Shown: piece after piece, positions 1-64,000 of the stretch
Numbering within the stretch: position 1 is the stretch's first letter
Layout: every line of letters begins with the position of its first letter
From: a virus
Taxonomy: Duplodnaviria > Heunggongvirae > Uroviricota > Caudoviricetes
Length of the DNA: 64,000 bases
IMG/VR virus record: IMGVR_UViG_3300048838_001248
Coordinates: 1-64,000 of that record
Strand: one strand, 5' to 3'
Program-made: the position numbers and the translations under genes
The notes under the pieces: generated by a model
Databases searched by the model: none
What the model saw: the letters and a program-made list of their open reading frames with translations, nothing else
What the model was told of the DNA's origin: nothing

Positions 1-324
1 AGATTTGTTTTTGATACTTCATTTACATATGATGTAGATAATAATCTGATTAATCCAGAGTATCAAACCTTGCAACCAAAAAAGAAAAGAAAAAACGCTC
101 CAGTAATTGAAATAAATAAGCCACAAAACCTAATGACCATATACCTTGGTGAAAACAGAACTTTCAATAACGTAGAATTGCTCAAGCAATATGTTAAAAA
201 AAGCAAGAGAGGGATTGTTATTCTTGCTTGCAATGAAGATGTTGAAGATGTTATGTGGTTTACCAATCTCGATGATGCAGCAGACTACTATTTTCAGAAA
301 CAAATTTTTGAATACGAAACATAA
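1..324 (+). CDS. hypothetical protein, 5' partial (frame open from window start)
   Basis: Frame of track ORF 70..324 stays open back to nt 1; Lys-rich stretch. Confidence 0.4.
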   Translation, partial: RFVFDTSFTYDVDNNLINPEYQTLQPKKKRKNAPVIEINKPQNLMTIYLGENRTFNNVELLKQYVKKSKRGIVILACNEDVEDVMWFTNLDDAADYYFQKQIFEYET

Positions 325-326
325 TT

Positions 327-1040
327 ATGGAAACAATAATTGCAATATCAGTAACAGTGCTTATCTTGTCATTCATTATAACAATGATAACACCAATATC
401 TCTTGATTTGTATTTCATGACACTTAACATTGAAAGACATCCGGTCTTAAAAGCAATGGTTGATGATGTTCTGACAAACATATGTAAGGAAGAAGATATT
501 ACTGTTTTACATAAAACTTACGAAGAAATTAATGTGAATATTGAGGATGATAGGGAAAAAGCATTGGGTATGTATGTCTATACGTTGGATGAAGACCACA
601 GAATTAAACTAAAACAAACATATCTTGAGGTAAAAGATTTGGAGCATAAACACGGCATTCCATATAAGGAAATTTGTAAACTTCAAGGTATAGAAACTAC
701 CCATAGTGCGGAAGATTTTGCACTTCCAAAAATTCTGTTGTGTAAAGAAAAACTAATGAAATTCGGATTGAATAGCTATTATAGCACATATTTTCATGAA
801 ATAGGTCATCATTTTGCCATTAAAAACATGGGAAAACATACCGAAGAAGATGCAAATAAATTTGGTCATAAAATTATAGTTGAAAGACTTCCATTATTTT
901 TCCAACTATTTCCCGATTTTAGTTTTAGATATCGTGATGGAGTGCAGGAAGAATTAAAGAATAAAGAAAAAAGAATTGCAATGTTGGGATATTTGAAATA
1001 TTATATAAAGAATTGGAAAACAATTAAAAGGAAAAAATAA
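327..1040 (+). CDS. HExxH zinc metallopeptidase-like protein (ImmA/IrrE-like)
   Basis: 237-aa ORF with HEIGHH motif (YFHEIGHHFAI); tight operon spacing. Confidence 0.4.
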   Translation: METIIAISVTVLILSFIITMITPISLDLYFMTLNIERHPVLKAMVDDVLTNICKEEDITVLHKTYEEINVNIEDDREKALGMYVYTLDEDHRIKLKQTYLEVKDLEHKHGIPYKEICKLQGIETTHSAEDFALPKILLCKEKLMKFGLNSYYSTYFHEIGHHFAIKNMGKHTEEDANKFGHKIIVERLPLFFQLFPDFSFRYRDGVQEELKNKEKRIAMLGYLKYYIKNWKTIKRKK

Positions 1041-1342
1041 TGGCACATAAATTTATAATAAATGATGGCTACCTTATCCTTGGTGATGTTGAATTTCATG
1101 AAGATTTAGTGTGTAAAGGAAGGGATAAAAGCAAAACAGTTGGTGGTGGCAGATGGCACGTAGACAGGGAACGCAACGTTATTTTTTTCTTTGGCAAGAG
1201 TATTGATTTCGGCAAGGTCACACAAAAAGATTTCGATGAAGCATTCAAACAACCAAGTGTTGAAAGGATGGGGGTTTTCTTTAGTGAGAAAGAAAATTTC
1301 GAAGAAGTTTTAATTGAATTTGAGGAAAAAAATAAGTCATAA
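1040..1342 (+). CDS. hypothetical protein
   Basis: TAATG stop-start overlap with upstream ORF. Confidence 0.5.
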   Translation: MAHKFIINDGYLILGDVEFHEDLVCKGRDKSKTVGGGRWHVDRERNVIFFFGKSIDFGKVTQKDFDEAFKQPSVERMGVFFSEKENFEEVLIEFEEKNKS

Positions 1343-1345
1343 TTT

Positions 1346-1376
1346 TTGTAACATTTTTAAACACTTTTCGTATAAT
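1346..1376 (+). promoter_or_regulatory. phage ECF-type promoter
   Basis: TTGTAAC-N16-CGTATAAT. Confidence 0.6.
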
Positions 1377-1394
1377 CAAAAAATAATAATAATT

Positions 1395-1901
1395 ATGAAC
1401 AGACTGGTTGAAATTTTCAAGAAACACAATCCCGGCACTCAAATGAGTGAGGAAGAAACAAGGATTGCAATGAATCTCATGTTATCAAAAGAACAGGAAT
1501 TTCAAACCCCAATCGAAGAACTTGATAAAACCACAGAACTTTACAAGCACTTCAAACCACTTATTGAAGCATTTCAAATGCAGGTCTTTCTTTCAAGACT
1601 CAAACATATGACCAGTCTTAGAATTACATTGGGTGCATTTATAATGATTGCACAACATTTGAATTCTGCTGGTTCTGCGGTAATGCATGTGTTTTATTTA
1701 CATCATAAACTCCCTGCAAACACATTGGTGGATATCAATGTGATATCAATGAAATTGTTTCCTTTTGGATTCTTTTCAGATAAACAACTCAAAGAGATTT
1801 GGGACGAGCAGAAGGTTAGACCGGAAGATGGTCTGGATGATTGCACATGCGTTGGTGCATACGATAATTTAATTGATTACGCTGAACTCTGGAAGCTATG
1901 A
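1395..1901 (+). CDS. hypothetical protein
   Basis: First ATG 19 nt after phage promoter -10 at 1369-1376; track ORF 1314..1901 trimmed. Confidence 0.55.
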   Translation: MNRLVEIFKKHNPGTQMSEEETRIAMNLMLSKEQEFQTPIEELDKTTELYKHFKPLIEAFQMQVFLSRLKHMTSLRITLGAFIMIAQHLNSAGSAVMHVFYLHHKLPANTLVDINVISMKLFPFGFFSDKQLKEIWDEQKVRPEDGLDDCTCVGAYDNLIDYAELWKL

Positions 1902-2170
1902 GACTCAATATACTACTTACACCGGAAATAAGGGCAACACTACCACAATCAGTAGTTATTTTAGTTGATTTTGGAAGAATAGATGTGAGGTTCTCCGCAC
2001 TTGACCCCAAAGAAAATCCAATGATTCTAACTGGTGATAACGTGGTAATTGAAGGGGAACAGGATGATATTGTGAAGTGGTTAAAACCTTTTGATGCAGT
2101 TGCTGTTGGTGTGGGTGGTAGTCCACAATTTGAACAGTTTGAAATCATGCACATAAAAGATGAAATATAA
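1898..2170 (+). CDS. hypothetical protein
   Basis: ATGA overlap with upstream gene. Confidence 0.5.
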   Translation: MRLNILLTPEIRATLPQSVVILVDFGRIDVRFSALDPKENPMILTGDNVVIEGEQDDIVKWLKPFDAVAVGVGGSPQFEQFEIMHIKDEI

Positions 2171-2326
2171 ATGGGAAAACTGAAAAAATATTCTACTTTT
2201 GAGGAACTGAAAGAATCTGAGACTTCTAAAGAGGTTCGTTCTAAGGAAGAACAAGAAAAAATTGAAAAAAGACACGAGGAAGTTTTAGAGTTTTTAAAAG
2301 AACTGAGAAAAAATATAAAAAAATAA
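2171..2326 (+). CDS. small Lys/Glu-rich protein (51 aa)
   Basis: Fills the gap between 2170 and 2330; not in track (<60 aa). Confidence 0.35.
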   Translation: MGKLKKYSTFEELKESETSKEVRSKEEQEKIEKRHEEVLEFLKELRKNIKK

Positions 2327-2329
2327 GTC

Positions 2330-2695
2330 ATGGCAGTCTACGGAATAAATTATGATGAAGGAAATAAGAAAGACTTGGGTTACGAGTCGGTTCAAGTTTC
2401 CTACGGTGAAAATCAGAAAAAGATTTTCAATTCAGGAAACTTTATTAAAGATTGGTTTGACCTTATAAAGTTTATTATAACCGAACTCAGTGAAACCGAA
2501 TTTCATTTCACAGGTTCATCAAGTGTTGACCATTTCTTTATGGATGGTGCTGACTATGATGAAGCATATATTGTAACAGATGAAGCAGGTGTTTCTGAAT
2601 TATGTTACGGTAATTTTGAAGACATGGGTATTAAACTATATGTACCTGCTGGTACAAAACCAACTTGGGTAGAACTTAAAGAAATGTGTAAATGA
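2330..2695 (+). CDS. hypothetical protein
   Basis: 121-aa ORF in operon. Confidence 0.5.
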   Translation: MAVYGINYDEGNKKDLGYESVQVSYGENQKKIFNSGNFIKDWFDLIKFIITELSETEFHFTGSSSVDHFFMDGADYDEAYIVTDEAGVSELCYGNFEDMGIKLYVPAGTKPTWVELKEMCK

Positions 2696-2907
2696 TAGCA
2701 ATAAAAGTAATAATATTTTTTCTCGCAATGTGGTTAACGTTTGCATTTATTGAAGATGTGATTGAGAAAATCATACTGCATAATAAAAAAGATGCCGATG
2801 AACTCGATGTATTATATACGACAGGAATACTTTCAACATTTGACGGCTTTTTATGGATTTGTGTGTTGGTTATTTGGACTGCATTTTATTTTGTAAATCA
2901 ATTATGA
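2692..2907 (+). CDS. small membrane protein
   Basis: Two hydrophobic segments. Confidence 0.45.
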   Translation: MIAIKVIIFFLAMWLTFAFIEDVIEKIILHNKKDADELDVLYTTGILSTFDGFLWICVLVIWTAFYFVNQL

Positions 2908-3353
2908 TGTTTGAACTACTACTCGGACACCTTGTTGGAGACTATCTTCTCCAAAATGAATGGATGGCAATGAATAAATCCAAAAACACTTGGATTGGTT
3001 GGCTATCAGCATTAATTCATTGTGTATTATATACTTTAGCTGTATGTTTATTCATACAGAACTTTGACTTTATTTGGATTGCGGTTGTATTTTTATCACA
3101 CTTTCCAATTGACAAATTCAGTCTGGCTGAAAAGTATATGCATTTCATTAAAGGTAAGGGAATGAAAGACTATGTTTTGAAAGACCTTCGAGATATAGAA
3201 ACTCAGGGATTATTATATCCACCTAAACTACCAAAGCACGTGCTTAATCGTTACGATATGCTTGAGGGTGGATTTACTTCAATTGTTTATACAGTGACAG
3301 ATAATACACTTCATCTGGTTTTAATGTATGTTTCATATAATTTAATTTATTAA
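2904..3353 (+). CDS. DUF3307-like membrane protein
   Basis: Starts MMFELLLGHLVGDYLLQ (HxxGDYxLQ motif); multiple TM helices; trimmed from track 2853..3353. Confidence 0.45.
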   Translation: MMFELLLGHLVGDYLLQNEWMAMNKSKNTWIGWLSALIHCVLYTLAVCLFIQNFDFIWIAVVFLSHFPIDKFSLAEKYMHFIKGKGMKDYVLKDLRDIETQGLLYPPKLPKHVLNRYDMLEGGFTSIVYTVTDNTLHLVLMYVSYNLIY

Positions 3354-3364
3354 AAAATAAAGAT

Positions 3365-3715
3365 ATGCCATTTTTTTTCAGCAGTTTTGACGAAGGGGAT
3401 TTTTATCCCGGAAATGAACCGAAACGTGATACATATTTCATGTACGGAATATTAGTTCCATTTAATAGATATAAAGAATGGGAAGAAGGGACTGGTAGAA
3501 AATTTCCTGTTGGTATATATGGTGATATCTTTTGTTCATTTCGTAGTCGGGATGAAAAATTTCTCATCATTGGCAAGAAAATCAAATTAAATAGTTATAA
3601 TAGTCCAGTACGTGTTCCTGAATTAAATGAGGTTGAACAGAAGGAAGTTGAATCCTCAGTAGAAGAAAAGTTTGGATTTAAAGGAGATTTTCATTATTAT
3701 TTTATAACAGAATAA
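3365..3715 (+). CDS. hypothetical protein
   Basis: 116-aa ORF. Confidence 0.5.
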   Translation: MPFFFSSFDEGDFYPGNEPKRDTYFMYGILVPFNRYKEWEEGTGRKFPVGIYGDIFCSFRSRDEKFLIIGKKIKLNSYNSPVRVPELNEVEQKEVESSVEEKFGFKGDFHYYFITE

Positions 3716-3716
3716 A

Positions 3717-4526
3717 ATGAGAAAAGAAAACAATAAATTGGGACATCAAGCACCAAAACGTTGGAGATATAATCGTTATTTTAACTATATTGTGATTAGA
3801 GGTGACTATCATTATTGTCAAAGTCATAACTTTGTTTATAATTGTGTTGAAGAAGAACGTAAACTCTATAATGGGGAAGCATGTTACTATACTGATGGAA
3901 GATATTTAGATAGTAAACACAACTACTATAAAGACTGTTATCTCTATTGGACACGTTCAAGATGGAATAAAGATATTAGTTTAAAATCTTGCATTCGTAG
4001 AACACTGAAATGTAGAAACATTCCGGTTGGAACTATTGTGGATTTCACTCATGACTGGTATTTTGCTGGCAAAAAAATTGATATGAGTTATCGATTTAAA
4101 ATAAGAAAAGAAAATAATTTCGACCCTAAATATGAAATTAATCTCATAAAATATACAAGGAATTTTGACAATGACCAATGGGCGCAGGAACTTACGGAAG
4201 AACTTCGTGCGAACGGATTTATTGTTGGTGTGAGTCAGGGCAATACAAACTTTTTATCCAACATGATAAGTACTGCTGCTGCATACACCGGAAAATTTAT
4301 TGAAGCCAGTGAGGAAGAAGGACAGACTGCCATTGCTTATGGTCACGGAATGAAGATTGGTTTCAGTTCAGGAAGAAATAATTTCATGGGATATTCTTGT
4401 GGTTGTGATAGCGTGTTGTTCGATTACTTTGAAGAATTTGATAAATGGAGCAGGTGTAATGAAATCAGTAAAGACCTTTCACCAAAAGAAATTGTTCAAG
4501 AACTACTAAAACCAAGGGAAGAATGA
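3717..4526 (+). CDS. hypothetical Cys/Tyr-rich protein
   Basis: 269-aa ORF. Confidence 0.5.
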   Translation: MRKENNKLGHQAPKRWRYNRYFNYIVIRGDYHYCQSHNFVYNCVEEERKLYNGEACYYTDGRYLDSKHNYYKDCYLYWTRSRWNKDISLKSCIRRTLKCRNIPVGTIVDFTHDWYFAGKKIDMSYRFKIRKENNFDPKYEINLIKYTRNFDNDQWAQELTEELRANGFIVGVSQGNTNFLSNMISTAAAYTGKFIEASEEEGQTAIAYGHGMKIGFSSGRNNFMGYSCGCDSVLFDYFEEFDKWSRCNEISKDLSPKEIVQELLKPREE

Positions 4527-5077
4527 AAATACCGAGAACCGAAATACAATTCTATCGTTACGAAGCACGTGAATATAGTGCTGGGACTGATGAATTTGGA
4601 GACCCAATACATAAAATTGTACCAGACCCAAAGGTAAGTCTTATGACTTTTAATCTACATAAAGAAACTCCAAAAGGATATTGGATTGGGCATGGGTTTC
4701 ATTGTCCTGATAATTTACGTGCTAATGCAAGATGGGTTAGTAAAACTGGTAGAAAACGATACGCCTATCCAACCAAGGAAGAGGCACTTGAGAGTTTTAT
4801 TAAACGCAAGGAAAAACAGGTAAAGATATTGAAACATCAAACATGGTCAGCAGAAATTGCGTTAAAATTAGCACAAGAACTAAAAATAAAACACGAAAAA
4901 TTTAAACCCAGAGATAAAGTAAATCTCCCATTTAATGAAGAAGGTGAGGTTGTTGAATATCTTGATTTATTGTGGGGAAGTCGCTATAATGTCAGAATCA
5001 CAAAATCCAACGGATTTAATGATGTTGGAGAAGTTGTGGATTTTTTTGAAAAAGATTTGGAATTAATAAACAATTGA
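4523..5077 (+). CDS. hypothetical protein
   Basis: 184-aa ORF, ATGA overlap. Confidence 0.5.
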   Translation: MKIPRTEIQFYRYEAREYSAGTDEFGDPIHKIVPDPKVSLMTFNLHKETPKGYWIGHGFHCPDNLRANARWVSKTGRKRYAYPTKEEALESFIKRKEKQVKILKHQTWSAEIALKLAQELKIKHEKFKPRDKVNLPFNEEGEVVEYLDLLWGSRYNVRITKSNGFNDVGEVVDFFEKDLELINN

Positions 5078-5085
5078 CTACATTT
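5055..5085 (+). promoter_or_regulatory. host-type Bacteroidota sigma-A promoter
   Basis: TTTG-N19-TACATTTG before the small membrane protein / SPFH operon. Confidence 0.5.
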
Positions 5086-5113
5086 GCACGAATATTAATT
5101 TAAATTAAATAAT

Positions 5114-5281
5114 ATGATTATTCAAATCGTTTTTTATCTTTTGGTCTTCTTAGTATTCATTTACTATGTGACTGTTGCTATTCACCTATTGGGAACGCAG
5201 GTTTTTCAATCCGCAGACATTTCAATAGGTCGTGCTCTCATTCCCTTTTACTATTGGTTTAAAAAGGAAGTAATTAAGTAA
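5114..5281 (+). CDS. small membrane protein (possible NfeD-like partner of SPFH protein)
   Basis: 55-aa hydrophobic ORF directly after host-type promoter, upstream of SPFH gene. Confidence 0.4.
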   Translation: MIIQIVFYLLVFLVFIYYVTVAIHLLGTQVFQSADISIGRALIPFYYWFKKEVIK

Positions 5282-5375
5282 TTTATTAACAAACAATTTT
5301 ATTAACAATTAAAAACAAATTTTTATAAAAAACAAGAAAATTTTTGCAATTGCATTTGGTGTTCTCGCCATTATC

Positions 5376-6515
5376 ATGTTAATCATGATGGGTAGTATTT
5401 TGGAAACAAACAGAGCAGGTTATTTCCAGATTAAACAGGCTGCTATTACTGGTAAGATGAGTGTAAGGTTCAATCCCGGTACTTATTTCCAGAATTTCGG
5501 CACAATCAGCGACTATAAAAACGTAGCAACTGTTGGTATCGGTGAACATCACATTGGTGAAGGTACTGCTGATATTGAAGCTGTTGATGTAATTTTTAAT
5601 GATGGTTCTAAAGCCAAGATTTCAGGACTTATTCGAATAAAATTACCATATAGCGTTGAAGGTGCTCTTAATTTGAAAAACGAATATTCTCAGGGTTTTG
5701 AACATTTTATTCAATCTGGTGTCGTACCTATTGTAAACAATGCCATTAAACTCTCAGCGAACCTACGTAGTGCACAGGATGCATATACCACACTGGCTCT
5801 TTTCCAACAGGCAGTTGAAGACCAATTAAAACATGGTATATATGTAACGAAGTCCGATAAAGTAGAAAAAACCACATCCACTGGTGATACTGAAGAACAG
5901 CGTGTAACTGTACTTGTTTACGGTGATGACGGTCAACCACTGAGAACACCAAATAGACTTCAACAGTTGGGTTGTGAAGTACTTGAATGTGTTATTGATG
6001 TCCCACAATTTGATTCTAAGGTTGAAGAAATGATTTCACTCCGCAAAGATGAAGCCATGAAAACCGAACTTGCCAAGCAGTCAGCAATCCGTGCAAAACA
6101 GGATGCTCTTACCGCAGAACAGCAGGGTTTGGCAAACGTAGCAACCGCTAAATACAAACAAGAAGTTGTTAAGGTTGAAGCTGTGACTATCGCTCAGAAA
6201 GAATATGAAGTAGCTGCACTCGCTGCTAAGAAAGAAGAAGAAAATAAGAAAGCCACAATCTTCAAAGGTCAGGCAGAAGCCGAAGCAAACCGTTTAAAGG
6301 TTGCAGCAGGTCTTTCTCCACAGGAAGCTGCCGAATGGCATTATAAAACAACCGTTGGTGTTGCAGCAGAAATGGCAAAAGCACAGCCAAACGCATTTGT
6401 ACCACAAATAATGATTGGTGGTAGTGGTTCTGGCGCAAACAATAATGCAATGGAAGCTGTTGGTTTAAAAATGATGCTCGATGTTGTGAATCAACTTGAG
6501 ACTAAAAAGAAATAG
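5376..6515 (+). CDS. SPFH/band-7 (flotillin/stomatin-like) protein
   Basis: SPFH-like core then long Ala/Glu/Lys/Gln coiled region (AKQSAIRAKQDALTAEQQ...). A hydrophobic in-frame extension from about 5313 lacks an ATG. Confidence 0.65.
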   Translation: MLIMMGSILETNRAGYFQIKQAAITGKMSVRFNPGTYFQNFGTISDYKNVATVGIGEHHIGEGTADIEAVDVIFNDGSKAKISGLIRIKLPYSVEGALNLKNEYSQGFEHFIQSGVVPIVNNAIKLSANLRSAQDAYTTLALFQQAVEDQLKHGIYVTKSDKVEKTTSTGDTEEQRVTVLVYGDDGQPLRTPNRLQQLGCEVLECVIDVPQFDSKVEEMISLRKDEAMKTELAKQSAIRAKQDALTAEQQGLANVATAKYKQEVVKVEAVTIAQKEYEVAALAAKKEEENKKATIFKGQAEAEANRLKVAAGLSPQEAAEWHYKTTVGVAAEMAKAQPNAFVPQIMIGGSGSGANNNAMEAVGLKMMLDVVNQLETKKK

Positions 6516-6517
6516 TC

Positions 6518-6697
6518 ATGAAAGAACTCTGGAGTATCCTAATGGAAAAACTCAGATTGGTTGAACCAATTGAAGCATTAGTTGCAATAGGTATTATGGG
6601 TTTGTTCACAATAGGAATGATAACCATTGTTTCCAGTAAGTTATTCACAATGATAACCGAAATAGTGTTAGCCTTTGCAGGACAACCACTCAAATAA
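6518..6697 (+). CDS. small membrane protein (59 aa)
   Basis: Hydrophobic; followed by terminator. Confidence 0.4.
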   Translation: MKELWSILMEKLRLVEPIEALVAIGIMGLFTIGMITIVSSKLFTMITEIVLAFAGQPLK

Positions 6698-6702
6698 TTA
6701 AA

Positions 6703-6728
6703 GGGGGAAAATTTATTCCCCCTTTTTT
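6703..6728 (+). terminator. intrinsic terminator
   Basis: GGGGGAAAATTTATTCCCCC then T6. Confidence 0.6.
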
Positions 6729-6739
6729 AAACTTATCAT

Positions 6740-6889
6740 TATGAAAGATAAGAAAAAATCTAAAAACAAGAAAAAAAAGAAGTCGAAAGACAAGAAGAAA
6801 CACTCCGGTGTTATGTGTGAACCAATTGTAAAACAAGAATCGTTCACAGCAAGTCTCTGGAGAAAATTTCAGATTTGGTTAAGGACATA
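6740..6889 (+). CDS. small lysine-rich protein (49 aa)
   Basis: Sits between two intrinsic terminators. Confidence 0.3.
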
Positions 6890-6897
6890 AAATTAAA

Positions 6898-6922
6898 CCC
6901 GAAGAAATTCGGGTTTTTTTTT
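6898..6922 (+). terminator. intrinsic terminator
   Basis: CCCGAAGAAATTCGGG then T9. Confidence 0.6.
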
Positions 6923-6929
6923 ATAAGTA

Positions 6930-6960
6930 TTTGTATTTAAATTTAAAAATATTATATTTG
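6930..6960 (+). promoter_or_regulatory. host-type Bacteroidota sigma-A promoter
   Basis: TTTG-N19-TATATTTG, 18 nt before ATG 6979. Confidence 0.5.
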
Positions 6961-6978
6961 TTATCTAAATTTATAATT

Positions 6979-7179
6979 ATGGAAGCAGTAAAAGTATTCT
7001 CACCTATCGAAGACAAAGAAATTCGTAAAAACCTCAATGATTCACCAATTTGGAAACAAGCATATCATGAAGAAGAACTATCCCGTGTTGATAAAAAATA
7101 TGCCACGATGTTTGAATATACCATTAAGTTTGAGGGTTTAAAACCTGTCATGGTTAATGGCGTTAAAAAAATTAAATAA
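6979..7179 (+). CDS. hypothetical protein
   Basis: ATG 18 nt after host-type -7 box; track ORF trimmed. Confidence 0.45.
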   Translation: MEAVKVFSPIEDKEIRKNLNDSPIWKQAYHEEELSRVDKKYATMFEYTIKFEGLKPVMVNGVKKIK

Positions 7180-7181
7180 TC

Positions 7182-7394
7182 ATGTGTTACAGTGGTAAAT
7201 GTAGATGGGAAGGTTTCATGGGAGATTGTAACTTCCCAAACATTAAAGCAGTGAGGGATAAGTATCGGTTTCCGGTTTGTGAAATTGGTGATGAAAATGA
7301 GGAAGAACAGCAAAGAACACAAGAAGCGATTGCAGACATAATTGACATTTTAGCAAATGAAAGCCTACGGACTTCGCAGCAAACTAAGGATTAA
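7182..7394 (+). CDS. hypothetical Cys-containing protein
   Basis: 70-aa ORF. Confidence 0.45.
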   Translation: MCYSGKCRWEGFMGDCNFPNIKAVRDKYRFPVCEIGDENEEEQQRTQEAIADIIDILANESLRTSQQTKD

Positions 7395-7515
7395 TTTACC
7401 GGATAATCATCCAAAGAAAGGTTGGATTAACTGGTGGGAAGCTGAATGGCATACGGTTAAGAGTAAGAAATCTGCAAGACAACAAGCAAAGAAAATAATA
7501 AAAAAGTCTATAAAT

Positions 7516-7546
7516 TTGTAACATATTTCTATTTGTATCGTATAAT
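7516..7546 (+). promoter_or_regulatory. phage ECF-type promoter
   Basis: TTGTAAC-N16-CGTATAAT. Confidence 0.6.
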
Positions 7547-7564
7547 GTAGAAAAACAGAAACAA

Positions 7565-7990
7565 ATGAGAATGTGGGGGATAAATCCTAAGTTACTTTGT
7601 CGGCAACACTTGCTTGGTGAACACAATGAAATTCACAAACACAGGCATAATTTCGTAAAGCATCATAGCATTGCCAAACGTATCGCTCCTGTTGTTCAAA
7701 TTGAACCAGAAAATATGATGGCAAGACATGATGCACTTGTTGAAGAAATGCTTGCACGTGGATATAATCACAATTCTCCGTATGAACAACCCGACCTTTC
7801 TCATTTATCACATGATGAGAGATATGCGGAAATCGATATTTATCTTTCAATTGCCGATTTAATAAATCGTTGCCCCGAATGTAGTAAAAGAATATCGGAT
7901 GTTATCGCTGAAACTGGTAAGGAAACTTTAAAAGAAATGATATGTATATTAGAATCGGAAGGTATATATACTATGACGACCCCAACATGA
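7565..7990 (+). CDS. pyrimidine-dimer DNA glycosylase (T4 endonuclease V / DenV-like)
   Basis: N-terminus MRMWGINPKLLCRQHLLGEHNEI resembles endoV MTRINLTLV..DQHLMAEYRE; later EEMLARGYNH. Promoter at 7516-7546. Confidence 0.5.
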   Translation: MRMWGINPKLLCRQHLLGEHNEIHKHRHNFVKHHSIAKRIAPVVQIEPENMMARHDALVEEMLARGYNHNSPYEQPDLSHLSHDERYAEIDIYLSIADLINRCPECSKRISDVIAETGKETLKEMICILESEGIYTMTTPT

Positions 7991-8080
7991 TTGGTGGTGA
8001 GATGAACTTGTGTGGTGAGGTTGTTATGGGTATTGATGGCGAATATATTCAATGGTTTGCATGAAAATATCTATAAAAAT

Positions 8081-8111
8081 TTGTAACATTTTTATTTAGT
8101 TTCCGTATAAT
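8081..8111 (+). promoter_or_regulatory. phage ECF-type promoter
   Basis: TTGTAAC-N16-CGTATAAT. Confidence 0.6.
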
Positions 8112-8127
8112 AAAAAAACGATAAACA

Positions 8128-8613
8128 ATGAAAAGCGAAAAATTAAATGATTTTAAAGAAGTTCTGAGGAACGGAATGATTGCAAATTTTGAAAAAGACG
8201 GATATGTTGCCCCTATTGTCTTCTTTTTTAAAGACGATAGACCAATTATGAGTGTAGTACCTCCTGAATATATATCAACACCTGAAGGAAAAGCAATGCT
8301 TGCTCAAATGATTAAGAGTTTTTGTGCCCAACCAAATGTTCTTGCTGCAGGTCTTATTATTGAAGCCAATGGTGCAAGAATGGATGCAGATAGTGAAATG
8401 ACAAAACTCGTTTTAAACGGCAGCGTTAAAATATCTGAACTTAAAGACAAAATTGATATTATTGTTATGATATTCAGCACACCTGAAAGCGAAGAATTAA
8501 TTGCATATGAGGTTGATTGTGAAAATTTTAAGGTTGGTGAAAAATTTAGTGATGAAGCAGCAAAAGCAATGGGTAGCACATTTTCTAATTTCTTTAATTG
8601 GAGTAAAAATTAA
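8128..8613 (+). CDS. hypothetical protein
   Basis: Promoter at 8081-8111. Confidence 0.5.
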   Translation: MKSEKLNDFKEVLRNGMIANFEKDGYVAPIVFFFKDDRPIMSVVPPEYISTPEGKAMLAQMIKSFCAQPNVLAAGLIIEANGARMDADSEMTKLVLNGSVKISELKDKIDIIVMIFSTPESEELIAYEVDCENFKVGEKFSDEAAKAMGSTFSNFFNWSKN

Positions 8614-8954
8614 TGCAAAACGAAACCATCATACAATTTTTTGACAGACTTAATCTTTTTATGAAAGGAAAATTAAGAAATGAGTGGATTGTTGTTGATG
8701 GTTTCAAAATGTATGTGAGGAAATCCAAAAGATTTTACGACAATAAATTCGTTGACTGTCTCGATATCGCTTCAATGGAAGCTGAAGTACAGGGAACTGG
8801 AATTTTTACAAAAATATTGACGAAAATATTATCTGACTATCCCAAAACAAACATTTTTGTTGAATCAATACTTAATCCAAGATTAAAACCATTTTTAGAA
8901 AAATTTGGATTTATTGAATATAGAACCGATGACATGATTTTAATTAGAAACTAA
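8613..8954 (+). CDS. hypothetical protein (possible GNAT fold)
   Basis: VQGTGIFTKIL resembles GNAT motif A; weak. Confidence 0.35.
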   Translation: MQNETIIQFFDRLNLFMKGKLRNEWIVVDGFKMYVRKSKRFYDNKFVDCLDIASMEAEVQGTGIFTKILTKILSDYPKTNIFVESILNPRLKPFLEKFGFIEYRTDDMILIRN

Positions 8955-8955
8955 C

Positions 8956-9279
8956 ATGGGAAATTTTTTTAAAACGGATAGTGAGAGGGAACTCTGGATT
9001 AAATTAAATGCGGAGCATATTCAATATGGTGAAAAGGTTATAAATAATATGGATAAAGAACTTGGAGATGTTGATAAACCATATTCACCAATGTGGGTTT
9101 CTAAGAACCAATTGGAATATGATGAAGCAAATAAGGATGCACCACGTTTTAGTCTTGAAGAACTCCTAACCGAATCACCAATGGAATTGGTTAGACTCAC
9201 ACGTGAGAGGAATAAAGATACTATTAAGAAACTATTTGAAGGCTTTAAATTAATAAATCCATTAGATAATGACTATTAG
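8956..9279 (+). CDS. hypothetical protein
   Basis: 107-aa ORF. Confidence 0.5.
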   Translation: MGNFFKTDSERELWIKLNAEHIQYGEKVINNMDKELGDVDKPYSPMWVSKNQLEYDEANKDAPRFSLEELLTESPMELVRLTRERNKDTIKKLFEGFKLINPLDNDY

Positions 9280-9404
9280 AAAATCTCACTGGCGTACAAC
9301 CACCAGTAAATCTGGTGCAAAGAAAAGTGTTAAAGTACAAACAAGTTTTGTCAAAAGACCTAAAAGTGGTTTGGCAAGAAAGAAAAGTAAATAAATTTAA
9401 AACT

Positions 9405-9701
9405 ATGAAACGTAATTTTTTATTATTCGCAGTATTTGCAATCATTGTGTTATTAATTTCAAGCTGTGCGCATGTTGTTGATGTCAGCACTTGCGTTGAA
9501 GGCACAAAAGAATATGGGTTTTGGAACGGACTCTGGCACGGCATAATTGCACCGTTCACGTTTATCGGACACTTGTTTAATCATGACATCGCTGTATTTG
9601 CCACCAATCTCAAAGGAAGTGGTGGTTGGTATTACTTCGGTTTTCTTTTGGGTGTTGGTGCATATAGTGGTGGTACTAAAATTACCTATAAAAACAAATA
9701 A
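9405..9701 (+). CDS. putative lipoprotein
   Basis: MKRNFLLFAVFAIIVLLISSC signal with lipobox Cys; Gly-rich C-terminus. Confidence 0.5.
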   Translation: MKRNFLLFAVFAIIVLLISSCAHVVDVSTCVEGTKEYGFWNGLWHGIIAPFTFIGHLFNHDIAVFATNLKGSGGWYYFGFLLGVGAYSGGTKITYKNK

Positions 9702-9703
9702 TT

Positions 9704-10033
9704 ATGATAGGAGAAATTAATCCAATAAAACCTTCAGAGGTTGTAGAAAAAAAATTGGCAGCGATTCCCAATGAAATGATTCAGGCTGTTAATGAAATGA
9801 TTGTTAAACATTGGGATGGTCATGAGGCAACATTTAAACAGGATGAACTTATTGAACGATATTTTGTGATAATAGATAAACCAAATTCTCAAAGTAATCG
9901 TGAAATACTTTTTGAGAATCGTTTCTTAAATTTCGAACCTATTTTCGAAAAAGAAGGCTGGAATGTTAAATATGACAAACCGGGGTTTAATGAAAATTAT
10001 CCTTCTACTTTTACATTTAAAGTAAAAAAATAA
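9704..10033 (+). CDS. hypothetical protein
   Basis: 109-aa ORF. Confidence 0.5.
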   Translation: MIGEINPIKPSEVVEKKLAAIPNEMIQAVNEMIVKHWDGHEATFKQDELIERYFVIIDKPNSQSNREILFENRFLNFEPIFEKEGWNVKYDKPGFNENYPSTFTFKVKK

Positions 10034-10041
10034 TAAAAATA

Positions 10042-10072
10042 TTTGTATATTAAATAAATTGAATTATATTTG
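10042..10072 (+). promoter_or_regulatory. host-type Bacteroidota sigma-A promoter
   Basis: TTTG-N19-TATATTTG before gene 10111. Confidence 0.5.
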
Positions 10073-10110
10073 CAGTCTCTAATTAATTGTTTAACTTAAA
10101 ACCTGTAGTT

Positions 10111-11049
10111 ATGAAGAAGAATTCTTTAACCCCGAATAAAGGTCTTAGCCTTTCACAAGCACAGTCAATTTCTAACCTCTGTCACCAGAGTGCACTTGAG
10201 ATTGCTGCTCAACTTATTGTTGTAAACAACCTCAAGAAAACCGTAAAGGTTGAAGGCGAGGATAAGGTACTTGTTACCCCTAAACCACTCCCTGCTGACG
10301 TGGTTGTTCTGTTAAAGAAAAAGGCAGGTCTTCATGCTTGTCAGGCATTCCTGATGGAAAACATTAAAGCAAAGGATGCTATGCTGAAAAAGGCACGTAC
10401 TGAAAGTGCCGATGTATCAGCCATTATATATCCTGAAAGACCTAAATTCGTTGACCCGGTTGTAGGTTCTCTGGCAGATGTTGACGAGAATTGGGGTTGG
10501 GAGCAACTTAGTGCTGCTGAACTCAATGAGTTCATGGAAGCCGAAGCATTTGCTGCTCACATTGGTCAGTTCATTCACAAGGATGGTATTCTGACTGGAT
10601 TGAGGAACGAACTTCCTAACATCCCTGCCATTGAGTGGATGGTGATTAAGGATGGTGTGAAGACTCCTGTTGACATCACAGTGCATCATGAATCAATCAA
10701 ACTGCTTGAGATTCACAATGAACTTGCACAGGCTCACCGTGAGTATGAGCAGCGTGTGAACTACTTCAAAGCAAAGGTGAAAAACCTTACCACTGCCGAG
10801 AATGCACGTATTGCAAAGCATAATGCTGACATTCAGAATGCTGCTGCAAAAACCAACAATGATTTGCAGGTTACATACGAAACCCAAACGAAGAAGGCTA
10901 ATGAGCAGGTCAACGATATTCGTGCTGAGTTTGAAAAAACTCGTCAGGCGAAAATCGCAGAAATCGCAGCAATGCGTATCTCAATTGACCCACGCTTTCA
11001 GGCAACCATTGATGAGTTTCTAACAAAACTCCCTGACAGTCAGGAATAA
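10111..11049 (+). CDS. hypothetical protein (host-promoter-driven)
   Basis: Follows TTTG-N19-TATATTTG promoter and precedes a strong terminator; GC slightly higher than surroundings. Confidence 0.55.
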   Translation: MKKNSLTPNKGLSLSQAQSISNLCHQSALEIAAQLIVVNNLKKTVKVEGEDKVLVTPKPLPADVVVLLKKKAGLHACQAFLMENIKAKDAMLKKARTESADVSAIIYPERPKFVDPVVGSLADVDENWGWEQLSAAELNEFMEAEAFAAHIGQFIHKDGILTGLRNELPNIPAIEWMVIKDGVKTPVDITVHHESIKLLEIHNELAQAHREYEQRVNYFKAKVKNLTTAENARIAKHNADIQNAAAKTNNDLQVTYETQTKKANEQVNDIRAEFEKTRQAKIAEIAAMRISIDPRFQATIDEFLTKLPDSQE

Positions 11050-11061
11050 AAACTAAGGTAA

Positions 11062-11098
11062 GGGACAGATAGAGCACAAGCCGAGTCTGTCCCTTTTT
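11062..11098 (+). terminator. intrinsic terminator
   Basis: GGGACAGA..TCTGTCCC then T5. Confidence 0.6.
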
Positions 11099-11099
11099 A

Positions 11100-11400
11100 C
11101 GCTTAGTGATAGGTTCTTTTACATATATATGAAAGTTATATAAACTAACATTCGTTGTTGTATCCTTCGGGGTATGACGACTCCTTGGTAAACCGCTTCT
11201 CCAGCAAACCCAATAGTCTTTTTGGCTTCCTACATAAGAAGACCAAGACGTGGAATAAGTTACACACACCTTCGGGTAGATAATTAGTCCACAAAACAAG
11301 ACATGGATTTTGCCTTTGACCTTGTAGCTGGAGAAGGTCTTTGCTCTTGACGTTGGTTTTGACCTCGACTATATAAACCTATCACTAAGCGACTTTTTTT
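11100..11400 (+). ncRNA. structured RNA / inverted-repeat-bounded element
   Basis: 16-bp perfect inverted repeat (11100-11115 / 11376-11391) closing about 260 nt, then T-run; internal 10-bp pairing and two UUCG-type hairpins. Confidence 0.4.
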
Positions 11401-11408
11401 ATTATATT

Positions 11409-11439
11409 TTGTAACATTTTCAATTTATTTCTGTATAAT
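11409..11439 (+). promoter_or_regulatory. phage ECF-type promoter
   Basis: TTGTAAC-N16-TGTATAAT. Confidence 0.55.
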
Positions 11440-11467
11440 TTTTTTATGAAAGCATGCGATATTTGTG

Positions 11468-11770
11468 ATGAGCAGGGAAGAAATTAATGAATTATTATTG
11501 GTAGAATTACCGGAAGCCAAGCAAAGTAATGTGCTGAGTGATGCGCTCAAATCTTTATTTTATGTGATATGTAGAAGAACTGTTGAATCCGATAGATATA
11601 AATTTCTTAACGATGACCGGAAATATGATTGTGTTTTAAATGCTTATGAAGCATGCACAAAACATGCAATCAAATTCAATCCAGAAAAATCCAATGATGC
11701 GTATAGTTACGTCAATATAATAATAAGAAGTTCAATTGCTGGAACAATAATTAAATTGAAAAAATCATGA
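11468..11770 (+). CDS. hypothetical protein
   Basis: Promoter at 11409-11439. Confidence 0.5.
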   Translation: MSREEINELLLVELPEAKQSNVLSDALKSLFYVICRRTVESDRYKFLNDDRKYDCVLNAYEACTKHAIKFNPEKSNDAYSYVNIIIRSSIAGTIIKLKKS

Positions 11771-12090
11771 AAAAGTTATTAGTGTTATTATCAATTTTCT
11801 TTCTTGTATTATCATGTACAACAAACGAAAAACCTGTGGTTAAAGAAAAGGATGATTTTCTTAAAGTTTACGAACATCATGATACTCCCACAACCCAAGA
11901 AACAACCAGCGAAAATGTATCGTATTGGTTTGTTGTTGTTGAAAGGAAAAATGGCGAGGGTAAATTAAATGCATTCATTAAACAAGAACATAGATATTTT
12001 TCACAGAGTGAAGCCAAAGCTGCTTTTGGTGGTGAAGTGTTCATTTTGAACATGGTCAAAATTGATAAAGAAACCTACGAAAAAAATTAA
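11767..12090 (+). CDS. putative lipoprotein
   Basis: MKKLLVLLSIFFLVLSC lipobox. Confidence 0.5.
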   Translation: MKKLLVLLSIFFLVLSCTTNEKPVVKEKDDFLKVYEHHDTPTTQETTSENVSYWFVVVERKNGEGKLNAFIKQEHRYFSQSEAKAAFGGEVFILNMVKIDKETYEKN

Positions 12091-12093
12091 ATT

Positions 12094-12381
12094 ATGAATA
12101 CACTCATTTGGATATTTGAAAATTTAAGAGGAATTGGATTCCCGATTGGTTGGATGTTTGGAATGTTAATTCAATTAATATTATTTCCATTATTTTTGGA
12201 AAAATTTAAAGCCGATGCATCGTGGTGGACTCCACAATTAATTGGACTTACAATAACATTTATTATTGTCGGAGTTCTAAATAGAAAAATTGTTGTTCCT
12301 TGGTTTAAGAAAACATTAAGCCTTTTTATCCTCTGGATTAAGAAACAATTAAATTATTTCATAATTTGGCTGAAAAAATAA
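12094..12381 (+). CDS. membrane protein
   Basis: Two to three TM helices. Confidence 0.5.
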   Translation: MNTLIWIFENLRGIGFPIGWMFGMLIQLILFPLFLEKFKADASWWTPQLIGLTITFIIVGVLNRKIVVPWFKKTLSLFILWIKKQLNYFIIWLKK

Positions 12382-12400
12382 TAACATTTTGATTTTATAA

Positions 12401-13441
12401 ATGGAAACACTATTAGATAGAGACACTTTCCGTGAGTCCGTCTTCGAAAGAGACGGGCATCTTTGCGTTATCTGTGGTGAACCTGCGAAAGACGCTCACC
12501 ACATAATAGAACGCAGACTCTTTTCTAATGGTGGTTACTTTATTAATAATGGTGCAAGTCTCTGTGAAAAGCACCATATTCTTGCAGAACAAACAACACT
12601 TACTTGTGATGAAATCAGAAAAGCAGCAAAAATCGAAACAGTCGTTCTCCCCGAACACTTCTATTCGGACGTTGAATATGATAAATGGGGGAATGAAATT
12701 CTTCGAAATGGCACAAGAATCAAAGGCGATTTATTTGATGACCCGTCAGTACAAAAAATATTAAAACAAGGAAATGTTTTAAATCTTTTTGCTGACAGGG
12801 TTAAATATCCCCGAACTTTTCATCTACCTTGGTCTCCCGGAATGAATAGGGATGATAGACAAATGACTGACGTATCAATATTTGAGGGTCAACAAGTCAT
12901 GATTTGTGAGAAACTTGATGGCGAAAACACCACATGGTATCGGGATTATATGCATGCAAGGTCTTTAGATAGTGATAGTCATCCCAGCCGTACTTGGGTT
13001 AAGAACCTCTGGGCACAACATGGTTACGAAATTCCCGAAGGTTGGCGTGTTTGTGGCGAAAATATGTATGCCAAGCATGCAATTCATTATACCAAAGAAA
13101 ATAAAAATGCACTACAAACGTATTTTTATATGTTTAGTATTTGGAACGAAAAGAATTTTTGCTTATCTTGGGACGAAACTGAAGAATGGGCAGAACTTCT
13201 CGGACTTACACTTGTACCTGTTTTTTATAAAGGTATTTGGGATATGAGTGTTATTGAAGAACTTAATAAAAGAATGGAAGGAAGTCCAAATATTGTTGAG
13301 GGTTATGTTGTTAGACTTACAAGAGAATATCATTATAGCGAATTTAGAAATGTTTGTGGAAAATATGTACGCAAGAATCACGTACAGAATAATCACGGAC
13401 ACTGGAGTACACAAAAAATAATAAAAAATGAACTTGTTTAG
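12401..13441 (+). CDS. HNH endonuclease fused to ATP-dependent RNA/polynucleotide ligase
   Basis: N-terminal HNH (C..C..HH..N..LC..HH); ligase motif I KLDGEN, motif IV EGYVVR, motif V KYVRK. Confidence 0.65.
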   Translation: METLLDRDTFRESVFERDGHLCVICGEPAKDAHHIIERRLFSNGGYFINNGASLCEKHHILAEQTTLTCDEIRKAAKIETVVLPEHFYSDVEYDKWGNEILRNGTRIKGDLFDDPSVQKILKQGNVLNLFADRVKYPRTFHLPWSPGMNRDDRQMTDVSIFEGQQVMICEKLDGENTTWYRDYMHARSLDSDSHPSRTWVKNLWAQHGYEIPEGWRVCGENMYAKHAIHYTKENKNALQTYFYMFSIWNEKNFCLSWDETEEWAELLGLTLVPVFYKGIWDMSVIEELNKRMEGSPNIVEGYVVRLTREYHYSEFRNVCGKYVRKNHVQNNHGHWSTQKIIKNELV

Positions 13442-13640
13442 TAAGAAAATAAAAAGGGAAAGCCGATTGTTTAATGCAATTAAGGCTTTGATTGAAGAAG
13501 CCAACCCGGATTTTAAAATTCCTACAAATCAACCGGAATTAAAAGTAGTTCATATAAACGAAGAACCGGAATTTTTTCCTTCTACGGAAGAAGAATTGTT
13601 CATGCATATTAAACGTGACGAACGAAATGACGAAATTTGA
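13428..13640 (+). CDS. hypothetical protein
   Basis: 70-aa ORF. Confidence 0.4.
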   Translation: MNLFSKKIKRESRLFNAIKALIEEANPDFKIPTNQPELKVVHINEEPEFFPSTEEELFMHIKRDERNDEI

Positions 13641-13812
13641 ACTATCTCCAAAAGAAGTGGAAGCCTATGAAAAATTCGTAAAGGGTCTTCCAAAAAAATA
13701 CCGTAGTATGCCAAAACAAATGATTTTTTCGTTTGGAAACGGAATCGGTGTTGGCGTAAAAATAAAAGTTGGTGATAAGGAAAAAGACATAACAGATTAT
13801 AATACATGGTAA
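13615..13812 (+). CDS. hypothetical protein
   Basis: 65-aa ORF overlapping upstream gene end; start uncertain. Confidence 0.35.
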   Translation: MTNEMTKFELSPKEVEAYEKFVKGLPKKYRSMPKQMIFSFGNGIGVGVKIKVGDKEKDITDYNTW

Positions 13813-13813
13813 T

Positions 13814-14236
13814 ATGAATAAGATTGAAGAAATATTTATAAAGCATCGCTTTAATACCGGAAGAATGATAAGCGGTTCAAAATCTGGATACCGTCATAGA
13901 CATCCTGAGAATGAAGTAATTTTTAACGCCAGAATTTTTACACCAAAAAAACATCTTATCTGGTGGGGTGATTTAGATATCACACTTGATTATAAAAAAT
14001 TACAAGAAGTCTGCAATGAAATCAATGAGGAATTGCTTATAACTACAGAAAGTATCAGTTGGTATGCTGAAACAAAAAAATATTCAGAAATTGAAAAATA
14101 TGGTAGTTTTAAGTTTAAACCAAAATCTGAAACATATTTAAAGAGACTGTATGATGGTTATGATAGCGTTATGGCAGGTAATATGACCATTATTACAAGC
14201 AAAGGTATTGATTGGCAGGAAGTTAAAATAGTATAA
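13814..14236 (+). CDS. hypothetical protein
   Basis: 140-aa ORF. Confidence 0.5.
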   Translation: MNKIEEIFIKHRFNTGRMISGSKSGYRHRHPENEVIFNARIFTPKKHLIWWGDLDITLDYKKLQEVCNEINEELLITTESISWYAETKKYSEIEKYGSFKFKPKSETYLKRLYDGYDSVMAGNMTIITSKGIDWQEVKIV

Positions 14237-14237
14237 A

Positions 14238-14807
14238 ATGGAAAGAAGAAATTTTTTAAGAAATCTTGGTGGATTATTTGCAGTTTCATTGATGTCACCA
14301 AGCATCCTCAAAGCACTTGATAGGTCGAGTGGTACTGAGAGTACGTTAAAAATTGACGAAAAAACCACAGTTAAGTCACTCAGTGGCTCATTGGATATGC
14401 TGGATGCCGAACAAAAGGAATGGACGGAAGCATTTTTTAAATACTTGAAAAACAACAACGTTGGCTTTAAGTGGGAGAGAGTCTATTCTCCGATATTTGA
14501 AACAAAAGTTGGTCGTCTGTACGAATGTAGAGCACATAAAGTTGCAAATTTTCAAACATTTTGGGAGTTAAATGGCGTTCATGAAGTTCATATGCAAAGT
14601 TTTAGCGGTGGTACTTCAACGTATTACAGTCCTAAAACATTGGAAGAATATCGTGAAAAAATTTTTGCTGAAATCTGTATGGGCGTTAGAAACAGGAAAA
14701 GAGAAAGAGTATATGTGTATTCAATCATGCTAACTCCACAGATTTATGACCCGATGGGGGGTTTCCAAGCAATAAGAGGCGTTTGCATCAAAGGCGTTGA
14801 AATATGA
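14238..14807 (+). CDS. secreted protein with twin-arginine (Tat) signal
   Basis: [21 protein letters not shown] = RRxFLR Tat motif plus hydrophobic core. Confidence 0.5.
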
Positions 14808-15361
14808 AAAATCAGTTTGAAATAATTCCAGATGAACAGACTCCATTGGTAATTGAAGAACCTTCAATTAAAGAACACGGTGACTTGTATCGGGAATTCC
14901 TTGAGTTTGCAGAAAAACAGTATAATGCTGTGGGTTTAGCTGCAAACCAATGTAATTTGAATGGCAAGAGGTTTAATCATCGAATATTTGCTCTCAGAAA
15001 CGTAAAGGAAGGCACGTGGCGACTTATTATTGACCCGGTAATAACAGAATACATCGGGATAAATGAGAAGAAATTAGAGGGTTGTTTGACGTGGTTTGGC
15101 AGGGTAGTTCTTGCAGATAGATATCGTGCAGTTAAGGTTAAATATTACGATATTGAAGGAAATCTACATAGCGATGAAGTATATGGTGGATTCTCAGGAC
15201 AAATTTGGCAACATGAAATTAATCATCTCAATGGAGTTCCCGAAATAATTGTAGATATTAACTATAATTTAGCACACTCTAAAATTGGAAGAAATGACTT
15301 ATGTCCCTGTGATTCAGGTAAAAAATATAAACAGTGCTGTCTAAAATACGAAAATACTTAA
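14804..15361 (+). CDS. def: peptide deformylase with C-terminal SEC-C zinc motif
   Basis: PDF motifs [20 protein letters not shown]; C-terminal [13 protein letters not shown]. Confidence 0.75.
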
Positions 15362-15367
15362 TATTTT

Positions 15368-15398
15368 TTGTAACATTTTAAAATATATTACGTATAAT
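15368..15398 (+). promoter_or_regulatory. phage ECF-type promoter
   Basis: TTGTAAC-N16-CGTATAAT. Confidence 0.6.
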
Positions 15399-15429
15399 CG
15401 ACAAAATATGTGTAACTAAAAACAAAAAA

Positions 15430-15999
15430 ATGAAAAGAATTATTGGATTACTCTCGATTTTTGCCTTGATGTTGGTTGTAGTACCTACACAGGCACAGAC
15501 CCCCAAACAGGTTGGCGACCCTACGTCTTATATGACTGCAGACCAACTGGCAAAGTATTACAGTGACATCAAAGTTGCTGAACTCGAAAAGAAACTCGAA
15601 ACCTATGGAAATTGGGTAGGTGTTGGTGGAGAAGTGGGAAATGCAATTAAAGAAGGTTTGACTGCTGTTGTTGATGTTGCAGATAAATTCAGTGAAACAA
15701 ATGTCGGCAAGTTTACAATGGTTTTGGTTGCATGGAAAGTCGTGGGAAAAGATTTTGTGAGAATTGTTTTGGGACTATTATTTATAATTGCATATACATT
15801 TCTAACATACAGGATTTACCAGAACATGTTTGTACCTAAACGAATATTAGTTGAAAATCCGGGTTTTCTTAAATATCCAAAAAAATATGAAGTGAAGACT
15901 CCTGACGATGGTTGGGATGGATATCAGTTCACCAAAGTACTGTTCCTATTGCTCTATATCGGTTCATTTGGAATAACATATGCCATCATGTTCGGGTAA
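15430..15999 (+). CDS. signal-peptide membrane protein
   Basis: N-terminal signal peptide, C-terminal TM helices; promoter at 15368-15398. Confidence 0.5.
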   Translation: MKRIIGLLSIFALMLVVVPTQAQTPKQVGDPTSYMTADQLAKYYSDIKVAELEKKLETYGNWVGVGGEVGNAIKEGLTAVVDVADKFSETNVGKFTMVLVAWKVVGKDFVRIVLGLLFIIAYTFLTYRIYQNMFVPKRILVENPGFLKYPKKYEVKTPDDGWDGYQFTKVLFLLLYIGSFGITYAIMFG

Positions 16000-16021
16000 T
16001 CACACCCTGAAATAAACCAAA

Positions 16022-16047
16022 CCCCACCCAAAAAGTGGGGTTTTTTT
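16022..16047 (+). terminator. intrinsic terminator (T-run continues into next promoter -35)
   Basis: CCCCACCCAAAAAGTGGGG then T7. Confidence 0.6.
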
Positions 16048-16076
16048 GTAACATTTCTACTTGGTTTACGTATAAT
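16046..16076 (+). promoter_or_regulatory. phage ECF-type promoter fused to the upstream terminator
   Basis: Terminator T-run runs into the TTGTAAC box. Confidence 0.6.
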
Positions 16077-16081
16077 CACAT

Positions 16082-16693
16082 ATGAAAATACCACGACAAC
16101 ATATTGAAAGTCAAAAAAGTTTTGTTGAAAAACTTGAGAGCACTAAATTTATTCACTATCGTGACCTTTATAAGAATATCGACAGAAGTAACTTTCAGGT
16201 CTGTACTAAAGTAGATTTCAAAGCAATTGAAATGAAACCGGAGCACAAAAGTATTCACGAAACTTGGGGTAGATTAAAGCACGAAAGTGTTCTTACCTAC
16301 GAACATACAAGTAAAACTGGTAGCCAGTACTTCATTGATGATAACGATAATGTTTATAGGTTTTCAAACCATTGGGGTGCTGTTGCAAGCTGTGAATGGA
16401 CACGTGAAGGCAAGGGTCAGTTAATGATGAGCATATTTGAATCTGGTGATTGGGAAATTGGTGTTGCAAACCTCAAAGATTTTAAGATTTTCAGAAGGAA
16501 AAACGATAGAAGGGTTGATGTTATTTTGAATCCAGAATGGATTAATCAAATGAAGAAGGTTATTCCCACCAGAAAAAAATTGGCAACATTAAAAGGTAGT
16601 CCAGATTTTTTAAATCTACCAGTTGAAGACAAGAAATTTATTGGAGAAAATTACGGTTTTTTTAATTCACGATTTAAAGAAATAGAATCATGA
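16082..16693 (+). CDS. hypothetical protein
   Basis: Promoter at 16046-16076. Confidence 0.55.
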   Translation: MKIPRQHIESQKSFVEKLESTKFIHYRDLYKNIDRSNFQVCTKVDFKAIEMKPEHKSIHETWGRLKHESVLTYEHTSKTGSQYFIDDNDNVYRFSNHWGAVASCEWTREGKGQLMMSIFESGDWEIGVANLKDFKIFRRKNDRRVDVILNPEWINQMKKVIPTRKKLATLKGSPDFLNLPVEDKKFIGENYGFFNSRFKEIES

Positions 16694-16905
16694 AAAAATT
16701 TACTGAAACAATGAAAAGATATTTTACCGATTACAGGTATTGGGTAAAACTCATTTTATGCGGGATTGTGATTTTTTCTATTCCACAGTTTTGGATAGTA
16801 CTAATTGCAATAGGTTTAATTTGGTCACTATAAATGTGTGACTTAAAAATAAATTTGGAGATTATAAAATAATTACTTATTTTCGTAACGTAAATACAAA
16901 TCAAA

Positions 16906-17316
16906 ATGGATAAGTTCACAGTATATGATAGGTATCAAAGCAAAAAGGGTCGTAAGATTGCTTACAATCCACTGAAACATATTTCAAATAAAGACGAAGC
17001 CAAAGCGTTGAGAAGAATTATGTCGAGAACCGGAATGAGTGAAGAACAAATTAGACTTCATCCAAAATTCCGTAAAGAACTTTCCGAAATACAAAAAGAT
17101 GGTCAGATTGCCAAAAAAAGCGAGACCGAAAAATTTTATCAGGAACTCATAAAGGAAGCCTGTAAGAAAACCGGACTTGTTCCACAGCATCCAGATACAT
17201 TGAAGGTTCTTAATGAAATAATTAAAGAAAGAAGTGGAAGAAGTTGGGGAAAGCGTTTCTTCACATATCGACACCTGAGTACCGCAGAAAGTATAGTCAA
17301 ATACTATTCAAAATAA
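16906..17316 (+). CDS. hypothetical basic protein
   Basis: 136-aa ORF. Confidence 0.5.
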   Translation: MDKFTVYDRYQSKKGRKIAYNPLKHISNKDEAKALRRIMSRTGMSEEQIRLHPKFRKELSEIQKDGQIAKKSETEKFYQELIKEACKKTGLVPQHPDTLKVLNEIIKERSGRSWGKRFFTYRHLSTAESIVKYYSK

Positions 17317-17334
17317 GAAAAAATTAGAAAAAAT

Positions 17335-17664
17335 ATGAAAAGAACACCGGAAGAACAGCATCTACATGAATTCGTAGAGTCATATTTGACTCCACTTAGA
17401 GAAGAAATTAAAGAACTTCGCAGTAAACTCAAAGAGATTCAAAAGGAACATGATGCAACACAGCAGAGGGTTTATGATAGAACCTTGGATATGGTGGATG
17501 ACCATATCATGACCGTTGAAGAGTGGCAAAATGCTGTTGAAGATGGTTATTTTGAAAATGAAGACGGTAGTGGGTATTGGGTTAAGAATAATTTGGCTTG
17601 CAGGGATGAAGTTTTTAACTCTGAACCATTAGATGCGACACATATGGTTTGGTATAACAAATAA
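17335..17664 (+). CDS. hypothetical protein
   Basis: 109-aa ORF. Confidence 0.5.
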   Translation: MKRTPEEQHLHEFVESYLTPLREEIKELRSKLKEIQKEHDATQQRVYDRTLDMVDDHIMTVEEWQNAVEDGYFENEDGSGYWVKNNLACRDEVFNSEPLDATHMVWYNK

Positions 17665-17673
17665 ATTGAAGAC

Positions 17674-17883
17674 ATGAACAGTAAGATAAGCAGTATTATC
17701 GCCATTGGCATGCATTTCATGAATGAGATGGAAACTCGCTCTGAAAACTGGAAGGATAGGATTCGTGCTGAATGGGAGAACAGCAAAAATTACCCAAGAA
17801 AGAAAAAGAAAAGAGTTAGAAAAGAACTGGTAGTGGAATGGAGTATTGCATGTTGGAGTCCTTTTGATGACCTTAAATTTTAA
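17674..17883 (+). CDS. hypothetical protein
   Basis: 69-aa ORF. Confidence 0.45.
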   Translation: MNSKISSIIAIGMHFMNEMETRSENWKDRIRAEWENSKNYPRKKKKRVRKELVVEWSIACWSPFDDLKF

Positions 17884-17889
17884 ATAAAA

Positions 17890-18111
17890 ATGAAAGAAGA
17901 GGAATTAAAAAATCAGAATACGTTCTTTAAATATGGAGAAAATGTTTGGTATGACCACCAATTCGACTTCCAGATAACCTTTACTAAGGGAATGGCAGTC
18001 CTATCACATCATTGTGAAGTTAAGGGCGATACTTGGTTTATTAAGTATCTTAAAAATCTGGAAGACCTCAAGAAAGTTTATGAAGCAATAAATGATACAG
18101 AATTCAAATGA
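17890..18111 (+). CDS. hypothetical protein
   Basis: 73-aa ORF. Confidence 0.45.
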   Translation: MKEEELKNQNTFFKYGENVWYDHQFDFQITFTKGMAVLSHHCEVKGDTWFIKYLKNLEDLKKVYEAINDTEFK

Positions 18112-18500
18112 TGCCTTACGAATATATTGTAAATCTTATTGTGTCAGGTGTTAAGTTCAAGTACCTGAGTTATGACCATCGTGCTGCAGTCGAAGAATTA
18201 AAAGGTAATCCAAGTAATTTGAACGTAGGTCACTTGGGAAATCACATGTTTTCACCACCAGAAGAACACTGGATTATTCCTGATGAAATAAAACAAAACC
18301 ATTTGGTTTGGCGTACCGGAAAAATAAGAGATGTGTCATTCAATCCCAATGGGAAGATGTTTAAATTCAGAATTGGAGCACGAAGAGCCAAAGCGTTCTA
18401 TCTCAGTGATTTCGGTGTAAACGTCAAGCCAATAATTTTTAAATCTGACGATAACTTGAATTTAATTAATCAAGGACTTGCAATAGAGGATAAGATATGA
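18108..18500 (+). CDS. hypothetical protein
   Basis: 130-aa ORF. Confidence 0.5.
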   Translation: MMPYEYIVNLIVSGVKFKYLSYDHRAAVEELKGNPSNLNVGHLGNHMFSPPEEHWIIPDEIKQNHLVWRTGKIRDVSFNPNGKMFKFRIGARRAKAFYLSDFGVNVKPIIFKSDDNLNLINQGLAIEDKI

Positions 18501-18655
18501 AAGAAGAAAAGAAACAAAAGAGGGAAGAAGATATAAAATTAGGCTATATCTGTAAATCATGTCTCGAACCAATCAGAGATAAAAGCAAGTGGGGAAAACC
18601 TACTCTTTGTCAGGGTTGTGAAGATGCAGTTGAGCATGGAATTTCATGGCATTAA
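18497..18655 (+). CDS. small zinc-ribbon protein (52 aa)
   Basis: CxxC...CxxC; ATGA overlap; not in track. Confidence 0.4.
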   Translation: MKEEKKQKREEDIKLGYICKSCLEPIRDKSKWGKPTLCQGCEDAVEHGISWH

Positions 18656-18669
18656 TTAATGGTAATATT

Positions 18670-18700
18670 TTGTAACATTTTCAATTTATTTCCGTATAAT
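18670..18700 (+). promoter_or_regulatory. phage ECF-type promoter
   Basis: TTGTAAC-N16-CGTATAAT. Confidence 0.6.
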
Positions 18701-18706
18701 AGAAAA

Positions 18707-18922
18707 ATGACAATAATGAGAAAGCCGAGAAAAAAAACAAGTGTAGAAAGCATAGCACTGACAACACTAAAGTCAGGCGAATCCTTTTACACACATAAGC
18801 ACGATAAGGATATTACCGCAATTGCCAGTTATTACGAAAAGAAAGTAAAAACTGAAAGACTATTACTTTTAAATACACAAACAGAAACCGTAGAAAAAAT
18901 CGTTAAAGTAACAATTCTATAA
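18707..18922 (+). CDS. hypothetical protein
   Basis: First ATG after promoter 18670-18700. Confidence 0.45.
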   Translation: MTIMRKPRKKTSVESIALTTLKSGESFYTHKHDKDITAIASYYEKKVKTERLLLLNTQTETVEKIVKVTIL

Positions 18923-18924
18923 TT

Positions 18925-19425
18925 ATGAAAAAACTATTTACATTACTGTTAGTGACATTCGTTGTCAGTTGTTGTAATATCATTAATACTGAAACGTATT
19001 ATGTGAACGAAAAATTCCTGCTCATAGATAAAACCCAAAAAGAAATGGTTATTGAAGGCAATACCAAAAATGTTCGAACATGGGTGGTTCAAAGAGTTGT
19101 TGTTGAAGGTGACAGTATTATGACCGCAGAAATTGATGACAGAGGTTGTGGCTGTGGAATTATAACTGACGAAAAGTGGAAAGAAAGAAATGTTGGTGAC
19201 ACCTTGTTTTTCGAATATATAAGAAAAGAAAGGTTTGTTTTGTCGAACAGTATGTGGTGGGGTGATTTGACAGCCGAACCTATTGAGACACAGGAAGCAA
19301 GTACAGTAACACAGGAATCAATAATTAATCTCAACAGTCTCGAAATAGAAAGACGAATTTTGGAAATCGAAAGACAAATATTGTCATTGGAAAGAGAATT
19401 GGAAAAACTAAAACAAATTAAATGA
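18925..19425 (+). CDS. putative lipoprotein with C-terminal coiled coil
   Basis: MKKLFTLLLVTFVVSCC lipobox; LEIERRILEIERQILSLERELEKLK heptads. Confidence 0.5.
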   Translation: MKKLFTLLLVTFVVSCCNIINTETYYVNEKFLLIDKTQKEMVIEGNTKNVRTWVVQRVVVEGDSIMTAEIDDRGCGCGIITDEKWKERNVGDTLFFEYIRKERFVLSNSMWWGDLTAEPIETQEASTVTQESIINLNSLEIERRILEIERQILSLERELEKLKQIK

Positions 19426-19622
19426 AAACTTTAAAAGACGGAACAGAGGTAAGTTCAAGAAGTTATTACTTCTTACTGGATTTCAACGATAGGGATGGTT
19501 GGAAAACACTGGTTGAAAATTTCGGTGTAATGAAACTCCATGACCTGAATCTTGAACAGTATACCCGTTTATTTGAAATAGCAACACAAAGAGAAATTGA
19601 AAATCTTAAAAATAAAAAATGA
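19422..19622 (+). CDS. hypothetical protein
   Basis: 66-aa ORF. Confidence 0.45.
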   Translation: MKTLKDGTEVSSRSYYFLLDFNDRDGWKTLVENFGVMKLHDLNLEQYTRLFEIATQREIENLKNKK

Positions 19623-19918
19623 AAGTCTTTCACGCAAATATAATCTACAGAGGTAGAAGTCTCGATGTGAGGTTCTGTGCTAAAACAATTAAAGAAGCTG
19701 CAGAAATACTTGATTGCAGTGTTCATCACGTAAGAAATTATGTTCACTACAGAAAAATAGATGAACCATTCACCGGAGTATTCGCCACACCATATGGGCA
19801 TGAGGCAAATAAAGTACTTGAACCCCGGAAAGAATATGATTTTGAGGAAGCAAAAAAACTTATCAACGAATATGCTGATAAAGCATGGTCGGAATATTTA
19901 AAAACAATTAAAGAATAA
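19619..19918 (+). CDS. hypothetical protein
   Basis: 99-aa ORF. Confidence 0.5.
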   Translation: MKVFHANIIYRGRSLDVRFCAKTIKEAAEILDCSVHHVRNYVHYRKIDEPFTGVFATPYGHEANKVLEPRKEYDFEEAKKLINEYADKAWSEYLKTIKE

Positions 19919-19920
19919 TT

Positions 19921-20232
19921 ATGGAAGTTAACGGAAAATTTTACTCTCTTTGGGGACAGTTTGTTGAAAAACAACAGGAATTTATTGGTGGAACTCTTGA
20001 AGACACTGGTGATAACATGGACAGGAGCATGGGTTTTAATCCAATGACTACAACAATCACAGGTATTGAATTGAAACCAAATGGTGATGATTCTGCATTC
20101 TTTAGTGTAAGGGGTAAAGACTTTGATTGTGGTTTTGATGTGCAGTATGGTGGCATTGTAGGTGGGGAAAAAGGTTGGTTGACCTTTAGTGGTTATGGTG
20201 GTCACACATGGAGAATAAAAAAGAAGGAATGA
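19921..20232 (+). CDS. hypothetical Gly-rich protein
   Basis: 103-aa ORF. Confidence 0.5.
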   Translation: MEVNGKFYSLWGQFVEKQQEFIGGTLEDTGDNMDRSMGFNPMTTTITGIELKPNGDDSAFFSVRGKDFDCGFDVQYGGIVGGEKGWLTFSGYGGHTWRIKKKE

Positions 20233-20513
20233 ATTGGAAAGAGACAAAGCTAAAGGCAGGTGAAACCTTTATCACATCAGAAAAGGGTAATTCAATGACA
20301 CCCATCATCAAATCAGGACAAGACCATAAACTTGCTCCGGTTAAGATTGAAGAAGTAAAAGTTGGTGATATCGTTTTTTGTAAGGTAAGAGGGAAGTATT
20401 ATACACATTTTGTTAAAGCTAAGAGTGACAAAGGTTGTTTAATTGGTAATAATAAGGGTGGAATTAATGGTTGGAGTAAACAAATCTTTGGAAAAGTTGT
20501 TGAAGTATTGTAA
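20229..20513 (+). CDS. S24-family (LexA/UmuD-like) peptidase domain protein
   Basis: GNSMTPII..GDIVFCKV..GKVV pattern parallels GDSM..GDIV..K of LexA/UmuD C-domain; no HTH. Confidence 0.5.
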   Translation: MNWKETKLKAGETFITSEKGNSMTPIIKSGQDHKLAPVKIEEVKVGDIVFCKVRGKYYTHFVKAKSDKGCLIGNNKGGINGWSKQIFGKVVEVL

Positions 20514-20536
20514 TATCTAATTTTTTATTATATTTG
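20508..20536 (+). promoter_or_regulatory. host-type promoter (weaker -33)
   Basis: ATTG-N18-TATATTTG before gene 20541. Confidence 0.4.
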
Positions 20537-20540
20537 TCTT

Positions 20541-20780
20541 ATGAAAGAACAGTATTTTATTATCAGTAATTCAGATGGTGACACACATGTTGAAGCCGTT
20601 GACAAAGAAACTCTTCTTGAAAGAATAGAAGAAGGATATTATGGTAGAGACAGGGGTGTTTTAGAAGGACTACCGAAAGAAAGTGATACCAACTATTGGG
20701 GTGAAAACATCCTTGTTATTAAGGGTAAGATAGTAAGTCCTGTAGCCGAACAGGTTGTAACTAAATATAACATCGAATAA
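20541..20780 (+). CDS. hypothetical protein
   Basis: Follows host-type -7 box TATATTTG. Confidence 0.45.
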   Translation: MKEQYFIISNSDGDTHVEAVDKETLLERIEEGYYGRDRGVLEGLPKESDTNYWGENILVIKGKIVSPVAEQVVTKYNIE

Positions 20781-20781
20781 C

Positions 20782-21315
20782 ATGAACCATTCCAACGAAA
20801 TCGTAAAAATGTGTGAGGAAGCCAGTAAGACCACTGTGAACAATGAAAAACCATACGAACTATCAATGGTGAAACATTTCATTGAATTGATTGGTGAAGA
20901 AAATTTCAATTGCAAGTTTGAAAATTATTTCATCTATAAAGATGAAGATTTCGATTCTTGCTTCTACGATTTTCATAAATCTATGCGCCAAACCGATTTT
21001 TATGAAATAGGTGAAGGTCATCTTGATATGCTGTTCTGGAACTTTATCCAGATTTCTGATACCACATATGAGGTATTGAAAAAGTATTACAATAAATATA
21101 AAATGCTTGAACAGTACCTGCAGAACATCGGCAAGAAGGTTATGAAATGTAGCATAGGTGAACAAGAAAAAAATCATAAACCATTTAAATCCGGTTTTCA
21201 AACCAACACAATTAAAGATGTGGTCATGCACGAATTCATTGATGAACCCGCATATGTTTTCAATGAAGACGATTCATATGTTGAATGCAGGAGATGTAAA
21301 ATCATAAACGAATAA
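20782..21315 (+). CDS. hypothetical protein
   Basis: 177-aa ORF. Confidence 0.5.
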   Translation: MNHSNEIVKMCEEASKTTVNNEKPYELSMVKHFIELIGEENFNCKFENYFIYKDEDFDSCFYDFHKSMRQTDFYEIGEGHLDMLFWNFIQISDTTYEVLKKYYNKYKMLEQYLQNIGKKVMKCSIGEQEKNHKPFKSGFQTNTIKDVVMHEFIDEPAYVFNEDDSYVECRRCKIINE

Positions 21316-21317
21316 TA

Positions 21318-21506
21318 ATGGCACTCTCACACACAACCCAAACATCGGAAGATATTCTCAAATATCTTAAAGACAGAAAATTTGAACTCAATGATGAAGA
21401 TAAAGAATTCATAAGGAAAACAACTTATGATGCAATTGTCAGTGCTGTTGAATGGGAGTCGAATGGTTGTGATTGTGGACAGATGAGTTGTCCAATTTGT
21501 GGCTAA
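21318..21506 (+). CDS. hypothetical protein
   Basis: 62-aa ORF, C-terminal CxC..CxxC. Confidence 0.4.
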   Translation: MALSHTTQTSEDILKYLKDRKFELNDEDKEFIRKTTYDAIVSAVEWESNGCDCGQMSCPICG

Positions 21507-21518
21507 ATAATAAATATT

Positions 21519-21758
21519 ATGTCAAGAACAACAGTTATAAACGAAAGAACCGGAGAAGAGTTTCCCCGTAAATCCAGAGGTAAGAACGGAAAGGGAAAGA
21601 AATTCTTTGGTTATAGATATGGTGATGCAACCAGTCCCAATGCTAAAAAAGGCGAGGACTTCATCAATGATGGTTATCCCTTTGAAACAAGACATAAGTC
21701 AGTCATTGAACAAAAAATAGCTGACGACTTGACAAAAGAAATGCTTGAAGAAATATAA
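21519..21758 (+). CDS. hypothetical protein
   Basis: 79-aa ORF. Confidence 0.45.
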   Translation: MSRTTVINERTGEEFPRKSRGKNGKGKKFFGYRYGDATSPNAKKGEDFINDGYPFETRHKSVIEQKIADDLTKEMLEEI

Positions 21759-21780
21759 TATTAACTTAAAAACAGAAATC

Positions 21781-22161
21781 ATGACAGGATTATTTTTAGT
21801 AATTTTTGGTATGCTTGGAATATTATTCTTTGCAATATCATTTCTTGATGACTATAACGAAGAAGAATGGAAATTAGCTTCTATAGTTGCATTCGCACTT
21901 ATGGCAATCTGGATAATCGCAATTCCAATCAGTAGAATTGATAGCAAAACAAATGCTGAATACGTGAAGATTCTGCAGGAAACCATTGACGAGAACCGGA
22001 TAAATCAACAGGAGTTTAGCGTGTTGGAGAGAACAGCAATTATCGAAGAAATTAATTCCTGTAATCAGAAAATTACCACATGGAAGACCAAAGGTCAAAA
22101 ATGGTACAACAACAAATGGTATTACCATCCTTCCGTAAAAGAAGCAAAATACTTGAAGTAA
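21781..22161 (+). CDS. membrane protein
   Basis: Two TM helices; start set at MTGLF after upstream stop. Confidence 0.45.
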   Translation: MTGLFLVIFGMLGILFFAISFLDDYNEEEWKLASIVAFALMAIWIIAIPISRIDSKTNAEYVKILQETIDENRINQQEFSVLERTAIIEEINSCNQKITTWKTKGQKWYNNKWYYHPSVKEAKYLK

Positions 22162-22376
22162 TGACACACGAAGAAAGAAGAGCAAAACGTGTTGCGGATT
22201 GCATTGAAGTTGAAATGCGATTCAATGGAGATTCATTCTTGGGTTATAATGATTATAATAGTGACTTTAATGTTCACCATACTGAGATGTTATGTAGTAG
22301 CGATGAACAGTGGGATAAGATTATTAATAGTCTCCGTGAAGAACTCCAGAGAAGAAAAACTCAATTGATTAAATGA
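22161..22376 (+). CDS. hypothetical protein
   Basis: Internal ATG of track ORF 22080..22376. Confidence 0.45.
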   Translation: MTHEERRAKRVADCIEVEMRFNGDSFLGYNDYNSDFNVHHTEMLCSSDEQWDKIINSLREELQRRKTQLIK

Positions 22377-22663
22377 AACTTCATACAGATAGAATTCCGA
22401 AATGGGCAGAAGTCATGGCTGAGTATCCCGCAATACAGGTAGAGAGGTATGCTTATGTTAGACCGTTTAAAGAAGGTGTGAATGCTAATTCACCGGATGA
22501 AATCACAATTAGGGTTGTAGCAAAATACAATAATCAAATCTTCGAGGAAACTTATATCTTTCAGGGTGACGAATATGACATAGCCAAAGAAATAAAGATA
22601 GTAAGAAAGTTAAGAAAAAAAATTACTGAAAAGAAACAACTAATTGAACCTGAACAAGAATAA
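22373..22663 (+). CDS. hypothetical protein
   Basis: 96-aa ORF. Confidence 0.45.
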   Translation: MKLHTDRIPKWAEVMAEYPAIQVERYAYVRPFKEGVNANSPDEITIRVVAKYNNQIFEETYIFQGDEYDIAKEIKIVRKLRKKITEKKQLIEPEQE

Positions 22664-22667
22664 AACA

Positions 22668-23072
22668 ATGAGAAAACAAAAACTTTTGATTTATCTAAGA
22701 CAAAAGGGTTTTGAAATTAAATTCGACCCCCTTTTTATTACATGTACTGATATTAATCAGGCTGTGATTCAAATCAAAAGAAAGAAGTACGTCAGAATTG
22801 ATTACGATAAAATAAAACATCTACTGGCTACTTGGGGTTATGATGTTTCAGACTTCGATGAAATAACAAAGAAACGAGAACGTAGTTTCAAAAGCAAAGC
22901 GGAAATAAAAGACCGTATTAATGGTCTCGAAGAAAAACTATTAGTAGATATTGAAACCTACAAAAACCTGTCACAAATCGACATGTTAAGTAGTACCGGA
23001 AATCAAACACAGATAGTAATTAATAATACCAAGGGTGAAATTAATGCGCTTAAATGGGTATTGGGTGAATAA
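22668..23072 (+). CDS. hypothetical protein
   Basis: 134-aa ORF. Confidence 0.45.
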   Translation: MRKQKLLIYLRQKGFEIKFDPLFITCTDINQAVIQIKRKKYVRIDYDKIKHLLATWGYDVSDFDEITKKRERSFKSKAEIKDRINGLEEKLLVDIETYKNLSQIDMLSSTGNQTQIVINNTKGEINALKWVLGE

Positions 23073-23085
23073 TAAATTTAATAGC

Positions 23086-23304
23086 ATGAATACAAAGCAA
23101 AATTTAGGTACTGATGACAAACCAGTATTAATTAAAGGTACTGAGTTAACAGATGAACAGAGGTCAAAATTAAAGTTTAATGGCATGCAGAATCCCGATT
23201 GGGTTAACAGTCATTCTTTTTACTTCATTAATAACAAACCTGCACCGGAAGACAGTGATTATTATTATCCAGTAATGAATTCCGCATCGTGGCTTCCTTA
23301 TTAA
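23086..23304 (+). CDS. hypothetical protein
   Basis: 72-aa ORF. Confidence 0.4.
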   Translation: MNTKQNLGTDDKPVLIKGTELTDEQRSKLKFNGMQNPDWVNSHSFYFINNKPAPEDSDYYYPVMNSASWLPY

Positions 23305-23448
23305 ATGTTTATTAAGAGAAAAATAAGAAATAAATGCTACGCAATGTATCTTAATAGCGTATGTCTTGAGAATATCTCAACTGAACTTAATCTTAGTATG
23401 GAGGAAGTCGAAGAAATTATTGATTACATGAACGAAATTTATGTCTGA
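23305..23448 (+). CDS. small protein (47 aa)
   Basis: Fills gap before promoter at 23454. Confidence 0.3.
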   Translation: MFIKRKIRNKCYAMYLNSVCLENISTELNLSMEEVEEIIDYMNEIYV

Positions 23449-23453
23449 TAAAT

Positions 23454-23484
23454 TGTAACATTTTCAGATATTCTACGTATAACG
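23454..23484 (+). promoter_or_regulatory. phage ECF-type promoter
   Basis: TTGTAAC-N16-CGTATAAC. Confidence 0.55.
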
Positions 23485-23498
23485 AAAAAACGGAAAAA

Positions 23499-23885
23499 AT
23501 GATTGTCTTAGAGAAATACGAAAAAAAATGGATTCTGCTCTGCAAAGGACAGCTACAAGAAAAATATCCATTCAAAGGCAGATGGCACGAAACCCTCAAA
23601 CCATTATTTATTGAAATATATGGCTGGAATCCAGATACAGATAATAACTATCGTGATTATCTCAATTGTATTTTTAATAAACTCTTAGACACATACTTGA
23701 AAATCAAAGACCAGTGGAGCAGCGAAAATGCACAACTTAAAGAAATCTTCGAAGCTGCATTCTACAAGGGAATCAGTTGCGATGAAGAACTGCCAATTGA
23801 AAGAGCAATTCATAAACTCTGTGGATTGATTCAATGCAATACAGTAGTTAATCCCGATGGCACAAAAAGATACGAACTCTTTTAA
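23499..23885 (+). CDS. hypothetical protein
   Basis: ATG 15 nt after promoter -10. Confidence 0.5.
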   Translation: MIVLEKYEKKWILLCKGQLQEKYPFKGRWHETLKPLFIEIYGWNPDTDNNYRDYLNCIFNKLLDTYLKIKDQWSSENAQLKEIFEAAFYKGISCDEELPIERAIHKLCGLIQCNTVVNPDGTKRYELF

Positions 23886-23894
23886 TTAAAAAAC

Positions 23895-24149
23895 ATGTGG
23901 AAAAGATACAGATTTAAAACCTATGCTGTAGAGGACAACAGACCTCTGGTATTCAACCCCAAATATCCTTGGTGGTGTAGTGGAAGTGGTGAAGATAATA
24001 ATGGCGAATTTGCCGTAATTATAGCCTATCTACCTAAAGACGAAGACCTGTTAAAGTATTGGGACGATGCATTTGATATTGATGCAGAAGACCGGGATGA
24101 AATTACGTTCACAGATAGATTTCCAAAACCAGATTATTTTGAAAAATAG
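23895..24149 (+). CDS. hypothetical acidic protein
   Basis: 84-aa ORF. Confidence 0.45.
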   Translation: MWKRYRFKTYAVEDNRPLVFNPKYPWWCSGSGEDNNGEFAVIIAYLPKDEDLLKYWDDAFDIDAEDRDEITFTDRFPKPDYFEK

Positions 24150-24190
24150 AGAAGCAGTGGATATCGAAATCAAAGAAAGAATTTAAATCA

Positions 24191-24718
24191 ATGTTAATAA
24201 ACCTAACCCCAAACCAAGAAGAAATCGAAAGGCGCAAAGCAATTGCTGCTGAACATAATTTCGAATATATTCCACAATCCGACCCCAAGTGGTTACAGGA
24301 AACCGGAATATACCAAAGCAGTTTTCCATTTAACTTCCCCAAGGAAGAATTTATTGAAGAACTCGATGGCTGGCATTACAACGAAAGCAAGAAAAAGCCA
24401 GATGAAACCGATTTACAATGCTATGCCCGAACCTATAAGAATTGGGTAAGCCAATACGGTGTCGCTGATAATATAGAACAGATTAAGAAGTTCTATAAGA
24501 AACAAATCAAAAGTAAAAAAGAGAAATTCTGCATAGCACTGTCTCCTGTGTGGCAGGACAGAGAAAACCGAGGCAAAGGCGGTGGATGGCGTTGGCATAA
24601 ATGGGGAACTTATATCGGTGAACTCAATCCACAACACGAATATCTGGATGACGAAGACTTCGGAGAAAACTTCGAATACGTTATTTGTTTTCATTTGTAT
24701 TACGTGAAAGATAATTGA
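24191..24718 (+). CDS. hypothetical protein
   Basis: 175-aa ORF. Confidence 0.5.
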   Translation: MLINLTPNQEEIERRKAIAAEHNFEYIPQSDPKWLQETGIYQSSFPFNFPKEEFIEELDGWHYNESKKKPDETDLQCYARTYKNWVSQYGVADNIEQIKKFYKKQIKSKKEKFCIALSPVWQDRENRGKGGGWRWHKWGTYIGELNPQHEYLDDEDFGENFEYVICFHLYYVKDN

Positions 24719-24726
24719 ATTCTTTT

Positions 24727-24757
24727 TTGTAACCTTTTTACTTGATTTACGTATAAC
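24727..24757 (+). promoter_or_regulatory. phage ECF-type promoter
   Basis: TTGTAAC-N16-CGTATAAC. Confidence 0.55.
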
Positions 24758-24772
24758 GAAAAAACTATAACT

Positions 24773-25297
24773 ATGGGATTAGGAATACATAGTGACGGAA
24801 TTCACACAGTTTATGAAATACCACTTAATTCAGGACATGATGAAAAGTGGAATGACCGTTCGTGGCTCATAGAACACTTACGTCAACTTGCAGATAAACT
24901 CGAAGAAACAAAATTTGAAGTCTATGTTGTGGGTATTGAAATGGATGCTCAATATAAAACACCAAAATTATTTATCAAAGGTTGGGAACATAAAGAAGAT
25001 GTTCTGGCTGATATTATTGATGGTGGTGGAGAATTATTCACAGATTGGATACCAGAAGCACATATTTCATTGAGTCAATTTCAAGGACTTCCAGATAAAC
25101 AAAAATGGGAAATATTTGAAAGTCTTCTTAATATTGAGTGGACTTGTCCTGAGTGTGGAAACGTCATGGATAAACCCCATACAGTAATTCAAGGTGGTCT
25201 ATTCTGCAGTCATTGTGATGAACTACTTACAAAAAGAACTGGTGGTGGTCAAAATAATCCTTTTAATTGGTCATTCAGAAGAATAAATGAAAAATAA
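24773..25297 (+). CDS. zinc-finger protein
   Basis: CPECG..CSHCDE; promoter at 24727-24757. Confidence 0.5.
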   Translation: MGLGIHSDGIHTVYEIPLNSGHDEKWNDRSWLIEHLRQLADKLEETKFEVYVVGIEMDAQYKTPKLFIKGWEHKEDVLADIIDGGGELFTDWIPEAHISLSQFQGLPDKQKWEIFESLLNIEWTCPECGNVMDKPHTVIQGGLFCSHCDELLTKRTGGGQNNPFNWSFRRINEK

Positions 25298-25300
25298 ATT

Positions 25301-25819
25301 ATGAAAAAATCTGATATAACACCACAGATGTTTGAAGACTGGAAAGCAGAAATGCGTGAAGTTTTTAAAAATGACCCGAATTCAATGAACTTAATTGCAG
25401 TGGGACTCAGAGTTATTGCTGACGAAAGTAAAACCGAATTGCATGAAAACTGGAATAAACAACTATTGCAGTTCTTCGAAAACGAATTATCACGTAAAAA
25501 TGAATTGGTTTGTGAACACTGTGGTAATAAACTTGAAATTTATTACACCGCTCAGTGTTTTCATTGCCTACCATGTAAACCCAAAATAGAAAATCACGAG
25601 GGTAACTATCTTTGTGCCGTCAAATGGATAAAGAACCAAGAACCGGAATTTAATGAAGACGTGATTTGGAATTATATCTGTAATTACGATATTCTCAGAG
25701 GCAATGACACATATATGGTACTGCCGGAAGAAACCCAAGATGAAAAATATAATGAGAATATCAAAATATTTCTCAAACACTATCCCGAAAAAAATATTAA
25801 ATGGTTTGTAAGTTGGTAA
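25301..25819 (+). CDS. zinc-ribbon protein
   Basis: CEHCGN...CFHCLPC. Confidence 0.5.
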   Translation: MKKSDITPQMFEDWKAEMREVFKNDPNSMNLIAVGLRVIADESKTELHENWNKQLLQFFENELSRKNELVCEHCGNKLEIYYTAQCFHCLPCKPKIENHEGNYLCAVKWIKNQEPEFNEDVIWNYICNYDILRGNDTYMVLPEETQDEKYNENIKIFLKHYPEKNIKWFVSW

Positions 25820-25835
25820 TATAAAAATAGATAAA

Positions 25836-26747
25836 ATGAAAGAGATTATTCTTGACAACACCCTGACAATTGATGGCAGAGATTTTAATGAATTTGATGC
25901 CAAGTACTTCTTCAAAGATAACCAAGGTTATGAGGCTGTAACCACCATGAACACCAAAATAGTACACCGGAATTATTTGGACTACCTGACCCTATGTTGG
26001 AAACGTCATTATGGCGTTATCGTAAGTCCAACAATTCTTTGGAATATGGTGTTAAATAACCTTGCATATAAAGTTAACCAGACACCAGATGTGTTTCGTA
26101 AATACTTTACGGACTCCGATGAAAAACAAGAAATCTGTATAAAACAAGGCGGTAATCTTATTGATGTCAAACTACTGGTTGAAGGTGTTATGGGTAGAAT
26201 ACCCACTGATATTGTTGTACCATGCTTCGTTGTCGGATATTCAACAGATACACAGAACTCCAAGATTGCAAACTACACGGCTTTTCTTGATATGGTAAGT
26301 CCATATTATAATTATTCCATGTATCTCTGTGGCATACCAAAGGTCAAAGTGCTTGGCACTGATGAAGATTGGGAAAAATTCTGTGATAATACCACGGCAA
26401 TTGCTAAAATCATACCGGAATTTGAAACCTATCTGACTGCGGTAAGACTTAAAATATATTCATTACGTAACGACACTCTCGACTTTTCTAATATGTTCAG
26501 ACTTGACAGGTGTGGTTCAGGTAGCCAAGTAGAAGTTGCTGGTTGGATTCGTGATTTTTATATTGAACAACCACATGTTTCATACCCGGAGAATTTCATA
26601 TCATGCATGGCAAAAATTGATTACCATAATTATAATGATGGTCAGGACTATCGTATGTTTGCAGGATTGTTTAATTCCGAAATACAAGATGGTTACTTAA
26701 TGCCGTATTTTGACAAAATGTATTTTCAAAAGTCAAAAAACTCTTAA
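25836..26747 (+). CDS. hypothetical protein
   Basis: 303-aa ORF. Confidence 0.55.
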   Translation: MKEIILDNTLTIDGRDFNEFDAKYFFKDNQGYEAVTTMNTKIVHRNYLDYLTLCWKRHYGVIVSPTILWNMVLNNLAYKVNQTPDVFRKYFTDSDEKQEICIKQGGNLIDVKLLVEGVMGRIPTDIVVPCFVVGYSTDTQNSKIANYTAFLDMVSPYYNYSMYLCGIPKVKVLGTDEDWEKFCDNTTAIAKIIPEFETYLTAVRLKIYSLRNDTLDFSNMFRLDRCGSGSQVEVAGWIRDFYIEQPHVSYPENFISCMAKIDYHNYNDGQDYRMFAGLFNSEIQDGYLMPYFDKMYFQKSKNS

Positions 26748-26757
26748 ACGAACTATC

Positions 26758-27054
26758 ATGATAGACAGACAGAAATTCTTAGAACCAACAAAGAAATATA
26801 CAGAAGAAAATTCTTTGTTATCGAATAGAACACCCGAAATAGCCAAAGATTGGTTCAATGCAGACCTGATATTTTTTGCCGTTCAATATAAGAACGCTGA
26901 TTATCAACAATCAGTACTCGTGCAAATGGCTTTTGATAAATTCCAAAAGCATTATGAAATAAGCCAGACTTATGCAGAAATCAGCGAACTATTTGGTGAA
27001 TATTCCAAAGAAAGTTTTGATGAACTCATGATAGAACTTGTAAGACAGGGATAA
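26758..27054 (+). CDS. hypothetical protein
   Basis: Internal ATG of track ORF 26710..27054. Confidence 0.45.
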   Translation: MIDRQKFLEPTKKYTEENSLLSNRTPEIAKDWFNADLIFFAVQYKNADYQQSVLVQMAFDKFQKHYEISQTYAEISELFGEYSKESFDELMIELVRQG

Positions 27055-27058
27055 AGAT

Positions 27059-27319
27059 ATGAACTCATTCTTAAATAAAAACATGATGAAAGCAAGTGAA
27101 GCAAATATTAAGGCAAAAACTTATTTAAGTACTGTTGTTCCAAAAGAGCAATACCATACAATTATGACAAGTATTAATTACTTGACCACACAGGGCGAAT
27201 TCAATTTGTGGGAAGAATGGCTGCACGAAGATGTTATTGCCAGACTTCGTAATGAAGGATATACAGTAAAAAAATTGTGGAATGGTGGTTATAATATATC
27301 ATGGAAAAACTGTTCTTAA
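27059..27319 (+). CDS. hypothetical protein
   Basis: 86-aa ORF. Confidence 0.45.
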   Translation: MNSFLNKNMMKASEANIKAKTYLSTVVPKEQYHTIMTSINYLTTQGEFNLWEEWLHEDVIARLRNEGYTVKKLWNGGYNISWKNCS

Positions 27320-27423
27320 ATAAAAACAGATGGATGTAAATGCGAAAATAGCGTTGTGGATTATTTTGACTGTGGTTCTGACATGGATAGTTAGTAATTT
27401 AAAGCATAAATCGAAATAAAGAT

Positions 27424-27858
27424 ATGGAACTCAAATTAGGAAACTCCTGCGGGTCTTGCATACATAGCAATAGACCAAAAACACCAAGAGAACATGCAGC
27501 ACACTACGAAGTAGCAAAAACAGAACGCTGGTGCTTTAAACACAATCAACACATAACAAGGGAAAGTAGTTGTGATGACCATGAAGGCGTAAGTCGTGCA
27601 GCAAAAACTGCATTCACCAGACTAATAAAATATAATGCCAGACGGAAAGCAATATTAGAACTCGCTGAACTAATGACCAACAAACCCGTTATAACCAGAG
27701 ACCGTATTTATTTTGCTAAAAACAATTGGGTGTATTATGTCTATGGTAATGATTTAAAAAAATTAAATGAATCAAACAACTATTACCATTATTCTCTGAG
27801 GTCAAAAGAAAGTAGCACAGATAGAAAAATTAAAGAAATTAAAGAATACTTAAAATAA
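27424..27858 (+). CDS. hypothetical protein
   Basis: 144-aa ORF, N-terminal CxxC. Confidence 0.5.
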   Translation: MELKLGNSCGSCIHSNRPKTPREHAAHYEVAKTERWCFKHNQHITRESSCDDHEGVSRAAKTAFTRLIKYNARRKAILELAELMTNKPVITRDRIYFAKNNWVYYVYGNDLKKLNESNNYYHYSLRSKESSTDRKIKEIKEYLK

Positions 27859-28052
27859 TGGAAACCGGAATAAAACAATTCAGGTGTGGTTCATGTGGAG
27901 AAAAAAAGCACGAACTATATATTAAACCCACAGGAGAAATACTTGTGGAATGCTGTAATCCTAAATGTAAAAACGTAAGCATGATTGCCGTAAGTATACC
28001 TAAAATTACCGTGAGTAATTATAGCGGTGATGGATGCATAGCAGTGTTTTAA
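27858..28052 (+). CDS. zinc-ribbon protein
   Basis: CGSCGE...CCNPKC. Confidence 0.45.
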   Translation: METGIKQFRCGSCGEKKHELYIKPTGEILVECCNPKCKNVSMIAVSIPKITVSNYSGDGCIAVF

Positions 28053-28056
28053 AACC

Positions 28057-28446
28057 ATGAGTAAAAATATTAAAATAAAAAAACTGGTTGACCTTAAAAA
28101 AGGAGATAAATACTATTCACACGATTGGGAAGATGATTCAGTTTATGAACTACTGGAACTTATTATCATTCACGGTGACAATAACAGAATAATCTATAAG
28201 GAAAGAAAAATTGGTACTGATGTAATTATCAGTCATGAGGTACAAGGCTTGGAAGTAGTTAATCATGCCGGAGTTTGTATGTATCGTGGCAGAGATAAAG
28301 GAAGTTTTATTTCAGGATTTAAAGCAGCAATGCGTCTTTATCAAAAATATATGCAGGTCTTCGATAAAGAAAATGCGGGTCTTAATAACCATTTCTTAAT
28401 ATGGAAAACAATGCATGAAGAATATGAAAAGTGGAAAGTAAAATAA
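28057..28446 (+). CDS. hypothetical protein
   Basis: 129-aa ORF. Confidence 0.5.
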   Translation: MSKNIKIKKLVDLKKGDKYYSHDWEDDSVYELLELIIIHGDNNRIIYKERKIGTDVIISHEVQGLEVVNHAGVCMYRGRDKGSFISGFKAAMRLYQKYMQVFDKENAGLNNHFLIWKTMHEEYEKWKVK

Positions 28447-28892
28447 GCTATGTAAATTTAAGTAAATCAGTTACTTAGTCTTATACTGGCATTGCTTCAT
28501 GACATCAGTAATTCCTTATATGTACTATAACTATGGTTTATGTGTACCTAAAACTTATGTTTTTACAGTTTTTTGTACCTTTTTATAATCCCTGTGGGAT
28601 ACTGATTATCAGGTAGTTATACGCTGGCAAATAAATGTTGGTGGTTTATGGTGGGACTTTTTGGGGTATAGTGGGAGAAATTCATATGAAAACAGCCGAA
28701 ATGTAGTCCCGGCACACGCAACTTCCCAGCAGATTATTTTTTATAGAAAATCGATTTTATAATTTTTTATAATTTTTAAATAAAGTTCATATCCCCGGAC
28801 TCAGGATGTGCATAAACTGTATTATTCATATAAATTTACATATGTTTTTGACAAACGGAAATAAAACTATTGCTTTCCGGTTAAGAACTATT

Positions 28893-28900
28893 TATATTTG
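28893..28900 (+). promoter_or_regulatory. host-type -7 box
   Basis: TATATTTG 25 nt before ATG 28925; -33 element unclear. Confidence 0.35.
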
Positions 28901-28924
28901 CAGTGAATAATAAATTGTTGCACA

Positions 28925-29155
28925 ATGAATTTAGTATTACAGATTTACTTAATAGGGGTGTTGGTCGCCTTTATTGAATCAGTCTATATCATGAGAGATA
29001 GAGAGACCAGACTGATATTATTAAGCGACCTCACGATAAGTTTTATTTTATCATTATGTAGTTGGGTTACAGTATTTGCGCTTTGGGTTGGCAGCAACAT
29101 AAAGCGTGCTGAAGATAAAATGATAGACAATAAAAATAAAAAGTATTTTAAATAA
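28925..29155 (+). CDS. membrane protein
   Basis: Two TM helices; host-type -7 box 25 nt upstream. Confidence 0.45.
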   Translation: MNLVLQIYLIGVLVAFIESVYIMRDRETRLILLSDLTISFILSLCSWVTVFALWVGSNIKRAEDKMIDNKNKKYFK

Positions 29156-29161
29156 AAGATT

Positions 29162-29557
29162 ATGCCAAGATTTGATAATATTAATGAGTTGCCTTACACA
29201 TTTGAGCAGCTTGATTATTTTGAAAGGGAGATGAAGAAGTATCGTTTACCCAAGTACGTTCAGTTCTGGAAGAAAGCCGGAGTATGGTTTATCAGGAACA
29301 CATTTTTACCAGCATTAATAATTATTGCTGTGTTTGGTTTTCTGTATATGTCTGATAGAAATTATGGTCAACGGGATTGGATGTGGACATTGGATAAGAC
29401 CATTGCATTATTTTACATTATTGGTTTTGGACTCTGGACATTATCATCACATCTTCTGGAATTATATTCAACGAATAAATTGCGTAGACGTTTAGGATTA
29501 CCCAAGTGGCATTTCCAAGTTCTGGTTATTGCATTCCAGATAACAGGTATGGATTAG
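29162..29557 (+). CDS. membrane protein
   Basis: Several TM helices; last gene before convergent terminator. Confidence 0.5.
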   Translation: MPRFDNINELPYTFEQLDYFEREMKKYRLPKYVQFWKKAGVWFIRNTFLPALIIIAVFGFLYMSDRNYGQRDWMWTLDKTIALFYIIGFGLWTLSSHLLELYSTNKLRRRLGLPKWHFQVLVIAFQITGMD

Positions 29558-29574
29558 TGTACAATGGTGCATAT

Positions 29575-29606
29575 AAAAAACCCGGACATTGCTATCTGGG
29601 TTTTTA
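29575..29606. terminator. bidirectional intrinsic terminator between convergent blocks
   Basis: A6-CCCGGACATTGCTATCTGGG-T5. Confidence 0.55.
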
Positions 29607-29625
29607 ATTAAAAGCTGTACATTGA

Positions 29626-29934
29626 TTACATGAACAAACTATAAATCAACCAGCCAACAAATAGTGTAAACCAAGGTGCGATTATGCTAACAATTGCTCC
29701 TGTGGTATTATCTTTATATTCTTTCTTGATAACCTGTCCGTCTCCAATACGAAAGAAACCAATGAATAAGAATAATCCCACTGCATGCCAGAAATTTATT
29801 TCAGGTAGACCGGGGAAGACTGGTATTACGAACCAGTACCAGAACTTGTACAATGCGTAACCCCATGAGAGGCTACCGTACATTAATAAAACAAAAGCTA
29901 ATGCTAAGAAGCCTAATAGTGCAAGTAATTCCAT
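29626..29934 (-). CDS. membrane protein
   Basis: Hydrophobic 102-aa ORF. Confidence 0.5.
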   Translation of the reverse strand: MELLALLGFLALAFVLLMYGSLSWGYALYKFWYWFVIPVFPGLPEINFWHAVGLFLFIGFFRIGDGQVIKKEYKDNTTGAIVSIIAPWFTLFVGWLIYSLFM

Positions 29935-29944
29935 AATTTAAATT

Positions 29945-30199
29945 TTAAAATAATTGAATATAATTTTTGTATTCCGGGTATTTGTTTTTAAGATAATCGA
30001 AAGCCAGTTTATCACCTGACTTTTTGGACAATGCGGTTATCTGGAATTCATCCAGCCATTTGATTCTATCACCACAGATAGTCATACCATTTTCATCGAA
30101 TTGCACCATGCCTTGTGGACAATATGTTTTGGTGTACAATCTCTGAATGAACATTGGTAAATTGAGTAGCCAGTGTTTTTGTTTGAGTTCAACTTTCAT
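29945..30199 (-). CDS. hypothetical protein
   Basis: 84-aa ORF. Confidence 0.45.
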   Translation of the reverse strand: MKVELKQKHWLLNLPMFIQRLYTKTYCPQGMVQFDENGMTICGDRIKWLDEFQITALSKKSGDKLAFDYLKNKYPEYKNYIQLF

Positions 30200-30612
30200 A
30201 TCTTCCAGTTTGGTGGGTATTTCTTATGTCTTTTAATATATTCCGCATCCAGTTCTTCGAGCATTCTGAAGCATCTGTTCTTCAGCAAGCTATAAGGATG
30301 GTGGATTTTATCGTAGTGGTCGAGCCAGAGTTTCTTTCCGAGTTCCGGTGTATGGATATATTGTTTGGTGTACAATCTCTCAAGACCTTCTTGCATATCG
30401 AATGCTGACTGTGATAGTCTACCAACGTAGTCCAGAATTCTGATAATTTCTTCATAGGTTTCAGTATGTGTTTTATCATCTATTCTTTTTTGGGTTTGAA
30501 TTATTTTTAATCTGTTTTTGAGTTTTTCAATAATCTCTTCTGCCTTACTTAGTTCGTTTTTATGGTCTGGGGTTATGAGATTATTATCGATTAGGATTTG
30601 TTCACTTAACAT
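30196..30612 (-). CDS. hypothetical protein
   Basis: 138-aa ORF. Confidence 0.5.
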   Translation of the reverse strand: MLSEQILIDNNLITPDHKNELSKAEEIIEKLKNRLKIIQTQKRIDDKTHTETYEEIIRILDYVGRLSQSAFDMQEGLERLYTKQYIHTPELGKKLWLDHYDKIHHPYSLLKNRCFRMLEELDAEYIKRHKKYPPNWKI

Positions 30613-30634
30613 GTGTTAAAAAGTTACATAGCTG

Positions 30635-31015
30635 TTATTTTTTTCTGATGGTTACGCCATCAACGTTACCCTTGACATTACCACAGTTAATTGTAGTACC
30701 GTCAACATCACCTCCTACATCTCCATTGATATTAATGCTTGTGCCATCAACGTCTCCACGTACATTGCCGTTAATGGTAGCACTTGTACAATCAAGATTT
30801 GCGAGGTCGCCTTCGAATGTGATGCGTACATTGCCATTAAGATTTTCTTTAATAACATCACCATCAACAATTACCTTACCGTTTCTCACCACGATATTTC
30901 TACCACGGACTTCGAAGGTCTCATTGTCAATACTGATTTTATTTAAAGCCTTCTTCATAGATTTGAATGCATCATCTAAGGTTTTTTCCATGTCATCGAA
31001 GATACTCATAGGCAT
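30635..31015 (-). CDS. Gly/Asn/Val/Asp repeat protein (beta-helix, bactofilin-like?)
   Basis: Repeats GNVRGDVDGTSININGDVGGDVDGTTINCGNVKGNVDG. Confidence 0.45.
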   Translation of the reverse strand: MPMSIFDDMEKTLDDAFKSMKKALNKISIDNETFEVRGRNIVVRNGKVIVDGDVIKENLNGNVRITFEGDLANLDCTSATINGNVRGDVDGTSININGDVGGDVDGTTINCGNVKGNVDGVTIRKK

Positions 31016-31017
31016 TT

Positions 31018-31266
31018 TTAATTAAAGTTAATACTATTTTCTAATATATATTGTTTCACAATTTTATCTGGGGTTTCGGAATTCGGGATGCCCGTGAAAT
31101 TAGTTTCGATTCCAAAACCCTGACTCCAATCAAACACCAGACCTTCACCTTCTGGGGTCTCGGATACCATTTCTTTATCGAATAGCTGCAGGAATACTCC
31201 TAACATATGGTCGTCACCACCTACAAGAGTTAATCTGTCGTCCTGATATAATGTCTTTCTACTCAC
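31018..31266 (-). CDS. hypothetical protein
   Basis: 82-aa ORF. Confidence 0.45.
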   Translation of the reverse strand: MSRKTLYQDDRLTLVGGDDHMLGVFLQLFDKEMVSETPEGEGLVFDWSQGFGIETNFTGIPNSETPDKIVKQYILENSINFN

Positions 31267-31291
31267 GGGGTTATAGTTTTTAATTAAAGTC

Positions 31292-31750
31292 TTACTTCAG
31301 GTCGTAGACATAAACATCTACAGATGCGCAGTCTTCGATAATTTGTTCGATGGTATTCCAGTCTCCACCTGCAAGACCTGCACCGATTCTCGGCATATGA
31401 AGACTTGCTCCAGTACGATAGGCGACATTATTTACTGCAGCAAGACAAGCACGCAGAGCACCGTATCTTATTGGTGGTTCTCCATTGGGAGATATTCCAA
31501 CACCACGCTGCGCAATCATGTTTGCCACTGAGATATTATCTTCTACCGGGACGAGCATTACTTTACCAAGCATCAATTCTTCTTTAGACATTTCTCTATA
31601 TGCTTCTTCAGGTTCGCTCCAACGTTTGGACAATGCTAATACGAAGCCAGCACCCCATGCACCGATATCGTTACATATGTGACAGATAATCTTGTTGCCG
31701 TCTCCCTGTGGGCGAGTAGCATCGCCTTTTAGATATTTGATTTTTTTCAT
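31292..31750 (-). CDS. macro-domain (ADP-ribose binding/processing) protein
   Basis: KGDATRP..IICHICNDIGAWGAGFV and HMPRIGAGLAGGDW resemble macro-domain glycine-rich loops. Confidence 0.5.
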   Translation of the reverse strand: MKKIKYLKGDATRPQGDGNKIICHICNDIGAWGAGFVLALSKRWSEPEEAYREMSKEELMLGKVMLVPVEDNISVANMIAQRGVGISPNGEPPIRYGALRACLAAVNNVAYRTGASLHMPRIGAGLAGGDWNTIEQIIEDCASVDVYVYDLK

Positions 31751-31756
31751 TTTTAA

Positions 31757-32122
31757 TTAAAATTTATATGTTTTTCTGAGTTCTTTTTTCACATCCAGTC
31801 CTTGGTTGTACATTGAGATGTAATTAAACAACTCAGTAGTACAGTCGTCCCAAGAGCGGTCGCATAATTGTTTCTCATGATACAGTATTTCATTTATGCG
31901 TACATTCTCACCTGTCTTCTCAGATTTCAGTGAGTAAACATAGTTATTACTTCTGAATTTTAAAAATTTCTTTTTCAACTTTGGTAATATTTTTTTATTA
32001 TCTACTACCACAGCGATTTGAAATCTCTTATCAAAGTGTTGAACGACAGTGGGATTATCCACCTCAATGATGGACAATCCCAAGCCATTCGGCAAATCTG
32101 TGTGTGAAGTGATTTTCATCAT
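31757..32122 (-). CDS. hypothetical protein
   Basis: 121-aa ORF. Confidence 0.5.
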   Translation of the reverse strand: MMKITSHTDLPNGLGLSIIEVDNPTVVQHFDKRFQIAVVVDNKKILPKLKKKFLKFRSNNYVYSLKSEKTGENVRINEILYHEKQLCDRSWDDCTTELFNYISMYNQGLDVKKELRKTYKF

Positions 32123-32553
32123 GCCATTTGCTTTTTAAGTTGTGCTTCCCGGTTTCTGGCAAACATTTCTTCCAGTGCATCTTCGCCTTTGATTTTCTGA
32201 GACACGTAATTGATATCAATATTTGCTTCGTATCCAATCCTGTCATCCTGCCATGCGTCACAGAACTTAACCCATGTAAGTCTCACAGAGGTCTTATTGA
32301 CCTTGGTAACCACATATACTGCATAGCTATCTGCATGCGGGAATCTGACTGTGCGTCCCAAGAGTGTGTTATGTGCACGGGCGATGGTTTTGAGTTCATC
32401 CATCAGGGTTTCCTGACGTTCCATGATGTTGTCGAAGTTATTCGGGTCATCACTTACTTTACCAAAAGAACCATAGGTGGGTTCGATTTCATTCATGGCT
32501 TCCAACTCTTTGAGTTTTACCACGATGTCTGAGAACAGATTTTTGTTTTTCAT
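32119..32553 (-). CDS. hypothetical protein
   Basis: 144-aa ORF. Confidence 0.5.
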   Translation of the reverse strand: MKNKNLFSDIVVKLKELEAMNEIEPTYGSFGKVSDDPNNFDNIMERQETLMDELKTIARAHNTLLGRTVRFPHADSYAVYVVTKVNKTSVRLTWVKFCDAWQDDRIGYEANIDINYVSQKIKGEDALEEMFARNREAQLKKQMA

Positions 32554-32582
32554 TTGTTTGTTTTTATTGGTTATTACTATTT

Positions 32583-33089
32583 TTAATTAAAATCAAATGT
32601 CTTTGGGTCGAATTGTTCTCTGATTTTATTGATTCTATTAATACCTTGCTTACGTAATTTTTCATCCCCGGAGTGATAGCAAGCCATGATTAGCATTCCG
32701 TACACATAATCATCCAAGGACTTCTCTGGATACCACTCACATTTGATATATTCATTGATTGCCAGTTGTAATTCATTGTTCTGCAGGTGCTGTAATGTAT
32801 TCAATGCGAATTTGCGTGCACGGTAAACCTGAATGTTTCTTTTATATGTGAGTAGTTCATTTTGACACCAACCTGCAACAATCAGGAGTATTCCACTTGT
32901 CATTAATGAACCTAATAATCCTGTTAGAATAGGTATGATAATTGATAGTTTAGTCCAATCACCATCTGAATAAATTCTAACAATAATTGTGGTTATCAGA
33001 AATACAGCGAAGAATATCAGGCAAGCATATCCAATTTGCATCAGAAGTTTTGTTTGCCTTTTCAGTTTGAATTTTTTCTTGGCTTCCAT
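32583..33089 (-). CDS. membrane protein
   Basis: Three to four TM helices. Confidence 0.5.
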   Translation of the reverse strand: MEAKKKFKLKRQTKLLMQIGYACLIFFAVFLITTIIVRIYSDGDWTKLSIIIPILTGLLGSLMTSGILLIVAGWCQNELLTYKRNIQVYRARKFALNTLQHLQNNELQLAINEYIKCEWYPEKSLDDYVYGMLIMACYHSGDEKLRKQGINRINKIREQFDPKTFDFN

Positions 33090-33112
33090 AGTCGTAGTGT
33101 TTTTAATTAAAA

Positions 33113-33511
33113 TTACTTTACTTCATATCCACATTGGGGACACCAACGTTTTCCTTCTTCAACATATGTTGGCATGTCTCTACCGTCACAATTACAGATA
33201 GGGTCTTGCTTATCATACTTAATTTCCAATTGCTTGTGAGGATGTTGGTCTTCAACATATTTCTCAATGGTTTGAATGTATTCGATTTGCTTCTCGAATT
33301 CCAAGGACTTAATGTATTCTTTGCTTCTATTTGAACCTATGAGTGATTTGGCTTTGAAGACATCTACAGAATTTGTGCTGATTGGTGCTTCGGGATGTAA
33401 GCAAGCAAGTGTGTATAATCTGGTGATGACAATTTGCTTTAGCTTTTCTGTCTCGTTTAAGAGGTCATCCATTTTCCTCTTATAGTCCTGTGCATTTGGG
33501 TTTTTTCTCAT
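33113..33511 (-). CDS. coiled-coil / C-terminal zinc-ribbon protein
   Basis: C-terminal CNCDG...CPQCG; the -10 element sits 4 nt from the ATG, so the transcript may be leaderless. Confidence 0.5.
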   Translation of the reverse strand: MRKNPNAQDYKRKMDDLLNETEKLKQIVITRLYTLACLHPEAPISTNSVDVFKAKSLIGSNRSKEYIKSLEFEKQIEYIQTIEKYVEDQHPHKQLEIKYDKQDPICNCDGRDMPTYVEEGKRWCPQCGYEVK

Positions 33512-33515
33512 GATT

Positions 33516-33546
33516 ATTATACGTAAATCATTTCAAAATGTTACAG
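33516..33546 (-). promoter_or_regulatory. phage ECF-type promoter (minus)
   Basis: Plus strand reads ATTATACG-N16-GTTACAG; 4 nt from start codon. Confidence 0.5.
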
Positions 33547-33608
33547 TTTTACTTGAAATAAAAATCCCTGTACATTGAAGTACAGGGATTTAAGAGAGTA
33601 CACAATAA

Positions 33609-34784
33609 TTATTCGATATCCACCAGTCTTGTCTCAATCATTTTCAGGAGTTCGGACATTGGTCTGCTTTCAGCTTCCGCTTTCATTGCAGTTTCAATTG
33701 GCAGTTGATTTGCCTTAACTTTGGCAATCAGTTCTTCAAGTTCTGCTTCCTCGTATTCCTGATAATCGCTTTCGAAGTACGCTTGTTCAATGATGTCAAT
33801 TTTACCATTGGTATAGGTTGCAACTGCGAAGGGGAAGTATTCACTCACACGCATTTTGCTGTGGTCATAATCCGGCACTGCAACAACATTGGCAGGGTTG
33901 ACGTAGCACACCAGTACTGCATTTCCACTGGAAGCAAACCTTTCAACATAAGTTGTTGCTCCAACATGCAGACCGTATGAACAATCCCTTGCAGGGTCGC
34001 TGTCACATGCATGGCGAGGCATCACTACTGGCTGACCGAGTACAATACTCATGGTCTTAGTGTGCTTGTCAGTGTAAATGGTTTCGGGTTCGTTTTTGTC
34101 ATCATTAAAGATTGACATAAACATGTCTCCGAGTTTGCCAAGGATTTCAACACCCTTTTCTTTTTCATCCCAACTTTCGGCTGTTTCGATTTTGGTAATG
34201 AAATAGTTTGTGGTATCTTCTTCCCTGTACACCACGTACTTGTTAGGACTGCATTTCCAGTCTTTCTTAACGTGAAGGTACTGGTTGCTCACGAATGCCG
34301 GAAGGTCGTTATCGGCTTTCTTTTTGTAATCAACAGCCTTGTACACAACCATATAACCGTTGTCAGTCAGAACAAAGTCATGGGTTGTAATGAAGTCAAA
34401 CAGACTTTCACGTACCCTGACATCCGGGTTAATCATCAGGAGTTTCCAGAAGTTGATAATGGCTTCCAGAGGATAGTTGTTCTCATGATATTCTTTCACG
34501 ACTTCAACCAGTGTTGCGGGAACGGGAGTATTGAAACCTGCAAGGTAAACCAATCCAGTTTCAGGGTCGGCTTCCAGACCTGCTTCCATTGCAATACGTG
34601 TGCGCTCATTGAGAAGCAAACGGACTGCTTTAAAATTATCCTCATTGGGATTTTCTTTTGCTTTCAGAACGGCACGAAACAGTTCATCAGCTTCTTTGGG
34701 TGAACCGCAGTTTTTCTTGTGAAGTTTACCTTCAATCGAAATGTTGACTACGTTACCTGTTTTGATTGCATTAATGTTTTTCAT
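33609..34784 (-). CDS. rIIB: rIIB-like protein
   Basis: CSYGLHVGATTYVERFASSGNAVLVCYVNPANVVAVP parallels T4 rIIB C..GLHV...F.SS..V..V.P..VV.P; directly downstream of rIIA. Confidence 0.7.
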   Translation of the reverse strand: MKNINAIKTGNVVNISIEGKLHKKNCGSPKEADELFRAVLKAKENPNEDNFKAVRLLLNERTRIAMEAGLEADPETGLVYLAGFNTPVPATLVEVVKEYHENNYPLEAIINFWKLLMINPDVRVRESLFDFITTHDFVLTDNGYMVVYKAVDYKKKADNDLPAFVSNQYLHVKKDWKCSPNKYVVYREEDTTNYFITKIETAESWDEKEKGVEILGKLGDMFMSIFNDDKNEPETIYTDKHTKTMSIVLGQPVVMPRHACDSDPARDCSYGLHVGATTYVERFASSGNAVLVCYVNPANVVAVPDYDHSKMRVSEYFPFAVATYTNGKIDIIEQAYFESDYQEYEEAELEELIAKVKANQLPIETAMKAEAESRPMSELLKMIETRLVDIE

Positions 34785-34823
34785 TTCAGTGTTTTTTAAG
34801 TTATTATTGTGTTTCTCTATGCA

Positions 34824-34854
34824 ATTATACGTAAATTATTTCAAATGGTTACAA
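34824..34854 (-). promoter_or_regulatory. phage promoter for rIIB
   Basis: 26-nt promoter-plus-leader block identical to the rIIA one. Confidence 0.6.
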
Positions 34855-34879
34855 AAATAAGTGAAAAAATGATGGTGCA

Positions 34880-37174
34880 TTATAGCACCATCACTTTATT
34901 TAAAATGTCATACAGGGTATCATTTGCATTCTCCATGCTCCAAGGCAGATTAAGATAAGACAAGATTTTCTGATTATTGACCTGTAAATCCTGTATTTCT
35001 TTCATTAAACGCAATATGCGTTTCTGTTCAGGGGTCTGCTTAATATTGGTCAGGTCAAAATGTCTCGAAAGTTCTGATTTCATGTAACCAACATCCTTTT
35101 TACTTGAAGGTAGATTTTCAATGTAGGTTTTAATTTCGTCAACCTTTGCCTGATATTTGGGAGCATTGAGTTTTGAATAGTTAACATCTTTATAGAAGTT
35201 AGTAATACTATCCCACTGCTCGGACATTCCATGTGTCTGAAAATAGGACATTATGAAGTCAGTTTTTCTGTAAAGCATTTTGTTGTAAAACTGGCTGACA
35301 TGATATGCTTTCTTGCAGTACTCAAAGTACTTTACATTACCCTGTGCAACCATGATAAACATAATGCTATTCTTTTCCTTGCCGGAATAACCATTATTGA
35401 ATTTACCATTGTAATCAACATATCTCACAACTGCTTTGTTATCAAAGAGTTCACGAAACATATCACTTGCTCTTCTCAATTCATTTTCATTTTCCTGTGT
35501 GCCATAGAAGATAGGCATGTTATAATCGAATAACATCGACAAACTAATCCTTTCCTTACTATGACCACCTATGAATTTTACAGGTATGGTTAACTTCCTT
35601 AGTTCAGGAGACATTGATTTCTTGTTCTTCCTTGAAGCAATAAAATCTTCCGGTACTTCAAGTGTATCATAATCCTGTGCGTTTTCACGTACAATGCTAA
35701 AGTATTCTTCCTGCATGTCAATCAAAGACTGAACAAAAGCAATTGGTTTGCCGTTATCGTCTGTGGTTTTATCCATGTGTACATTAAACAGTTCGGCAAT
35801 TTCACTGCGCATCCAATTATTGGCAACATTGCGAAGTGTAACAATATGATACAGGTCATATTTATAACCTAAGTAAGCCTGTTTGATAACCTTACGGTTA
35901 AATTCATCGTTGACGTACAATAGATTTGAATTCTTTTTAAGTTCTTCGTAACCACCTTCGAATTCGTACTTTGATGATGAATACCTTGACCTTGCAGGTT
36001 TCTTGCCATAAGACTTGACTTCGAAGAAAAACTTGAACAACTGTCTGTCATTCGGCATTTTCATAAAGCTGTACCGGAAATTCGACAGGTCAACATCTGA
36101 TTGCTTAATGATGTTGCTAACGGTTAAGGACATTCCGTTTTTGAATTCCAATACACCAAAGTTGTGTTTCAGATTAAAGTAATCCTTTAAGTCAACTATG
36201 TTACTGTACTGTTTTACAAGCAGTTCTTTCACTTCTTCCTTTGCAGCTTCCAGTTTCTTTTTGAGAACCTTAATGGTTTTCTCGCTGTAATCCAGTTGTT
36301 CTCTGGAAGCAACAACACCTATGTCACCCACTTCGAGTTTCAAAGCAATAGGTAAACTGTAATCACTTGCTGATAATCCAAGCACACTATAATCAATAGG
36401 GTAAGCAACCCTACCAAGGCATACATGCATGTGATGTGAATACTCATTGCCCCTGTAAAGGAAGTTCTTTCCCCGGACAATCTGATACTCATTTGAGAGT
36501 GTTTGACCATTGTAATAGTCATCTTCAAAACCTTCAAAGACAACATTTTCAAAGTAGTACAATTGCTTTACCATTTCTTTGGAGAAGCTATTCAGGTCTT
36601 TTTCCAGTACTGGTATACGGATTTCAGTACCATTGCGTTCTGTTGTTGCTTCACTATGTAACAAGCTGATTTCAGGTGCTTCCTGACCTTCATAGATACA
36701 GTAATAATAACGTGTACCATTGAAGTTGGTAATAACATAAAAGCTGTTATCGTATTCACCTTCACCATGACCAGTACTGCGTTTGTAAGCCAATGGAGTT
36801 TTGCCACCAATACCGAAACCACCAATCTGTGTGTTGTCGCACCTTTTTGTGCTTTCGAAGTAAACACCATAGATGTTTTCAACCCTGTCAGGAGACATAC
36901 CAACACCATAATCAATGAATGATATATATATGGTATCGGTTTGTGGGTCTTTGGATTTCTTAATGACAACCGGAGAATTCACCTGTGCTTCGACATGTGA
37001 ATCAAAACAGTTACTGGTAATCTCACGGACAACCGTACCTATAGGATTACTGTAAATGTTTTTGGTAAAAAGCTGAAATACCATTGAGGTAGCATTCTCT
37101 GATAAGCGCATTTTCTTTGCACCTGTACTGGCTTCTGTTGCCTGTGTCGAGAGTTGTTTCAAGTTGATTTCCAT
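34880..37174 (-). CDS. rIIA: rIIA-like protein (GHKL ATPase)
   Basis: N box EITSNCFDS, G1 IDYGVGMS, G2 GGFGIGGK match T4 rIIA (ELITNMIDA / RDFGPGMS / GGFGLGSK); 764 aa. Confidence 0.8.
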   Translation of the reverse strand: MEINLKQLSTQATEASTGAKKMRLSENATSMVFQLFTKNIYSNPIGTVVREITSNCFDSHVEAQVNSPVVIKKSKDPQTDTIYISFIDYGVGMSPDRVENIYGVYFESTKRCDNTQIGGFGIGGKTPLAYKRSTGHGEGEYDNSFYVITNFNGTRYYYCIYEGQEAPEISLLHSEATTERNGTEIRIPVLEKDLNSFSKEMVKQLYYFENVVFEGFEDDYYNGQTLSNEYQIVRGKNFLYRGNEYSHHMHVCLGRVAYPIDYSVLGLSASDYSLPIALKLEVGDIGVVASREQLDYSEKTIKVLKKKLEAAKEEVKELLVKQYSNIVDLKDYFNLKHNFGVLEFKNGMSLTVSNIIKQSDVDLSNFRYSFMKMPNDRQLFKFFFEVKSYGKKPARSRYSSSKYEFEGGYEELKKNSNLLYVNDEFNRKVIKQAYLGYKYDLYHIVTLRNVANNWMRSEIAELFNVHMDKTTDDNGKPIAFVQSLIDMQEEYFSIVRENAQDYDTLEVPEDFIASRKNKKSMSPELRKLTIPVKFIGGHSKERISLSMLFDYNMPIFYGTQENENELRRASDMFRELFDNKAVVRYVDYNGKFNNGYSGKEKNSIMFIMVAQGNVKYFEYCKKAYHVSQFYNKMLYRKTDFIMSYFQTHGMSEQWDSITNFYKDVNYSKLNAPKYQAKVDEIKTYIENLPSSKKDVGYMKSELSRHFDLTNIKQTPEQKRILRLMKEIQDLQVNNQKILSYLNLPWSMENANDTLYDILNKVMVL

Positions 37175-37219
37175 AATGTTTGGTTTTTATTGGTTAATAA
37201 TATTGTGTTTCTCTATGCA

Positions 37220-37250
37220 ATTATACGGAATATATTTGAAATGGTTACAA
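37220..37250 (-). promoter_or_regulatory. phage promoter for rIIA
   Basis: ATTGTGTTTCTCTATGCAATTATACG block shared with rIIB. Confidence 0.6.
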
Positions 37251-37335
37251 AATTATTCAATTATTTTTACTTTGCTTTTAAATAAAATTGTTGAGTTTTC
37301 AATCATGCTATTGTTTTTAAATAAAATCATATTGA

Positions 37336-37366
37336 GTTATACGTTTGAGTTGAAGTAAGGTTACAA
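37336..37366 (-). promoter_or_regulatory. phage-type promoter with no gene (about 70-nt transcript?)
   Basis: GTTATACG-N16-GTTACAA. Confidence 0.4.
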
Positions 37367-37375
37367 TCAGGGTCT

Positions 37376-37480
37376 TATTTAGACTGATTCTAACATCAGG
37401 ATATAAGGTAGGTTGGAGTCCACTTGGTTTCAGGTGGTGTGCCTGTTACAACTATTGGCTTATGTGGGTTATACATTCAT
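37376..37480 (-). ncRNA. candidate small RNA, family copy 1
   Basis: Core TTTAGA-N-TCTAAA hairpin plus TCAGGATATAAGGTAGGTTGGAGTC, directly downstream of its own promoter 37487-37517; no ORF. Confidence 0.4.
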
Positions 37481-37486
37481 ATATTT

Positions 37487-37517
37487 ATTATACGGATTCA
37501 GATTAAAATGGTTACAA
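37487..37517 (-). promoter_or_regulatory. phage promoter of sRNA copy 1
   Basis: ATTATACG-N16-GTTACAA. Confidence 0.55.
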
Positions 37518-37560
37518 ACATTTGCCACTAAATTCGTTTTATTGTCAATTGTTTGAAAAG

Positions 37561-37598
37561 AAAAAATCCCCTGCCGTTCTGGTTAAACGGAACAGGGG
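37561..37598 (-). terminator. intrinsic terminator (repeat copy A)
   Basis: CCCCTGCCGTTCTGGTTAAACGGAACAGGGG with T6 on minus. Confidence 0.55.
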
Positions 37599-37632
37599 AC
37601 TAACCAATAAAAACTACAAACAACAAATATTT

Positions 37633-38373
37633 TTATTTAAAACTGAACCTTTTGGGTATTTGGAATTCTACACTTAAACCGTGGATGACATCACCAACCC
37701 TGAAGGTATAGTTTGTATATTCTGGCATGCGGAGCACTGACCGTCTGGGAATAAATTTTGTTGGATACATCAGGAAGTTAAGCACGTGTACCATTACCGG
37801 GATTCTGGGTTTCTCTTCTTTGTCTCCCAGCAGCACAACTACCCAGAGTTTACGCTTGAAGTTCTTCACTGCGTAAGGTGAACCATGCTTATACCTGTAG
37901 AAGTCAAAGAAGTGTGTAACATCATTTACATGTTCTGGGGAACGGTATTGTCTTTCATATATGTTTGCACGCTCGTATTGTTTTGTGTCCCTTAAAAACT
38001 TTATCACGTCATCGACTTTAACCAGATGAGACCTGCCCATGCCCCGGAAGTTGTCTTCTGATACTTCTCCCGTCTCATAATATCTTTTTACTGCCTCTTC
38101 AGTGCCGTAGCAATTTACATAATTCAGTGTAAGCTGTTTTTCAAATTCACTTCTGCTGGGGTCTTCCTTTATCTTGTTTATGCTGCTACCATAACCTATA
38201 GAGAATTCGTAGTTCCTGAAATCTAAATTCTGATTCTTTTCCTTTATAGGATAGCTGCAATCTTCGTTTCTCATCCTAACCAGTTTGGCATTTTGCCCTG
38301 AAGCCAGCGCACGCCTTAAATCCAGCAAGCCAGCAAATATGTTTGTTTTCGGAGATGACCAGTTTGTGTTCAT
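37633..38373 (-). CDS. hypothetical protein
   Basis: 246-aa ORF with own promoter and a downstream terminator. Confidence 0.55.
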   Translation of the reverse strand: MNTNWSSPKTNIFAGLLDLRRALASGQNAKLVRMRNEDCSYPIKEKNQNLDFRNYEFSIGYGSSINKIKEDPSRSEFEKQLTLNYVNCYGTEEAVKRYYETGEVSEDNFRGMGRSHLVKVDDVIKFLRDTKQYERANIYERQYRSPEHVNDVTHFFDFYRYKHGSPYAVKNFKRKLWVVVLLGDKEEKPRIPVMVHVLNFLMYPTKFIPRRSVLRMPEYTNYTFRVGDVIHGLSVEFQIPKRFSFK

Positions 38374-38396
38374 GGTTTTATTTATTGGTTATAGTT

Positions 38397-38427
38397 CTTA
38401 TACGTAAACCCGGTTAAAATGTTACAA
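38397..38427 (-). promoter_or_regulatory. phage promoter (minus)
   Basis: CTTATACG-N16-GTTACAA. Confidence 0.55.
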
Positions 38428-38464
38428 AATTACCTATACTTTGTTTACTCAGTAAAGTAAGTAA

Positions 38465-38715
38465 AAGAAGAAACCCCCTTAACCTCGGCTTGGTATGCTC
38501 TTGTGAGCGGACGTGCGGGGTCTCAGGGGGTTTCTCTACACGGTCTGTTAGGCGTAACAGTCGCCACCGTGCAACCATTGCCGTCAGAGTGTCTTAACAG
38601 TTTCTCCTGCTCTCCTACATACGGTCAGTGCCTTTCAGCCATTTCTGCCAACTTCAGTAGCCTATTAACGGTTGGTTTTCACTTCTTAAATATCTTGGTT
38701 AAAGAACGTTTTCTA
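38465..38715 (-). ncRNA. candidate ncRNA (GC-rich, promoter- and terminator-bounded)
   Basis: Promoter 38720-38750; 10-bp GAAACCCCCT/AGGGGGTTTC stem at 38469-38534 then T-rich tail on minus; local GC far above surroundings; no minus-strand ORF. Confidence 0.35.
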
Positions 38716-38719
38716 TATT

Positions 38720-38750
38720 CTTATACGTAAGTCATTCTGAAATGTTACAA
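38720..38750 (-). promoter_or_regulatory. phage promoter of ncRNA candidate
   Basis: CTTATACG-N16-GTTACAA. Confidence 0.5.
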
Positions 38751-39118
38751 ACAGCTTTCACTTTTTTTCTTGGTCTGTAAATAAATTTGCCGTCATTATT
38801 GTTTTTAATTAAAACGAATCCTTGTTTCCGGTAATAGCCGTACAATCGTTTTATGTCTGCACCATATAAATTAGTGGCGTACAATCTGACTTCAATCTGA
38901 TGGTCATCCGCAAAGTTTATTATGTCGGACAATACAGCAGAACCATATCCCAGATTTCTTTGTGACTTTTTAATTTGAATCAATGCCAGATAAATATATG
39001 GTGGTTCTCCGTTATCGTAACAATATTCTAATTTAAGATTTTGGATTTTGTTGATGTACTTTTGTTTTTTTAAATAAAAAACAAACTCATCGAGTTGTGT
39101 CTGGGTAACGTTTTTCAT
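38732..39118 (-). CDS. GNAT-family N-acetyltransferase
   Basis: Motif A RNLGYGSAVLSDII; start moved to MKNVTQ directly after the upstream terminator. Confidence 0.55.
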   Translation of the reverse strand: MKNVTQTQLDEFVFYLKKQKYINKIQNLKLEYCYDNGEPPYIYLALIQIKKSQRNLGYGSAVLSDIINFADDHQIEVRLYATNLYGADIKRLYGYYRKQGFVLIKNNNDGKFIYRPRKKVKAVCNISE

Positions 39119-39123
39119 AAAAA

Positions 39124-39152
39124 ACCCTTTGACATAAATACTTGTCAAAGGG
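39124..39152 (-). terminator. intrinsic terminator
   Basis: CCCTTTGACA..TGTCAAAGGG then T6 on minus; the ATG of the GNAT gene follows directly. Confidence 0.55.
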
Positions 39153-39191
39153 TTTTGCCTCGCACCAATTGTGGACATTGCCACAATATTT

Positions 39192-39818
39192 TTATGCTCT
39201 GGGGTCGCCTTCGAACATCATGGTTGGTTCTTCAACATCGCCTTCCCAGAGGGTCAACAATCTCCATTGACCTTCGATATCGCTGTTCAGCATTTCATTT
39301 GCCTGAGACAAATTGTACACGCAAAAACTCGCATCCATGTCCGGGTGAATCTCACCATCCTGTTCAGTGCCGTCTTCTCCGACAACCTGAAAGCCTATTA
39401 CCTTTGCACATGTTTTTAGTTCTGCTGTTTGAATAACAGAAGAAAGTTGACAGTCATCACACCAACCGAGTTCATCACCTTCAACCTCATCAACAAATTT
39501 CTGACCATCATTTGGTTTCGTCCATGATTTAACCTGAACATGGTCTCCACCACAATGCATACAAAGGTATACACATTTGGTTTTATCAGGGTCGGGATTC
39601 TCCCGTTCTTCTTCCAGTTCGAAATCAAAAACATGTATTTCAGGTACATCCATTTCGTCAACGGCATAATCCTGAATGGCATCAATGAGAGCCAGAATTC
39701 CTTCCAGTGCCTGTCCCTGTTCAACAGTAGTAACAGTATTCATCACCTCAATCAATGCTGATTTCTGTGTTCTGAGGTCTGTCCAGTCGATTCTTTTAAT
39801 AAATTCGGGTGTTTCCAT
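39192..39818 (-). CDS. acidic zinc-finger protein
   Basis: CMHCGG...CDDC; strongly acidic. Confidence 0.5.
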   Translation of the reverse strand: METPEFIKRIDWTDLRTQKSALIEVMNTVTTVEQGQALEGILALIDAIQDYAVDEMDVPEIHVFDFELEEERENPDPDKTKCVYLCMHCGGDHVQVKSWTKPNDGQKFVDEVEGDELGWCDDCQLSSVIQTAELKTCAKVIGFQVVGEDGTEQDGEIHPDMDASFCVYNLSQANEMLNSDIEGQWRLLTLWEGDVEEPTMMFEGDPRA

Positions 39819-39844
39819 TTGTGTGTGGTTTATTGGTTATAATG

Positions 39845-39875
39845 ATTATACGTAAGCTGATTGAATTTGTTACAA
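39845..39875 (-). promoter_or_regulatory. phage promoter (minus)
   Basis: ATTATACG-N16-GTTACAA. Confidence 0.55.
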
Positions 39876-40076
39876 TTCGTCATCATCAAAATCATACTCG
39901 GTAACCTCACCCTCGAAAGTAAATTCGTTTTCTTCATCGTCATCATCATTAGCAAGTCTGCTGAGTTCTGCAAGACTAAGACTTTCAAGAAATGCGAGTT
40001 CCTGTGGGTTATCATTATCACCATTTTTATTTAAAATGGAGTCGATAAGCTGCTGTCTTTGAGATTTTTTTGCCAT
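39870..40076 (-). CDS. small highly acidic protein
   Basis: 68 aa, C-terminal DDDDEENEFTFEGEVTEYDFDDDEL. Confidence 0.45.
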   Translation of the reverse strand: MAKKSQRQQLIDSILNKNGDNDNPQELAFLESLSLAELSRLANDDDDEENEFTFEGEVTEYDFDDDEL

Positions 40077-40112
40077 TTGATTTAAAGTTAAGGTTTATAC
40101 TATTTTATATTT

Positions 40113-40149
40113 ATTATACGAAAAAACCCCGGAAATGTTACATCCGGGG
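40113..40149 (-). promoter_or_regulatory. fused terminator-promoter cassette
   Basis: Hairpin CCCCGGAAATGTTACATCCGGGG carries the -35; the A6 spacer is the terminator T-tract on minus; -10 ATTATACG. Confidence 0.6.
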
Positions 40150-40157
40150 TCTTACTT

Positions 40158-40328
40158 TTATATCTCTCCAAAAGTTTGTTCAATTTCTTCCTGTAATGCA
40201 ACTGCATCTTCAAGAGTGTCACGATATGCCACACCTATTGGACATTCTTCATCGGTGTATTCTTCATCGTCAGTACCAAAGTTATCAATACGTTCGATTT
40301 CAATCCAGATTTTATATTTTGTTGCCAT
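40158..40328 (-). CDS. small acidic protein (56 aa)
   Basis: MATKYKIWIEIERIDNFGTDDEEYTDEE...; not in track. Confidence 0.35.
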   Translation of the reverse strand: MATKYKIWIEIERIDNFGTDDEEYTDEECPIGVAYRDTLEDAVALQEEIEQTFGEI

Positions 40329-40348
40329 AGTGTTTTTAATTAAAAGGG

Positions 40349-40789
40349 TTAAACATCATCTTCATCAGGATTAAGTTCGTCTTCCCAAACAGCAATTGTG
40401 CCATATTGTTCGTTCTGACCATAGACATCAATAATGAAACCCTCTTCAGTTTTAATTAAAAAGATATTGGCATTTTCACCACCGTGAATTTGAATTTCCT
40501 CACGTTCCAGTTCTTTATCAAAACCTTTCTTGATGATTTTGAAATACGTTTCTTCCTCTTTTTCATCCGGCTGTGTTGCTTGTTTTTCAATCCATCTGCG
40601 GAATGCAATAGCAACATCACCATCTGACCAGTTTACAGGGTCTGCGGTTTCGCAAACATCCTCGTAGCAATCCTGAACAATATCCTCAAAGTTTGAAGGT
40701 ATGTCCATTGCGAGAGTTGCCCACATATTAATTAATATGCGTTCAATCTCGTCTTTCTTTTCAACAGTCCAATTTTTTACTTTTCCCAT
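40349..40789 (-). CDS. hypothetical acidic protein
   Basis: Start at MGKVKNW after promoter 40817-40847. Confidence 0.5.
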   Translation of the reverse strand: MGKVKNWTVEKKDEIERILINMWATLAMDIPSNFEDIVQDCYEDVCETADPVNWSDGDVAIAFRRWIEKQATQPDEKEEETYFKIIKKGFDKELEREEIQIHGGENANIFLIKTEEGFIIDVYGQNEQYGTIAVWEDELNPDEDDV

Positions 40790-40816
40790 TTGTTTGTTTT
40801 TATTGGTTTGTACATT

Positions 40817-40858
40817 ATTATACGGAAAAATGCGGTGAATGTTACAAACAAACACCGC
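40817..40858 (-). promoter_or_regulatory. fused terminator-promoter cassette
   Basis: Hairpin GCGGTG-AATGTTACAAACAAA-CACCGC contains the -35. Confidence 0.55.
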
Positions 40859-40878
40859 ATTTTATGCATTGATTAATT

Positions 40879-41394
40879 TTAAATAAAAACTACTTTTCCG
40901 TTTTCGAATTTGAAATTGGTGTTCAGGAGTTCAACACCATCATGGCAATGTTCGCTGACAATCTTAGCCACATGAAACACCAACTTGGTCATTGGTATTA
41001 TGGACAATGGTTGTTTGAAATTTATGTACCTGTATGAATTGCCATTGGGTTTACCAACAACAATGGAAGTTGCAAACAGCTTCTGCATTTTCTTGTCAGC
41101 TTTGGCTTTGAGATACTTCTCAAACTCTTCGTCAATTGCGGTTTCAAGACTTGGTTGATATTCAAAGTTGAATTCTTCTGACTTAACCTTTGGCAAGGTC
41201 TTGAAGTATGCTTCAGCTTCTGCAATAACCTGATTATCTTCTTTTGAGTTTCCACGATAATCGGTGCAACCACCATGACCATCATTCTTTGCATACCCTA
41301 CTTTCTTACCATTAATATAAAGGTCGGCAACAAAGCAGTTTGTTTCCTCAGACATTCTCTCATTGAAACTGATTTTCTTTAATTCGATTTTCAT
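40879..41394 (-). CDS. hypothetical protein
   Basis: 171-aa ORF, no own promoter. Confidence 0.5.
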   Translation of the reverse strand: MKIELKKISFNERMSEETNCFVADLYINGKKVGYAKNDGHGGCTDYRGNSKEDNQVIAEAEAYFKTLPKVKSEEFNFEYQPSLETAIDEEFEKYLKAKADKKMQKLFATSIVVGKPNGNSYRYINFKQPLSIIPMTKLVFHVAKIVSEHCHDGVELLNTNFKFENGKVVFI

Positions 41395-41418
41395 ATTTGT
41401 GATTTTTATTGGTTTATA

Positions 41419-41610
41419 CTATAAACAAAACAAATCAGGAAAGTCACAGGGTTCACTTTTAAATCCACAGTCATAGCATTGAATTTCTTCTGCTTCAATT
41501 CTGTGAAGTATTACTGAACCACAATTGCCACAGGTAACTATATTAATCTTAGCATTGTTTACGATTTCCTGTGATAAGTCGTATTGCTTTTTTAAAGTAT
41601 TCTTTGCCAT
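41419..41610 (-). CDS. zinc-ribbon protein
   Basis: CGNCGS...CYDCG. Confidence 0.45.
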   Translation of the reverse strand: MAKNTLKKQYDLSQEIVNNAKINIVTCGNCGSVILHRIEAEEIQCYDCGFKSEPCDFPDLFCL

Positions 41611-41636
41611 TGTGTTGGTGTTTATTTGTTATAGTT

Positions 41637-41670
41637 ATTATACGAAAAAAACCCTGTAAATGTTACAGGG
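41637..41670 (-). promoter_or_regulatory. fused terminator-promoter cassette
   Basis: Hairpin CCCTGTAAATGTTACAGGG contains the -35; A7 spacer. Confidence 0.55.
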
Positions 41671-41682
41671 TTCTTAGTTTAT

Positions 41683-42513
41683 TTATGCTACTTCCAGTTC
41701 TTGTACATTGATGTATTCAGCACTGTTATTAACATCATTAGGTTGGATAACGAACACTGAATTAAGTACTTGCTTTTCAGCTTCTCGGTTTGCTATGCGT
41801 TTCCATTTCAGACCTACAATCACACCGTTTGCATCTGCAACCCTGTAGTCTGTTAAGTCACCGTTAACAACCTTATAACCTTTGTACAATGCAGGTAGTT
41901 GTTTTTCATTCTTAACATTGAATACCATTGCAATATTGTGTCCGGCTTCAAGAACTGCTTCACATAGTTCCCAATTACGACCTGTGTATGAGAGTGTTAA
42001 ATGATAGTTCGAAGGCTTGTTGTTGAATTTCAGGGGATTTTTGGTATAATCGTAAAACTGAACATCAGGAAAGATTTCGAAGATATTCTTATTGTCAACT
42101 CTTACATTCTGCCAGTCAACATCAGAGGTACAATTCAAACGAACGCTGAAATAAAAACCTTCTGCCTGTGCTTTGGCTTTGGCAACATTGATTTCAGCTA
42201 TAAGCCATGCCATAAAAAATTCAGGTTTTTCATAAAGCATACGAGTTTTTTTGCTTCTGCTGTCCTGTGTTTTGGTCTTACCTGCAAGAATTTCCATTCC
42301 TGCCCTGCCACTTGTATTAAGGCAACCCATTCTGCATTCCGGTGTACTGAAAGCACAAGTATTATAACCACTTGTACGTGCCGGAGCAAGATATAAACCA
42401 TATGTATGTTGGTTAACCTTGCCGTTTTTTGCGAGTTTTGCACTTGCATTGACTTTACCTAAGTAAGATAAGCCAGTCTGTTTCATTGCTTTGCCGATTG
42501 TTGTAAATGTCAT
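41683..42513 (-). CDS. hypothetical protein (Cys cluster CAFSTPECRMGC)
   Basis: 276-aa ORF. Confidence 0.55.
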   Translation of the reverse strand: MTFTTIGKAMKQTGLSYLGKVNASAKLAKNGKVNQHTYGLYLAPARTSGYNTCAFSTPECRMGCLNTSGRAGMEILAGKTKTQDSRSKKTRMLYEKPEFFMAWLIAEINVAKAKAQAEGFYFSVRLNCTSDVDWQNVRVDNKNIFEIFPDVQFYDYTKNPLKFNNKPSNYHLTLSYTGRNWELCEAVLEAGHNIAMVFNVKNEKQLPALYKGYKVVNGDLTDYRVADANGVIVGLKWKRIANREAEKQVLNSVFVIQPNDVNNSAEYINVQELEVA

Positions 42514-42541
42514 ATCTATGGGGTTTTTATTGGTTATGGTT

Positions 42542-42572
42542 ATTATACGGAAATAAATAGTTTTTGTTACAA
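42542..42572 (-). promoter_or_regulatory. phage promoter (minus)
   Basis: ATTATACG-N16-GTTACAA. Confidence 0.55.
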
Positions 42573-42752
42573 TTTAGCTATAGATAATCCAACCATTTCT
42601 TTACTCCATTTATCTGCAGGGTGTTCACCTGTATGGTCATAATAAATACCACATACTTTACATACAAGTGCCGAATAACCCAAACAACCGTCATAGGCTT
42701 TTGCTTTTTTGGGGTCTGTGTTTCCACAACTGCAAGTGAATTTCGTTATCAT
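42567..42752 (-). CDS. zinc-finger protein
   Basis: CSCG...CKVCG. Confidence 0.45.
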   Translation of the reverse strand: MITKFTCSCGNTDPKKAKAYDGCLGYSALVCKVCGIYYDHTGEHPADKWSKEMVGLSIAKL

Positions 42753-42776
42753 AGTTTTATCGTATTGGTTACAGTA

Positions 42777-42807
42777 ATTATACGGATTTTAATTAAAATG
42801 GTTACAG
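42777..42807 (-). promoter_or_regulatory. phage promoter (minus)
   Basis: Spacer contains TTTTAATTAAAA. Confidence 0.55.
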
Positions 42808-42873
42808 TCCTACACGATAAACTGCATGATAAATTGCATTAAAAATGTTACAATTTTGGTAGTAATACTACCT

Positions 42874-42946
42874 AATTTAGAATAATTCTAAAGTCAGAGT
42901 ATAAGGTAGGGTCGGATTACTGCACCCAAGTTTTACCCTGCCTACT
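42874..42946 (-). ncRNA. candidate small RNA, family copy 2
   Basis: Same core as copy 1 (AATTTAGAATAATTCTAAAGTCAGAGTATAAGGTAGGGTCGGAT); own promoter 42948-42978. Confidence 0.4.
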
Positions 42947-42947
42947 T

Positions 42948-42978
42948 ATTATACGGATTTTAATTAAAATGGTTACAA
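42948..42978 (-). promoter_or_regulatory. phage promoter of sRNA copy 2
   Basis: Spacer contains TTTTAATTAAAA. Confidence 0.55.
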
Positions 42979-43002
42979 AAAAAGTGGTCGAAATTGACCA
43001 CT
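42977..43002 (-). terminator. intrinsic terminator fused to the promoter -35
   Basis: AGTGGTCGAAATTGACCACT with T6 on minus running into TTGTAAC. Confidence 0.5.
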
Positions 43003-43013
43003 TTAATTAAAAG

Positions 43014-43229
43014 TTATGAGTTAGAATCAGCTTGGAGCAATCTGTCTTTTTCTTGAATACATTTTTGGTATTCTTGCAGTCCTTGTCCTTTGTGTTCAAT
43101 ACACCAGCCAATATACACGCTATCAATTGAACTTGCAAATGCAGGTGTGAACACTCGGTAATCGTGTAGGTTTTCTGTCCTGCAAACAGTACAACCAACC
43201 GTTCTGCCGTAGTTATTTGTTACTGTCAT
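43014..43229 (-). CDS. hypothetical protein
   Basis: Start at MTVTNNYG just after upstream stop. Confidence 0.4.
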   Translation of the reverse strand: MTVTNNYGRTVGCTVCRTENLHDYRVFTPAFASSIDSVYIGWCIEHKGQGLQEYQKCIQEKDRLLQADSNS

Positions 43230-43231
43230 GG

Positions 43232-43483
43232 TTAAGAATTTACGGTAAATACCCAATCCGTTACACCATGATTAACCTTAGAGGTTACTGATATGCCTCT
43301 TGAACGGAGTTCTGCAGCAATATCATTCATGTTTCTGTGGAGTTCTCTGTCCCAATTAGGATAGTCACAAGTCGCTAACGTGTCTGTGATTACATTTCTG
43401 CGTACCATTCCGGCAACAATTTTGTCTGCCTCTGCATTTACATAGGCTTTCTTTTGTTCTCTGAGTTCTGATAAAGTGTCCAT
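43232..43483 (-). CDS. hypothetical protein
   Basis: 83-aa ORF. Confidence 0.45.
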   Translation of the reverse strand: MDTLSELREQKKAYVNAEADKIVAGMVRRNVITDTLATCDYPNWDRELHRNMNDIAAELRSRGISVTSKVNHGVTDWVFTVNS

Positions 43484-43507
43484 AGTTTTTATGTTTTGGT
43501 TATACTG

Positions 43508-43538
43508 ATTATACGGATTTTAATTAAAAAGGTTACAA
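43508..43538 (-). promoter_or_regulatory. phage promoter (minus)
   Basis: ATTATACG-N16-GTTACAA. Confidence 0.55.
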
Positions 43539-43880
43539 AAGTCTGACGTGCTTTGAACTGATTTTAAATAAAGTCTTTGTCTTGGGGTCTGCAATGATTA
43601 AATCCTGTTTATATACAGGCGTTGATGTATAACTTTTTTTCAAAACATTTTTTTGTCCGGTATAGCAAACCACATAGAAATCATCAGGTTTTAAATCAGC
43701 AAGCCTTTCATAGTCATCGTATTCAAATTCACAATCAATATGACTCATGCTTGAGTAGTCAATAACAACAACACGGTCGCCAATTTCTTTTTTATTGTTG
43801 TCAATAAATTCATCAATGGTTTTATTATTTTTATTTAAAACCTTTCTTATATCATCATCACTAAATAAAAAGTTTTCCAT
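43533..43880 (-). CDS. hypothetical protein
   Basis: 115-aa ORF. Confidence 0.5.
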   Translation of the reverse strand: MENFLFSDDDIRKVLNKNNKTIDEFIDNNKKEIGDRVVVIDYSSMSHIDCEFEYDDYERLADLKPDDFYVVCYTGQKNVLKKSYTSTPVYKQDLIIADPKTKTLFKISSKHVRLL

Positions 43881-43896
43881 GTTATTTGTTTTTTTT

Positions 43897-43934
43897 ATTA
43901 TACGAAAAAACCCCTGAATTGTTACACTCAGGGG
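43897..43934 (-). promoter_or_regulatory. fused terminator-promoter cassette
   Basis: Hairpin CCCCTGAATTGTTACACTCAGGGG contains the -35. Confidence 0.55.
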
Positions 43935-43942
43935 TTTGCATC

Positions 43943-45085
43943 TTAATACTCGAAGTATTTTTTGTATAATCCAATTATGTCTGTTTCTGCCATATCTTTA
44001 AACCTTATGGCTGACAACCGTTCCATTCTCCAACCAACTTTGAGCATTCCGTTGTGACACAACGCACCATACTCATAGATTTTCTTTATCTGAATTGGTG
44101 TCAGGTCAACATTCTTCCTATTAATCTTTTCATTCAAGCAACCTGCAAACTGTACATTGCTGTCATGTATTTTAACCCAACCTTGCTGTTCAAGCCATGC
44201 ATCAGGATTTACCTCATCACCATCAGGAATAATTCCCTTATCCTGCAATGCACTTGCAATCTGAATGTGAAGCATATTTGCAATCTCACCATTGAGAGCA
44301 TAATAATCGCCTTCCGGTGACAACCAACCCGCACTGTAATTATCCATGATATTAACAGGTTCAATGCCTTCGGACATTATCTTGTCGATTTCCTGTGCAG
44401 CTTCAATATAGTTATCCAATATTTCACTTTCTTTCTGAACTTCGGACAAATCACAACGGAGCAATTCAGTGAGTTTTTCTGTTACAAGCTGTAAAACCCT
44501 ACCACTTTCAGAACGATTGGCAACAAGTTCAACTTCATCAGGATAAGTCTTTTTCATCCAATCCATTACGGACATTATCTTCACTGATTTCTCAATATAA
44601 CGTTTGGTAACGTCAATTAGCAGAGCAAGTTGTGATATTTCCTCACTTTCCATCAGGTCGTCAATGATATGTTTGCTGTCACCTGTGGTGATAAAATCAA
44701 TTATCATTGAGTAGTCATAAGTCCTGTACAGTTTCTTGTACTTCATGTGGTACAACATTTCATCAATGGCTTTTTTCAGTCCATTACCATTGGTAGTGAT
44801 TTCACGAATGTTTCCTATGCACCAATCTTTCACGTCAATTCTTGGATATTCATCATCAATACCTTCTTCCCTTTGACCAACCAAAAGCTGTTGACTTTCT
44901 TCATCAACGTGCATAACATAATCGCCTTTCAAGACTTTGAGTTGAAGTTCAGGGGGCAAATCACTTAGCGTATCAAGTGCTTTCTGAATGTTGTGATTAT
45001 AGAGTAAGTGTTCCTGTGCAATCTGCATGAGTAGTTTACCGAAACCTTCTCCAATTCTGAAATGTAATTCTTTAAGTTCTGCCAT
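43943..45085 (-). CDS. hypothetical protein
   Basis: Start at MAELKEL. The track's upstream extension reads through the promoter and a terminator. Confidence 0.55.
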   Translation of the reverse strand: MAELKELHFRIGEGFGKLLMQIAQEHLLYNHNIQKALDTLSDLPPELQLKVLKGDYVMHVDEESQQLLVGQREEGIDDEYPRIDVKDWCIGNIREITTNGNGLKKAIDEMLYHMKYKKLYRTYDYSMIIDFITTGDSKHIIDDLMESEEISQLALLIDVTKRYIEKSVKIMSVMDWMKKTYPDEVELVANRSESGRVLQLVTEKLTELLRCDLSEVQKESEILDNYIEAAQEIDKIMSEGIEPVNIMDNYSAGWLSPEGDYYALNGEIANMLHIQIASALQDKGIIPDGDEVNPDAWLEQQGWVKIHDSNVQFAGCLNEKINRKNVDLTPIQIKKIYEYGALCHNGMLKVGWRMERLSAIRFKDMAETDIIGLYKKYFEY

Positions 45086-45110
45086 TGCTTTATATGTATT
45101 GGTTATACTG

Positions 45111-45141
45111 CTTATACGGAATTTAATTAAAAAGGTTACAA
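45111..45141 (-). promoter_or_regulatory. phage promoter (minus)
   Basis: CTTATACG-N16-GTTACAA. Confidence 0.55.
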
Positions 45142-45151
45142 GAGATGAAAT

Positions 45152-45176
45152 AAAAAACCCCCGCAACCTTTCGGGG
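45152..45176 (-). terminator. intrinsic terminator
   Basis: CCCCG-CAACCTTT-CGGGG with T6 on minus. Confidence 0.5.
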
Positions 45177-45185
45177 CGAGGGGAA

Positions 45186-45490
45186 AAATCTATTCTGGCA
45201 TATGGTTCGGCTACGGGAAACCGGACTAACATATAACACTCAGGGGTGTCCGGTAGAAACATATAAAGCACCGAGGGCATTTTTGGGTTGGTTACCATTT
45301 ATAGAGCCATAAAGGGTGCGGAATTTTGCCTGAACCTACCTTGCAAGGATTTTGAAGAACGGATTTTTATTATCGTTTATGTCTATTATATTAAGTTATT
45401 AATTAAAAAGTTGGTTTTACGGAGAACCTTTGTTTCGTGCTTCCATGTTAACGGCTGTTTTAGGCATTAATAATTAAGAACTATCTTCAT
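45186..45490 (-). ncRNA. candidate ncRNA or leader unit
   Basis: Promoter 45494-45525; intrinsic terminator 45152-45176; only a 16-codon minus-strand ORF. Confidence 0.3.
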
Positions 45491-45493
45491 GCA

Positions 45494-45525
45494 ATTATAC
45501 GAAAACTTTTTGAATTTTGTTACAG
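45494..45525 (-). promoter_or_regulatory. phage promoter (minus) of non-coding unit
   Basis: ATTATACG-N17-GTTACAG. Confidence 0.45.
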
Positions 45526-45540
45526 TTTTTCAGATTATTT

Positions 45541-45720
45541 TTATTCAACAACCATAAATACCTCACCTTCCAGACCTTCATCGAGTTCTGCTTGAACTTC
45601 TGCTTTGCAGTCCTCAATGGTTTCCAAAATTTTACCTGTTTTGCAACCTTCATCACCAATTGTATAGGTGAACGGAACATTAATGGTTACTTCCTGACCT
45701 TTTACTAATTTCTGTGCCAT
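45541..45720 (-). CDS. small protein (59 aa)
   Basis: MAQKLVKGQEVTINVPF...; ATG 27 nt from promoter -10; not in track. Confidence 0.4.
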   Translation of the reverse strand: MAQKLVKGQEVTINVPFTYTIGDEGCKTGKILETIEDCKAEVQAELDEGLEGEVFMVVE

Positions 45721-45746
45721 TGCTTTGATTTTTATTGGTTATACTA

Positions 45747-45777
45747 CTTATACGGAATTTAATTAAAAAAGTTACAA
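45747..45777 (-). promoter_or_regulatory. phage promoter (minus)
   Basis: CTTATACG-N16-GTTACAA. Confidence 0.55.
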
Positions 45778-45990
45778 GTGTGTGGTATAACCACAACCCA
45801 AACATTCACAATAAGGTTTACCACCTTCACGGACTGCAATACCTGCTTTGGGGTATAACCACCATTCAGTTCCACCACATTCAGGACATGGCTGAATACG
45901 TTCTTCAACCGGAATACCTTTGGTTAACTGACTTACTTCCTTGTCGTCAATAAGTCTTAGTTCTGCCTGATAAAATCTGAGTTTGCTCAT
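45772..45990 (-). CDS. zinc-ribbon protein
   Basis: CPECGG...CLGCG. Confidence 0.45.
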   Translation of the reverse strand: MSKLRFYQAELRLIDDKEVSQLTKGIPVEERIQPCPECGGTEWWLYPKAGIAVREGGKPYCECLGCGYTTHL

Positions 45991-45993
45991 GGC

Positions 45994-46305
45994 TTAATAT
46001 CTTTTAATTAAACTTCTTAATCCTGAACCGCTAATTGGAACTTTGAAACGCTGTTTGTCGGTTTCTGCTACAACTATTTGTATCCACCAATCTGTGTCCT
46101 CAACAACACCTGTAACGAAGTCAAAGAGTGCTTTCTCCAACTCTTTTTTGGTTGCATTCAATGCACGGGCATAAACACAATACTTATATCCGTGTCCTTC
46201 GTCATTTGACTGCCAGTCAAAGAATAGTGCATTCACGTTATTGTCTGACGGGTGACCAGTGTATTTGTGATAACTGGTTCTCTCTATGAAATCTTTTTTT
46301 GTCAT
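45994..46305 (-). CDS. hypothetical protein
   Basis: 103-aa ORF. Confidence 0.5.
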   Translation of the reverse strand: MTKKDFIERTSYHKYTGHPSDNNVNALFFDWQSNDEGHGYKYCVYARALNATKKELEKALFDFVTGVVEDTDWWIQIVVAETDKQRFKVPISGSGLRSLIKRY

Positions 46306-46328
46306 TGCTTTGCGTATTGGTTATAGTT

Positions 46329-46359
46329 CTTATACGTATTTTAATTAAAATGGTTACAT
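46329..46359 (-). promoter_or_regulatory. phage promoter (minus)
   Basis: CTTATACG-N16-GTTACAT. Confidence 0.55.
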
Positions 46360-46425
46360 CCATATGCATGAAAAAACCCGCACCATATCGATGCGGGTAT
46401 TCGAACCAAAACAATGAACGCAAAA

Positions 46426-46773
46426 CTATTTTTTTCCAAAGGAATGACCTGAATCAACAGCACTTTTAAATGTTTCGTCTTCCCGGTACAATACCAATTT
46501 CCTATGTCTTACTTCAACCAAATCATCATTAAGCCGGGTAAAGAAACCAAAGTAACTGCCGTCTGTAAGTATGTCGGTTTTGTTTTTCTTCATGAGTTGA
46601 ACAATCTCTTTCTCCTGCTCCTTGGACATTGGCATACCACTATTGTGGTCAATATGTAATTCTTCGAAGGGAATAACATTAGGGTTGTTTTTCTGCCGGG
46701 TTCTCCACTTAATGGCAAACTTGCCAAAGGGTTCAAGTTTGAATGTTTTCGATTTTGTTAGCGTGATTTCCAT
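46426..46773 (-). CDS. hypothetical protein
   Basis: 115-aa ORF. Confidence 0.5.
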   Translation of the reverse strand: MEITLTKSKTFKLEPFGKFAIKWRTRQKNNPNVIPFEELHIDHNSGMPMSKEQEKEIVQLMKKNKTDILTDGSYFGFFTRLNDDLVEVRHRKLVLYREDETFKSAVDSGHSFGKK

Positions 46774-46800
46774 TGGTTTGTGTTATTGGTTTGTACATTA

Positions 46801-46839
46801 GTTATACGTAATGAACCCGGAAATGTTACAATCCGGGTT
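46801..46839 (-). promoter_or_regulatory. fused terminator-promoter cassette
   Basis: Hairpin AACCCGGAAATGTTACAATCCGGGTT contains the -35. Confidence 0.55.
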
Positions 46840-46846
46840 CAATTTT

Positions 46847-47083
46847 TCATACTCCTGTGAGCCTTACCACAATATTGGGTTCAACCTCAAATTCATCATT
46901 AAATGGGTCGGGAATCCAACACTCATCACCTTCTTCCGGCAACACCTGTTCAATAAAACTACTGTCAAGTGCGAACATTCCACCGTTGTCATGTTTGAAT
47001 ACGGACAATGATACTTCACCTTTGGAATCCGGGTCAATAACTGTTATCTCCCGGACGAACTTTGCTGTTTTCATGACTGACAT
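46847..47083 (-). CDS. hypothetical protein
   Basis: 78-aa ORF. Confidence 0.45.
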   Translation of the reverse strand: MSVMKTAKFVREITVIDPDSKGEVSLSVFKHDNGGMFALDSSFIEQVLPEEGDECWIPDPFNDEFEVEPNIVVRLTGV

Positions 47084-47619
47084 CTTTTTTCGGTTTTCAA
47101 CATATCGGCTTCATACTCTTCAACGATTTCCAGAATTTCATCAATGATTTCATCTGGCAGTTCCTCATAGGAATAGTTGTTGTAACTCAATGTGATTTCA
47201 TCCTGATACACAACGGTTTCAACACTATCTGCATAGAACTGTTCAACTAATTCGCTGACGTTATTCTTACCACTACCAATGGAATTCAGGCAAGGTGAGT
47301 GGTCACGTTCACGTTCACAAACACTGGTTGAACCCCATTCGGTAATGATTGCTTTGATTTTGCCAATCTTAATTGCCTTACTGTGGTAATGAACACCATC
47401 CATGTTAGTACCTGTCAGGTCTTCTTTGGTTTCAATGTCAATCAGGAACGACCAATGCAATAGGTCAATGTCGCTATTGTTCTGCGCCTGAAAATAATCT
47501 GTCAGGGCAAACAATTGGGTTTCAGGACAATTGAGAATTTCCTCAACTGTGCTTCTTTGGTCAATGCCATTTCCGGTTTCGGTTGGCACGACTGCAACTC
47601 TTAGATTTTTTACATTCAT
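47071..47619 (-). CDS. hypothetical acidic protein
   Basis: 182-aa ORF. Confidence 0.5.
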   Translation of the reverse strand: MNVKNLRVAVVPTETGNGIDQRSTVEEILNCPETQLFALTDYFQAQNNSDIDLLHWSFLIDIETKEDLTGTNMDGVHYHSKAIKIGKIKAIITEWGSTSVCERERDHSPCLNSIGSGKNNVSELVEQFYADSVETVVYQDEITLSYNNYSYEELPDEIIDEILEIVEEYEADMLKTEKRCQS

Positions 47620-47643
47620 TTTAATTAAAGTTTTGGTTCTCTT

Positions 47644-47674
47644 ATTATACGTAAATCAGGACATTATGTTACAA
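47644..47674 (-). promoter_or_regulatory. phage promoter (minus)
   Basis: ATTATACG-N16-GTTACAA; terminator hairpin just upstream at 47679-47700. Confidence 0.55.
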
Positions 47675-47719
47675 AAAAAAGGGGTGAACATTCACCCCTT
47701 TTATATCTCAGTACATTGG

Positions 47720-48610
47720 TTATGCATTGGCAAGCAAGTACTCAAATACTTTGCTGTCGGTTTCCATTCGGGTTTCCGGTGCAGCTATGGTTCTGTCGCT
47801 GAACATATATTGGTTTATTCCGTTATATATCAGCCAGTCATTTACCTTACCGTTGTAACCAAGTGATGCGTTCTGTGCTTCGGTCATTATCCGGTTGGTT
47901 ATGTCATTCAGGGTGTTGAACTTTGAAGTGTCAACCATTGCTATCTTTGTAGCTTTCAGTACCTCAGTAAGCCTGTCCTGAACATTCTCAACCCATCTGC
48001 CACCAAGCATTTCGTACTTTGCAGTCAGAGCGTTGGTTATCTCTTTTGCGTTCTCGCCAAAGTTCTGCAACATTGTGTCAAGTTCGTCAAAGCTATGCAG
48101 AATTTGTTCTGTGTGCTTACCAACAATTGCAAGATTGAATTCCTTCATTTCTTCAACTGCGATAACAAGACCATTGGAGCAAACCAAACGGAAGTAACCA
48201 AACACAATCCGGTATTTGGTAAGACCGTTGTAACTGTGCTGAACTCTGAGCATTGGCTGAATAACGTCATTACTACCTTTCATTTTGTAGCCATAACGCT
48301 TGTCATCAATAGCATAGTCAGCATAAAACCTGACGTTGTTGATATGCTTGTACTCAGGGGTGAAATTAATCCTGTGTGCATTCAACACGTTTTCAATCTG
48401 CGGGAAAATGTTAGCATTCGGTACAAGTGCGTACCTGTCAGAGCAGTAGTTCAAATCCATTTCCTGACCACCAATGACACCTGTTACAACCTTGCAATAC
48501 TCAGGGTTGGTGTTTCTTGGGTTGTCAATCAATTCGACCGGGAAAAGCAAGTCATTCAGACTGCAAATCTTGGTTTCGGCTTTTTGTTTTTTTTCAGTTG
48601 CTGTTTCCAT
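47720..48610 (-). CDS. DUF932-like phage/plasmid protein
   Basis: HSYNGLTKYRIVFGYFRLVCSNGLV resembles the DUF932 signature. Confidence 0.45.
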   Translation of the reverse strand: METATEKKQKAETKICSLNDLLFPVELIDNPRNTNPEYCKVVTGVIGGQEMDLNYCSDRYALVPNANIFPQIENVLNAHRINFTPEYKHINNVRFYADYAIDDKRYGYKMKGSNDVIQPMLRVQHSYNGLTKYRIVFGYFRLVCSNGLVIAVEEMKEFNLAIVGKHTEQILHSFDELDTMLQNFGENAKEITNALTAKYEMLGGRWVENVQDRLTEVLKATKIAMVDTSKFNTLNDITNRIMTEAQNASLGYNGKVNDWLIYNGINQYMFSDRTIAAPETRMETDSKVFEYLLANA

Positions 48611-48635
48611 TTTATTTTATGTTTTGGTTATACTG

Positions 48636-48666
48636 ATTATACGGACTTTAATTAAAAAGGTTACAC
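48636..48666 (-). promoter_or_regulatory. phage promoter (minus)
   Basis: ATTATACG-N16-GTTACAC. Confidence 0.55.
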
Positions 48667-48708
48667 GAATATACAATTATTTTTAATTAAAAGCGAAAAT
48701 TGTTTCTT

Positions 48709-48796
48709 TATTTAGACTAAATCTAAACTCAGGATATAAGGTAGGTTGGAGTCTACCCTCTGCGCACCTTCGGAGTGCGAACCTCCTTTCTTTACT
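48709..48796 (-). ncRNA. candidate small RNA, family copy 3
   Basis: TATTTAGACTAAATCTAAACTCAGGATATAAGGTAGGTTGGAGTC core plus UUCG-type hairpin; own promoter 48798-48828. Confidence 0.4.
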
Positions 48797-48797
48797 T

Positions 48798-48828
48798 ATT
48801 ATACGGTTTTTAATTAAAAAGGTTACAA
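48798..48828 (-). promoter_or_regulatory. phage promoter of sRNA copy 3
   Basis: ATTATACG-N16-GTTACAA. Confidence 0.55.
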
Positions 48829-48848
48829 GAAAATCAAAGTATTTTAAA

Positions 48849-48887
48849 TAAAAAAACCCCTGCCGTTCTGGTTAAACGGTTCAGGGG
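48849..48887 (-). terminator. intrinsic terminator (repeat copy B)
   Basis: Near-identical hairpin with T7 on minus. Confidence 0.55.
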
Positions 48888-48927
48888 CATTACCAACAAA
48901 GATATGAAACAACGCAACAACTATATT

Positions 48928-49275
48928 TTATTCACCATCGGTTTCAACTGTTTCTCCGGTTTCCTTGCAGAATGAAGACAAAAGAAATTCTTCACACTCA
49001 AAATCACCGTCTTCAACCTTCTGCCAGAATTCCTGTGCATTCTCCAGACTTCCGTTTGAACCTGCTTTAATGTCATTCCGGCTTGGCACGGTATTGCCGT
49101 AGTAATCTCTTTTCCTGTCTTCCGGCAACACACATACACCTATTCTCAGACAATCTGCAGCGAATCTTCCAACACTGCCTTCCATTAGCCAACACTGACC
49201 ATTGTTTATCATTTCCTGTGTCTGTGTCACTCCGTATGACTTCTGCATTTCGATTATATTCTCAAGTGTTATCAT
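48928..49275 (-). CDS. hypothetical protein
   Basis: 115-aa ORF. Confidence 0.5.
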   Translation of the reverse strand: MITLENIIEMQKSYGVTQTQEMINNGQCWLMEGSVGRFAADCLRIGVCVLPEDRKRDYYGNTVPSRNDIKAGSNGSLENAQEFWQKVEDGDFECEEFLLSSFCKETGETVETDGE

Positions 49276-49299
49276 TGCTTTGCGTTTTTGGTTATAGTT

Positions 49300-49330
49300 A
49301 TTATACGGATATCAGGGTAAAATGTTACAT
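49300..49330 (-). promoter_or_regulatory. phage promoter (minus)
   Basis: ATTATACG-N16-GTTACAT. Confidence 0.55.
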
Positions 49331-49650
49331 TAACACTCAGAATAAACTTCATCCATTACCTGCTTACAAATTGCTTTAATCTGGTCGTCCGGCATCCTGT
49401 TCCAACGGTTATAAAATTCGTTCTGCATTGCAAGTCTGGCATGAATACCACAAGTCCACGATACAAACATTTCAACACCCTTAACCCATTGTTTGAGTTC
49501 TGCAATAGTCCAACCCAGACCATTGCGCTGTTTCCGTTCTTCTTCTGTGCAAGCACTTGCAGCGAATTCAACTATGTTACCCATAAACTTTTGCAGATAA
49601 GGTTCAATGAATTCTGATGGTATTTCTGGTAAATCTGCTGTTGTTTTCAT
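49330..49650 (-). CDS. hypothetical protein
   Basis: 106-aa ORF. Confidence 0.5.
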   Translation of the reverse strand: MKTTADLPEIPSEFIEPYLQKFMGNIVEFAASACTEEERKQRNGLGWTIAELKQWVKGVEMFVSWTCGIHARLAMQNEFYNRWNRMPDDQIKAICKQVMDEVYSEC

Positions 49651-49792
49651 TTCTTCGGGTGTTTTGGTTTACGAATATATTGTTTCTTTGACTTGTGAAT
49701 CTTATGCTTGGCTTTCCAACCCATTTCGCTTTCAAGTTCAGCCTCTCTGCTGCCCTTCCGGTTTGCTTTTATGTAGTCATCGGTTTTCATGC
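49647..49792 (-). CDS. small basic protein (47 aa)
   Basis: MKTDDYIKANRKG...; ATGA overlap with upstream. Confidence 0.35.
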
Positions 49793-49924
49793 CTTGCTTT
49801 TTTTCTTCCTCGCCTGTTGTCTTAATTGAATGTTCATCCAATTGCGTTCTGCAAATGTTGTGGTCTGTCCTGTTGCAACCCTGTTGCGAATATCTTTCAG
49901 CGATTCATAACATTTTTTGTCCAT
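49787..49924 (-). CDS. small basic protein (45 aa)
   Basis: MDKKCYESLKDIRNR...; ATG after promoter 49950-49980. Confidence 0.35.
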   Translation of the reverse strand: MDKKCYESLKDIRNRVATGQTTTFAERNWMNIQLRQQARKKKSKA

Positions 49925-49949
49925 TGCTTTATCTGTATTGGTTATAACT

Positions 49950-49980
49950 CTTATACGGTTTTTAATTAAAAAGGTTACAT
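49950..49980 (-). promoter_or_regulatory. phage promoter (minus)
   Basis: CTTATACG-N16-GTTACAT. Confidence 0.55.
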
Positions 49981-50232
49981 CCAACCCTGTTTAATTATAA
50001 CAGGTTTGCGTTCAGCGTTATATTGCCAATATTCAAACCATTCACCCCATTCGCCACGTCTGGAACGTGAAACCCTGACTTCCGTGTTCATGTAGTCATA
50101 CAACCTTCTTTCCTGAATATCCCTATCAAGCAAGAGTTTCATGTTTTTCTTTACTTCCCGGTAGGTTGAAAATCTGGTTGTTTTACCGTTGATTGTCACC
50201 TGTGGTTTCCATTGTGTAATTGTGTTTGCCAT
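49975..50232 (-). CDS. hypothetical protein
   Basis: 85-aa ORF. Confidence 0.45.
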   Translation of the reverse strand: MANTITQWKPQVTINGKTTRFSTYREVKKNMKLLLDRDIQERRLYDYMNTEVRVSRSRRGEWGEWFEYWQYNAERKPVIIKQGWM

Positions 50233-50235
50233 TGC

Positions 50236-50340
50236 TTAACGAATTATCAGTATTAATACTATCCAGAATGATATGGAAAATCCTACTGCTATGTGCCATA
50301 CTACTGGTCTGAAATAAGGTGAATCCATAATTTTTTTCAT
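50236..50340 (-). CDS. small membrane peptide (34 aa)
   Basis: MKKIMDSPYFRPVVWHIAVGFSISFWIVLILIIR after promoter 50364-50394. Confidence 0.25.
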   Translation of the reverse strand: MKKIMDSPYFRPVVWHIAVGFSISFWIVLILIIR

Positions 50341-50363
50341 TGTCGTGTGTTTTGGTACATTCT

Positions 50364-50403
50364 ATTATACGAAAACTGCCCCAGATTGTTACAGTCTGGA
50401 GCA
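50364..50403 (-). promoter_or_regulatory. phage promoter with overlapping hairpin
   Basis: ATTATACG-N16-GTTACAG; imperfect hairpin CTGCCCCAGAT..GTCTGGAGCAG around the -35. Confidence 0.5.
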
Positions 50404-50428
50404 GTTCTTTTTAATTAAAAACGCAAAA

Positions 50429-50764
50429 TTAAACGTGACCGCCTGACTTAATTTTGTCAATGACTTCCTGCAGACTTATGGACATTGGCTTAAAGTGCAT
50501 ATCTCTCTCAATGCCTAATCCAAACCTGCCCCTGAATGCCTGTAACTCGGACATTGAAACCGTGCCACATTCTGCACAATCTCTGTCGCCAAGGTTCACA
50601 AATGCCCAATAAATATCCTCGTCTTCCTTCTCGTACAAATACCATGTACCTGCACCTGCCGGATTAAAGAGTTTCATTACAATCTTAATATCTTTAGGGT
50701 CTTTGTCACCTGTGTAACCCTGTTTAGCAAAAGCTGCTTCGATTTCTTTGGTTATGAGTTTCAT
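50429..50764 (-). CDS. hypothetical protein
   Basis: Start at MKLITKE after promoter 50789-50819. Confidence 0.45.
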   Translation of the reverse strand: MKLITKEIEAAFAKQGYTGDKDPKDIKIVMKLFNPAGAGTWYLYEKEDEDIYWAFVNLGDRDCAECGTVSMSELQAFRGRFGLGIERDMHFKPMSISLQEVIDKIKSGGHV

Positions 50765-50788
50765 ATCTTTAATGTGTTGGTTATACTT

Positions 50789-50819
50789 ATTATACGTTTT
50801 AAATAAAAAAAGGTTACAG
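50789..50819 (-). promoter_or_regulatory. phage promoter (minus)
   Basis: ATTATACG-N16-GTTACAG. Confidence 0.55.
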
Positions 50820-50855
50820 AAACCTGCAACCCTTTTAATTAAAAACGCAATGTTA

Positions 50856-51230
50856 TTATTCGACAACTTTGAAACTCCAAAACATATCTTCTCCCATGCC
50901 CTGACGGATTGTTGCATACCTGTTCTGACCGCCTGTAAAGTCTTTGTAATTCTTTGCAGTCCGGTACAATAATTTACCCATGCAAGACTGGTTCAGACAA
51001 TACTCCATGCCTCTGACATCGGACAATGAGAAATACCATGCCTGACCATTGATAGTACAGAAACCCGATACGTAAAAGTGTCCACGATTGAACACTATAT
51101 CAGTTGCACCCTGAGACTTCAGTTCCTTTGTAAACTCAGATTTGAAAGTTCTGTAAAACTGTGCAAACTCAGGTGTTAATCCTGATGAACTTTCGAAACC
51201 TGCCTGTAACATTTGAATTGCTTTTTTCAT
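50856..51230 (-). CDS. hypothetical protein
   Basis: 124-aa ORF. Confidence 0.5.
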   Translation of the reverse strand: MKKAIQMLQAGFESSSGLTPEFAQFYRTFKSEFTKELKSQGATDIVFNRGHFYVSGFCTINGQAWYFSLSDVRGMEYCLNQSCMGKLLYRTAKNYKDFTGGQNRYATIRQGMGEDMFWSFKVVE

Positions 51231-51256
51231 TGCTTTGTTGTGTTGGTTTGTACATT

Positions 51257-51287
51257 ATTATACGTAGGTTTTAAATAAAAGTTACAT
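51257..51287 (-). promoter_or_regulatory. phage promoter (minus)
   Basis: ATTATACG-N16-GTTACAT. Confidence 0.55.
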
Positions 51288-51746
51288 ATTATTAACTGAT
51301 TTTAGATAGTCCTCATAATATTTACAATTGTCGTAAACAATTATACTGTCCTGTGAATAATTACTAACAGGTGGTTGACTGTACAATACAAACTTACTGG
51401 CATCAATTGACTTACCAATATGGTATTTTATGTACATTGGATTGTGTTTAAGGCAATTTCTTATTGCTTGCTTGTTATCCCTGCCAATGAAATACATATT
51501 CTTAGGCTGAAAAGCATACCACGAATAAACATTAACACTTCTGCTCATGCCATACTTTTTACTCATTGGTACATTACCTGCAAGTACTTCCAGATAACCG
51601 TACAAATTGTTTCGCCTTACTCCCAGAATGACAAATACATTGCTGTTATGCCAATTGAATAACTTGCCAATCAATATCTTTTTGATTGTCTTGTTTACTG
51701 GTATGTGTCCATAATATCCGAACATTGCGTTTTGGTTTTGGTACAT
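51282..51746 (-). CDS. hypothetical protein
   Basis: Start probably the internal MFGYY ATG at 51725, since the first ATG is only 3 nt from the -10. Confidence 0.5.
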   Translation of the reverse strand: MYQNQNAMFGYYGHIPVNKTIKKILIGKLFNWHNSNVFVILGVRRNNLYGYLEVLAGNVPMSKKYGMSRSVNVYSWYAFQPKNMYFIGRDNKQAIRNCLKHNPMYIKYHIGKSIDASKFVLYSQPPVSNYSQDSIIVYDNCKYYEDYLKSVNNM

Positions 51747-51749
51747 TAT

Positions 51750-51780
51750 ATTATACGGTTTTTATTTAAAAATGTTACAT
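51750..51780 (-). promoter_or_regulatory. phage promoter (minus)
   Basis: ATTATACG-N16-GTTACAT. Confidence 0.55.
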
Positions 51781-51838
51781 TCCGGCAAATAAAAACGGAG
51801 TACATTGCTGCACTCCGTTTCATTGGACATTGACCGAA

Positions 51839-52099
51839 TTACTTTATTCCTGCCAGCTTTTTGAGTTCTGCCTTAATCCGTTTGGCTGTTTCGCCCTTCC
51901 ATGTTCCGGCATTGGCAAGGAAGTACAATACAATTGACTTGCCGGAGTCCATTCCGTAATTGTCATTGATTGAGTTCAGGCACTCCATTGCATCAAGATA
52001 AGGTTTTGCACCAAAATAGATACCGTTCTTACTTGTTGCTTTCCAGTCCTTGCGAATTTCACTTGCAATCTGGTACAAAGGTCTTGTCGTTGTTGTCAT
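51839..52099 (-). CDS. hypothetical protein
   Basis: 86-aa ORF. Confidence 0.45.
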   Translation of the reverse strand: MTTTTRPLYQIASEIRKDWKATSKNGIYFGAKPYLDAMECLNSINDNYGMDSGKSIVLYFLANAGTWKGETAKRIKAELKKLAGIK

Positions 52100-52123
52100 A
52101 ATTTTTGCGTTTTGGTTATACTT

Positions 52124-52154
52124 ATTATACGTTGGTTTTAATTAAAAGTTACAT
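52124..52154 (-). promoter_or_regulatory. phage promoter (minus)
   Basis: ATTATACG-N16-GTTACAT. Confidence 0.55.
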
Positions 52155-52367
52155 TCTGGACAAACTATTTTCCATATCTGCAATTAATTTTTTCTGTATC
52201 TTAATTGCCCTGTACAATCCAAACGAAAAACCTATTGCCTTGCGCATACCCTGAAGTTTTTCAAGTGCATTTTTAGCATTCTGTAACTCACTTGTCGTTG
52301 TGCTTGCACAATAACAGACTGTTGATAAAATTACGTTTGCGTTCATTGCTTTGTCGTTTTGGTACAT
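52149..52367 (-). CDS. hypothetical protein
   Basis: Start probably the internal MNANVIL ATG at about 52346. Confidence 0.45.
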   Translation of the reverse strand: MYQNDKAMNANVILSTVCYCASTTTSELQNAKNALEKLQGMRKAIGFSFGLYRAIKIQKKLIADMENSLSRM

Positions 52368-52370
52368 TAT

Positions 52371-52401
52371 ATTATACGGAATTTAAAGTAATTTGTTACG
52401 T
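52371..52401 (-). promoter_or_regulatory. phage promoter (minus), -35 variant
   Basis: ATTATACG-N16-GTTACGT. Confidence 0.45.
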
Positions 52402-52469
52402 TCTGAACATTGTATCTGAACATTGTAACAATAAAACGGAGTACATTTCTGCACTCCGTTTCTATTGCC

Positions 52470-53024
52470 TTATGCGTTCACTAACTGTGCCTGTAACATT
52501 GTTCTGCACCTGTTTATCATTCCTTTGACAGTTCCAAGCGGTACATTGCAAATCTCTGCAATTTCGCTATATTCTTTTTCATGCATAAAATACAGGTTTG
52601 CAATACGTCTGTATTTAGGTTTCAGACTTGCAAATGCTTTCAAAATTGCTTCCCTTAGTTCTCTGTTGTTTGAAACATCATTGCCGTCAGTACCAACAAA
52701 TTCAAACATTTCTTTTCCGGTTTCATCAACAAAATCAGAAACATGAACATCTGTTGCATGGTATTTGTTTGCCCTGAAAAAATCAATAACTGCATTGTTA
52801 GCAATAAAATGTAACCATGTAGTCATTTTTGATACACTTTCATTATACTTGTCAAAGTGTTTGTATGCGTTAACAAATACCTTTGCTGTTATATCCTCTG
52901 CATCATTGATATTGTTAACTTTCGTATTTACATAGTGCAAAATTTGATTGTAAAACTTTGCGTAAACCTGATTAAAATTCATTGTTTCAGTCGTTTTCAT
53001 ATCTTTGCGTTTTAAGTTAAACAT
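52470..53024 (-). CDS. ECF-type sigma-70 family RNA polymerase sigma factor
   Basis: Region 2 DAEDITAKVFVNAYKHFDKY..TWLHFIANNAVIDFFR; region 4 YRRIANLYFMHEKEYSEIAEICNVPLGTVKGMINRCR. Track start is GTG at 53033; ATG at 53024 is more likely. Confidence 0.75.
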   Translation of the reverse strand: MFNLKRKDMKTTETMNFNQVYAKFYNQILHYVNTKVNNINDAEDITAKVFVNAYKHFDKYNESVSKMTTWLHFIANNAVIDFFRANKYHATDVHVSDFVDETGKEMFEFVGTDGNDVSNNRELREAILKAFASLKPKYRRIANLYFMHEKEYSEIAEICNVPLGTVKGMINRCRTMLQAQLVNA

Positions 53025-53037
53025 ATAATTCACGTAT

Positions 53038-53063
53038 CAAATGTACTATATTTAACGTTACAA
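53038..53063 (-). promoter_or_regulatory. promoter region of sigma factor gene (host-type -7 box overlapping a degenerate phage-type motif)
   Basis: Minus strand TTTGTTTGTAACG..TACATTTG-ATAC-GTG: TAcaTTTG -7 box plus upstream TTTG; the phage-like -10 is degenerate (TACGTGAATTAT). Confidence 0.4.
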
Positions 53064-53236
53064 ACAAACAAAAGTTTCATTATTTTGTATCAAAGTTACA
53101 AAGTTACCCTAATTTATATTCATTCTAAATAAGCCAATACTATACCATATATATAGGAATTATTTTTATTCATAACTTGCTGATAATCAGAACAGAATAA
53201 AATAAATGCAATTTTAATTAAAAATAGTGTACCCAA

Positions 53237-53267
53237 AATGTAACCAAAACAATTTTTTACCGTATCA
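53237..53267 (+). promoter_or_regulatory. weak phage-type promoter
   Basis: ATGTAAC-N16-CGTATCAC upstream of gene 53297. Confidence 0.3.
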
Positions 53268-53296
53268 CTATATATAAACCAATAAATTTTAAAAAC

Positions 53297-53866
53297 ATGG
53301 AAAACGCAAAAAAATTCTTCGGTCAGTTTGAAAACCTCAAAGGTGCTTCATTCATTGCAATTAACAAGTATTTTGCCAAAACTACGGGTGAAGTTGCTAA
53401 CCACGTTGTTAACGTCAATATTAGTGTGCAGAATGCAAAAGAAACCGATTTTAACAGGTTGAAAAATTGCAATGATAATGACGTTCAGGCAATTAGTAAG
53501 GCTTCCGGTATTGATGCTGAAACCGTTAAACTTGCACTTTCTGAAATGCTTGTAAGTGCAGAAAAAAACCTATCTGCAAACATTGAGGACAGGACAAACC
53601 AAAGCAAAGGACAGACAGATGCATATATCAATTTGACCCCTGCAATACGTCTGCATAAGGAAACCCTTGAAATTCACGTATTTGGGCAGTCAATTTCAAA
53701 GGTTGTTTTGGTCAAAGGTGAATACAAAACCGTTAACAGTTCAGCCAAAACCCTTGCAAAACAGGCAATTACCAAACACCTTGATTTGAGAGCCGGAAAA
53801 TTCAGGGACTTCATTTGTGGCAGAATTGATACCGTAAAAGTGAACGGTGAAACCATTGAGTTGTAA
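53297..53866 (+). CDS. hypothetical protein
   Basis: 189-aa ORF followed by terminator. Confidence 0.5.
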   Translation: MENAKKFFGQFENLKGASFIAINKYFAKTTGEVANHVVNVNISVQNAKETDFNRLKNCNDNDVQAISKASGIDAETVKLALSEMLVSAEKNLSANIEDRTNQSKGQTDAYINLTPAIRLHKETLEIHVFGQSISKVVLVKGEYKTVNSSAKTLAKQAITKHLDLRAGKFRDFICGRIDTVKVNGETIEL

Positions 53867-53884
53867 TTCAGAATCAGTCTAAAT

Positions 53885-53912
53885 AAGGGAGTAAAACTGC
53901 TCCCTTATTTTT
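53885..53912 (+). terminator. intrinsic terminator
   Basis: AAGGGAGTAAAACTGCTCCCTT then T-rich tail. Confidence 0.55.
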
Positions 53913-54000
53913 AGGCTGTTTTTAGCCTGTTTAAGACACTCACATAAGAAATAATAGCAGTACACCAACACGAAAAGATAAGCCAGCCATGAAGCTATAA

Positions 54001-54075
54001 CACCCCTTCCCCCCACCGTATCCCCCCCTGACACCCCCCACCCAGACCGCCCTCCGGGAAGGCGGGGGTGCTACA
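54001..54075. other. poly-pyrimidine C-rich tract with G-rich complement
   Basis: CACCCCTTCCCCCCACCGTATCCCCCCCTGACACCCCCCACCCAGACCGCCCTCCGGGAAGGCGGGGGTG in an otherwise AT-rich genome. Confidence 0.5.
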
Positions 54076-54181
54076 TGAGTAACTTATAAATGGTCGTAAA
54101 AAATTCCCAAAAAAAATTTTATGATTTCCTGAAAATCAAGTACTTACCTAAAAATCAGAACCATAAAAAATTCTGGAAAAA

Positions 54182-55072
54182 TTATTTTCGTTTTCTATTA
54201 ATGGGTTTTACTGTATATTTGGGTTTAACTATATCTATGGGTTGCAATTCTTTCTCACCGTATCTCAGCGTGTAACTCTTGGATTTAATTACACCCCTAC
54301 AGATTCTCCCAACAGATGTGGGACTTATTTTAAGGGCAAGACCTGCTTCAAAGATATTAGAATACCTGATTTCGTTACCTCTTTTGTCGGTATATATGAT
54401 TGTGTATCTCCGGTATGTAGAAGGTCTTCTATATTTACTTTTCTCTCGTTTTTCTTTTTTCTGGTTTTCTATTATCAAGCCAATATTTATTCTATTGGGA
54501 ATACCACCAAAATTCTCAATCAGTTCTTCTTCTTTCAACCAGTACGAACCATATCTGAATCTTGTTTTAATATTATTACTTGTAAGCATGGAATACAGTC
54601 TTGTACAACCACTACCATTTTTTATTCTATAATCTTTAAAGACATGTGTTGCCACTTCTTTACCACTTTCCCAGACTTTAACAAGATAACCCAAGATATC
54701 GTATTGCACGACACGTTTATATTTACTTTCCGAAAGTTGTTTAAGGGTATTAACATCTCTTTCTTTACCTTCCCAGAAACCTCGTTTACCATCGAGCATC
54801 CACTGAGAATTAAGTAATGGATGTTGGTCTTTATGTTTATCTACGACTTCCAGAAGTTTTTCATCGTACCAGTCTTGCAGTGCAATAGTTTTAAGCACCA
54901 CCATATTCACATCTGGGTTTTCGATTAAGAAATTTTTAATATCATTATTTTTATATCGAGCACCAACATCTGATTTTCTTAAATCTCGATTTCCTTTAAT
55001 TGATTTAATAGTTTTACCAATGTAATTAAAACCTCTATCTGTTTTTACACCATAAATTATTGCTTCTTCCAT
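54182..55072 (-). CDS. GIY-YIG homing endonuclease
   Basis: N-terminal IYGVKTDRGFNYIGKT (GIY..YIG); basic C-terminal DNA-binding region; antisense to flanking genes. Confidence 0.7.
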   Translation of the reverse strand: MEEAIIYGVKTDRGFNYIGKTIKSIKGNRDLRKSDVGARYKNNDIKNFLIENPDVNMVVLKTIALQDWYDEKLLEVVDKHKDQHPLLNSQWMLDGKRGFWEGKERDVNTLKQLSESKYKRVVQYDILGYLVKVWESGKEVATHVFKDYRIKNGSGCTRLYSMLTSNNIKTRFRYGSYWLKEEELIENFGGIPNRINIGLIIENQKKEKREKSKYRRPSTYRRYTIIYTDKRGNEIRYSNIFEAGLALKISPTSVGRICRGVIKSKSYTLRYGEKELQPIDIVKPKYTVKPINRKRK

Positions 55073-55170
55073 TGTTATAAATTAAAGATTATTTGCCCAA
55101 AAATAGACATAATAATATTATTATACAAGAAGTTTTTTAGTCTCAATATAAAAACACAGTATTTATATAC

Positions 55171-55683
55171 ATGGACATCAAGACAATCATAGACTCCGAA
55201 ATACAGGATTTCAAAACACCCAAAGACCAGAGAAAACTCAAATGGGATGGTATTGAGGATGATATTCAACACCGTAGTCAGAAGAAAGACCCCAGATTCA
55301 AGTTAAGTGGTAAGTGGAAGACCTTCAAAGAAAATCGTGAGGGTTATAAGGTATTTACGGTGGATGGTGAATGGGTTAGAAATAATCTCAGCATAATTTT
55401 CGGACATGGTGGACATGGTTTAGTACATGAGTTTATTCCCCACGATGAAATCTGGATTGCCAGCCATCACTATAAAATCAAGGGTCTTGATGGAGAAAGT
55501 TTTGAATGTGGATGTAATTTCGGTAATCAGAAAGTCAGTGATGAATATTATCTAAGTTGTACTATTCATGAAATTGCAGAAAACATAATGATGAAGACCA
55601 AAAAAATGAATTACTGGACTGCACATAATTTAAGTCTGGATATTGAAGAAGACCTTGGCATTTTACCAAAAGACGAGATTTAA
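55171..55683 (+). CDS. hypothetical protein
   Basis: 170-aa ORF; HGGHGLVHEF motif. Confidence 0.5.
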   Translation: MDIKTIIDSEIQDFKTPKDQRKLKWDGIEDDIQHRSQKKDPRFKLSGKWKTFKENREGYKVFTVDGEWVRNNLSIIFGHGGHGLVHEFIPHDEIWIASHHYKIKGLDGESFECGCNFGNQKVSDEYYLSCTIHEIAENIMMKTKKMNYWTAHNLSLDIEEDLGILPKDEI

Positions 55684-55758
55684 ATCAAAAAATTTTCTAC
55701 CCACTTAAAATCATTAAAGCATTGATTTTTAATTGTTTTTCTACCCACCCATCTACCC

Positions 55759-56415
55759 TTAGTAAGTAAATTGTGTCAAGATATTATAAGGTTTATTTAG
55801 TGCCATTAAAGCTATTTCCACTTCTCTCAGGCATTCATTGATACCACCACCAGTTAGATATAGTTTTCCACTATAATTTTGTAAGTAATCCATTAGTTCT
55901 GGTATATTAATCATATCACCTGCTGACTCCAATAAGTCTCTGACATCAGATTGGTCTGCTCCGGTTTCTTTCATGAAGCCATTCCACATGTCTTCGTCAA
56001 TATCTCTGCTATCGTTTATATTGTGTTTAATCATGTACTGCACGAGTTTAACCACGTCATCATCATCAATTCCTTCGTCCATGCAATATCTGAAGAACGC
56101 ATAGCCTTTATCATAGAATTTACTGTAATCAAGATTTTCTTCTTCGAAGCCGTTTTCCACAAGCCAGTACTTATATTCGTTTTCGCTGACACCACCGACA
56201 GTATCAGTGCCATTATATAAAAATGTCAAAGAGTTAAGGTTGTCAAAATTCTTATTAAGGAAGTCAAGATAATCTTTTATATAGAATCCAAATCCTTTTT
56301 CGTATTCCGGTTGTATGTCTACACTGATAAGGTTTGCTCCCCGTAGGTAATCAACACCTGCTGTTTCCAACATTTTATGTCGTTGTTGTTCTTTAAGGAA
56401 AGCTGGTTTTCTCAT
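55759..56415 (-). CDS. hypothetical acidic protein
   Basis: 218-aa ORF. Confidence 0.5.
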   Translation of the reverse strand: MRKPAFLKEQQRHKMLETAGVDYLRGANLISVDIQPEYEKGFGFYIKDYLDFLNKNFDNLNSLTFLYNGTDTVGGVSENEYKYWLVENGFEEENLDYSKFYDKGYAFFRYCMDEGIDDDDVVKLVQYMIKHNINDSRDIDEDMWNGFMKETGADQSDVRDLLESAGDMINIPELMDYLQNYSGKLYLTGGGINECLREVEIALMALNKPYNILTQFTY

Positions 56416-56753
56416 TATTTCTTTCTGATATTTCTGATATTCATTACAAGCAATACGACACCATTAATTGCACCAATTACCCAGCTTATCATTTCTTTCC
56501 AGTCGAAAGGTTTTTCTTTCTCTATGATTTCAATTTGTATTGGTGTAGATTTTGGTATTTGTAAATCAATTGCGGTACTATCATAGATTTCCATTCTCTG
56601 GATTTCCTGCATTGGCATTTCTATTGGTTGCAGGTCATGTTGTTTTATGTCGGGGATTACCGATAAGCCAATAACAATTACAATGGATACCATGAGCATG
56701 GTTTTAATCCATTTATTTTGTAATTGAAATACTTTTCCTATTGTGAGTTTCAT
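56415..56753 (-). CDS. membrane protein
   Basis: Two TM helices. Confidence 0.45.
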   Translation of the reverse strand: MKLTIGKVFQLQNKWIKTMLMVSIVIVIGLSVIPDIKQHDLQPIEMPMQEIQRMEIYDSTAIDLQIPKSTPIQIEIIEKEKPFDWKEMISWVIGAINGVVLLVMNIRNIRKK

Positions 56754-56773
56754 AAATGTTTTAACATAAATAC

Positions 56774-57109
56774 TTAGTACTTATGACTTGCAACAAGTAC
56801 ACCATTTTTATCGTACATCAAGCATTTTCCTACTTTCTTATTATTACGGTATTTCATTACATATGCAAGTTGACCATTATCATGCCAGACTTTCCAAGTT
56901 CCGGTTTTACTACCATTAAAATAATAGGCTTTAGCAATTAATTTACCATCGGTATTCCAAGACTTACAGACACCATCTAATTTCAGACTGTCATTATAGG
57001 TATTAATCTCTCTTAGTTTACCGTTATCGTGATAGTATTTTCTCACGTTTTGTGCACTACAATAAAGAGTTGCAAGCATAAAGCTGATAATCAGGATTAA
57101 TTTTTTCAT
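56774..57109 (-). CDS. secreted MORN/YwqK-like repeat protein
   Basis: Signal peptide; repeats YxNGKL...W..DGKL...YY.NG..TG.W..W..NGQL. Confidence 0.45.
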   Translation of the reverse strand: MKKLILIISFMLATLYCSAQNVRKYYHDNGKLREINTYNDSLKLDGVCKSWNTDGKLIAKAYYFNGSKTGTWKVWHDNGQLAYVMKYRNNKKVGKCLMYDKNGVLVASHKY

Positions 57110-57220
57110 TGTCTTAGGTATTAAGGTTAATGCAAATGTAACAATTATTAATACAAATGTAACAATTATTTAATATAAATAGCCAGAATTTCGAGTAATT
57201 ATATATGAAAAATCATTTAT

Positions 57221-57460
57221 ATGAAAAATTTAACATTGGTATTGGCAGTATTATTTCTTTTCGCCATAGTGGAAGGGAAAGACAGAAATAAAAAACAAAA
57301 TAAGAATAATACAAATATTGAGGTCATAAAAACTGACAGCATTAATATTAGTGCTACAGATGTAGATTTTTTTCAGAACGAACTCCGGGAATCCGTTTTG
57401 GAATTCATTATGGATGTTGGCATGAATCCCGATAGTTGTTACGTACCTTTTAAGAAGTAG
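57221..57460 (+). CDS. small secreted protein
   Basis: Signal peptide MKNLTLVLAVLFLFAIVEG. Confidence 0.4.
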   Translation: MKNLTLVLAVLFLFAIVEGKDRNKKQNKNNTNIEVIKTDSINISATDVDFFQNELRESVLEFIMDVGMNPDSCYVPFKK

Positions 57461-57734
57461 GCTTATTATTGAGTCTATCGATTTCTGCTGCGATTAATGC
57501 TCCTGCAATAACCAGTCTTTCCTTATAGGATTTTTTTGCCATTTTCTTACAAATTGCAACATCCCAATTCATGGGCATTTCTTCCCAGAAACCCCGGTGT
57601 TCTGCTCTAATTAATGAGATAGCACCGCTAACCAGTTGTCCGGTTCTATTATACTTAACATCGGCTTCAATACTTCTGCCGTGTTTTTCGATTTGTTCTT
57701 GCCTTTCGGCTGCGATTAATTCAATTCCTGTCAT
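57450..57734 (-). CDS. hypothetical protein
   Basis: 94-aa ORF. Confidence 0.45.
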   Translation of the reverse strand: MTGIELIAAERQEQIEKHGRSIEADVKYNRTGQLVSGAISLIRAEHRGFWEEMPMNWDVAICKKMAKKSYKERLVIAGALIAAEIDRLNNKPTS

Positions 57735-58060
57735 GGTTTTATTTTAAATTTTTGTGTTGTTAGGTGATAAACGCCTTGTTTGGCTCTCTTTTTTCTCAGA
57801 GGTTTGCATTTCTTACATTCTGTTTGGTATTTTTCATGCACACATACCACTTGTTCATATAAAGGGTCATATGTGACAAATACATATTTCTGTCTTTCTT
57901 TATATTCGACAACAATTGCCAGAAGTTCTATGAGATTATCGTATGCCTGTTGTTTTGTTTCGCCCTCCGCAATAACATTTGGAATATTCTTGAAATACGC
58001 AGTATATCCACCAATTTTTGGGTCTTCAACAAACACTATTTTTAATTCAAGATTTTCCAT
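57731..58060 (-). CDS. HicB-like (UPF0150) domain protein
   Basis: GGYTAYFKNIPNVIAEGETKQQAYDNLIELL resembles HicB N-domain; C-terminal CxxC. Confidence 0.4.
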   Translation of the reverse strand: MENLELKIVFVEDPKIGGYTAYFKNIPNVIAEGETKQQAYDNLIELLAIVVEYKERQKYVFVTYDPLYEQVVCVHEKYQTECKKCKPLRKKRAKQGVYHLTTQKFKIKP

Positions 58061-58293
58061 TATTCCTCCAATTTTTTTATAAGTTTCTTTAATGCTTTGA
58101 ATTCTCCGAATGTCAACTGGAATCTTTGTCCAAGTTTTCCAGAAACCTCAACATCGAAACCCTCACCATTTCTCCATTCACAGACTTCCATGAAGTCATG
58201 TTCGCCAGCAAAATAACAATGAGGTTTTAAATGTGTAAAAACAGTTTTTCTTTCATAGCTGTCAATCTTAACGTTTTGTTTATCAGTGCTCAT
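58060..58293 (-). CDS. hypothetical protein
   Basis: 77-aa ORF. Confidence 0.45.
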   Translation of the reverse strand: MSTDKQNVKIDSYERKTVFTHLKPHCYFAGEHDFMEVCEWRNGEGFDVEVSGKLGQRFQLTFGEFKALKKLIKKLEE

Positions 58294-58511
58294 ACTTGGT
58301 TTATTTGAACCTTTACATCATATGTTTTAACATATTCCCAGCAGTCGTTTATGCAATCTTCGCAGCTATCGAAACCCTCAGAGGTTTTAACGCCTTCATG
58401 AGTCCAGAAGCATTTAATATCCCAGAGGTAATCATCTTGAACTGGTTTGTTAAAGAATCTGAATTGCAAGCCTGATTGCATGATTTCATCGAGTTTTTTT
58501 ATTGCTGTCAT
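58290..58511 (-). CDS. hypothetical protein
   Basis: Start at MTAIKKLDEIM, internal ATG of the track ORF. Confidence 0.4.
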   Translation of the reverse strand: MTAIKKLDEIMQSGLQFRFFNKPVQDDYLWDIKCFWTHEGVKTSEGFDSCEDCINDCWEYVKTYDVKVQINQV

Positions 58512-58692
58512 TGCTTTTTGTTTTACTATATTCTTTTGCATATGCTTCGCTGGCTTTCTTCACATTTTCCATAAGTTTTTCCACAGCTTTAATTTCATCT
58601 GGTGTCAATTCTTCTTGGTGTGCATTCATGAATTCACAATATGCTCTTCTTGTTTTAATTTTTGCTGCCTGTAGTTTTTCTAACTTAGTCAT
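58486..58692 (-). CDS. hypothetical protein
   Basis: Start at MTKLEKLQAAK. Confidence 0.35.
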   Translation of the reverse strand: MTKLEKLQAAKIKTRRAYCEFMNAHQEELTPDEIKAVEKLMENVKKASEAYAKEYSKTKSNDSNKKTR

Positions 58693-58702
58693 ATTTTTAT
58701 AA

Positions 58703-58876
58703 TTCATCGGTATTATATGTTTTGGGGTCATTGATATCACGTCTCCCAATTTCTTTTTTTGCCATAATATCCAGTGCTTTCAACAAGTCTTTATCGTTTC
58801 GAAGTTCTTCTTCTCGGATTGCTTGTTGCAAATAATGAATTGATTTTCTCAAGTTGCTTATTGCTGGCATTATATT
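58703..58876 (-). CDS. small protein (about 57 aa)
   Basis: MPAISNLRKSIHYLQQAIREEELRN...; not in track. Confidence 0.3.
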
Positions 58877-58983
58877 TTTATAAATTTTTATAAAACGTTC
58901 GGATACCCGGTTTGTGTGCTATTCAGAATTTCTGTCAAATGTATTGAAATAAAATTAAAATAGCAATAAAAATATTGATAATT

Positions 58984-59014
58984 TTGTAACTATTTATGAG
59001 ATATTACGTATAAT
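58984..59014 (+). promoter_or_regulatory. phage ECF-type promoter
   Basis: TTGTAAC-N16-CGTATAAT. Confidence 0.6.
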
Positions 59015-59036
59015 CAATAAATTTAAACCCAATAAC

Positions 59037-59930
59037 ATGGATATAATTGATAAAAGAACTGACAAGGAAAAAGCGATTTCATTATTAGAGAGAATCAGCA
59101 GTGTCGCACATCCTTATAGTCTTGCACTTCGTGGTGGTGGCAGGTCGGGGATTTCTTCAGCAACTGCGTATCAGACAAAAATTCTTGTAGATTTACTACC
59201 TAAATTAAGTCCTGAAGACCTTCAGGAAATCAGGGAAATGTCAATTACCACTCGCACAGGCAGGGTTGTTAAATTCGAAGATTATGTGAAAAAAATTGAA
59301 AGTCTTGGTGGACAGAAGAAAGCCAAGGAAGACCAGAAAAATATATCAACAACTGGTGACCAATATGCTGCACTCGTATTAGAAATTCGTGGAAAGATTG
59401 AAGACTTTCTTGTTGACCAAGAAGCCAAGATTGACAGCAGCATAAAAAGAGATTGGCAATATATTCACGAGCAATACAAAACATTATCACAGGATGAATT
59501 TCAGAGGAAATTCGGTGAAAAGAAATATCAAAAAGGATTTGCAGGACAGCCACCGAGAGAATATTATAGTCTTAATATGTTCTGGAATACACATTATGGT
59601 GTTTTACTTAGAATGAAAATCGAGAATTTACCGGAATTCATTGTTAAAGCACAGAAGGCATATCGTGAAAAAGAATATGGTAAGATTGATTCTTTGATTT
59701 ACAAATTAAAAGCCAGATATCCGAGTTTGGTAGATTTCACCATGACTAATTTCATTAAGGGTATTAATGGTATTGAATTCACATTAAATGCCAATAGTCC
59801 TGATGGTAATGTTGTGATTTACACACAAACCATTTATGCTGGTGGTTATAACATACAGAAACTACATTTGCGTTGGCTAATGCATGTGAGTGATAGTAAA
59901 GGTAATAGGTTTAAGATTGAGCAGGGTTAA
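59037..59930 (+). CDS. hypothetical protein
   Basis: 297-aa ORF; promoter at 58984-59014. Confidence 0.55.
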   Translation: MDIIDKRTDKEKAISLLERISSVAHPYSLALRGGGRSGISSATAYQTKILVDLLPKLSPEDLQEIREMSITTRTGRVVKFEDYVKKIESLGGQKKAKEDQKNISTTGDQYAALVLEIRGKIEDFLVDQEAKIDSSIKRDWQYIHEQYKTLSQDEFQRKFGEKKYQKGFAGQPPREYYSLNMFWNTHYGVLLRMKIENLPEFIVKAQKAYREKEYGKIDSLIYKLKARYPSLVDFTMTNFIKGINGIEFTLNANSPDGNVVIYTQTIYAGGYNIQKLHLRWLMHVSDSKGNRFKIEQG

Positions 59931-60396
59931 GTCTTGATTTAATAAGCCTTCCGAGATTTCTACTTGCACGCATATCAACTGGAATTCCATTATTTCTAAG
60001 GTCTTCTGAATACGGTATTAGCACAAGATTTTTATTGTGTGTTAATCCTTCTTTTCTTTTGAAATTATCCAAGATGTTTTTTTGTTCTCCGTCACAATCT
60101 ATATAAGTATTATTTGGAGTTTTAACAACAAAATGGTCTATTTGGTTTCTACCGTAGTCATAAATAACATATATATCATATCTAAATATCATATTAAGTG
60201 CATGTGCGAGAATTGCACAGCCACCAGCACACCAAGTAGATTCACCAGCAGTGCTGTTATCAAGAATTTCATATGCTTCTTTAGAATTAAGTATTGGTTT
60301 AATACTGTTTTCATTAATGAAATTTTCAATAACTTCGTTAACCAATGAAATAATTGTATGGTTAGGATACCAGTTTTCGGCTTCTGACATTTTCAA
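59911..60396 (-). CDS. hypothetical protein
   Basis: 161-aa ORF. Confidence 0.5.
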   Translation of the reverse strand: MKMSEAENWYPNHTIISLVNEVIENFINENSIKPILNSKEAYEILDNSTAGESTWCAGGCAILAHALNMIFRYDIYVIYDYGRNQIDHFVVKTPNNTYIDCDGEQKNILDNFKRKEGLTHNKNLVLIPYSEDLRNNGIPVDMRASRNLGRLIKSRLNPAQS

Positions 60397-60402
60397 ATTA
60401 CA

Positions 60403-61311
60403 TTAATTTCCATGTAAGTCTCTTTCAATAACCTTTGCCATATCGTGGAGTTTACGAACCAACGAATTTTCATATAGTTTTTCAACCACTGCATTTCCAT
60501 GCATAGATTCGATGATTGAGTCACCATACATTTCCAGAACTTTTGAATCTTCGTCCATGAAATTAATTCTGGCATTATCAAACATTTTTTCTACAATTGT
60601 CCAATCCCACATTTCTTCGATTACTGAATGATTATGCATTTCATCTACCTTGCTCATATGTCTTAATCTATCGGCTTGAGAAGTATCACGCATTTCCAAT
60701 ATATTTGCATCTCCTTTAAGTACAGCAATACGTGATTGGTCGAACATTTTTCCAATTTTAGCTTGTCCAAACATTTTCATTACTTTACTGTAATCATACA
60801 TTTCTACAATTTTACTGAAACCAAGCATATCAATAATTTTGGTATTGTCACGGGTTTCATCTATTTTTGTTTCATCTGTCATCTCACAAACAATTGAATT
60901 ATAGTCAAGGACTTTTATTCTTGCATTATCATACATTGCAAAAATCATTGAATGTTTTGCTACATCGACAACCGCATCACCATTTAGTATAACACCATCA
61001 TGTAATAATAATTGTTTGTGTCCGGTAATAATCATTGATTCAATAATTGTCTTTAGTTTATTATTTACTTCTTCGGCAAATTCTCCATAGAACCAATCTG
61101 GAATATAGGTTTCATCCACAATAATTCTATATTCTTCGACATTATCAAATCGTTGACCTTCATGTGGAGAAAATCTGGCTTTAAAATATGTTTTTTCTGC
61201 CACATCTCCATGAGTTAAATATTTCTCAACTAAATCTTTGTGTGATGTCGCATATATATTATGTACGATATCACCGTTCTTTTTTATAATTACTAAATAA
61301 AACTTTTCCAT
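60403..61311 (-). CDS. nonapeptide tandem-repeat protein
   Basis: About 18 consecutive 9-residue repeats of type [ST]K[IV]xEMxDx. Confidence 0.55.
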   Translation of the reverse strand: MEKFYLVIIKKNGDIVHNIYATSHKDLVEKYLTHGDVAEKTYFKARFSPHEGQRFDNVEEYRIIVDETYIPDWFYGEFAEEVNNKLKTIIESMIITGHKQLLLHDGVILNGDAVVDVAKHSMIFAMYDNARIKVLDYNSIVCEMTDETKIDETRDNTKIIDMLGFSKIVEMYDYSKVMKMFGQAKIGKMFDQSRIAVLKGDANILEMRDTSQADRLRHMSKVDEMHNHSVIEEMWDWTIVEKMFDNARINFMDEDSKVLEMYGDSIIESMHGNAVVEKLYENSLVRKLHDMAKVIERDLHGN

Positions 61312-61420
61312 ATTGTTATGTTTATTGATAAATACTTACGGGGATTATTTTGGAATTTTTAAAAACTCTTTGATGTTAAATTTAAAATTATTATATTAGC
61401 AACCTAATATAATAAAAATC

Positions 61421-61765
61421 ATGTATGATAGCGATATTGATGACGAAAGAATGCGGGTAATTGATTACGCAATCTGTCATAAGAAGGGGAGTAAGGAAGA
61501 AATAGAATTATATGAACAGCTTTCTCTGGCATTGGAATTAAAACAAGATAATAGTTTTAGAGTTGAGGGCAGTATAATTTGTAATGGAATCAATTTTAAT
61601 ATTGTCACACAATATCCAGATGGGTTACCAGTTGATATAGGTTCTATGTTTTTCAATATAGACACTTCGTATGCAGTAAGCATTAAAGAAGATAATTTAT
61701 TTACAAACGGTATTCATGTTGACCCCGGTGAAAGAAATTTTAGTATTACAATAAAAAAATATTGA
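61421..61765 (+). CDS. hypothetical protein
   Basis: 114-aa ORF. Confidence 0.5.
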   Translation: MYDSDIDDERMRVIDYAICHKKGSKEEIELYEQLSLALELKQDNSFRVEGSIICNGINFNIVTQYPDGLPVDIGSMFFNIDTSYAVSIKEDNLFTNGIHVDPGERNFSITIKKY

Positions 61766-61770
61766 TTTTT

Positions 61771-61801
61771 TTGTAACAAATTAAAAAATTATACGTATAA
61801 T
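61771..61801 (+). promoter_or_regulatory. phage ECF-type promoter driving the tRNA-like RNA operon
   Basis: TTGTAAC-N16-CGTATAAT; no ORF downstream for about 1.2 kb. Confidence 0.6.
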
Positions 61802-62032
61802 TGCACAGAAGAAGTTCTTTGAATGTAGTCGAGTGTAAACTCCACATGTTGCTCGAAAGGTAGGCTAATCACTCATACCCAAACCATTGGGAACGAAGTG
61901 TTAGGTATTGAGATGCCGAGATATAGGGTATAATATGTAAGGTGTAGATTCAGACCAGATAGATGCATCCCAAGGAGAGCATGACACCCGCTATGGTTAG
62001 GTGGGAAAAGACTATTTTTTGTTAGCATGGAC

Positions 62033-62057
62033 GCAGGTTCGATTCCTGTGACCCCGA
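62033..62057 (+). other. orphan tRNA T-arm-like motif
   Basis: GCAGG-TTCGATT-CCTGT then GACCCCG-A; no complementary 5' acceptor strand found within 150 nt. Confidence 0.25.
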
Positions 62058-62114
62058 TGGAAACTCGGAATAAGGTGTACGACTCAGCAAGGATGAGCGG
62101 TTGCTAACAAATCT

Positions 62115-62210
62115 GGTGTTGTATGCCGATGATGGCAAGGCAACTTGTTGGTGAAGGGTCGAACCGAAGTACCACAAGACATCACGCTGGTTCAATTCCA
62201 GCCAGCACCA
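62115..62210 (+). tRNA. tRNA-like element (96 nt, anticodon arm not resolved)
   Basis: 7-bp acceptor GGTGTTG/CAGCACC with one G-U; D-stem TGCC/GGCA; perfect T-arm GCTGG-TTCAATT-CCAGC; discriminator A. Confidence 0.35.
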
Positions 62211-62315
62211 CAAAACCCTGAGTAGTGTCGTAGTACTTAGAGTGAAAACTTAACTATGCTGTAGAGGTAACACGCAGTTATGGGATGAAAGGGGTTTACG
62301 TTCTTTAAAATAAAT

Positions 62316-62443
62316 GGCTCAATCATCGCTGAAAATCAGAGGAAAAATGCATGAAGTATCCTGATGGAAAGTTGGAGATGGGGTTGTGCGGGGAGTGATA
62401 TCCGAAGCGCATGTATCAGGGGGTTCGACTCCCTCTTGAGCCA
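62316..62443 (+). tRNA. tRNA-like element with long internal insertion (128 nt)
   Basis: Perfect 7-bp acceptor GGCTCAA/TTGAGCC; T-arm GGGGG-TTCGACT-CCCTC; 5' half not a canonical cloverleaf. Confidence 0.25.
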
Positions 62444-62541
62444 CAAAGTGTAAAGTGAGAAGTCCATGTCGATATGATTTGATTCAGGAAGTACAGGACT
62501 AATATGGTGACAACACCTTTATACTATGTTCTTTAAAATCT

Positions 62542-62702
62542 GGGGGTATAAACAAACTGGTAAAGTTGCTTCCTGTTTTGGGAAGGTCAGACGGTAAGTG
62601 TACACTTATACTGTCGGAAGGTTGACAATAGTGGTACGTGGGTTCGAAACAGCGTATCATGAAGATAGACTGACTCTGGGGGTTCGATTCCCTCTATCCC
62701 CA
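62542..62702 (+). tRNA. class-II-like tRNA-like element with about 95-nt insertion before the T-arm (161 nt)
   Basis: Acceptor GGGGGTA/TATCCCC; 3-bp D-stem AAC/GTT with GG-containing loop; anticodon arm CTTCC-TGTTTTG-GGAAG; T-arm GGGGG-TTCGATT-CCCTC. Confidence 0.35.
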
Positions 62703-62792
62703 CATTATGTGTCGGAAGGCACATATAAGTGCCTGTCGTATTAAGGGTGCGTGAATCTGCAGATAACACACACTATATAGACTTCCGGTGCT

Positions 62793-62865
62793 TGCGATAT
62801 GACGCAGTTGGTTAGCGTGCCCTCGCTCAAGAGGGAAGTCACGGGTTCGAATCCCGTTATCGCAA
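62793..62865 (+). tRNA. tRNA (73 nt) with non-canonical 6-nt anticodon loop GCTCAA
   Basis: Perfect 7-bp acceptor TGCGATA/TATCGCA; D-arm ACGC-AGTTGGTTA-GCGT; anticodon stem CCCTC/GAGGG; T-arm ACGGG-TTCGAAT-CCCGT; discriminator A. Confidence 0.55.
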
Positions 62866-62930
62866 CAAATTTGTTTGGGGTCTGCTTCGGCAGACAGGTG
62901 GTTTACAATTAGGATGCTTAACCTAACCCA

Positions 62931-63002
62931 AAGGCATGAAAGTCTGGTCTTATATAGAAAGCATAACTGACCGATATACTTTCATGCCTTCCCAAACTTT
63001 TT
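62931..63002 (+). terminator. large stem-loop / terminator closing the RNA operon
   Basis: 13-bp stem AAGGCATGAAAGT/ACTTTCATGCCTT then T5 a few nt on. Confidence 0.45.
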
Positions 63003-63015
63003 AAATAGAAAAATT

Positions 63016-63657
63016 ATGGATAACTTAGGTGAAAATGTAAAATTCGAAGCATCCCATGTAATTAAATTGGGAAGTATTGAACGTAAAAACGCAATTGAAG
63101 AGATTGCATGGCAAGTCTTTTTAAATAGACTTGGTTTGAGTTTTAAAAGAGAACTCACTGACGAAGAAAAGAAATCAATCACCGATGATGAAAGTTATGA
63201 ATACTATCGTCAAGAAGCCGAGAAAATCTACGAAAAAAAGCAACGTGCAGTTTTAAATAAAAAGTATCCTATCATTGATATTCCGGCAGATGGTAGAGCC
63301 AAATGGTATGGTGGTGCTTATTGCCTGTGCTTTGTTTATTCAAAACATAATGGGAATTTTGTTCTCCGGGGTTATATTCGTGAAGTTGAAGAATATCTGA
63401 AAAAGAATTACACCCATTATTTCTGTAATAAAAGTCTTTGGTATGCTGGTCAAAACAGGGACATCTGGAGTTTCTGGAAATCAAATGTAGGAATTTCACT
63501 TCCAAGTATTCGTGAAAGAAAAAAGGGAAAAAAGGTTCAAGTTTGGGCATATCGTAGTTGGTTTGACGAAGATTCAACAAAAGAAGAACGTGAAGAAATG
63601 ACTTTTAAATTCAGACGTATGCCAAAACGTTGGATTTCAGAATTCGATAAATTTTAA
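63016..63657 (+). CDS. hypothetical protein
   Basis: 213-aa ORF after the RNA operon terminator. Confidence 0.5.
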   Translation: MDNLGENVKFEASHVIKLGSIERKNAIEEIAWQVFLNRLGLSFKRELTDEEKKSITDDESYEYYRQEAEKIYEKKQRAVLNKKYPIIDIPADGRAKWYGGAYCLCFVYSKHNGNFVLRGYIREVEEYLKKNYTHYFCNKSLWYAGQNRDIWSFWKSNVGISLPSIRERKKGKKVQVWAYRSWFDEDSTKEEREEMTFKFRRMPKRWISEFDKF

Positions 63658-63659
63658 TC

Positions 63660-64000
63660 ATGGAAGATACACGAGTTTCATTCGAAACAGCAAAATTTGC
63701 CAAAGAAATTGGCTTTGATGTTATTCAGAGATATGGACAAGAAGCCTCATTATATAATAAATTTGGAAAGCATACATATTATATGAATTATGGCTTCATG
63801 TATTCCGGTTTGTCTGATGGGTACATTAGTGCGCCAACTCAAACATTACTTGCTAATTGGGTGAGAAAGAATCATAATATTCATGTTGAAATATATGCTA
63901 ATGCAAGTGGTTGGGGTTACATTCTAACTAAAACCAATGGAACAACAATTAAAGAAATTGATGATGATATTTTCTTTGAATCCCCGGAAGAAGCACTTGA
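63660..64000 (+). CDS. hypothetical protein, 3' partial
   Basis: ORF open to window end (MEDTRVSFETAKFAKEIGFDV...). Confidence 0.45.
   Translation, partial: MEDTRVSFETAKFAKEIGFDVIQRYGQEASLYNKFGKHTYYMNYGFMYSGLSDGYISAPTQTLLANWVRKNHNIHVEIYANASGWGYILTKTNGTTIKEIDDDIFFESPEEAL

What the first reader, a model, noticed from the sequence alone, without database searches (positions are those of the whole stretch)
37376..37480. Three-copy family of promoter-driven ~70-105-nt non-coding elements (candidate phage sRNAs)
Three loci share a conserved core in the same orientation: 37376-37480, 42874-42946 and 48709-48796, all on the minus strand. The core is an AT hairpin TTTAGA-N5-TCTAAA followed by TCAG(G/A)(A/G)TATAAGGTAGG(T/G)T(G/C)GGA(G/T)T. 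The other half is variable and GC-rich, and it contains UUCG-type hairpins in copies 1 and 3. Each copy lies directly downstream of its own perfect phage promoter (37487-37517, 42948-42978, 48798-48828) and contains no ORF. The next gene downstream has its own separate promoter. These look like standalone small RNA genes whose variable half could supply target specificity. That would make a regulatory sRNA family analogous in logic to, but unrelated in sequence to, known phage sRNAs.
Basis: seen in the sequence. Interest (0 to 1): 0.65.

Follow-up and report, generated by a model that had tools for sequence, protein, structure and literature searches.

The report
New small RNA family in giant phages
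The three repeats are real copies of a previously undescribed family of small folded RNAs. Large phages of Bacteroidota-type bacteria express this family from their own promoters next to a few conserved early genes, and its function is still unknown.

Summary
Three same-strand copies share an exact core, and each lies between two phage promoters with no ORF.

The promoters (TGTAAC-N16-CGTATAAT) are ECF-sigma type, and the window encodes such a sigma factor (52470-53033).

The family is large: about 70 relatives with the same layout and about 25 more distant relatives. The distant ones are driven by host-type Bacteroidota promoters and end in a U-tract terminator. No Rfam family matches.

The "variable half" is not free-form. 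It falls into conserved structural classes: copy 2 is type A, copy 3 type B, copy 1 type C. Their hairpins are kept by compensatory changes.

Across relatives the RNAs sit beside the same few genes (GP88-family, rIIA, DUF932). The class is not tied to the gene, and in the distant relatives the RNA gene is on the opposite strand.

Best reading: stand-alone structured RNAs that act in trans through an invariant core (GUAGACUCCAACCUACCUUAUA). They are not antisense sRNAs with variable targeting arms. The window copies lack a terminator, so a role as a cis-acting leader is not excluded. The AT hairpin is conserved in sequence without covariation and could instead be a protein-binding or DNA site. 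The function is unknown.

The parts
37487..37516 (-). Promoter P1 of copy 1. ECF-sigma type: TGTAAC-N16-CGTATAAT.
   Evidence: Zero mismatches to the window consensus. It has the AAC / CGT signature and the same layout as relatives.
37376..37480 (-). RNA copy 1, class C. Variable hairpin CAGG-CACACCA-CCUG at 37431-37445, invariant core GUGGACUCCAACCUACCUUAUAU at 37401-37423, and CUGA plus the AT hairpin at 37377-37400.
   Evidence: (E=1e-6). Class C relatives are shown.
37220..37365 (-). Region downstream of copy 1. It holds a weaker ECF-type promoter (37336-37365), a 25-codon ORF (37253-37330) and the rIIA-proximal promoter P2 (37220-37249).
42948..42977 (-). Promoter P1 of copy 2. Its 30 nt are identical to P2 at 42777-42806.
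42857..42941 (-). RNA copy 2, class A. Covarying hairpin CAGG-GUAAAA-CUUG with closing G-C pair at 42922-42941, core AGUAAUCCGACCCUACCUUAUAC at 42899-42921, CUGA plus the AT hairpin at 42875-42898, and an extra 3' hairpin GGUAGUAUUACUACC at 42858-42872.
   Evidence: 100% paired; 35 double-change cells against 9.6 expected; E=3e-22.
42777..42806 (-). Promoter P2 for the 61-aa ORF (42567-42752) and the GP88-family gene (41683-42513).
48798..48827 (-). Promoter P1 of copy 3.
48709..48791 (-). RNA copy 3, class B. Purine strand AAAGGAGGUU at 48780-48789, covarying hairpin CGCAC-UCCGAAG-GUGCG at 48763-48779, core GUAGACUCCAACCUACCUUAUAU at 48734-48756, and CUGA plus the AT hairpin at 48710-48733.
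   Evidence: (E=2e-7).
48636..48665 (-). Promoter P2 for the DUF932 gene (47720-48610).
37561..37598 (-). Intrinsic terminator upstream of P1 of copy 1. It is nearly identical to the one at 48850-48888 upstream of copy 3. The equivalent for copy 2 is at 42977-43004.
52470..53033 (-). Phage-encoded ECF-type sigma factor (context). It is the probable reader of all TGTAAC-N16-CGTATAAT promoters, and it has a host-type Bacteroidota promoter upstream.
   Evidence: Pfam Sigma70_r2 (1e-12) and r4_2 (6e-10). The same gene lies 3-7 kb upstream of DUF932 in relatives. Upstream sequence.
34880..37174 (-). rIIA-like gene (context), one of three conserved genes that the RNA family precedes. The other two are GP88-family 41683-42513 and DUF932 47720-48610.

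Best explanation
The three loci are paralogous genes for small structured non-coding RNAs of a family not yet described. Host RNA polymerase carrying the phage's own ECF-type sigma factor transcribes them early in infection.

Each RNA has a class-specific 5' domain made of one or two hairpins. This is followed by an almost invariant core, (G)UAGACUCC/GUAAUCC-NNN-CCUACCUUAUA. Part of the core can pair with a purine-rich 5' strand to close a three-way junction. In this phage lineage the RNA then carries a 3' module: CUGAG, the hairpin UUUAGA-N5-UCUAAA, and AUAAG.

I infer that the RNAs act in trans as folded RNAs. The invariant core would be the contact surface for a conserved partner, either a protein or a conserved host RNA. 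The class-specific hairpins would be scaffold.

- **Shown:** the family exists, its extent, the promoter type, the covariation of the hairpins, the conserved neighbourhood, and the terminator-ended relatives.
- **Inferred:** the exact 5' and 3' ends in this window, action in trans, and the nature of the partner.
For: - **Own promoter.** Of 68 relatives with enough upstream sequence, 54 have an ECF-type promoter upstream. The window encodes the sigma factor.
- **Structure.** Class A hairpin plus closing pair: 100% paired, 35 double-change cells against 9.6 in shuffles (0/500), and the slid controls collapse. Class B hairpin: 14 double-change cells against 4.5 (0/500). The hairpin is retained with very different sequences in 21 of 22 distant relatives. 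G-U pairs fix the strand.
- **Stand-alone genes in distant relatives.** They have a canonical Bacteroidota promoter (TTTG...TAnnTTTG). A 65-80 nt RNA ends ...CCUACCUUAUAUUUUUUUU. They lie on the strand opposite to their neighbours.
- **U-run ends within the window's lineage.** Some copies in the same lineage as the window also end in a U-run instead of the AT hairpin.
- **Class and gene are uncoupled.** The RNA class is independent of the downstream gene.
- **Multi-copy.** There are 3 copies here and up to 6 within 12 kb of one relative.
- **No coding potential** and no Rfam family.
Against: - No terminator separates the window copies from the next promoter, so discrete 3' ends are not shown.
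- In the window's lineage every copy is in the sense orientation directly upstream of a gene. The AT hairpin and the next -35 box are separated by a modal fixed spacing of 12-13 nt as counted. That fits a cis or DNA-level role.
- The AT hairpin shows point mutations without compensation.
- No partner or target was identified.
- Transcription start sites are inferred from promoter geometry only.
Confidence: 0.5

Rival explanations
1. The element is a cis-acting 5' leader cassette. Transcripts started at P1 carry the folded RNA and continue into the downstream early gene (GP88, rIIA or DUF932). The fold would modify polymerase (processive antitermination, as with put or nut), stabilise the mRNA, or act as a processing or insulator element. 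P2 would supply unmodified transcripts.
For: - No terminator lies after the window copies.
- The slots in front of the same three gene families are conserved.
- One relative has six P1-RNA-P2-gene cassettes.
- Many genes in the window are followed by a terminator hairpin that wraps the next -35 box, so antitermination would have something to act on.
Against: - Distant relatives carry the RNA on the opposite strand with its own terminator, next to the same DUF932 gene.
- Some same-lineage copies end in a U-run.
- A second promoter almost always intervenes.
- The RNA class is not tied to the gene.
Confidence: 0.2
2. The 3' module is a DNA-level site, not RNA. The perfect palindrome TTTAGA-N5-TCTAAA would be an operator or activator site for a dimeric phage regulator of the adjacent promoter P2. 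It merely abuts the RNA gene.
For: - The half-sites are conserved in sequence, the 5-nt spacer varies, and mutations are not compensated.
- The modal spacing to the next -35 box is 12-13 nt as counted, in 26 of 51 cases.
- The module is absent from the distant relatives that use host promoters.
- Similar AT palindromes lie upstream of the sigma gene, at 53108-53130, and at 53865-53885.
Against: - Spacing classes of about 22-24 and 43-46 nt also occur, not all in helical phase.
- It explains only about 20 nt and none of the covarying 5' domain or the invariant core.
- The palindrome was part of the search pattern, so its invariance is partly an ascertainment effect.
Confidence: 0.15
3. One reading: the RNAs are base-pairing regulatory sRNAs. 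The variable half would be an antisense targeting arm and the conserved half a scaffold.
For: - Own promoters, a multi-copy family, and a variable 5' half.
Against: - The variable halves are structured hairpins kept by compensatory change.
- They fall into a few classes shared by many phages.
- Six copies in one phage have nearly identical 5' domains.
- No enrichment of complementary sites was found in the window.
Confidence: 0.07
4. The element is a selfish or neutral repeated promoter cassette. It would spread by recombination between the very similar promoters and have no RNA function.
For: - The flanking P1 and P2 are identical in copy 2.
- One relative has a 36-nt identical P1/P2 pair around the insert.
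- Copy number varies between phages.
Against: - There are compensatory substitutions in several helices.
- The core is almost invariant across phages that use different promoter systems.
- The neighbourhood with DUF932 is conserved in either orientation.
Confidence: 0.05

Closest known systems
Multicopy ('sibling') small RNA families, and phage-encoded sRNAs in general
   Same: Several paralogous, promoter-driven genes of about 70-100 nt per genome share a conserved block. Distant relatives end in an intrinsic terminator.
   Different: The conserved block is not an obvious single-stranded seed with detectable targets. The non-conserved part is structured and falls into classes. No sequence or covariance-model similarity exists to any Rfam family.
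Phage T4 small stable RNAs C and D (species 1 and 2) (from my own knowledge, not tested)
   Same: They are small structured RNAs of unknown function, encoded by a large lytic phage that also carries rIIA/rIIB and RNA ligase. In some relatives the new RNAs lie within a few kb of tRNA genes.
   Different: The T4 RNAs are processed from the tRNA cluster transcript. The RNAs here have their own promoters and lie beside DUF932, GP88 and rIIA. No sequence relationship was tested.
Lambda nut (boxA-boxB) and HK022 put antitermination RNAs
   Same: A short structured RNA lies immediately downstream of an early promoter, with a conserved linear motif next to a small hairpin. The genome is rich in intrinsic terminators.
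   Different: A second promoter follows. Relatives carry the RNA on the opposite strand with its own terminator. No boxA consensus or N-like, Nus-dependent features were identified, and the fold is a multi-hairpin junction, not the two put stem-loops.
phi29 pRNA
   Same: It is a phage RNA of roughly 100 nt with a three-way-junction architecture, whose 5' and 3' strands pair. It is transcribed from its own early promoter and conserved in structure more than in sequence.
   Different: pRNA is single-copy and belongs to small podoviruses with protein-primed genomes. Its model is in Rfam and gave no match. The family here is multi-copy and has an invariant linear core.
ECF-sigma promoters (for example B. 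subtilis sigma-W or sigma-X type, TGAAAC/TGTAAC-N16-17-CGTA)
   Same: The promoters that drive the RNAs have the AAC -35 box, a 16-nt spacer and a CGT -10 box. An ECF-type sigma gene is encoded in the window.
   Different: The sigma factor is phage-encoded. The promoters carry an extended CGTATAAT -10 box and often sit inside a terminator hairpin.

Membership tests
Any Rfam 15 family | Covariance-model score at or above the family gathering threshold | tested here: not met
   In the whole window only two tRNA hits appear, elsewhere. Scanning two of the elements at E<10 gives only sub-threshold noise. Ten loci of distant relatives yield only tRNAs.
tRNA / tRNA-like | Cloverleaf with T-loop and anticodon loop, detectable by ARAGORN or the Rfam tRNA model | tested here: not met
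   ARAGORN calls one tRNA, at 62793-62866. No tRNA-model hit at the elements even at E<10. The resemblance (closing helix, 7-nt loops in some relatives, GACUCC/AAUCC like T-arm 3' halves) is by eye only.
Classical trans-acting bacterial sRNA gene | Own promoter | tested here: met
   Host-type promoters drive the distant relatives.
Classical trans-acting bacterial sRNA gene | Intrinsic terminator defining the 3' end | tested here: not met
   None follows the three window copies. A terminator is present in distant relatives and in a few same-lineage copies.
Classical trans-acting bacterial sRNA gene | Single-stranded seed with complementary targets | tested here: inconclusive
   Complements of the loop or core are not enriched in the window: 19 matches against 10.4±3.5 expected, and 21 against 13.6±3.5 expected, in each case counting the elements themselves. 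The host genome is unknown.
nut/put-type processive antitermination RNA | Acts in cis, so it must lie in the same transcript, upstream of the genes and terminators it controls | tested here: inconclusive
   Met geometrically in the window and its lineage. Violated in distant relatives, where the RNA is on the opposite strand with a terminator.
Hammerhead and other small self-cleaving ribozymes | Conserved catalytic core (for example CUGAUGA ... GAAA around stem II) | tested here: not met
   The sequence reads CUGAGU-[hairpin]-AUAAG. G8, A9 and the GAAA are absent. No Rfam ribozyme hit.
ECF-sigma-dependent promoter | -35 box with AAC, a spacer of about 16 nt, -10 box with CGT, and a cognate ECF sigma present | tested here: met
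   There are 16 matches in the window against 0 expected. The sigma gene has Sigma70_r2 plus r4_2 and is syntenic in relatives. Recognition by this sigma factor is inferred, not shown.

The most novel reading that the evidence does not exclude
The RNAs are the dedicated RNA partners or substrates of the conserved early proteins they always sit beside. These are DUF932 and the GP88 family. The GP88 model has a weak radical-SAM-like fold with three invariant cysteines.

Together they would form a phage ribonucleoprotein or RNA-modification module used in host takeover or anti-defence. One possibility is a decoy for an RNA-targeting host system. The invariant core CCUACCUU resembles the anti-Shine-Dalgarno tail of 16S rRNA. 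Some classes also carry GUAACA(A)GG-like strings that recall the 16S 3' end.
Probability: 0.12. Interest if true: 0.85.

Novelty: new variant of a known kind. Interest (0 to 1): 0.65.

Why it matters
Very large phages of Bacteroidota-type hosts are abundant in sediments and waters, and their early takeover programmes are almost unknown. This work gives three things.

- **A new RNA family.** It has roughly a hundred members and is supported by covariation. It has an invariant 20-nt core, which implies a conserved molecular partner.
- **A transcription scheme.** A host-type promoter drives a phage ECF sigma gene. That sigma factor then probably reads dozens of ECF-type promoters, including those of the RNAs.
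- **A reproducible neighbourhood.** The RNAs sit beside DUF932, GP88 and rIIA, which gives concrete candidates for partners.

If the RNAs prove to be decoys, cofactors or regulators of takeover, they would add an RNA layer to early phage-host conflict in a phylum without Hfq and largely without Shine-Dalgarno-led translation.

Tried and rejected
- **Rfam.** Tried at gathering and permissive thresholds on the window, on two of the elements and on distant relatives. No family matched.
- **tRNA-likeness.** ARAGORN and the tRNA model do not call the elements.
- **Close cultured relative.** Megablast against phage GenBank records found none. The rIIA-like protein is only about 22% identical to T4-type rIIA.
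- **Hammerhead or other ribozyme core.** Rejected by inspection.
- **Targets.** Complements of the conserved loop (GGTTGGAGT) and core (TATAAGGTAGG) are not enriched in the window.
- **Literature.** Searches for the sequence strings and for phage or Bacteroidota structured RNAs found nothing relevant. The dCas12f-sigmaE paper was looked at and judged unrelated. The DUF932 literature is uninformative.
- **DUF932 versus GP88.** They are not homologous to each other. No PADLOC hits.
- **Long closing helix and the GUAG/CUAC local helix.** Both strands are nearly invariant, so covariation cannot decide between them. RNAalifold on four sequences was uninformative.
- **Covariation in the AT hairpin.** It cannot be assessed from the main set because the hairpin was in the search pattern. 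An unbiased sample, reached through DUF932 homologues, shows uncompensated mutations.

Full report
**1. The observation**

- Read on the minus strand, the three loci share ...(G)GACUCC/AAUCC-NNN-CCUACCUUAUA-NN-CUGA-NN-UUAGA-N5-UCUAAAU.
- The 17-mer CCTACCTTATAYYCTGA is found exactly three times in 64 kb. With up to 3 mismatches there are 4 matches against 0.33 expected.
- A profile HMM of the 34-nt core and a covariance model recover these three copies and no other credible copy.
- Each copy lies directly behind a perfect copy of a 30-nt promoter consensus, which occurs 16 times in the window against 0 expected.
- Each copy is followed by a further promoter before the next gene.
- Each copy is preceded by an intrinsic terminator.
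- No minus-strand ORF of 40 aa or more lies within the elements.
CTTCGG is on the non-transcribed strand of copy 3, and copy 1 has no such loop.

**2. The genome and its promoters**

- The window comes from an uncultured large phage of about 35% G+C. It has no close relative among deposited phages.
- It encodes rIIA- and rIIB-like proteins, an RNA ligase, and GP88-family and DUF932 proteins.
- The promoters have the signature of ECF sigma factors: TGTAAC (TGAAAC or TGCAAC in relatives), a 16-nt spacer, then CGTATAAT.
- The window encodes an ECF-type sigma factor at 52470-53033 (Sigma70_r2 plus r4_2). The same gene lies 3-7 kb upstream of DUF932 in relatives.
- The sigma gene itself is preceded by a host-type Bacteroidota promoter, TTTG ... 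TACATTTG. mRNA leaders are A-rich without Shine-Dalgarno sequences.
- So the likely order is: host polymerase makes the sigma factor, which then drives this whole minus-strand region, including the three elements. Recognition by this sigma factor is inferred, not shown.

**3. The family**

- Pattern scans found one relative in IMG/VR with the full core (L003, on a 299-kb contig). Further IMG/VR scans and a scan of JGI metagenomes brought the total to about 70 distinct relatives. A few lie on contigs binned as bacterial MAGs that look like phage.
- Of the relatives with enough flank, 54 of 68 have an ECF-type promoter upstream and 51 of 66 have one downstream. The modal distance from the AT hairpin to the next -35 box is 12-13 nt as counted.
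- A scan with the core alone (GTAGACTCCANCCTACC) uncovered a wider set of about 25 RNAs on other large phage contigs.
- These wider relatives are driven by canonical Bacteroidota promoters and end ...CCUACCUUAUAUUUUUUUU, which is an intrinsic terminator.
- They have no CUGAG or AT-hairpin module, and they lie on the strand opposite to their neighbours.
- None of these sequences matches an Rfam family.

**4. The structure**

The 'variable half' sorts into classes that recur across many phages.

- **Class A** (copy 2): GGC-NGGG-GUAAAA-CNNG-GGUGCAGUAAUCC.
- **Class B** (copy 3): AAAGGGGUU-CGUGN...NCACG-CAGAGGGUAGACUCC.
- **Class C** (copy 1): GUAAC-AGG...CCU-GAGACCGAGUAGACUCC.
- A few minor classes also occur.

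Evidence for folding:

- In 33 class A sequences the 4-bp hairpin and its closing pair are paired in every sequence. There are 35 cells changed on both sides against 9.6 in shuffles (0 of 500 shuffles reach this). The signal vanishes when partners are slid.
- In 14 class B sequences the hairpin has 14 such cells against 4.5 (0 of 500).
- In the distant relatives the equivalent hairpin is present in 21 of 22 despite unrelated sequences. A 5' hairpin changes its closing pairs coherently: GUC/GAC, GUU/AAC, GUA/UAC.
- G-U pairs fit only the minus-strand reading.
- The core can pair with a purine-rich 5' strand. Examples are AAAGGAGGUU with AACCUACCUU in copy 3 and AUAAGUAGG with CCUACCUUAU in copy 2. 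A small helix GAG...CUC can also form. Together they would give a three-way junction.
- Both strands of these helices are nearly invariant, so this part remains a model.
- The AT hairpin is conserved in sequence. In an unbiased sample, reached through DUF932 homologues, it carries uncompensated changes. In some copies a U-run replaces it.

**5. The neighbourhood**

- I clustered the first ORFs downstream of each same-lineage element. The family occupies a few conserved slots: before GP88-family genes (25 loci), before rIIA (13) and before DUF932 (7). These are exactly the three slots filled in the window.
- The RNA class is not tied to the slot. The GP88 slot holds A 14, B 6, C 3. The rIIA slot holds A 3, B 4, C 4, other 2. 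The DUF932 slot holds A 5, B 2.
- One relative has six near-identical copies in 12 kb, each arranged promoter-RNA-promoter-gene.
- In the distant relatives the RNA gene again lies next to DUF932 in seven loci, convergent with it in each and also divergent in one. In one locus it lies next to a GP88 homologue, on the other strand.
- An adjacency that survives a flip of orientation argues against a purely cis-acting leader. It argues for either a functional link with these proteins or a very stable early-region synteny.

**6. Interpretation**

- The best-supported reading is a family of stand-alone, structured small RNAs expressed early from phage-sigma promoters. They would act in trans through the invariant core, with the class-specific hairpins as scaffold.
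These are the covariation, the class structure, the class/slot independence, and the lack of complementary sites.
- Three points remain open for the window copies. They lack a terminator. They are always in the sense orientation upstream of a gene. Their AT palindrome sits at a fixed distance from the next -35 box.
- A cis-leader role, or a DNA-level role for the palindrome, is therefore not excluded. I give these 0.2 and 0.15.

**7. Comparison and novelty**

- The family works most like multicopy phage or bacterial sRNAs. It superficially recalls the orphan stable RNAs of T4, the nut and put leaders, and the three-way-junction pRNA of phi29.
- It fails every membership test that could be run (Rfam models, tRNA model, ribozyme cores).
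- I rate it a new variant of a known kind: a new, widespread structured RNA family of unknown function, not a new category of system.

Noticed in passing
window 52470-53033 (-), upstream region 53034-53160: A phage-encoded ECF-type sigma factor whose own promoter is of the host Bacteroidota type (TTTG...TACATTTG). It explains the 16 or more TGTAAC-N16-CGTATAAT promoters in the window.
   Followed up: partly
window 43908-43937, 47677-47702, 42981-43004 (-); L003:5660-5706: Terminator hairpins are fused to promoters. The -35 box TGTAAC sits in or next to the loop of an intrinsic terminator, and the U-tract forms the promoter spacer. The result is compact terminator-promoter modules between many genes.
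   Followed up: partly
window 37561-37598 and 48850-48888 (-): Two nearly identical 38-nt terminators (CCCCUG..CCGUUUAACCAGAACGG..CAGGGG plus a U-run) precede copies 1 and 3. They form a second repeated element.
   Followed up: no
window 53108-53130 and 53865-53885: These sequences resemble the AT hairpin (UUUAGA-AUGAA-UAUAAA; UUUAGA-CUGAU-UCUGAA) but lack the RNA's 5' domain. One lies upstream of the sigma gene and one directly after a terminator.
   Followed up: partly
window 62115-62210 (+) and 62793-62866 (+): Two odd tRNA-like genes. One is 96 nt long and is seen only by the Rfam model (33.6 bits). The other is called by ARAGORN as 'tRNA-???' with a two-base anticodon.
   Followed up: no
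window 37253-37330 (-): A 25-codon ORF with its own weaker ECF-type promoter (37336-37365) lies between copy 1 and the rIIA promoter. Small ORFs of 45-65 aa also lie between the RNA and GP88 in many relatives.
   Followed up: partly
[not shown]
   Followed up: partly
window 12401-13441 (+): An RNA ligase family protein (phrog_24030) with an N-terminal HNH-like segment.
   Followed up: no
L351:15993-16330 (+): In a relative, a non-coding stretch of about 330 nt with its own ECF-type promoter and a strong terminator lies just upstream of the GP88-slot RNA. It has no Rfam match and may be another RNA gene.
   Followed up: partly
L347:1301-12378 (+): Six near-identical copies of the RNA lie within 12 kb of one relative. 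At one of them the flanking promoters are an identical 36-nt direct repeat, which suggests spread by recombination between promoters.
   Followed up: partly
window, all ECF-promoter genes (e.g. 42770-42750, 48630-48612): mRNAs from these promoters start with a conserved GUAACCAA-like leader. They lack Shine-Dalgarno sequences.
   Followed up: no

What the first reader, a model, noticed from the sequence alone, without database searches (positions are those of the whole stretch)
40113..40149. Fused terminator-promoter cassettes: the terminator hairpin contains the -35 box and its T-tract forms the promoter spacer
At least eight intergenic sites place an intrinsic-terminator hairpin so that its loop or stem carries the GTTACA -35 element. 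The A/T run that follows is part of the 16-nt spacer before CGTATAAT. The sites are 16022-16076 (+) and, on the minus strand, 40113-40149, 40817-40858, 41637-41670, 42948-43002, 43897-43934, 46801-46839 and 50364-50403. One roughly 45-nt element therefore terminates the upstream transcript and starts the next one. Folding of the hairpin in DNA or RNA could also occlude the -35, which would couple termination to initiation.
Basis: seen in the sequence. Interest (0 to 1): 0.6.

Follow-up and report, generated by a model that had tools for sequence, protein, structure and literature searches.

The report
Overlapping terminator–promoter cassettes in a jumbo phage
In this uncultivated giant phage, several short gaps between genes carry a transcription stop hairpin built around the recognition boxes of the next gene's promoter, a space-saving arrangement already described in T4-like phages, though the promoter here looks like one read by a sigma factor the phage encodes itself.

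Summary
The window carries 42 copies of GTAAC-N16/17-CGTATAA where 0 are expected. In 7 promoters a strong GC-rich hairpin (-15 to -21 kcal/mol) straddles the -35 and its T-run fills the spacer; a column-shuffle null expects 0.01. Two (16022-16076 and 42948-43002) have the hairpin just upstream of the -35. One embedded site (50789-50836) was missed, and 46801-46839 has no T-run.

Related jumbo phages show the same architecture: 87 of 516 promoter sites against 0.8 expected. Stems differ at orthologous genes with compensatory changes, and G·U pairs favour the sense RNA. That supports terminators acting on the upstream transcript, not DNA cruciforms.

The promoter has ECF-sigma architecture (AAC at -35, CGT at -10, N16 spacer, -35-proximal T-tract). 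A SigW-like ECF sigma gene sits at 52470-53033(-), itself behind a Bacteroidota-type TAnnTTTG box.

The closest known kind is the PeSL terminator/promoter cassette of T4-like phages. A PeSL-style one-gene indel with its junction inside the cassette is seen between two relatives. Termination, start sites and sigma use remain inferred. Nothing supports the proposed coupling by -35 occlusion.

The parts
40113..40151 (-). Focal embedded cassette. Hairpin 40151-40125 with tGTAACatt in a 9-nt loop (GTAAC at 40141-40137), T6 at 40126-40121, CGTATAAT at 40120-40113. It lies between the stop of the 56-aa ORF (40158) and the ATG at 40076.
   Evidence: (RNA -18.8 kcal/mol, z -3.7)
40817..40862 (-). Embedded cassette. 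Hairpin 40862-40828 with an inner TGTT/AACA helix that pairs part of the -35. GTAAC at 40845-40841, T5, CGTATAAT at 40824-40817.
   Evidence: (-20.4, z -6.1)
41637..41673 (-). Embedded cassette directly after the GP88-like gene. Stem CCCTGTAA / TTACAGGG includes the -35, with a 3-nt loop. T7, then CGTATAAT at 41644-41637. Spacer N17.
   Evidence: (-15.8, z -5.2)
43897..43937 (-). Embedded cassette. Hairpin 43937-43908 with GTAACA in a 6-nt loop, T6, CGTATAAT at 43904-43897.
   Evidence: (-19.7, z -5.2); orthologous sites with compensated stems in L094 and L085
46801..46841 (-). Hairpin straddling the -35 (46841-46812) but with no T-run (TTCATTA). The -10 is CGTATAAC at 46808-46801. A doubtful terminator.
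   Evidence: -18.7, z -4.3
50364..50407 (-). Embedded cassette. 12-13 bp stem including one U·G pair, GTAAC in the loop, T4, CGTATAAT at 50371-50364.
   Evidence: (-21.1, z -7.3)
50789..50836 (-). The -35 GTAAC (50817-50813) lies in the 3' arm, and T7 forms the first half of the spacer. CGTATAAT at 50796-50789.
   Evidence: (-15.4, z -4.8)
16019..16076 (+). Adjacent, not embedded. Terminator hairpin 16019-16043, whose T7 runs into tGTAAC (16048-16052). CGTATAAT at 16069-16076.
42948..43004 (-). Adjacent, not embedded. Hairpin 43004-42981, T7 running into GTAAC (42976-42972). CGTATAAT at 42955-42948.
47644..47701 (-). Hairpin 47701-47678, T8 running into GTAAC. CGTATAAT at 47651-47644.
52470..53033 (-). 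Phage-encoded ECF (group 4) sigma factor, SigW-like, at the head of the promoter-rich minus-strand cluster. It is the candidate reader of the TGTAAC-N16-CGTATAAT promoters. It has no such promoter itself, but TACATTTG lies 21 nt and TAACTTTG 74 nt (a second copy is adjacent) before the start.

Best explanation
These are composite terminator-promoter cassettes of a gene-dense, module-by-module transcribed region of an uncultivated jumbo phage that carries rIIA and rIIB and probably infects Bacteroidota. Each small gene has its own promoter of the form TGTAAC-N16-CGTATAAT.

In about one promoter in six, the intrinsic terminator of the preceding gene is folded into the same DNA. The C-rich 5' arm occupies -33..-24, the -35 with its T-tract sits in the loop or is paired into the stem, the G-rich 3' arm occupies -13..-4, and the T-run fills the rest of the spacer up to the CG.

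The hairpin acts in the RNA of the upstream transcript, for termination and probably for 3'-end protection. The same DNA, as a duplex, serves as the promoter of the next gene. The overlap is possible because ECF-type promoters constrain only the -35, the spacer length and the -10, not the spacer sequence. The promoter is most likely read by host core RNA polymerase carrying the phage's own SigW-like ECF sigma, whose gene is transcribed from a host-type TAnnTTTG promoter.

Because the cassettes repeat, they also serve as recombination points for gain and loss of single genes, as PeSLs do.

Shown here: the motifs, the hairpins, their statistics, their conservation, the sigma gene and the cassette-bounded indel. 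Inferred: actual termination, the start sites and which sigma is used.
For: - Promoter set: 42 GTAAC-N16/17-CGTATAA against 0 expected, all oriented with the local genes.
- Hairpins: 7 sites at or below -15 kcal/mol in -40..-1 against 0.01 expected; z from -3.7 to -7.3.
- Position: each hairpin begins within about 25 nt of the upstream stop codon.
- Relatives: 87 of 516 unique promoter sites at or below -12 against 0.8 expected. The 3' arm ends mostly at -6..-2, with A-rich -40..-35, C-rich -31..-28, G-rich -10..-8 and T-rich -6..-1. A T-run of at least 4 occurs in 74 of 106.
- Structure conserved, sequence not: orthologous downstream genes carry embedded hairpins with different, compensated stems, for example CCCCGGA/TCCGGGG against CCCCAGAG/CTCTGGGG.
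- RNA-level selection: with strand-neutral selection, the sense RNA is more stable in 86 cases against 23, with 106 G·U pairs against 32.
- ECF reading: Pfam Sigma70_r2 plus r4_2; NCBIfam ECF superfamily above cut-off, best model SigW; best solved structure B. subtilis SigW 5wuq at 1.9e-18 over the full length.
- SigW-type promoters are tGAAACnTTTt ... CGTA (PMC5758882). A CGT box at -10 is taken as the ECF signature in flavobacteria (PMC9723704).
- T frequency at -15..-13 is 0.69-0.80.
- Sigma homologues lie in synteny in 13 promoter-positive relative loci and in none of the loci that have at most two promoter-like matches.
- TAnnTTTG lies upstream of the sigma gene in 10 of 12 cases against 0.94 expected. 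Only 8 of 119 genes have an SD-like 4-mer.
- Shuffling: the L109 cassette is a chimera of two L106 cassettes, with the junction in TTTTCGTATAATCAC and one gene gained or lost. The window and L082 share a backbone interspersed with unshared promoter-led small ORFs.
Against: - There are no transcript-end data, so termination efficiency is unknown.
- Loops of 9-10 nt (40120 and 46808) are large for efficient intrinsic terminators.
- Site 46808 has no T-run, and 30% of embedded hairpins in relatives have a T-run shorter than 4.
- The -10 is a perfect TATAAT, so a housekeeping-type sigma cannot be excluded.
- The host is inferred only from motif and leader composition.
- The co-occurrence of sigma and promoter is confounded by shared ancestry.
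- The sense/antisense stability test can be influenced by A/T-tract flanks.
Confidence: 0.72

Rival explanations
1. Coupled switch. Hairpin folding in DNA or RNA masks the -35, so that termination of the upstream transcript controls firing of the downstream promoter. A variant of this idea: polymerase released in the T-run is recaptured on the spot.
For: The terminator T-run ends 0-6 nt from the -10 in most embedded cassettes, so a terminating polymerase does sit on the promoter. The register is strikingly uniform.
Against: - The RNA hairpin belongs to the upstream transcript and cannot mask duplex DNA.
- G·U asymmetry (106 against 32) and greater sense-strand stability argue against selection for a two-strand cruciform.
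- DNA hairpin energies are only -8.8 to -10.5 kcal/mol with large loops.
- 36 of 43 promoters lack the hairpin.
- Terminator offsets range from 1 to 71 nt.
- Orthologous genes switch freely between embedded, adjacent and no hairpin.
Confidence: 0.08
2. The same cassettes, but the promoters are ordinary early promoters read by the host primary sigma (-35 GTAACA, 17 nt, -10 TATAAT), as in T4-type PeSLs. The ECF sigma gene would serve another gene class.
For: A perfect TATAAT with 17-nt spacing. GTAACA matches TTGACA at 4 of 6 positions. The promoters head rIIA, rIIB and many small ORFs, typical early genes.
Against: - The invariant CG before TATAAT is not the TGn extended -10.
- AAC plus CGT plus N16 plus AACnTTT is the ECF pattern.
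- Leaders lack SD, and the sigma gene carries TAnnTTTG, which points to a Bacteroidota host. The primary sigma of that phylum does not use TTGACA/TATAAT.
- TAnnTTTG is absent from these promoters.
Confidence: 0.15
3. The hairpins are mainly 3'-end stabilisers or RNase processing barriers on read-through polycistronic RNA, not efficient terminators.
For: Large loops; one site with no T-run (46808); about 30% of embedded hairpins in relatives with short T-runs.
Against: Most have GC-rich stems immediately followed by 4-8 T and preceded by A-runs, the classic intrinsic-terminator form. The same hairpin type closes the convergent gene clusters at 29578-29603.
Confidence: 0.12
4. The inverted repeats are protein operators, or hairpin promoter elements of the N4 virion-polymerase type.
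For: They are inverted repeats centred on a promoter element.
Against: Stem sequences are unrelated between sites and between orthologues, so there is no common operator. Only 7 of 43 promoters have the hairpin. Loops vary from 3 to 12 nt. No phage RNA polymerase was seen in the window.
Confidence: 0.02

Closest known systems
PeSL (promoter-early stem-loop) composite terminator/promoter cassettes of T4-like phages (Arbiol et al. 2010, PMC2839356; Comeau et al. 2014, PMC4122927)
   Same: - Intergenic cassettes of about 60-100 nt running from an upstream stop codon to the next start codon.
- They combine a strong conserved promoter, an AT-rich upstream stretch and a stem-loop that terminates upstream transcription.
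[quoted passage not shown]
- They are concentrated among small variable ORFs.
- Recombination between cassettes adds or removes single genes, seen here between L106 and L109.
   Different: - The promoter here has ECF architecture (TGTAAC-N16-CGTATAAT) and is probably served by a phage sigma, not a host sigma-70-like early promoter.
- There is no Shine-Dalgarno element; a conserved TATAACCAA-type leader takes its place.
- The dominant register places the -35 inside the hairpin with the T-run as spacer, whereas in phi1/RB49 the commonest positions are between the boxes or over the -10.
- The stem polarity is C-run then G-run.
- The phage clade and the probable host phylum (Bacteroidota) are different.
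- Function was shown by lacZ fusions for PeSLs and is not shown here.
Bacillus subtilis SigW-type ECF promoters (tGAAACnTTTt-N-CGTA; Gaballa et al. 2018, PMC5758882)
   Same: AAC at -35, CGTA at -10, a 16-nt spacer, and a T-tract just downstream of the -35. The phage sigma is most similar to SigW among solved structures and NCBIfam models.
   Different: The phage -35 is mostly TGTAAC (TGAAAC in some relatives). The -10 is extended to CGTATAAT. The sigma scores far below the SigW equivalog cut-off (90.8 against 209 bits), so it is an ECF sigma but not a SigW orthologue. No anti-sigma partner was looked for.
Classical intrinsic (Rho-independent) terminators
   Same: A GC-rich stem, a 3' T-run, an upstream A-run, and a location just after stop codons.
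   Different: The loop or stem must accommodate tGTAACnTTT, giving loops of up to 9-10 nt when the -35 is left unpaired. The U-tract is followed directly by the -10 of the next promoter.

Membership tests
Intrinsic terminator | Stable GC-rich stem-loop on the coding strand | tested here: met
   RNA MFE -15.4 to -21.1 kcal/mol, z -3.7 to -7.3, at the 7 embedded sites.
Intrinsic terminator | U/T-tract immediately 3' of the stem | tested here: met
   T4-T7 at 6 of 7 embedded sites. Not met at 46801-46841 (TTCATTA). In relatives, a T-run of at least 4 in 74 of 106.
Intrinsic terminator | Located just downstream of a stop codon of a same-strand gene | tested here: met
   All 7 start within about 25 nt of the upstream stop codon.
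Intrinsic terminator | RNA 3' ends formed in the U-tract | not testable with these tools
   No transcript data are available. Term-seq or in vitro transcription is needed.
ECF (group 4) sigma-dependent promoter | AAC motif in the -35 and CGT motif in the -10 | tested here: met
   GTAAC and CGTATAA are exact in 42 sites, and one more site has TGTATAAT. Literature.
ECF (group 4) sigma-dependent promoter | Tight spacer length (14-17 bp) and close adherence to consensus | tested here: met
   N16 in 40 sites and N17 in 2.
ECF (group 4) sigma-dependent promoter | -35-proximal T-tract (AACnTTT) | tested here: met
   T frequency 0.69-0.80 at -15..-13 in 433 related sites, with or without the hairpin.
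ECF (group 4) sigma-dependent promoter | A cognate two-domain (sigma2 plus sigma4) sigma is available | tested here: met
   Gene 52470-53033(-): Sigma70_r2 1.2e-12, r4_2 5.6e-10; ECF superfamily 84.7 bits against a cut-off of 42.9; SigW 5wuq 1.9e-18. Syntenic in relatives.
ECF (group 4) sigma-dependent promoter | Transcription depends on that sigma | not testable with these tools
   Needs in vitro transcription or genetics.
PeSL cassette (T4-like phages) | Composite of a conserved promoter and a stem-loop in one intergenic element, with variable stem-loop position that includes overlap with the boxes | tested here: met
   Offsets of 1-71 nt; 7 embedded, 3 abutting, the others upstream. Definition.
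PeSL cassette (T4-like phages) | Sigma-70-like early promoter followed by a Shine-Dalgarno sequence | tested here: inconclusive
   The -10 is TATAAT, but the overall pattern is ECF-type. SD is absent, with only 8 of 119 genes having an SD-like 4-mer.
PeSL cassette (T4-like phages) | Enriched among small variable ORFs in plastic regions | tested here: met
   Comparison with L082 shows a conserved backbone with many unshared promoter-led small ORFs.
PeSL cassette (T4-like phages) | Recombination between cassettes creates single-gene indels | tested here: met
   L106 against L109: a one-gene indel of about 625 bp with the junction within TTTTCGTATAATCAC and a chimeric cassette. Seen in relatives, not in the window itself.
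PeSL cassette (T4-like phages) | Excised mini-circles | not testable with these tools
   Needs inverse PCR on phage DNA.
N4-type hairpin promoter | A hairpin is a required, conserved part of every promoter | tested here: not met
   Only 7 of 43 promoters have a hairpin. Stems and loops are not conserved.

The most novel reading that the evidence does not exclude
The fused register is not only compaction. By ending the upstream transcript 0-6 nt from the -10, it hands core polymerase directly to the phage ECF sigma for re-initiation at the same spot, or conversely lets read-through polymerase transiently shut the promoter. Each cassette would then act as a relay that sets the relative dosage of neighbouring genes. 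The evidence does not exclude this: the register is uniform and the T-run abuts the -10. Nothing positively supports it.
Probability: 0.08. Interest if true: 0.7.

Novelty: new variant of a known kind. Interest (0 to 1): 0.4.

Why it matters
This extends the PeSL principle, where one short element ends a transcript, starts the next and serves as a recombination joint for gene modules. The extension runs from T4-like coliphages and vibriophages to an uncultivated jumbo-phage clade that probably infects Bacteroidota.

It also suggests the principle works with a phage-encoded ECF sigma regulon of at least 43 promoters in 64 kb. That gives a concrete, testable transcription programme: a host TAnnTTTG promoter drives the phage sigma, which drives the TGTAAC-N16-CGTATAAT genes. 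It offers compact terminator/promoter parts for Bacteroidota synthetic biology as well.

The fused cassette itself is not a new mechanism.

Tried and rejected
- Megablast of 8 kb against INPHARED phages found no match. The sequence is metagenomic, JGI 3300048839.
- The sigma protein as a single query on IMG/VR found no relatives. Homologues were found instead by local tblastn in loci already fetched.
- Rfam at gathering threshold on the whole window found only two tRNAs. Rfam at E-value threshold on 42.5-49 kb gave only chance-level hits. The short non-coding units after some promoters therefore remain unassigned.
- TAnnTTTG is not enriched window-wide, 77 against 96 expected. It is informative only in its position upstream of the sigma gene.
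- The first sense/antisense G·U test was biased because hairpins had been selected on the sense fold. It was repeated with strand-neutral selection.
- Operator, cruciform and N4-type hairpin-promoter readings were rejected because stems are not conserved, the strands are asymmetric, and most promoters lack the hairpin.
- Not run because they would not change the verdict: structure prediction, large protein-database searches and the genome-contig scan.

Full report
**What the window is.** The window has about 35% GC and is packed with small same-strand ORFs. It encodes rIIA (34880-37174, minus strand), rIIB (33609-34784, minus strand) and an RNA ligase whose closest relatives are in jumbo phages. 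It has no near-identical record among deposited phages. It comes from a JGI metagenome contig. Relatives recovered through the GP88-like protein (41683-42513, minus strand) sit on viral contigs of 300-365 kb and on many metagenome contigs. This is an uncultivated jumbo phage clade.

**The observation.** The focal sequence on the minus strand reads gACCCCGGAtgtaacattTCCGGGGTtttttCGTATAAT.
GTTACA-N-TATAAT has no match, and the element is GTAACA.
- GTAAC-N16/17-CGTATAA occurs 42 times where 0.00 are expected. Every copy points the same way as the local genes. One more site has TGTATAAT, giving 43 promoters.
- Folding positions -40..-1 of the 37 promoters ending in CGTATAA[TC] or TGTATAAT gives a bimodal result. 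Seven sites fold at or below -15.0 kcal/mol and all others at or above -8.0. Promoters rebuilt by shuffling columns give 0.01 such sites. None of the six further promoters ending in CGTATAAG carries an embedded hairpin.
- The seven are at 40120, 40824, 41644, 43904, 46808, 50371 and 50796, given as the coordinate of the C of CGTATAAT. With the tool's own shuffles they have z-scores from -3.7 to -7.3.
- Site 46801-46841 has the hairpin but no T-run, and its -10 is CGTATAAC.

**Anatomy.** In six of the seven embedded sites the 3' arm ends 2-4 nt before the CG.
- In 106 embedded hairpins from relatives, the 3' end peaks at -6..-2, with a minor peak at -11/-10.
- Across those 106, the profile runs: A-run at -40..-35, C-rich 5' arm at -31..-28, then tGTAAC and its T-tract, G-rich 3' arm at -10..-8, and T-run at -6..-1.
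- The -35 pentamer is entirely in the loop in 46, in the 3' arm in 35, in the 5' arm in 19 and in both arms in 6.
- When the -35 is unpaired, the loop must hold tGTAACnTT(T), which explains loops of 9-10 nt.
- Many sites instead pair GTAA with the TTAC made by the T-tract, giving 3-4 nt loops. Site 41644 (CCCTGTAAcatTTACAGGG) is an example.

**Are the hairpins terminators?** Four lines of sequence evidence support this.
- Each starts within about 25 nt of the stop codon of the preceding same-strand gene.
- In a census of terminator-like hairpins, 17 of 18 on the sense strand of the minus-strand cluster lie 1-71 nt upstream of one of these promoters. The offsets are about 1, 3, 3, 3, 4, 4, 12, 25, 26, 35, 35, 38, 39, about 40, 50, 55 and 71 nt. 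The same hairpin type closes the convergent clusters at 29578-29603.
- At orthologous downstream genes in relatives, the embedded hairpin is kept but with different stems and paired changes. For the focal gene family the stems are CCCCGGA/TCCGGGG against CCCCAGAG/CTCTGGGG. For the 43904 family they are CCCCTGA/TCAGGGG, CCCCGTTA/TAACGGGG and CCCCGGCAA/TTGTCGGGG. Other orthologues have an abutting terminator or none.
- When hairpins are selected without regard to strand, the sense RNA is the more stable in 86 cases against 23. It uses 106 G·U pairs against 32.

Taken together, this indicates selection on the RNA of the upstream transcript and not on a DNA cruciform. Actual 3' ends were not measured.

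**What kind of promoter it is.** The invariant CG, the AAC at -35, the fixed 16-nt spacing and the T-tract right after the -35 (T at 0.69-0.80 at -15..-13) are the signature of ECF sigma promoters.
- B. subtilis SigW promoters are tGAAACnTTTt ... CGTA, and ECF spacers span 14-17 bp (PMC5758882).
- A conserved CGT box at -10 is taken as the ECF mark in Flavobacterium (PMC9723704).
- Some relatives use TGAAAC at the -35.
- A Pfam sweep of 84 window ORFs found one protein with Sigma70_r2 and r4_2. It was located at 52470-53033 on the minus strand.
- That protein passes the NCBIfam ECF superfamily cut-off, and its best model is SigW. Its best solved relative is B. subtilis SigW 5wuq, at 1.9e-18 over the full length.
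- The gene heads the promoter-rich minus-strand cluster. It has syntenic homologues in 13 relative loci, all of which carry the promoter. No locus with at most two promoter-like matches has one.
- The sigma gene itself has no such promoter. In 10 of 12 relatives a sense TAnnTTTG lies within 80 nt of its start, against 0.94 expected. TAnnTTTG is the -7 box of the Bacteroidota primary sigma.
- Only 8 of 119 genes have an SD-like 4-mer, and leaders are A-rich, as in Bacteroidota.

The most economical model is that host polymerase transcribes the sigma gene, and the phage sigma then drives the TGTAAC-N16-CGTATAAT genes. This is inferred. A housekeeping-type reading (TATAAT with 17-nt spacing) is kept as a rival.

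**Comparison with what is known.** Composite terminator/promoter cassettes of this sort are known as PeSLs in T4-like phages.
- Arbiol et al. describe five classes by stem-loop position, including between the boxes and overlapping either box. They showed promoter and terminator function with lacZ fusions and proposed PeSL-mediated gene shuffling (PMC2839356; PMC4122927).
- The shuffling feature was tested here. L106 and L109 are 98% identical, but L106 carries one extra gene of about 625 bp. L109's single cassette matches L106 cassette A up to TTTTTCGTATAATCAC and L106 cassette B from there on.
- The window and its closest relative L082 share a backbone interspersed with unshared small ORFs, each with its own promoter.
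- The differences from PeSLs are the ECF-type promoter and probable phage sigma, the absence of SD, the dominant register with the -35 inside the hairpin, and the phage clade and host.

**The coupling idea.** Nothing supports occlusion of the -35 by folding.
- The hairpin forms on the upstream RNA.
- DNA hairpin energies are modest, -8.8 to -10.5 kcal/mol.
- The strand asymmetry argues against cruciforms.
- 36 of 43 promoters do without a hairpin, and orthologues switch between arrangements.
- A polymerase terminating in the T-run does sit on the promoter, so transient interference or local recycling cannot be excluded. I give that 0.08.

**Verdict.** The feature is real and statistically solid, and it is conserved as an architecture across a phage clade. 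It is best explained as intrinsic terminators overlapped with ECF-type promoters in PeSL-like cassettes. It is a new variant of a known kind. The fused cassette itself is of moderate interest. The phage ECF-sigma regulon that it exposes is the more useful lead.

Noticed in passing
52470-53033 (-): A phage-encoded ECF sigma factor, closest to B. subtilis SigW among solved structures, at the head of the promoter-rich cluster. It is conserved in synteny in relatives, and L007 has two copies.
   Followed up: yes
53034-53296 (intergenic, minus-strand sense); L-loci: The sigma gene is preceded by Bacteroidota-type -7 boxes (TACATTTG; a tandem TAACTTTG TAACTTTG) and not by the phage promoter. 10 of 12 relatives show TAnnTTTG within 80 nt of the start. 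Together with the near absence of SD motifs (8 of 119 genes), this points to a Bacteroidota host.
   Followed up: partly
L106:1770-2579 versus L109:1256-1386: Two contigs 98% identical differ by one gene. The indel junction lies inside the shared TTTTCGTATAATCAC of two cassettes, and the L109 cassette is a chimera of both.
   Followed up: yes
45085-45298 and 45112-45182 (-): The 451-aa ORF 43943-45298 is over-extended. A terminator (45182-45158) and a promoter (GTAAC at 45139, CGTATAAG at 45118-45111) lie inside its 5' end, and the real start is probably the ATG at 45085.
   Followed up: partly
45158-45493 (-); 42806-42947 (-); about 48650-48797 (-): Promoters at 45501, 42955 and 48805 are followed by short stretches with no convincing ORF but with stable stems. 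The 42955 stretch is conserved in L003:1865. These may be small RNAs. There is no Rfam match.
   Followed up: partly
51820-51793 and 52461-52434 (-); 37600-37566 and 48888-48856 (-): Two pairs of nearly identical terminator hairpins follow unrelated genes, consistent with cassettes being copied or exchanged within the genome.
   Followed up: no
for example 42778-42805, 42949-42976, 43509-43536, 45112-45139, 46330-46357, 48637-48664, 48799-48826, 49951-49978 (-): A subfamily of promoters shares an almost identical spacer, GTAACC(A/T)TTTTAATTAAAA(T/A)(C/A)CGTATAA. The palindrome TTTTAATTAAAA also recurs just after stop codons, and it puts stop codons in several frames on both strands.
   Followed up: no
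about 3-15 nt after CGTATAAT at many promoters, for example 40817, 42542, 43508, 48636, 50789: A conserved leader, (A/T)(G/A)TATAACCAA(A/T)AC or TGTACCAAAAC, follows the -10. L007 and L008 use CTTAAACAAACAC instead. It may be a start-site or translation-initiation signal in an SD-less system.
   Followed up: no
34800-34823 and 37196-37219 (-): The rIIA and rIIB promoters are followed by the same leader, TGCATAGAGAAACACAATA. Promoters 45501 and 61794 begin similarly (TGCAtGAAGA, TGCAcAGAAGA).
   Followed up: no
62115-62210 (+) and 62793-62866 (+): Two tRNA genes by Rfam. ARAGORN reports only the second and could not assign its anticodon. The first is 96 nt long, so it has a long arm or an insertion.
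   Followed up: no
61788-61801: CGTATAAT occurs on both strands, overlapping in the palindrome ATTATACGTATAAT. Only the plus-strand copy has the GTAAC -35.
   Followed up: no
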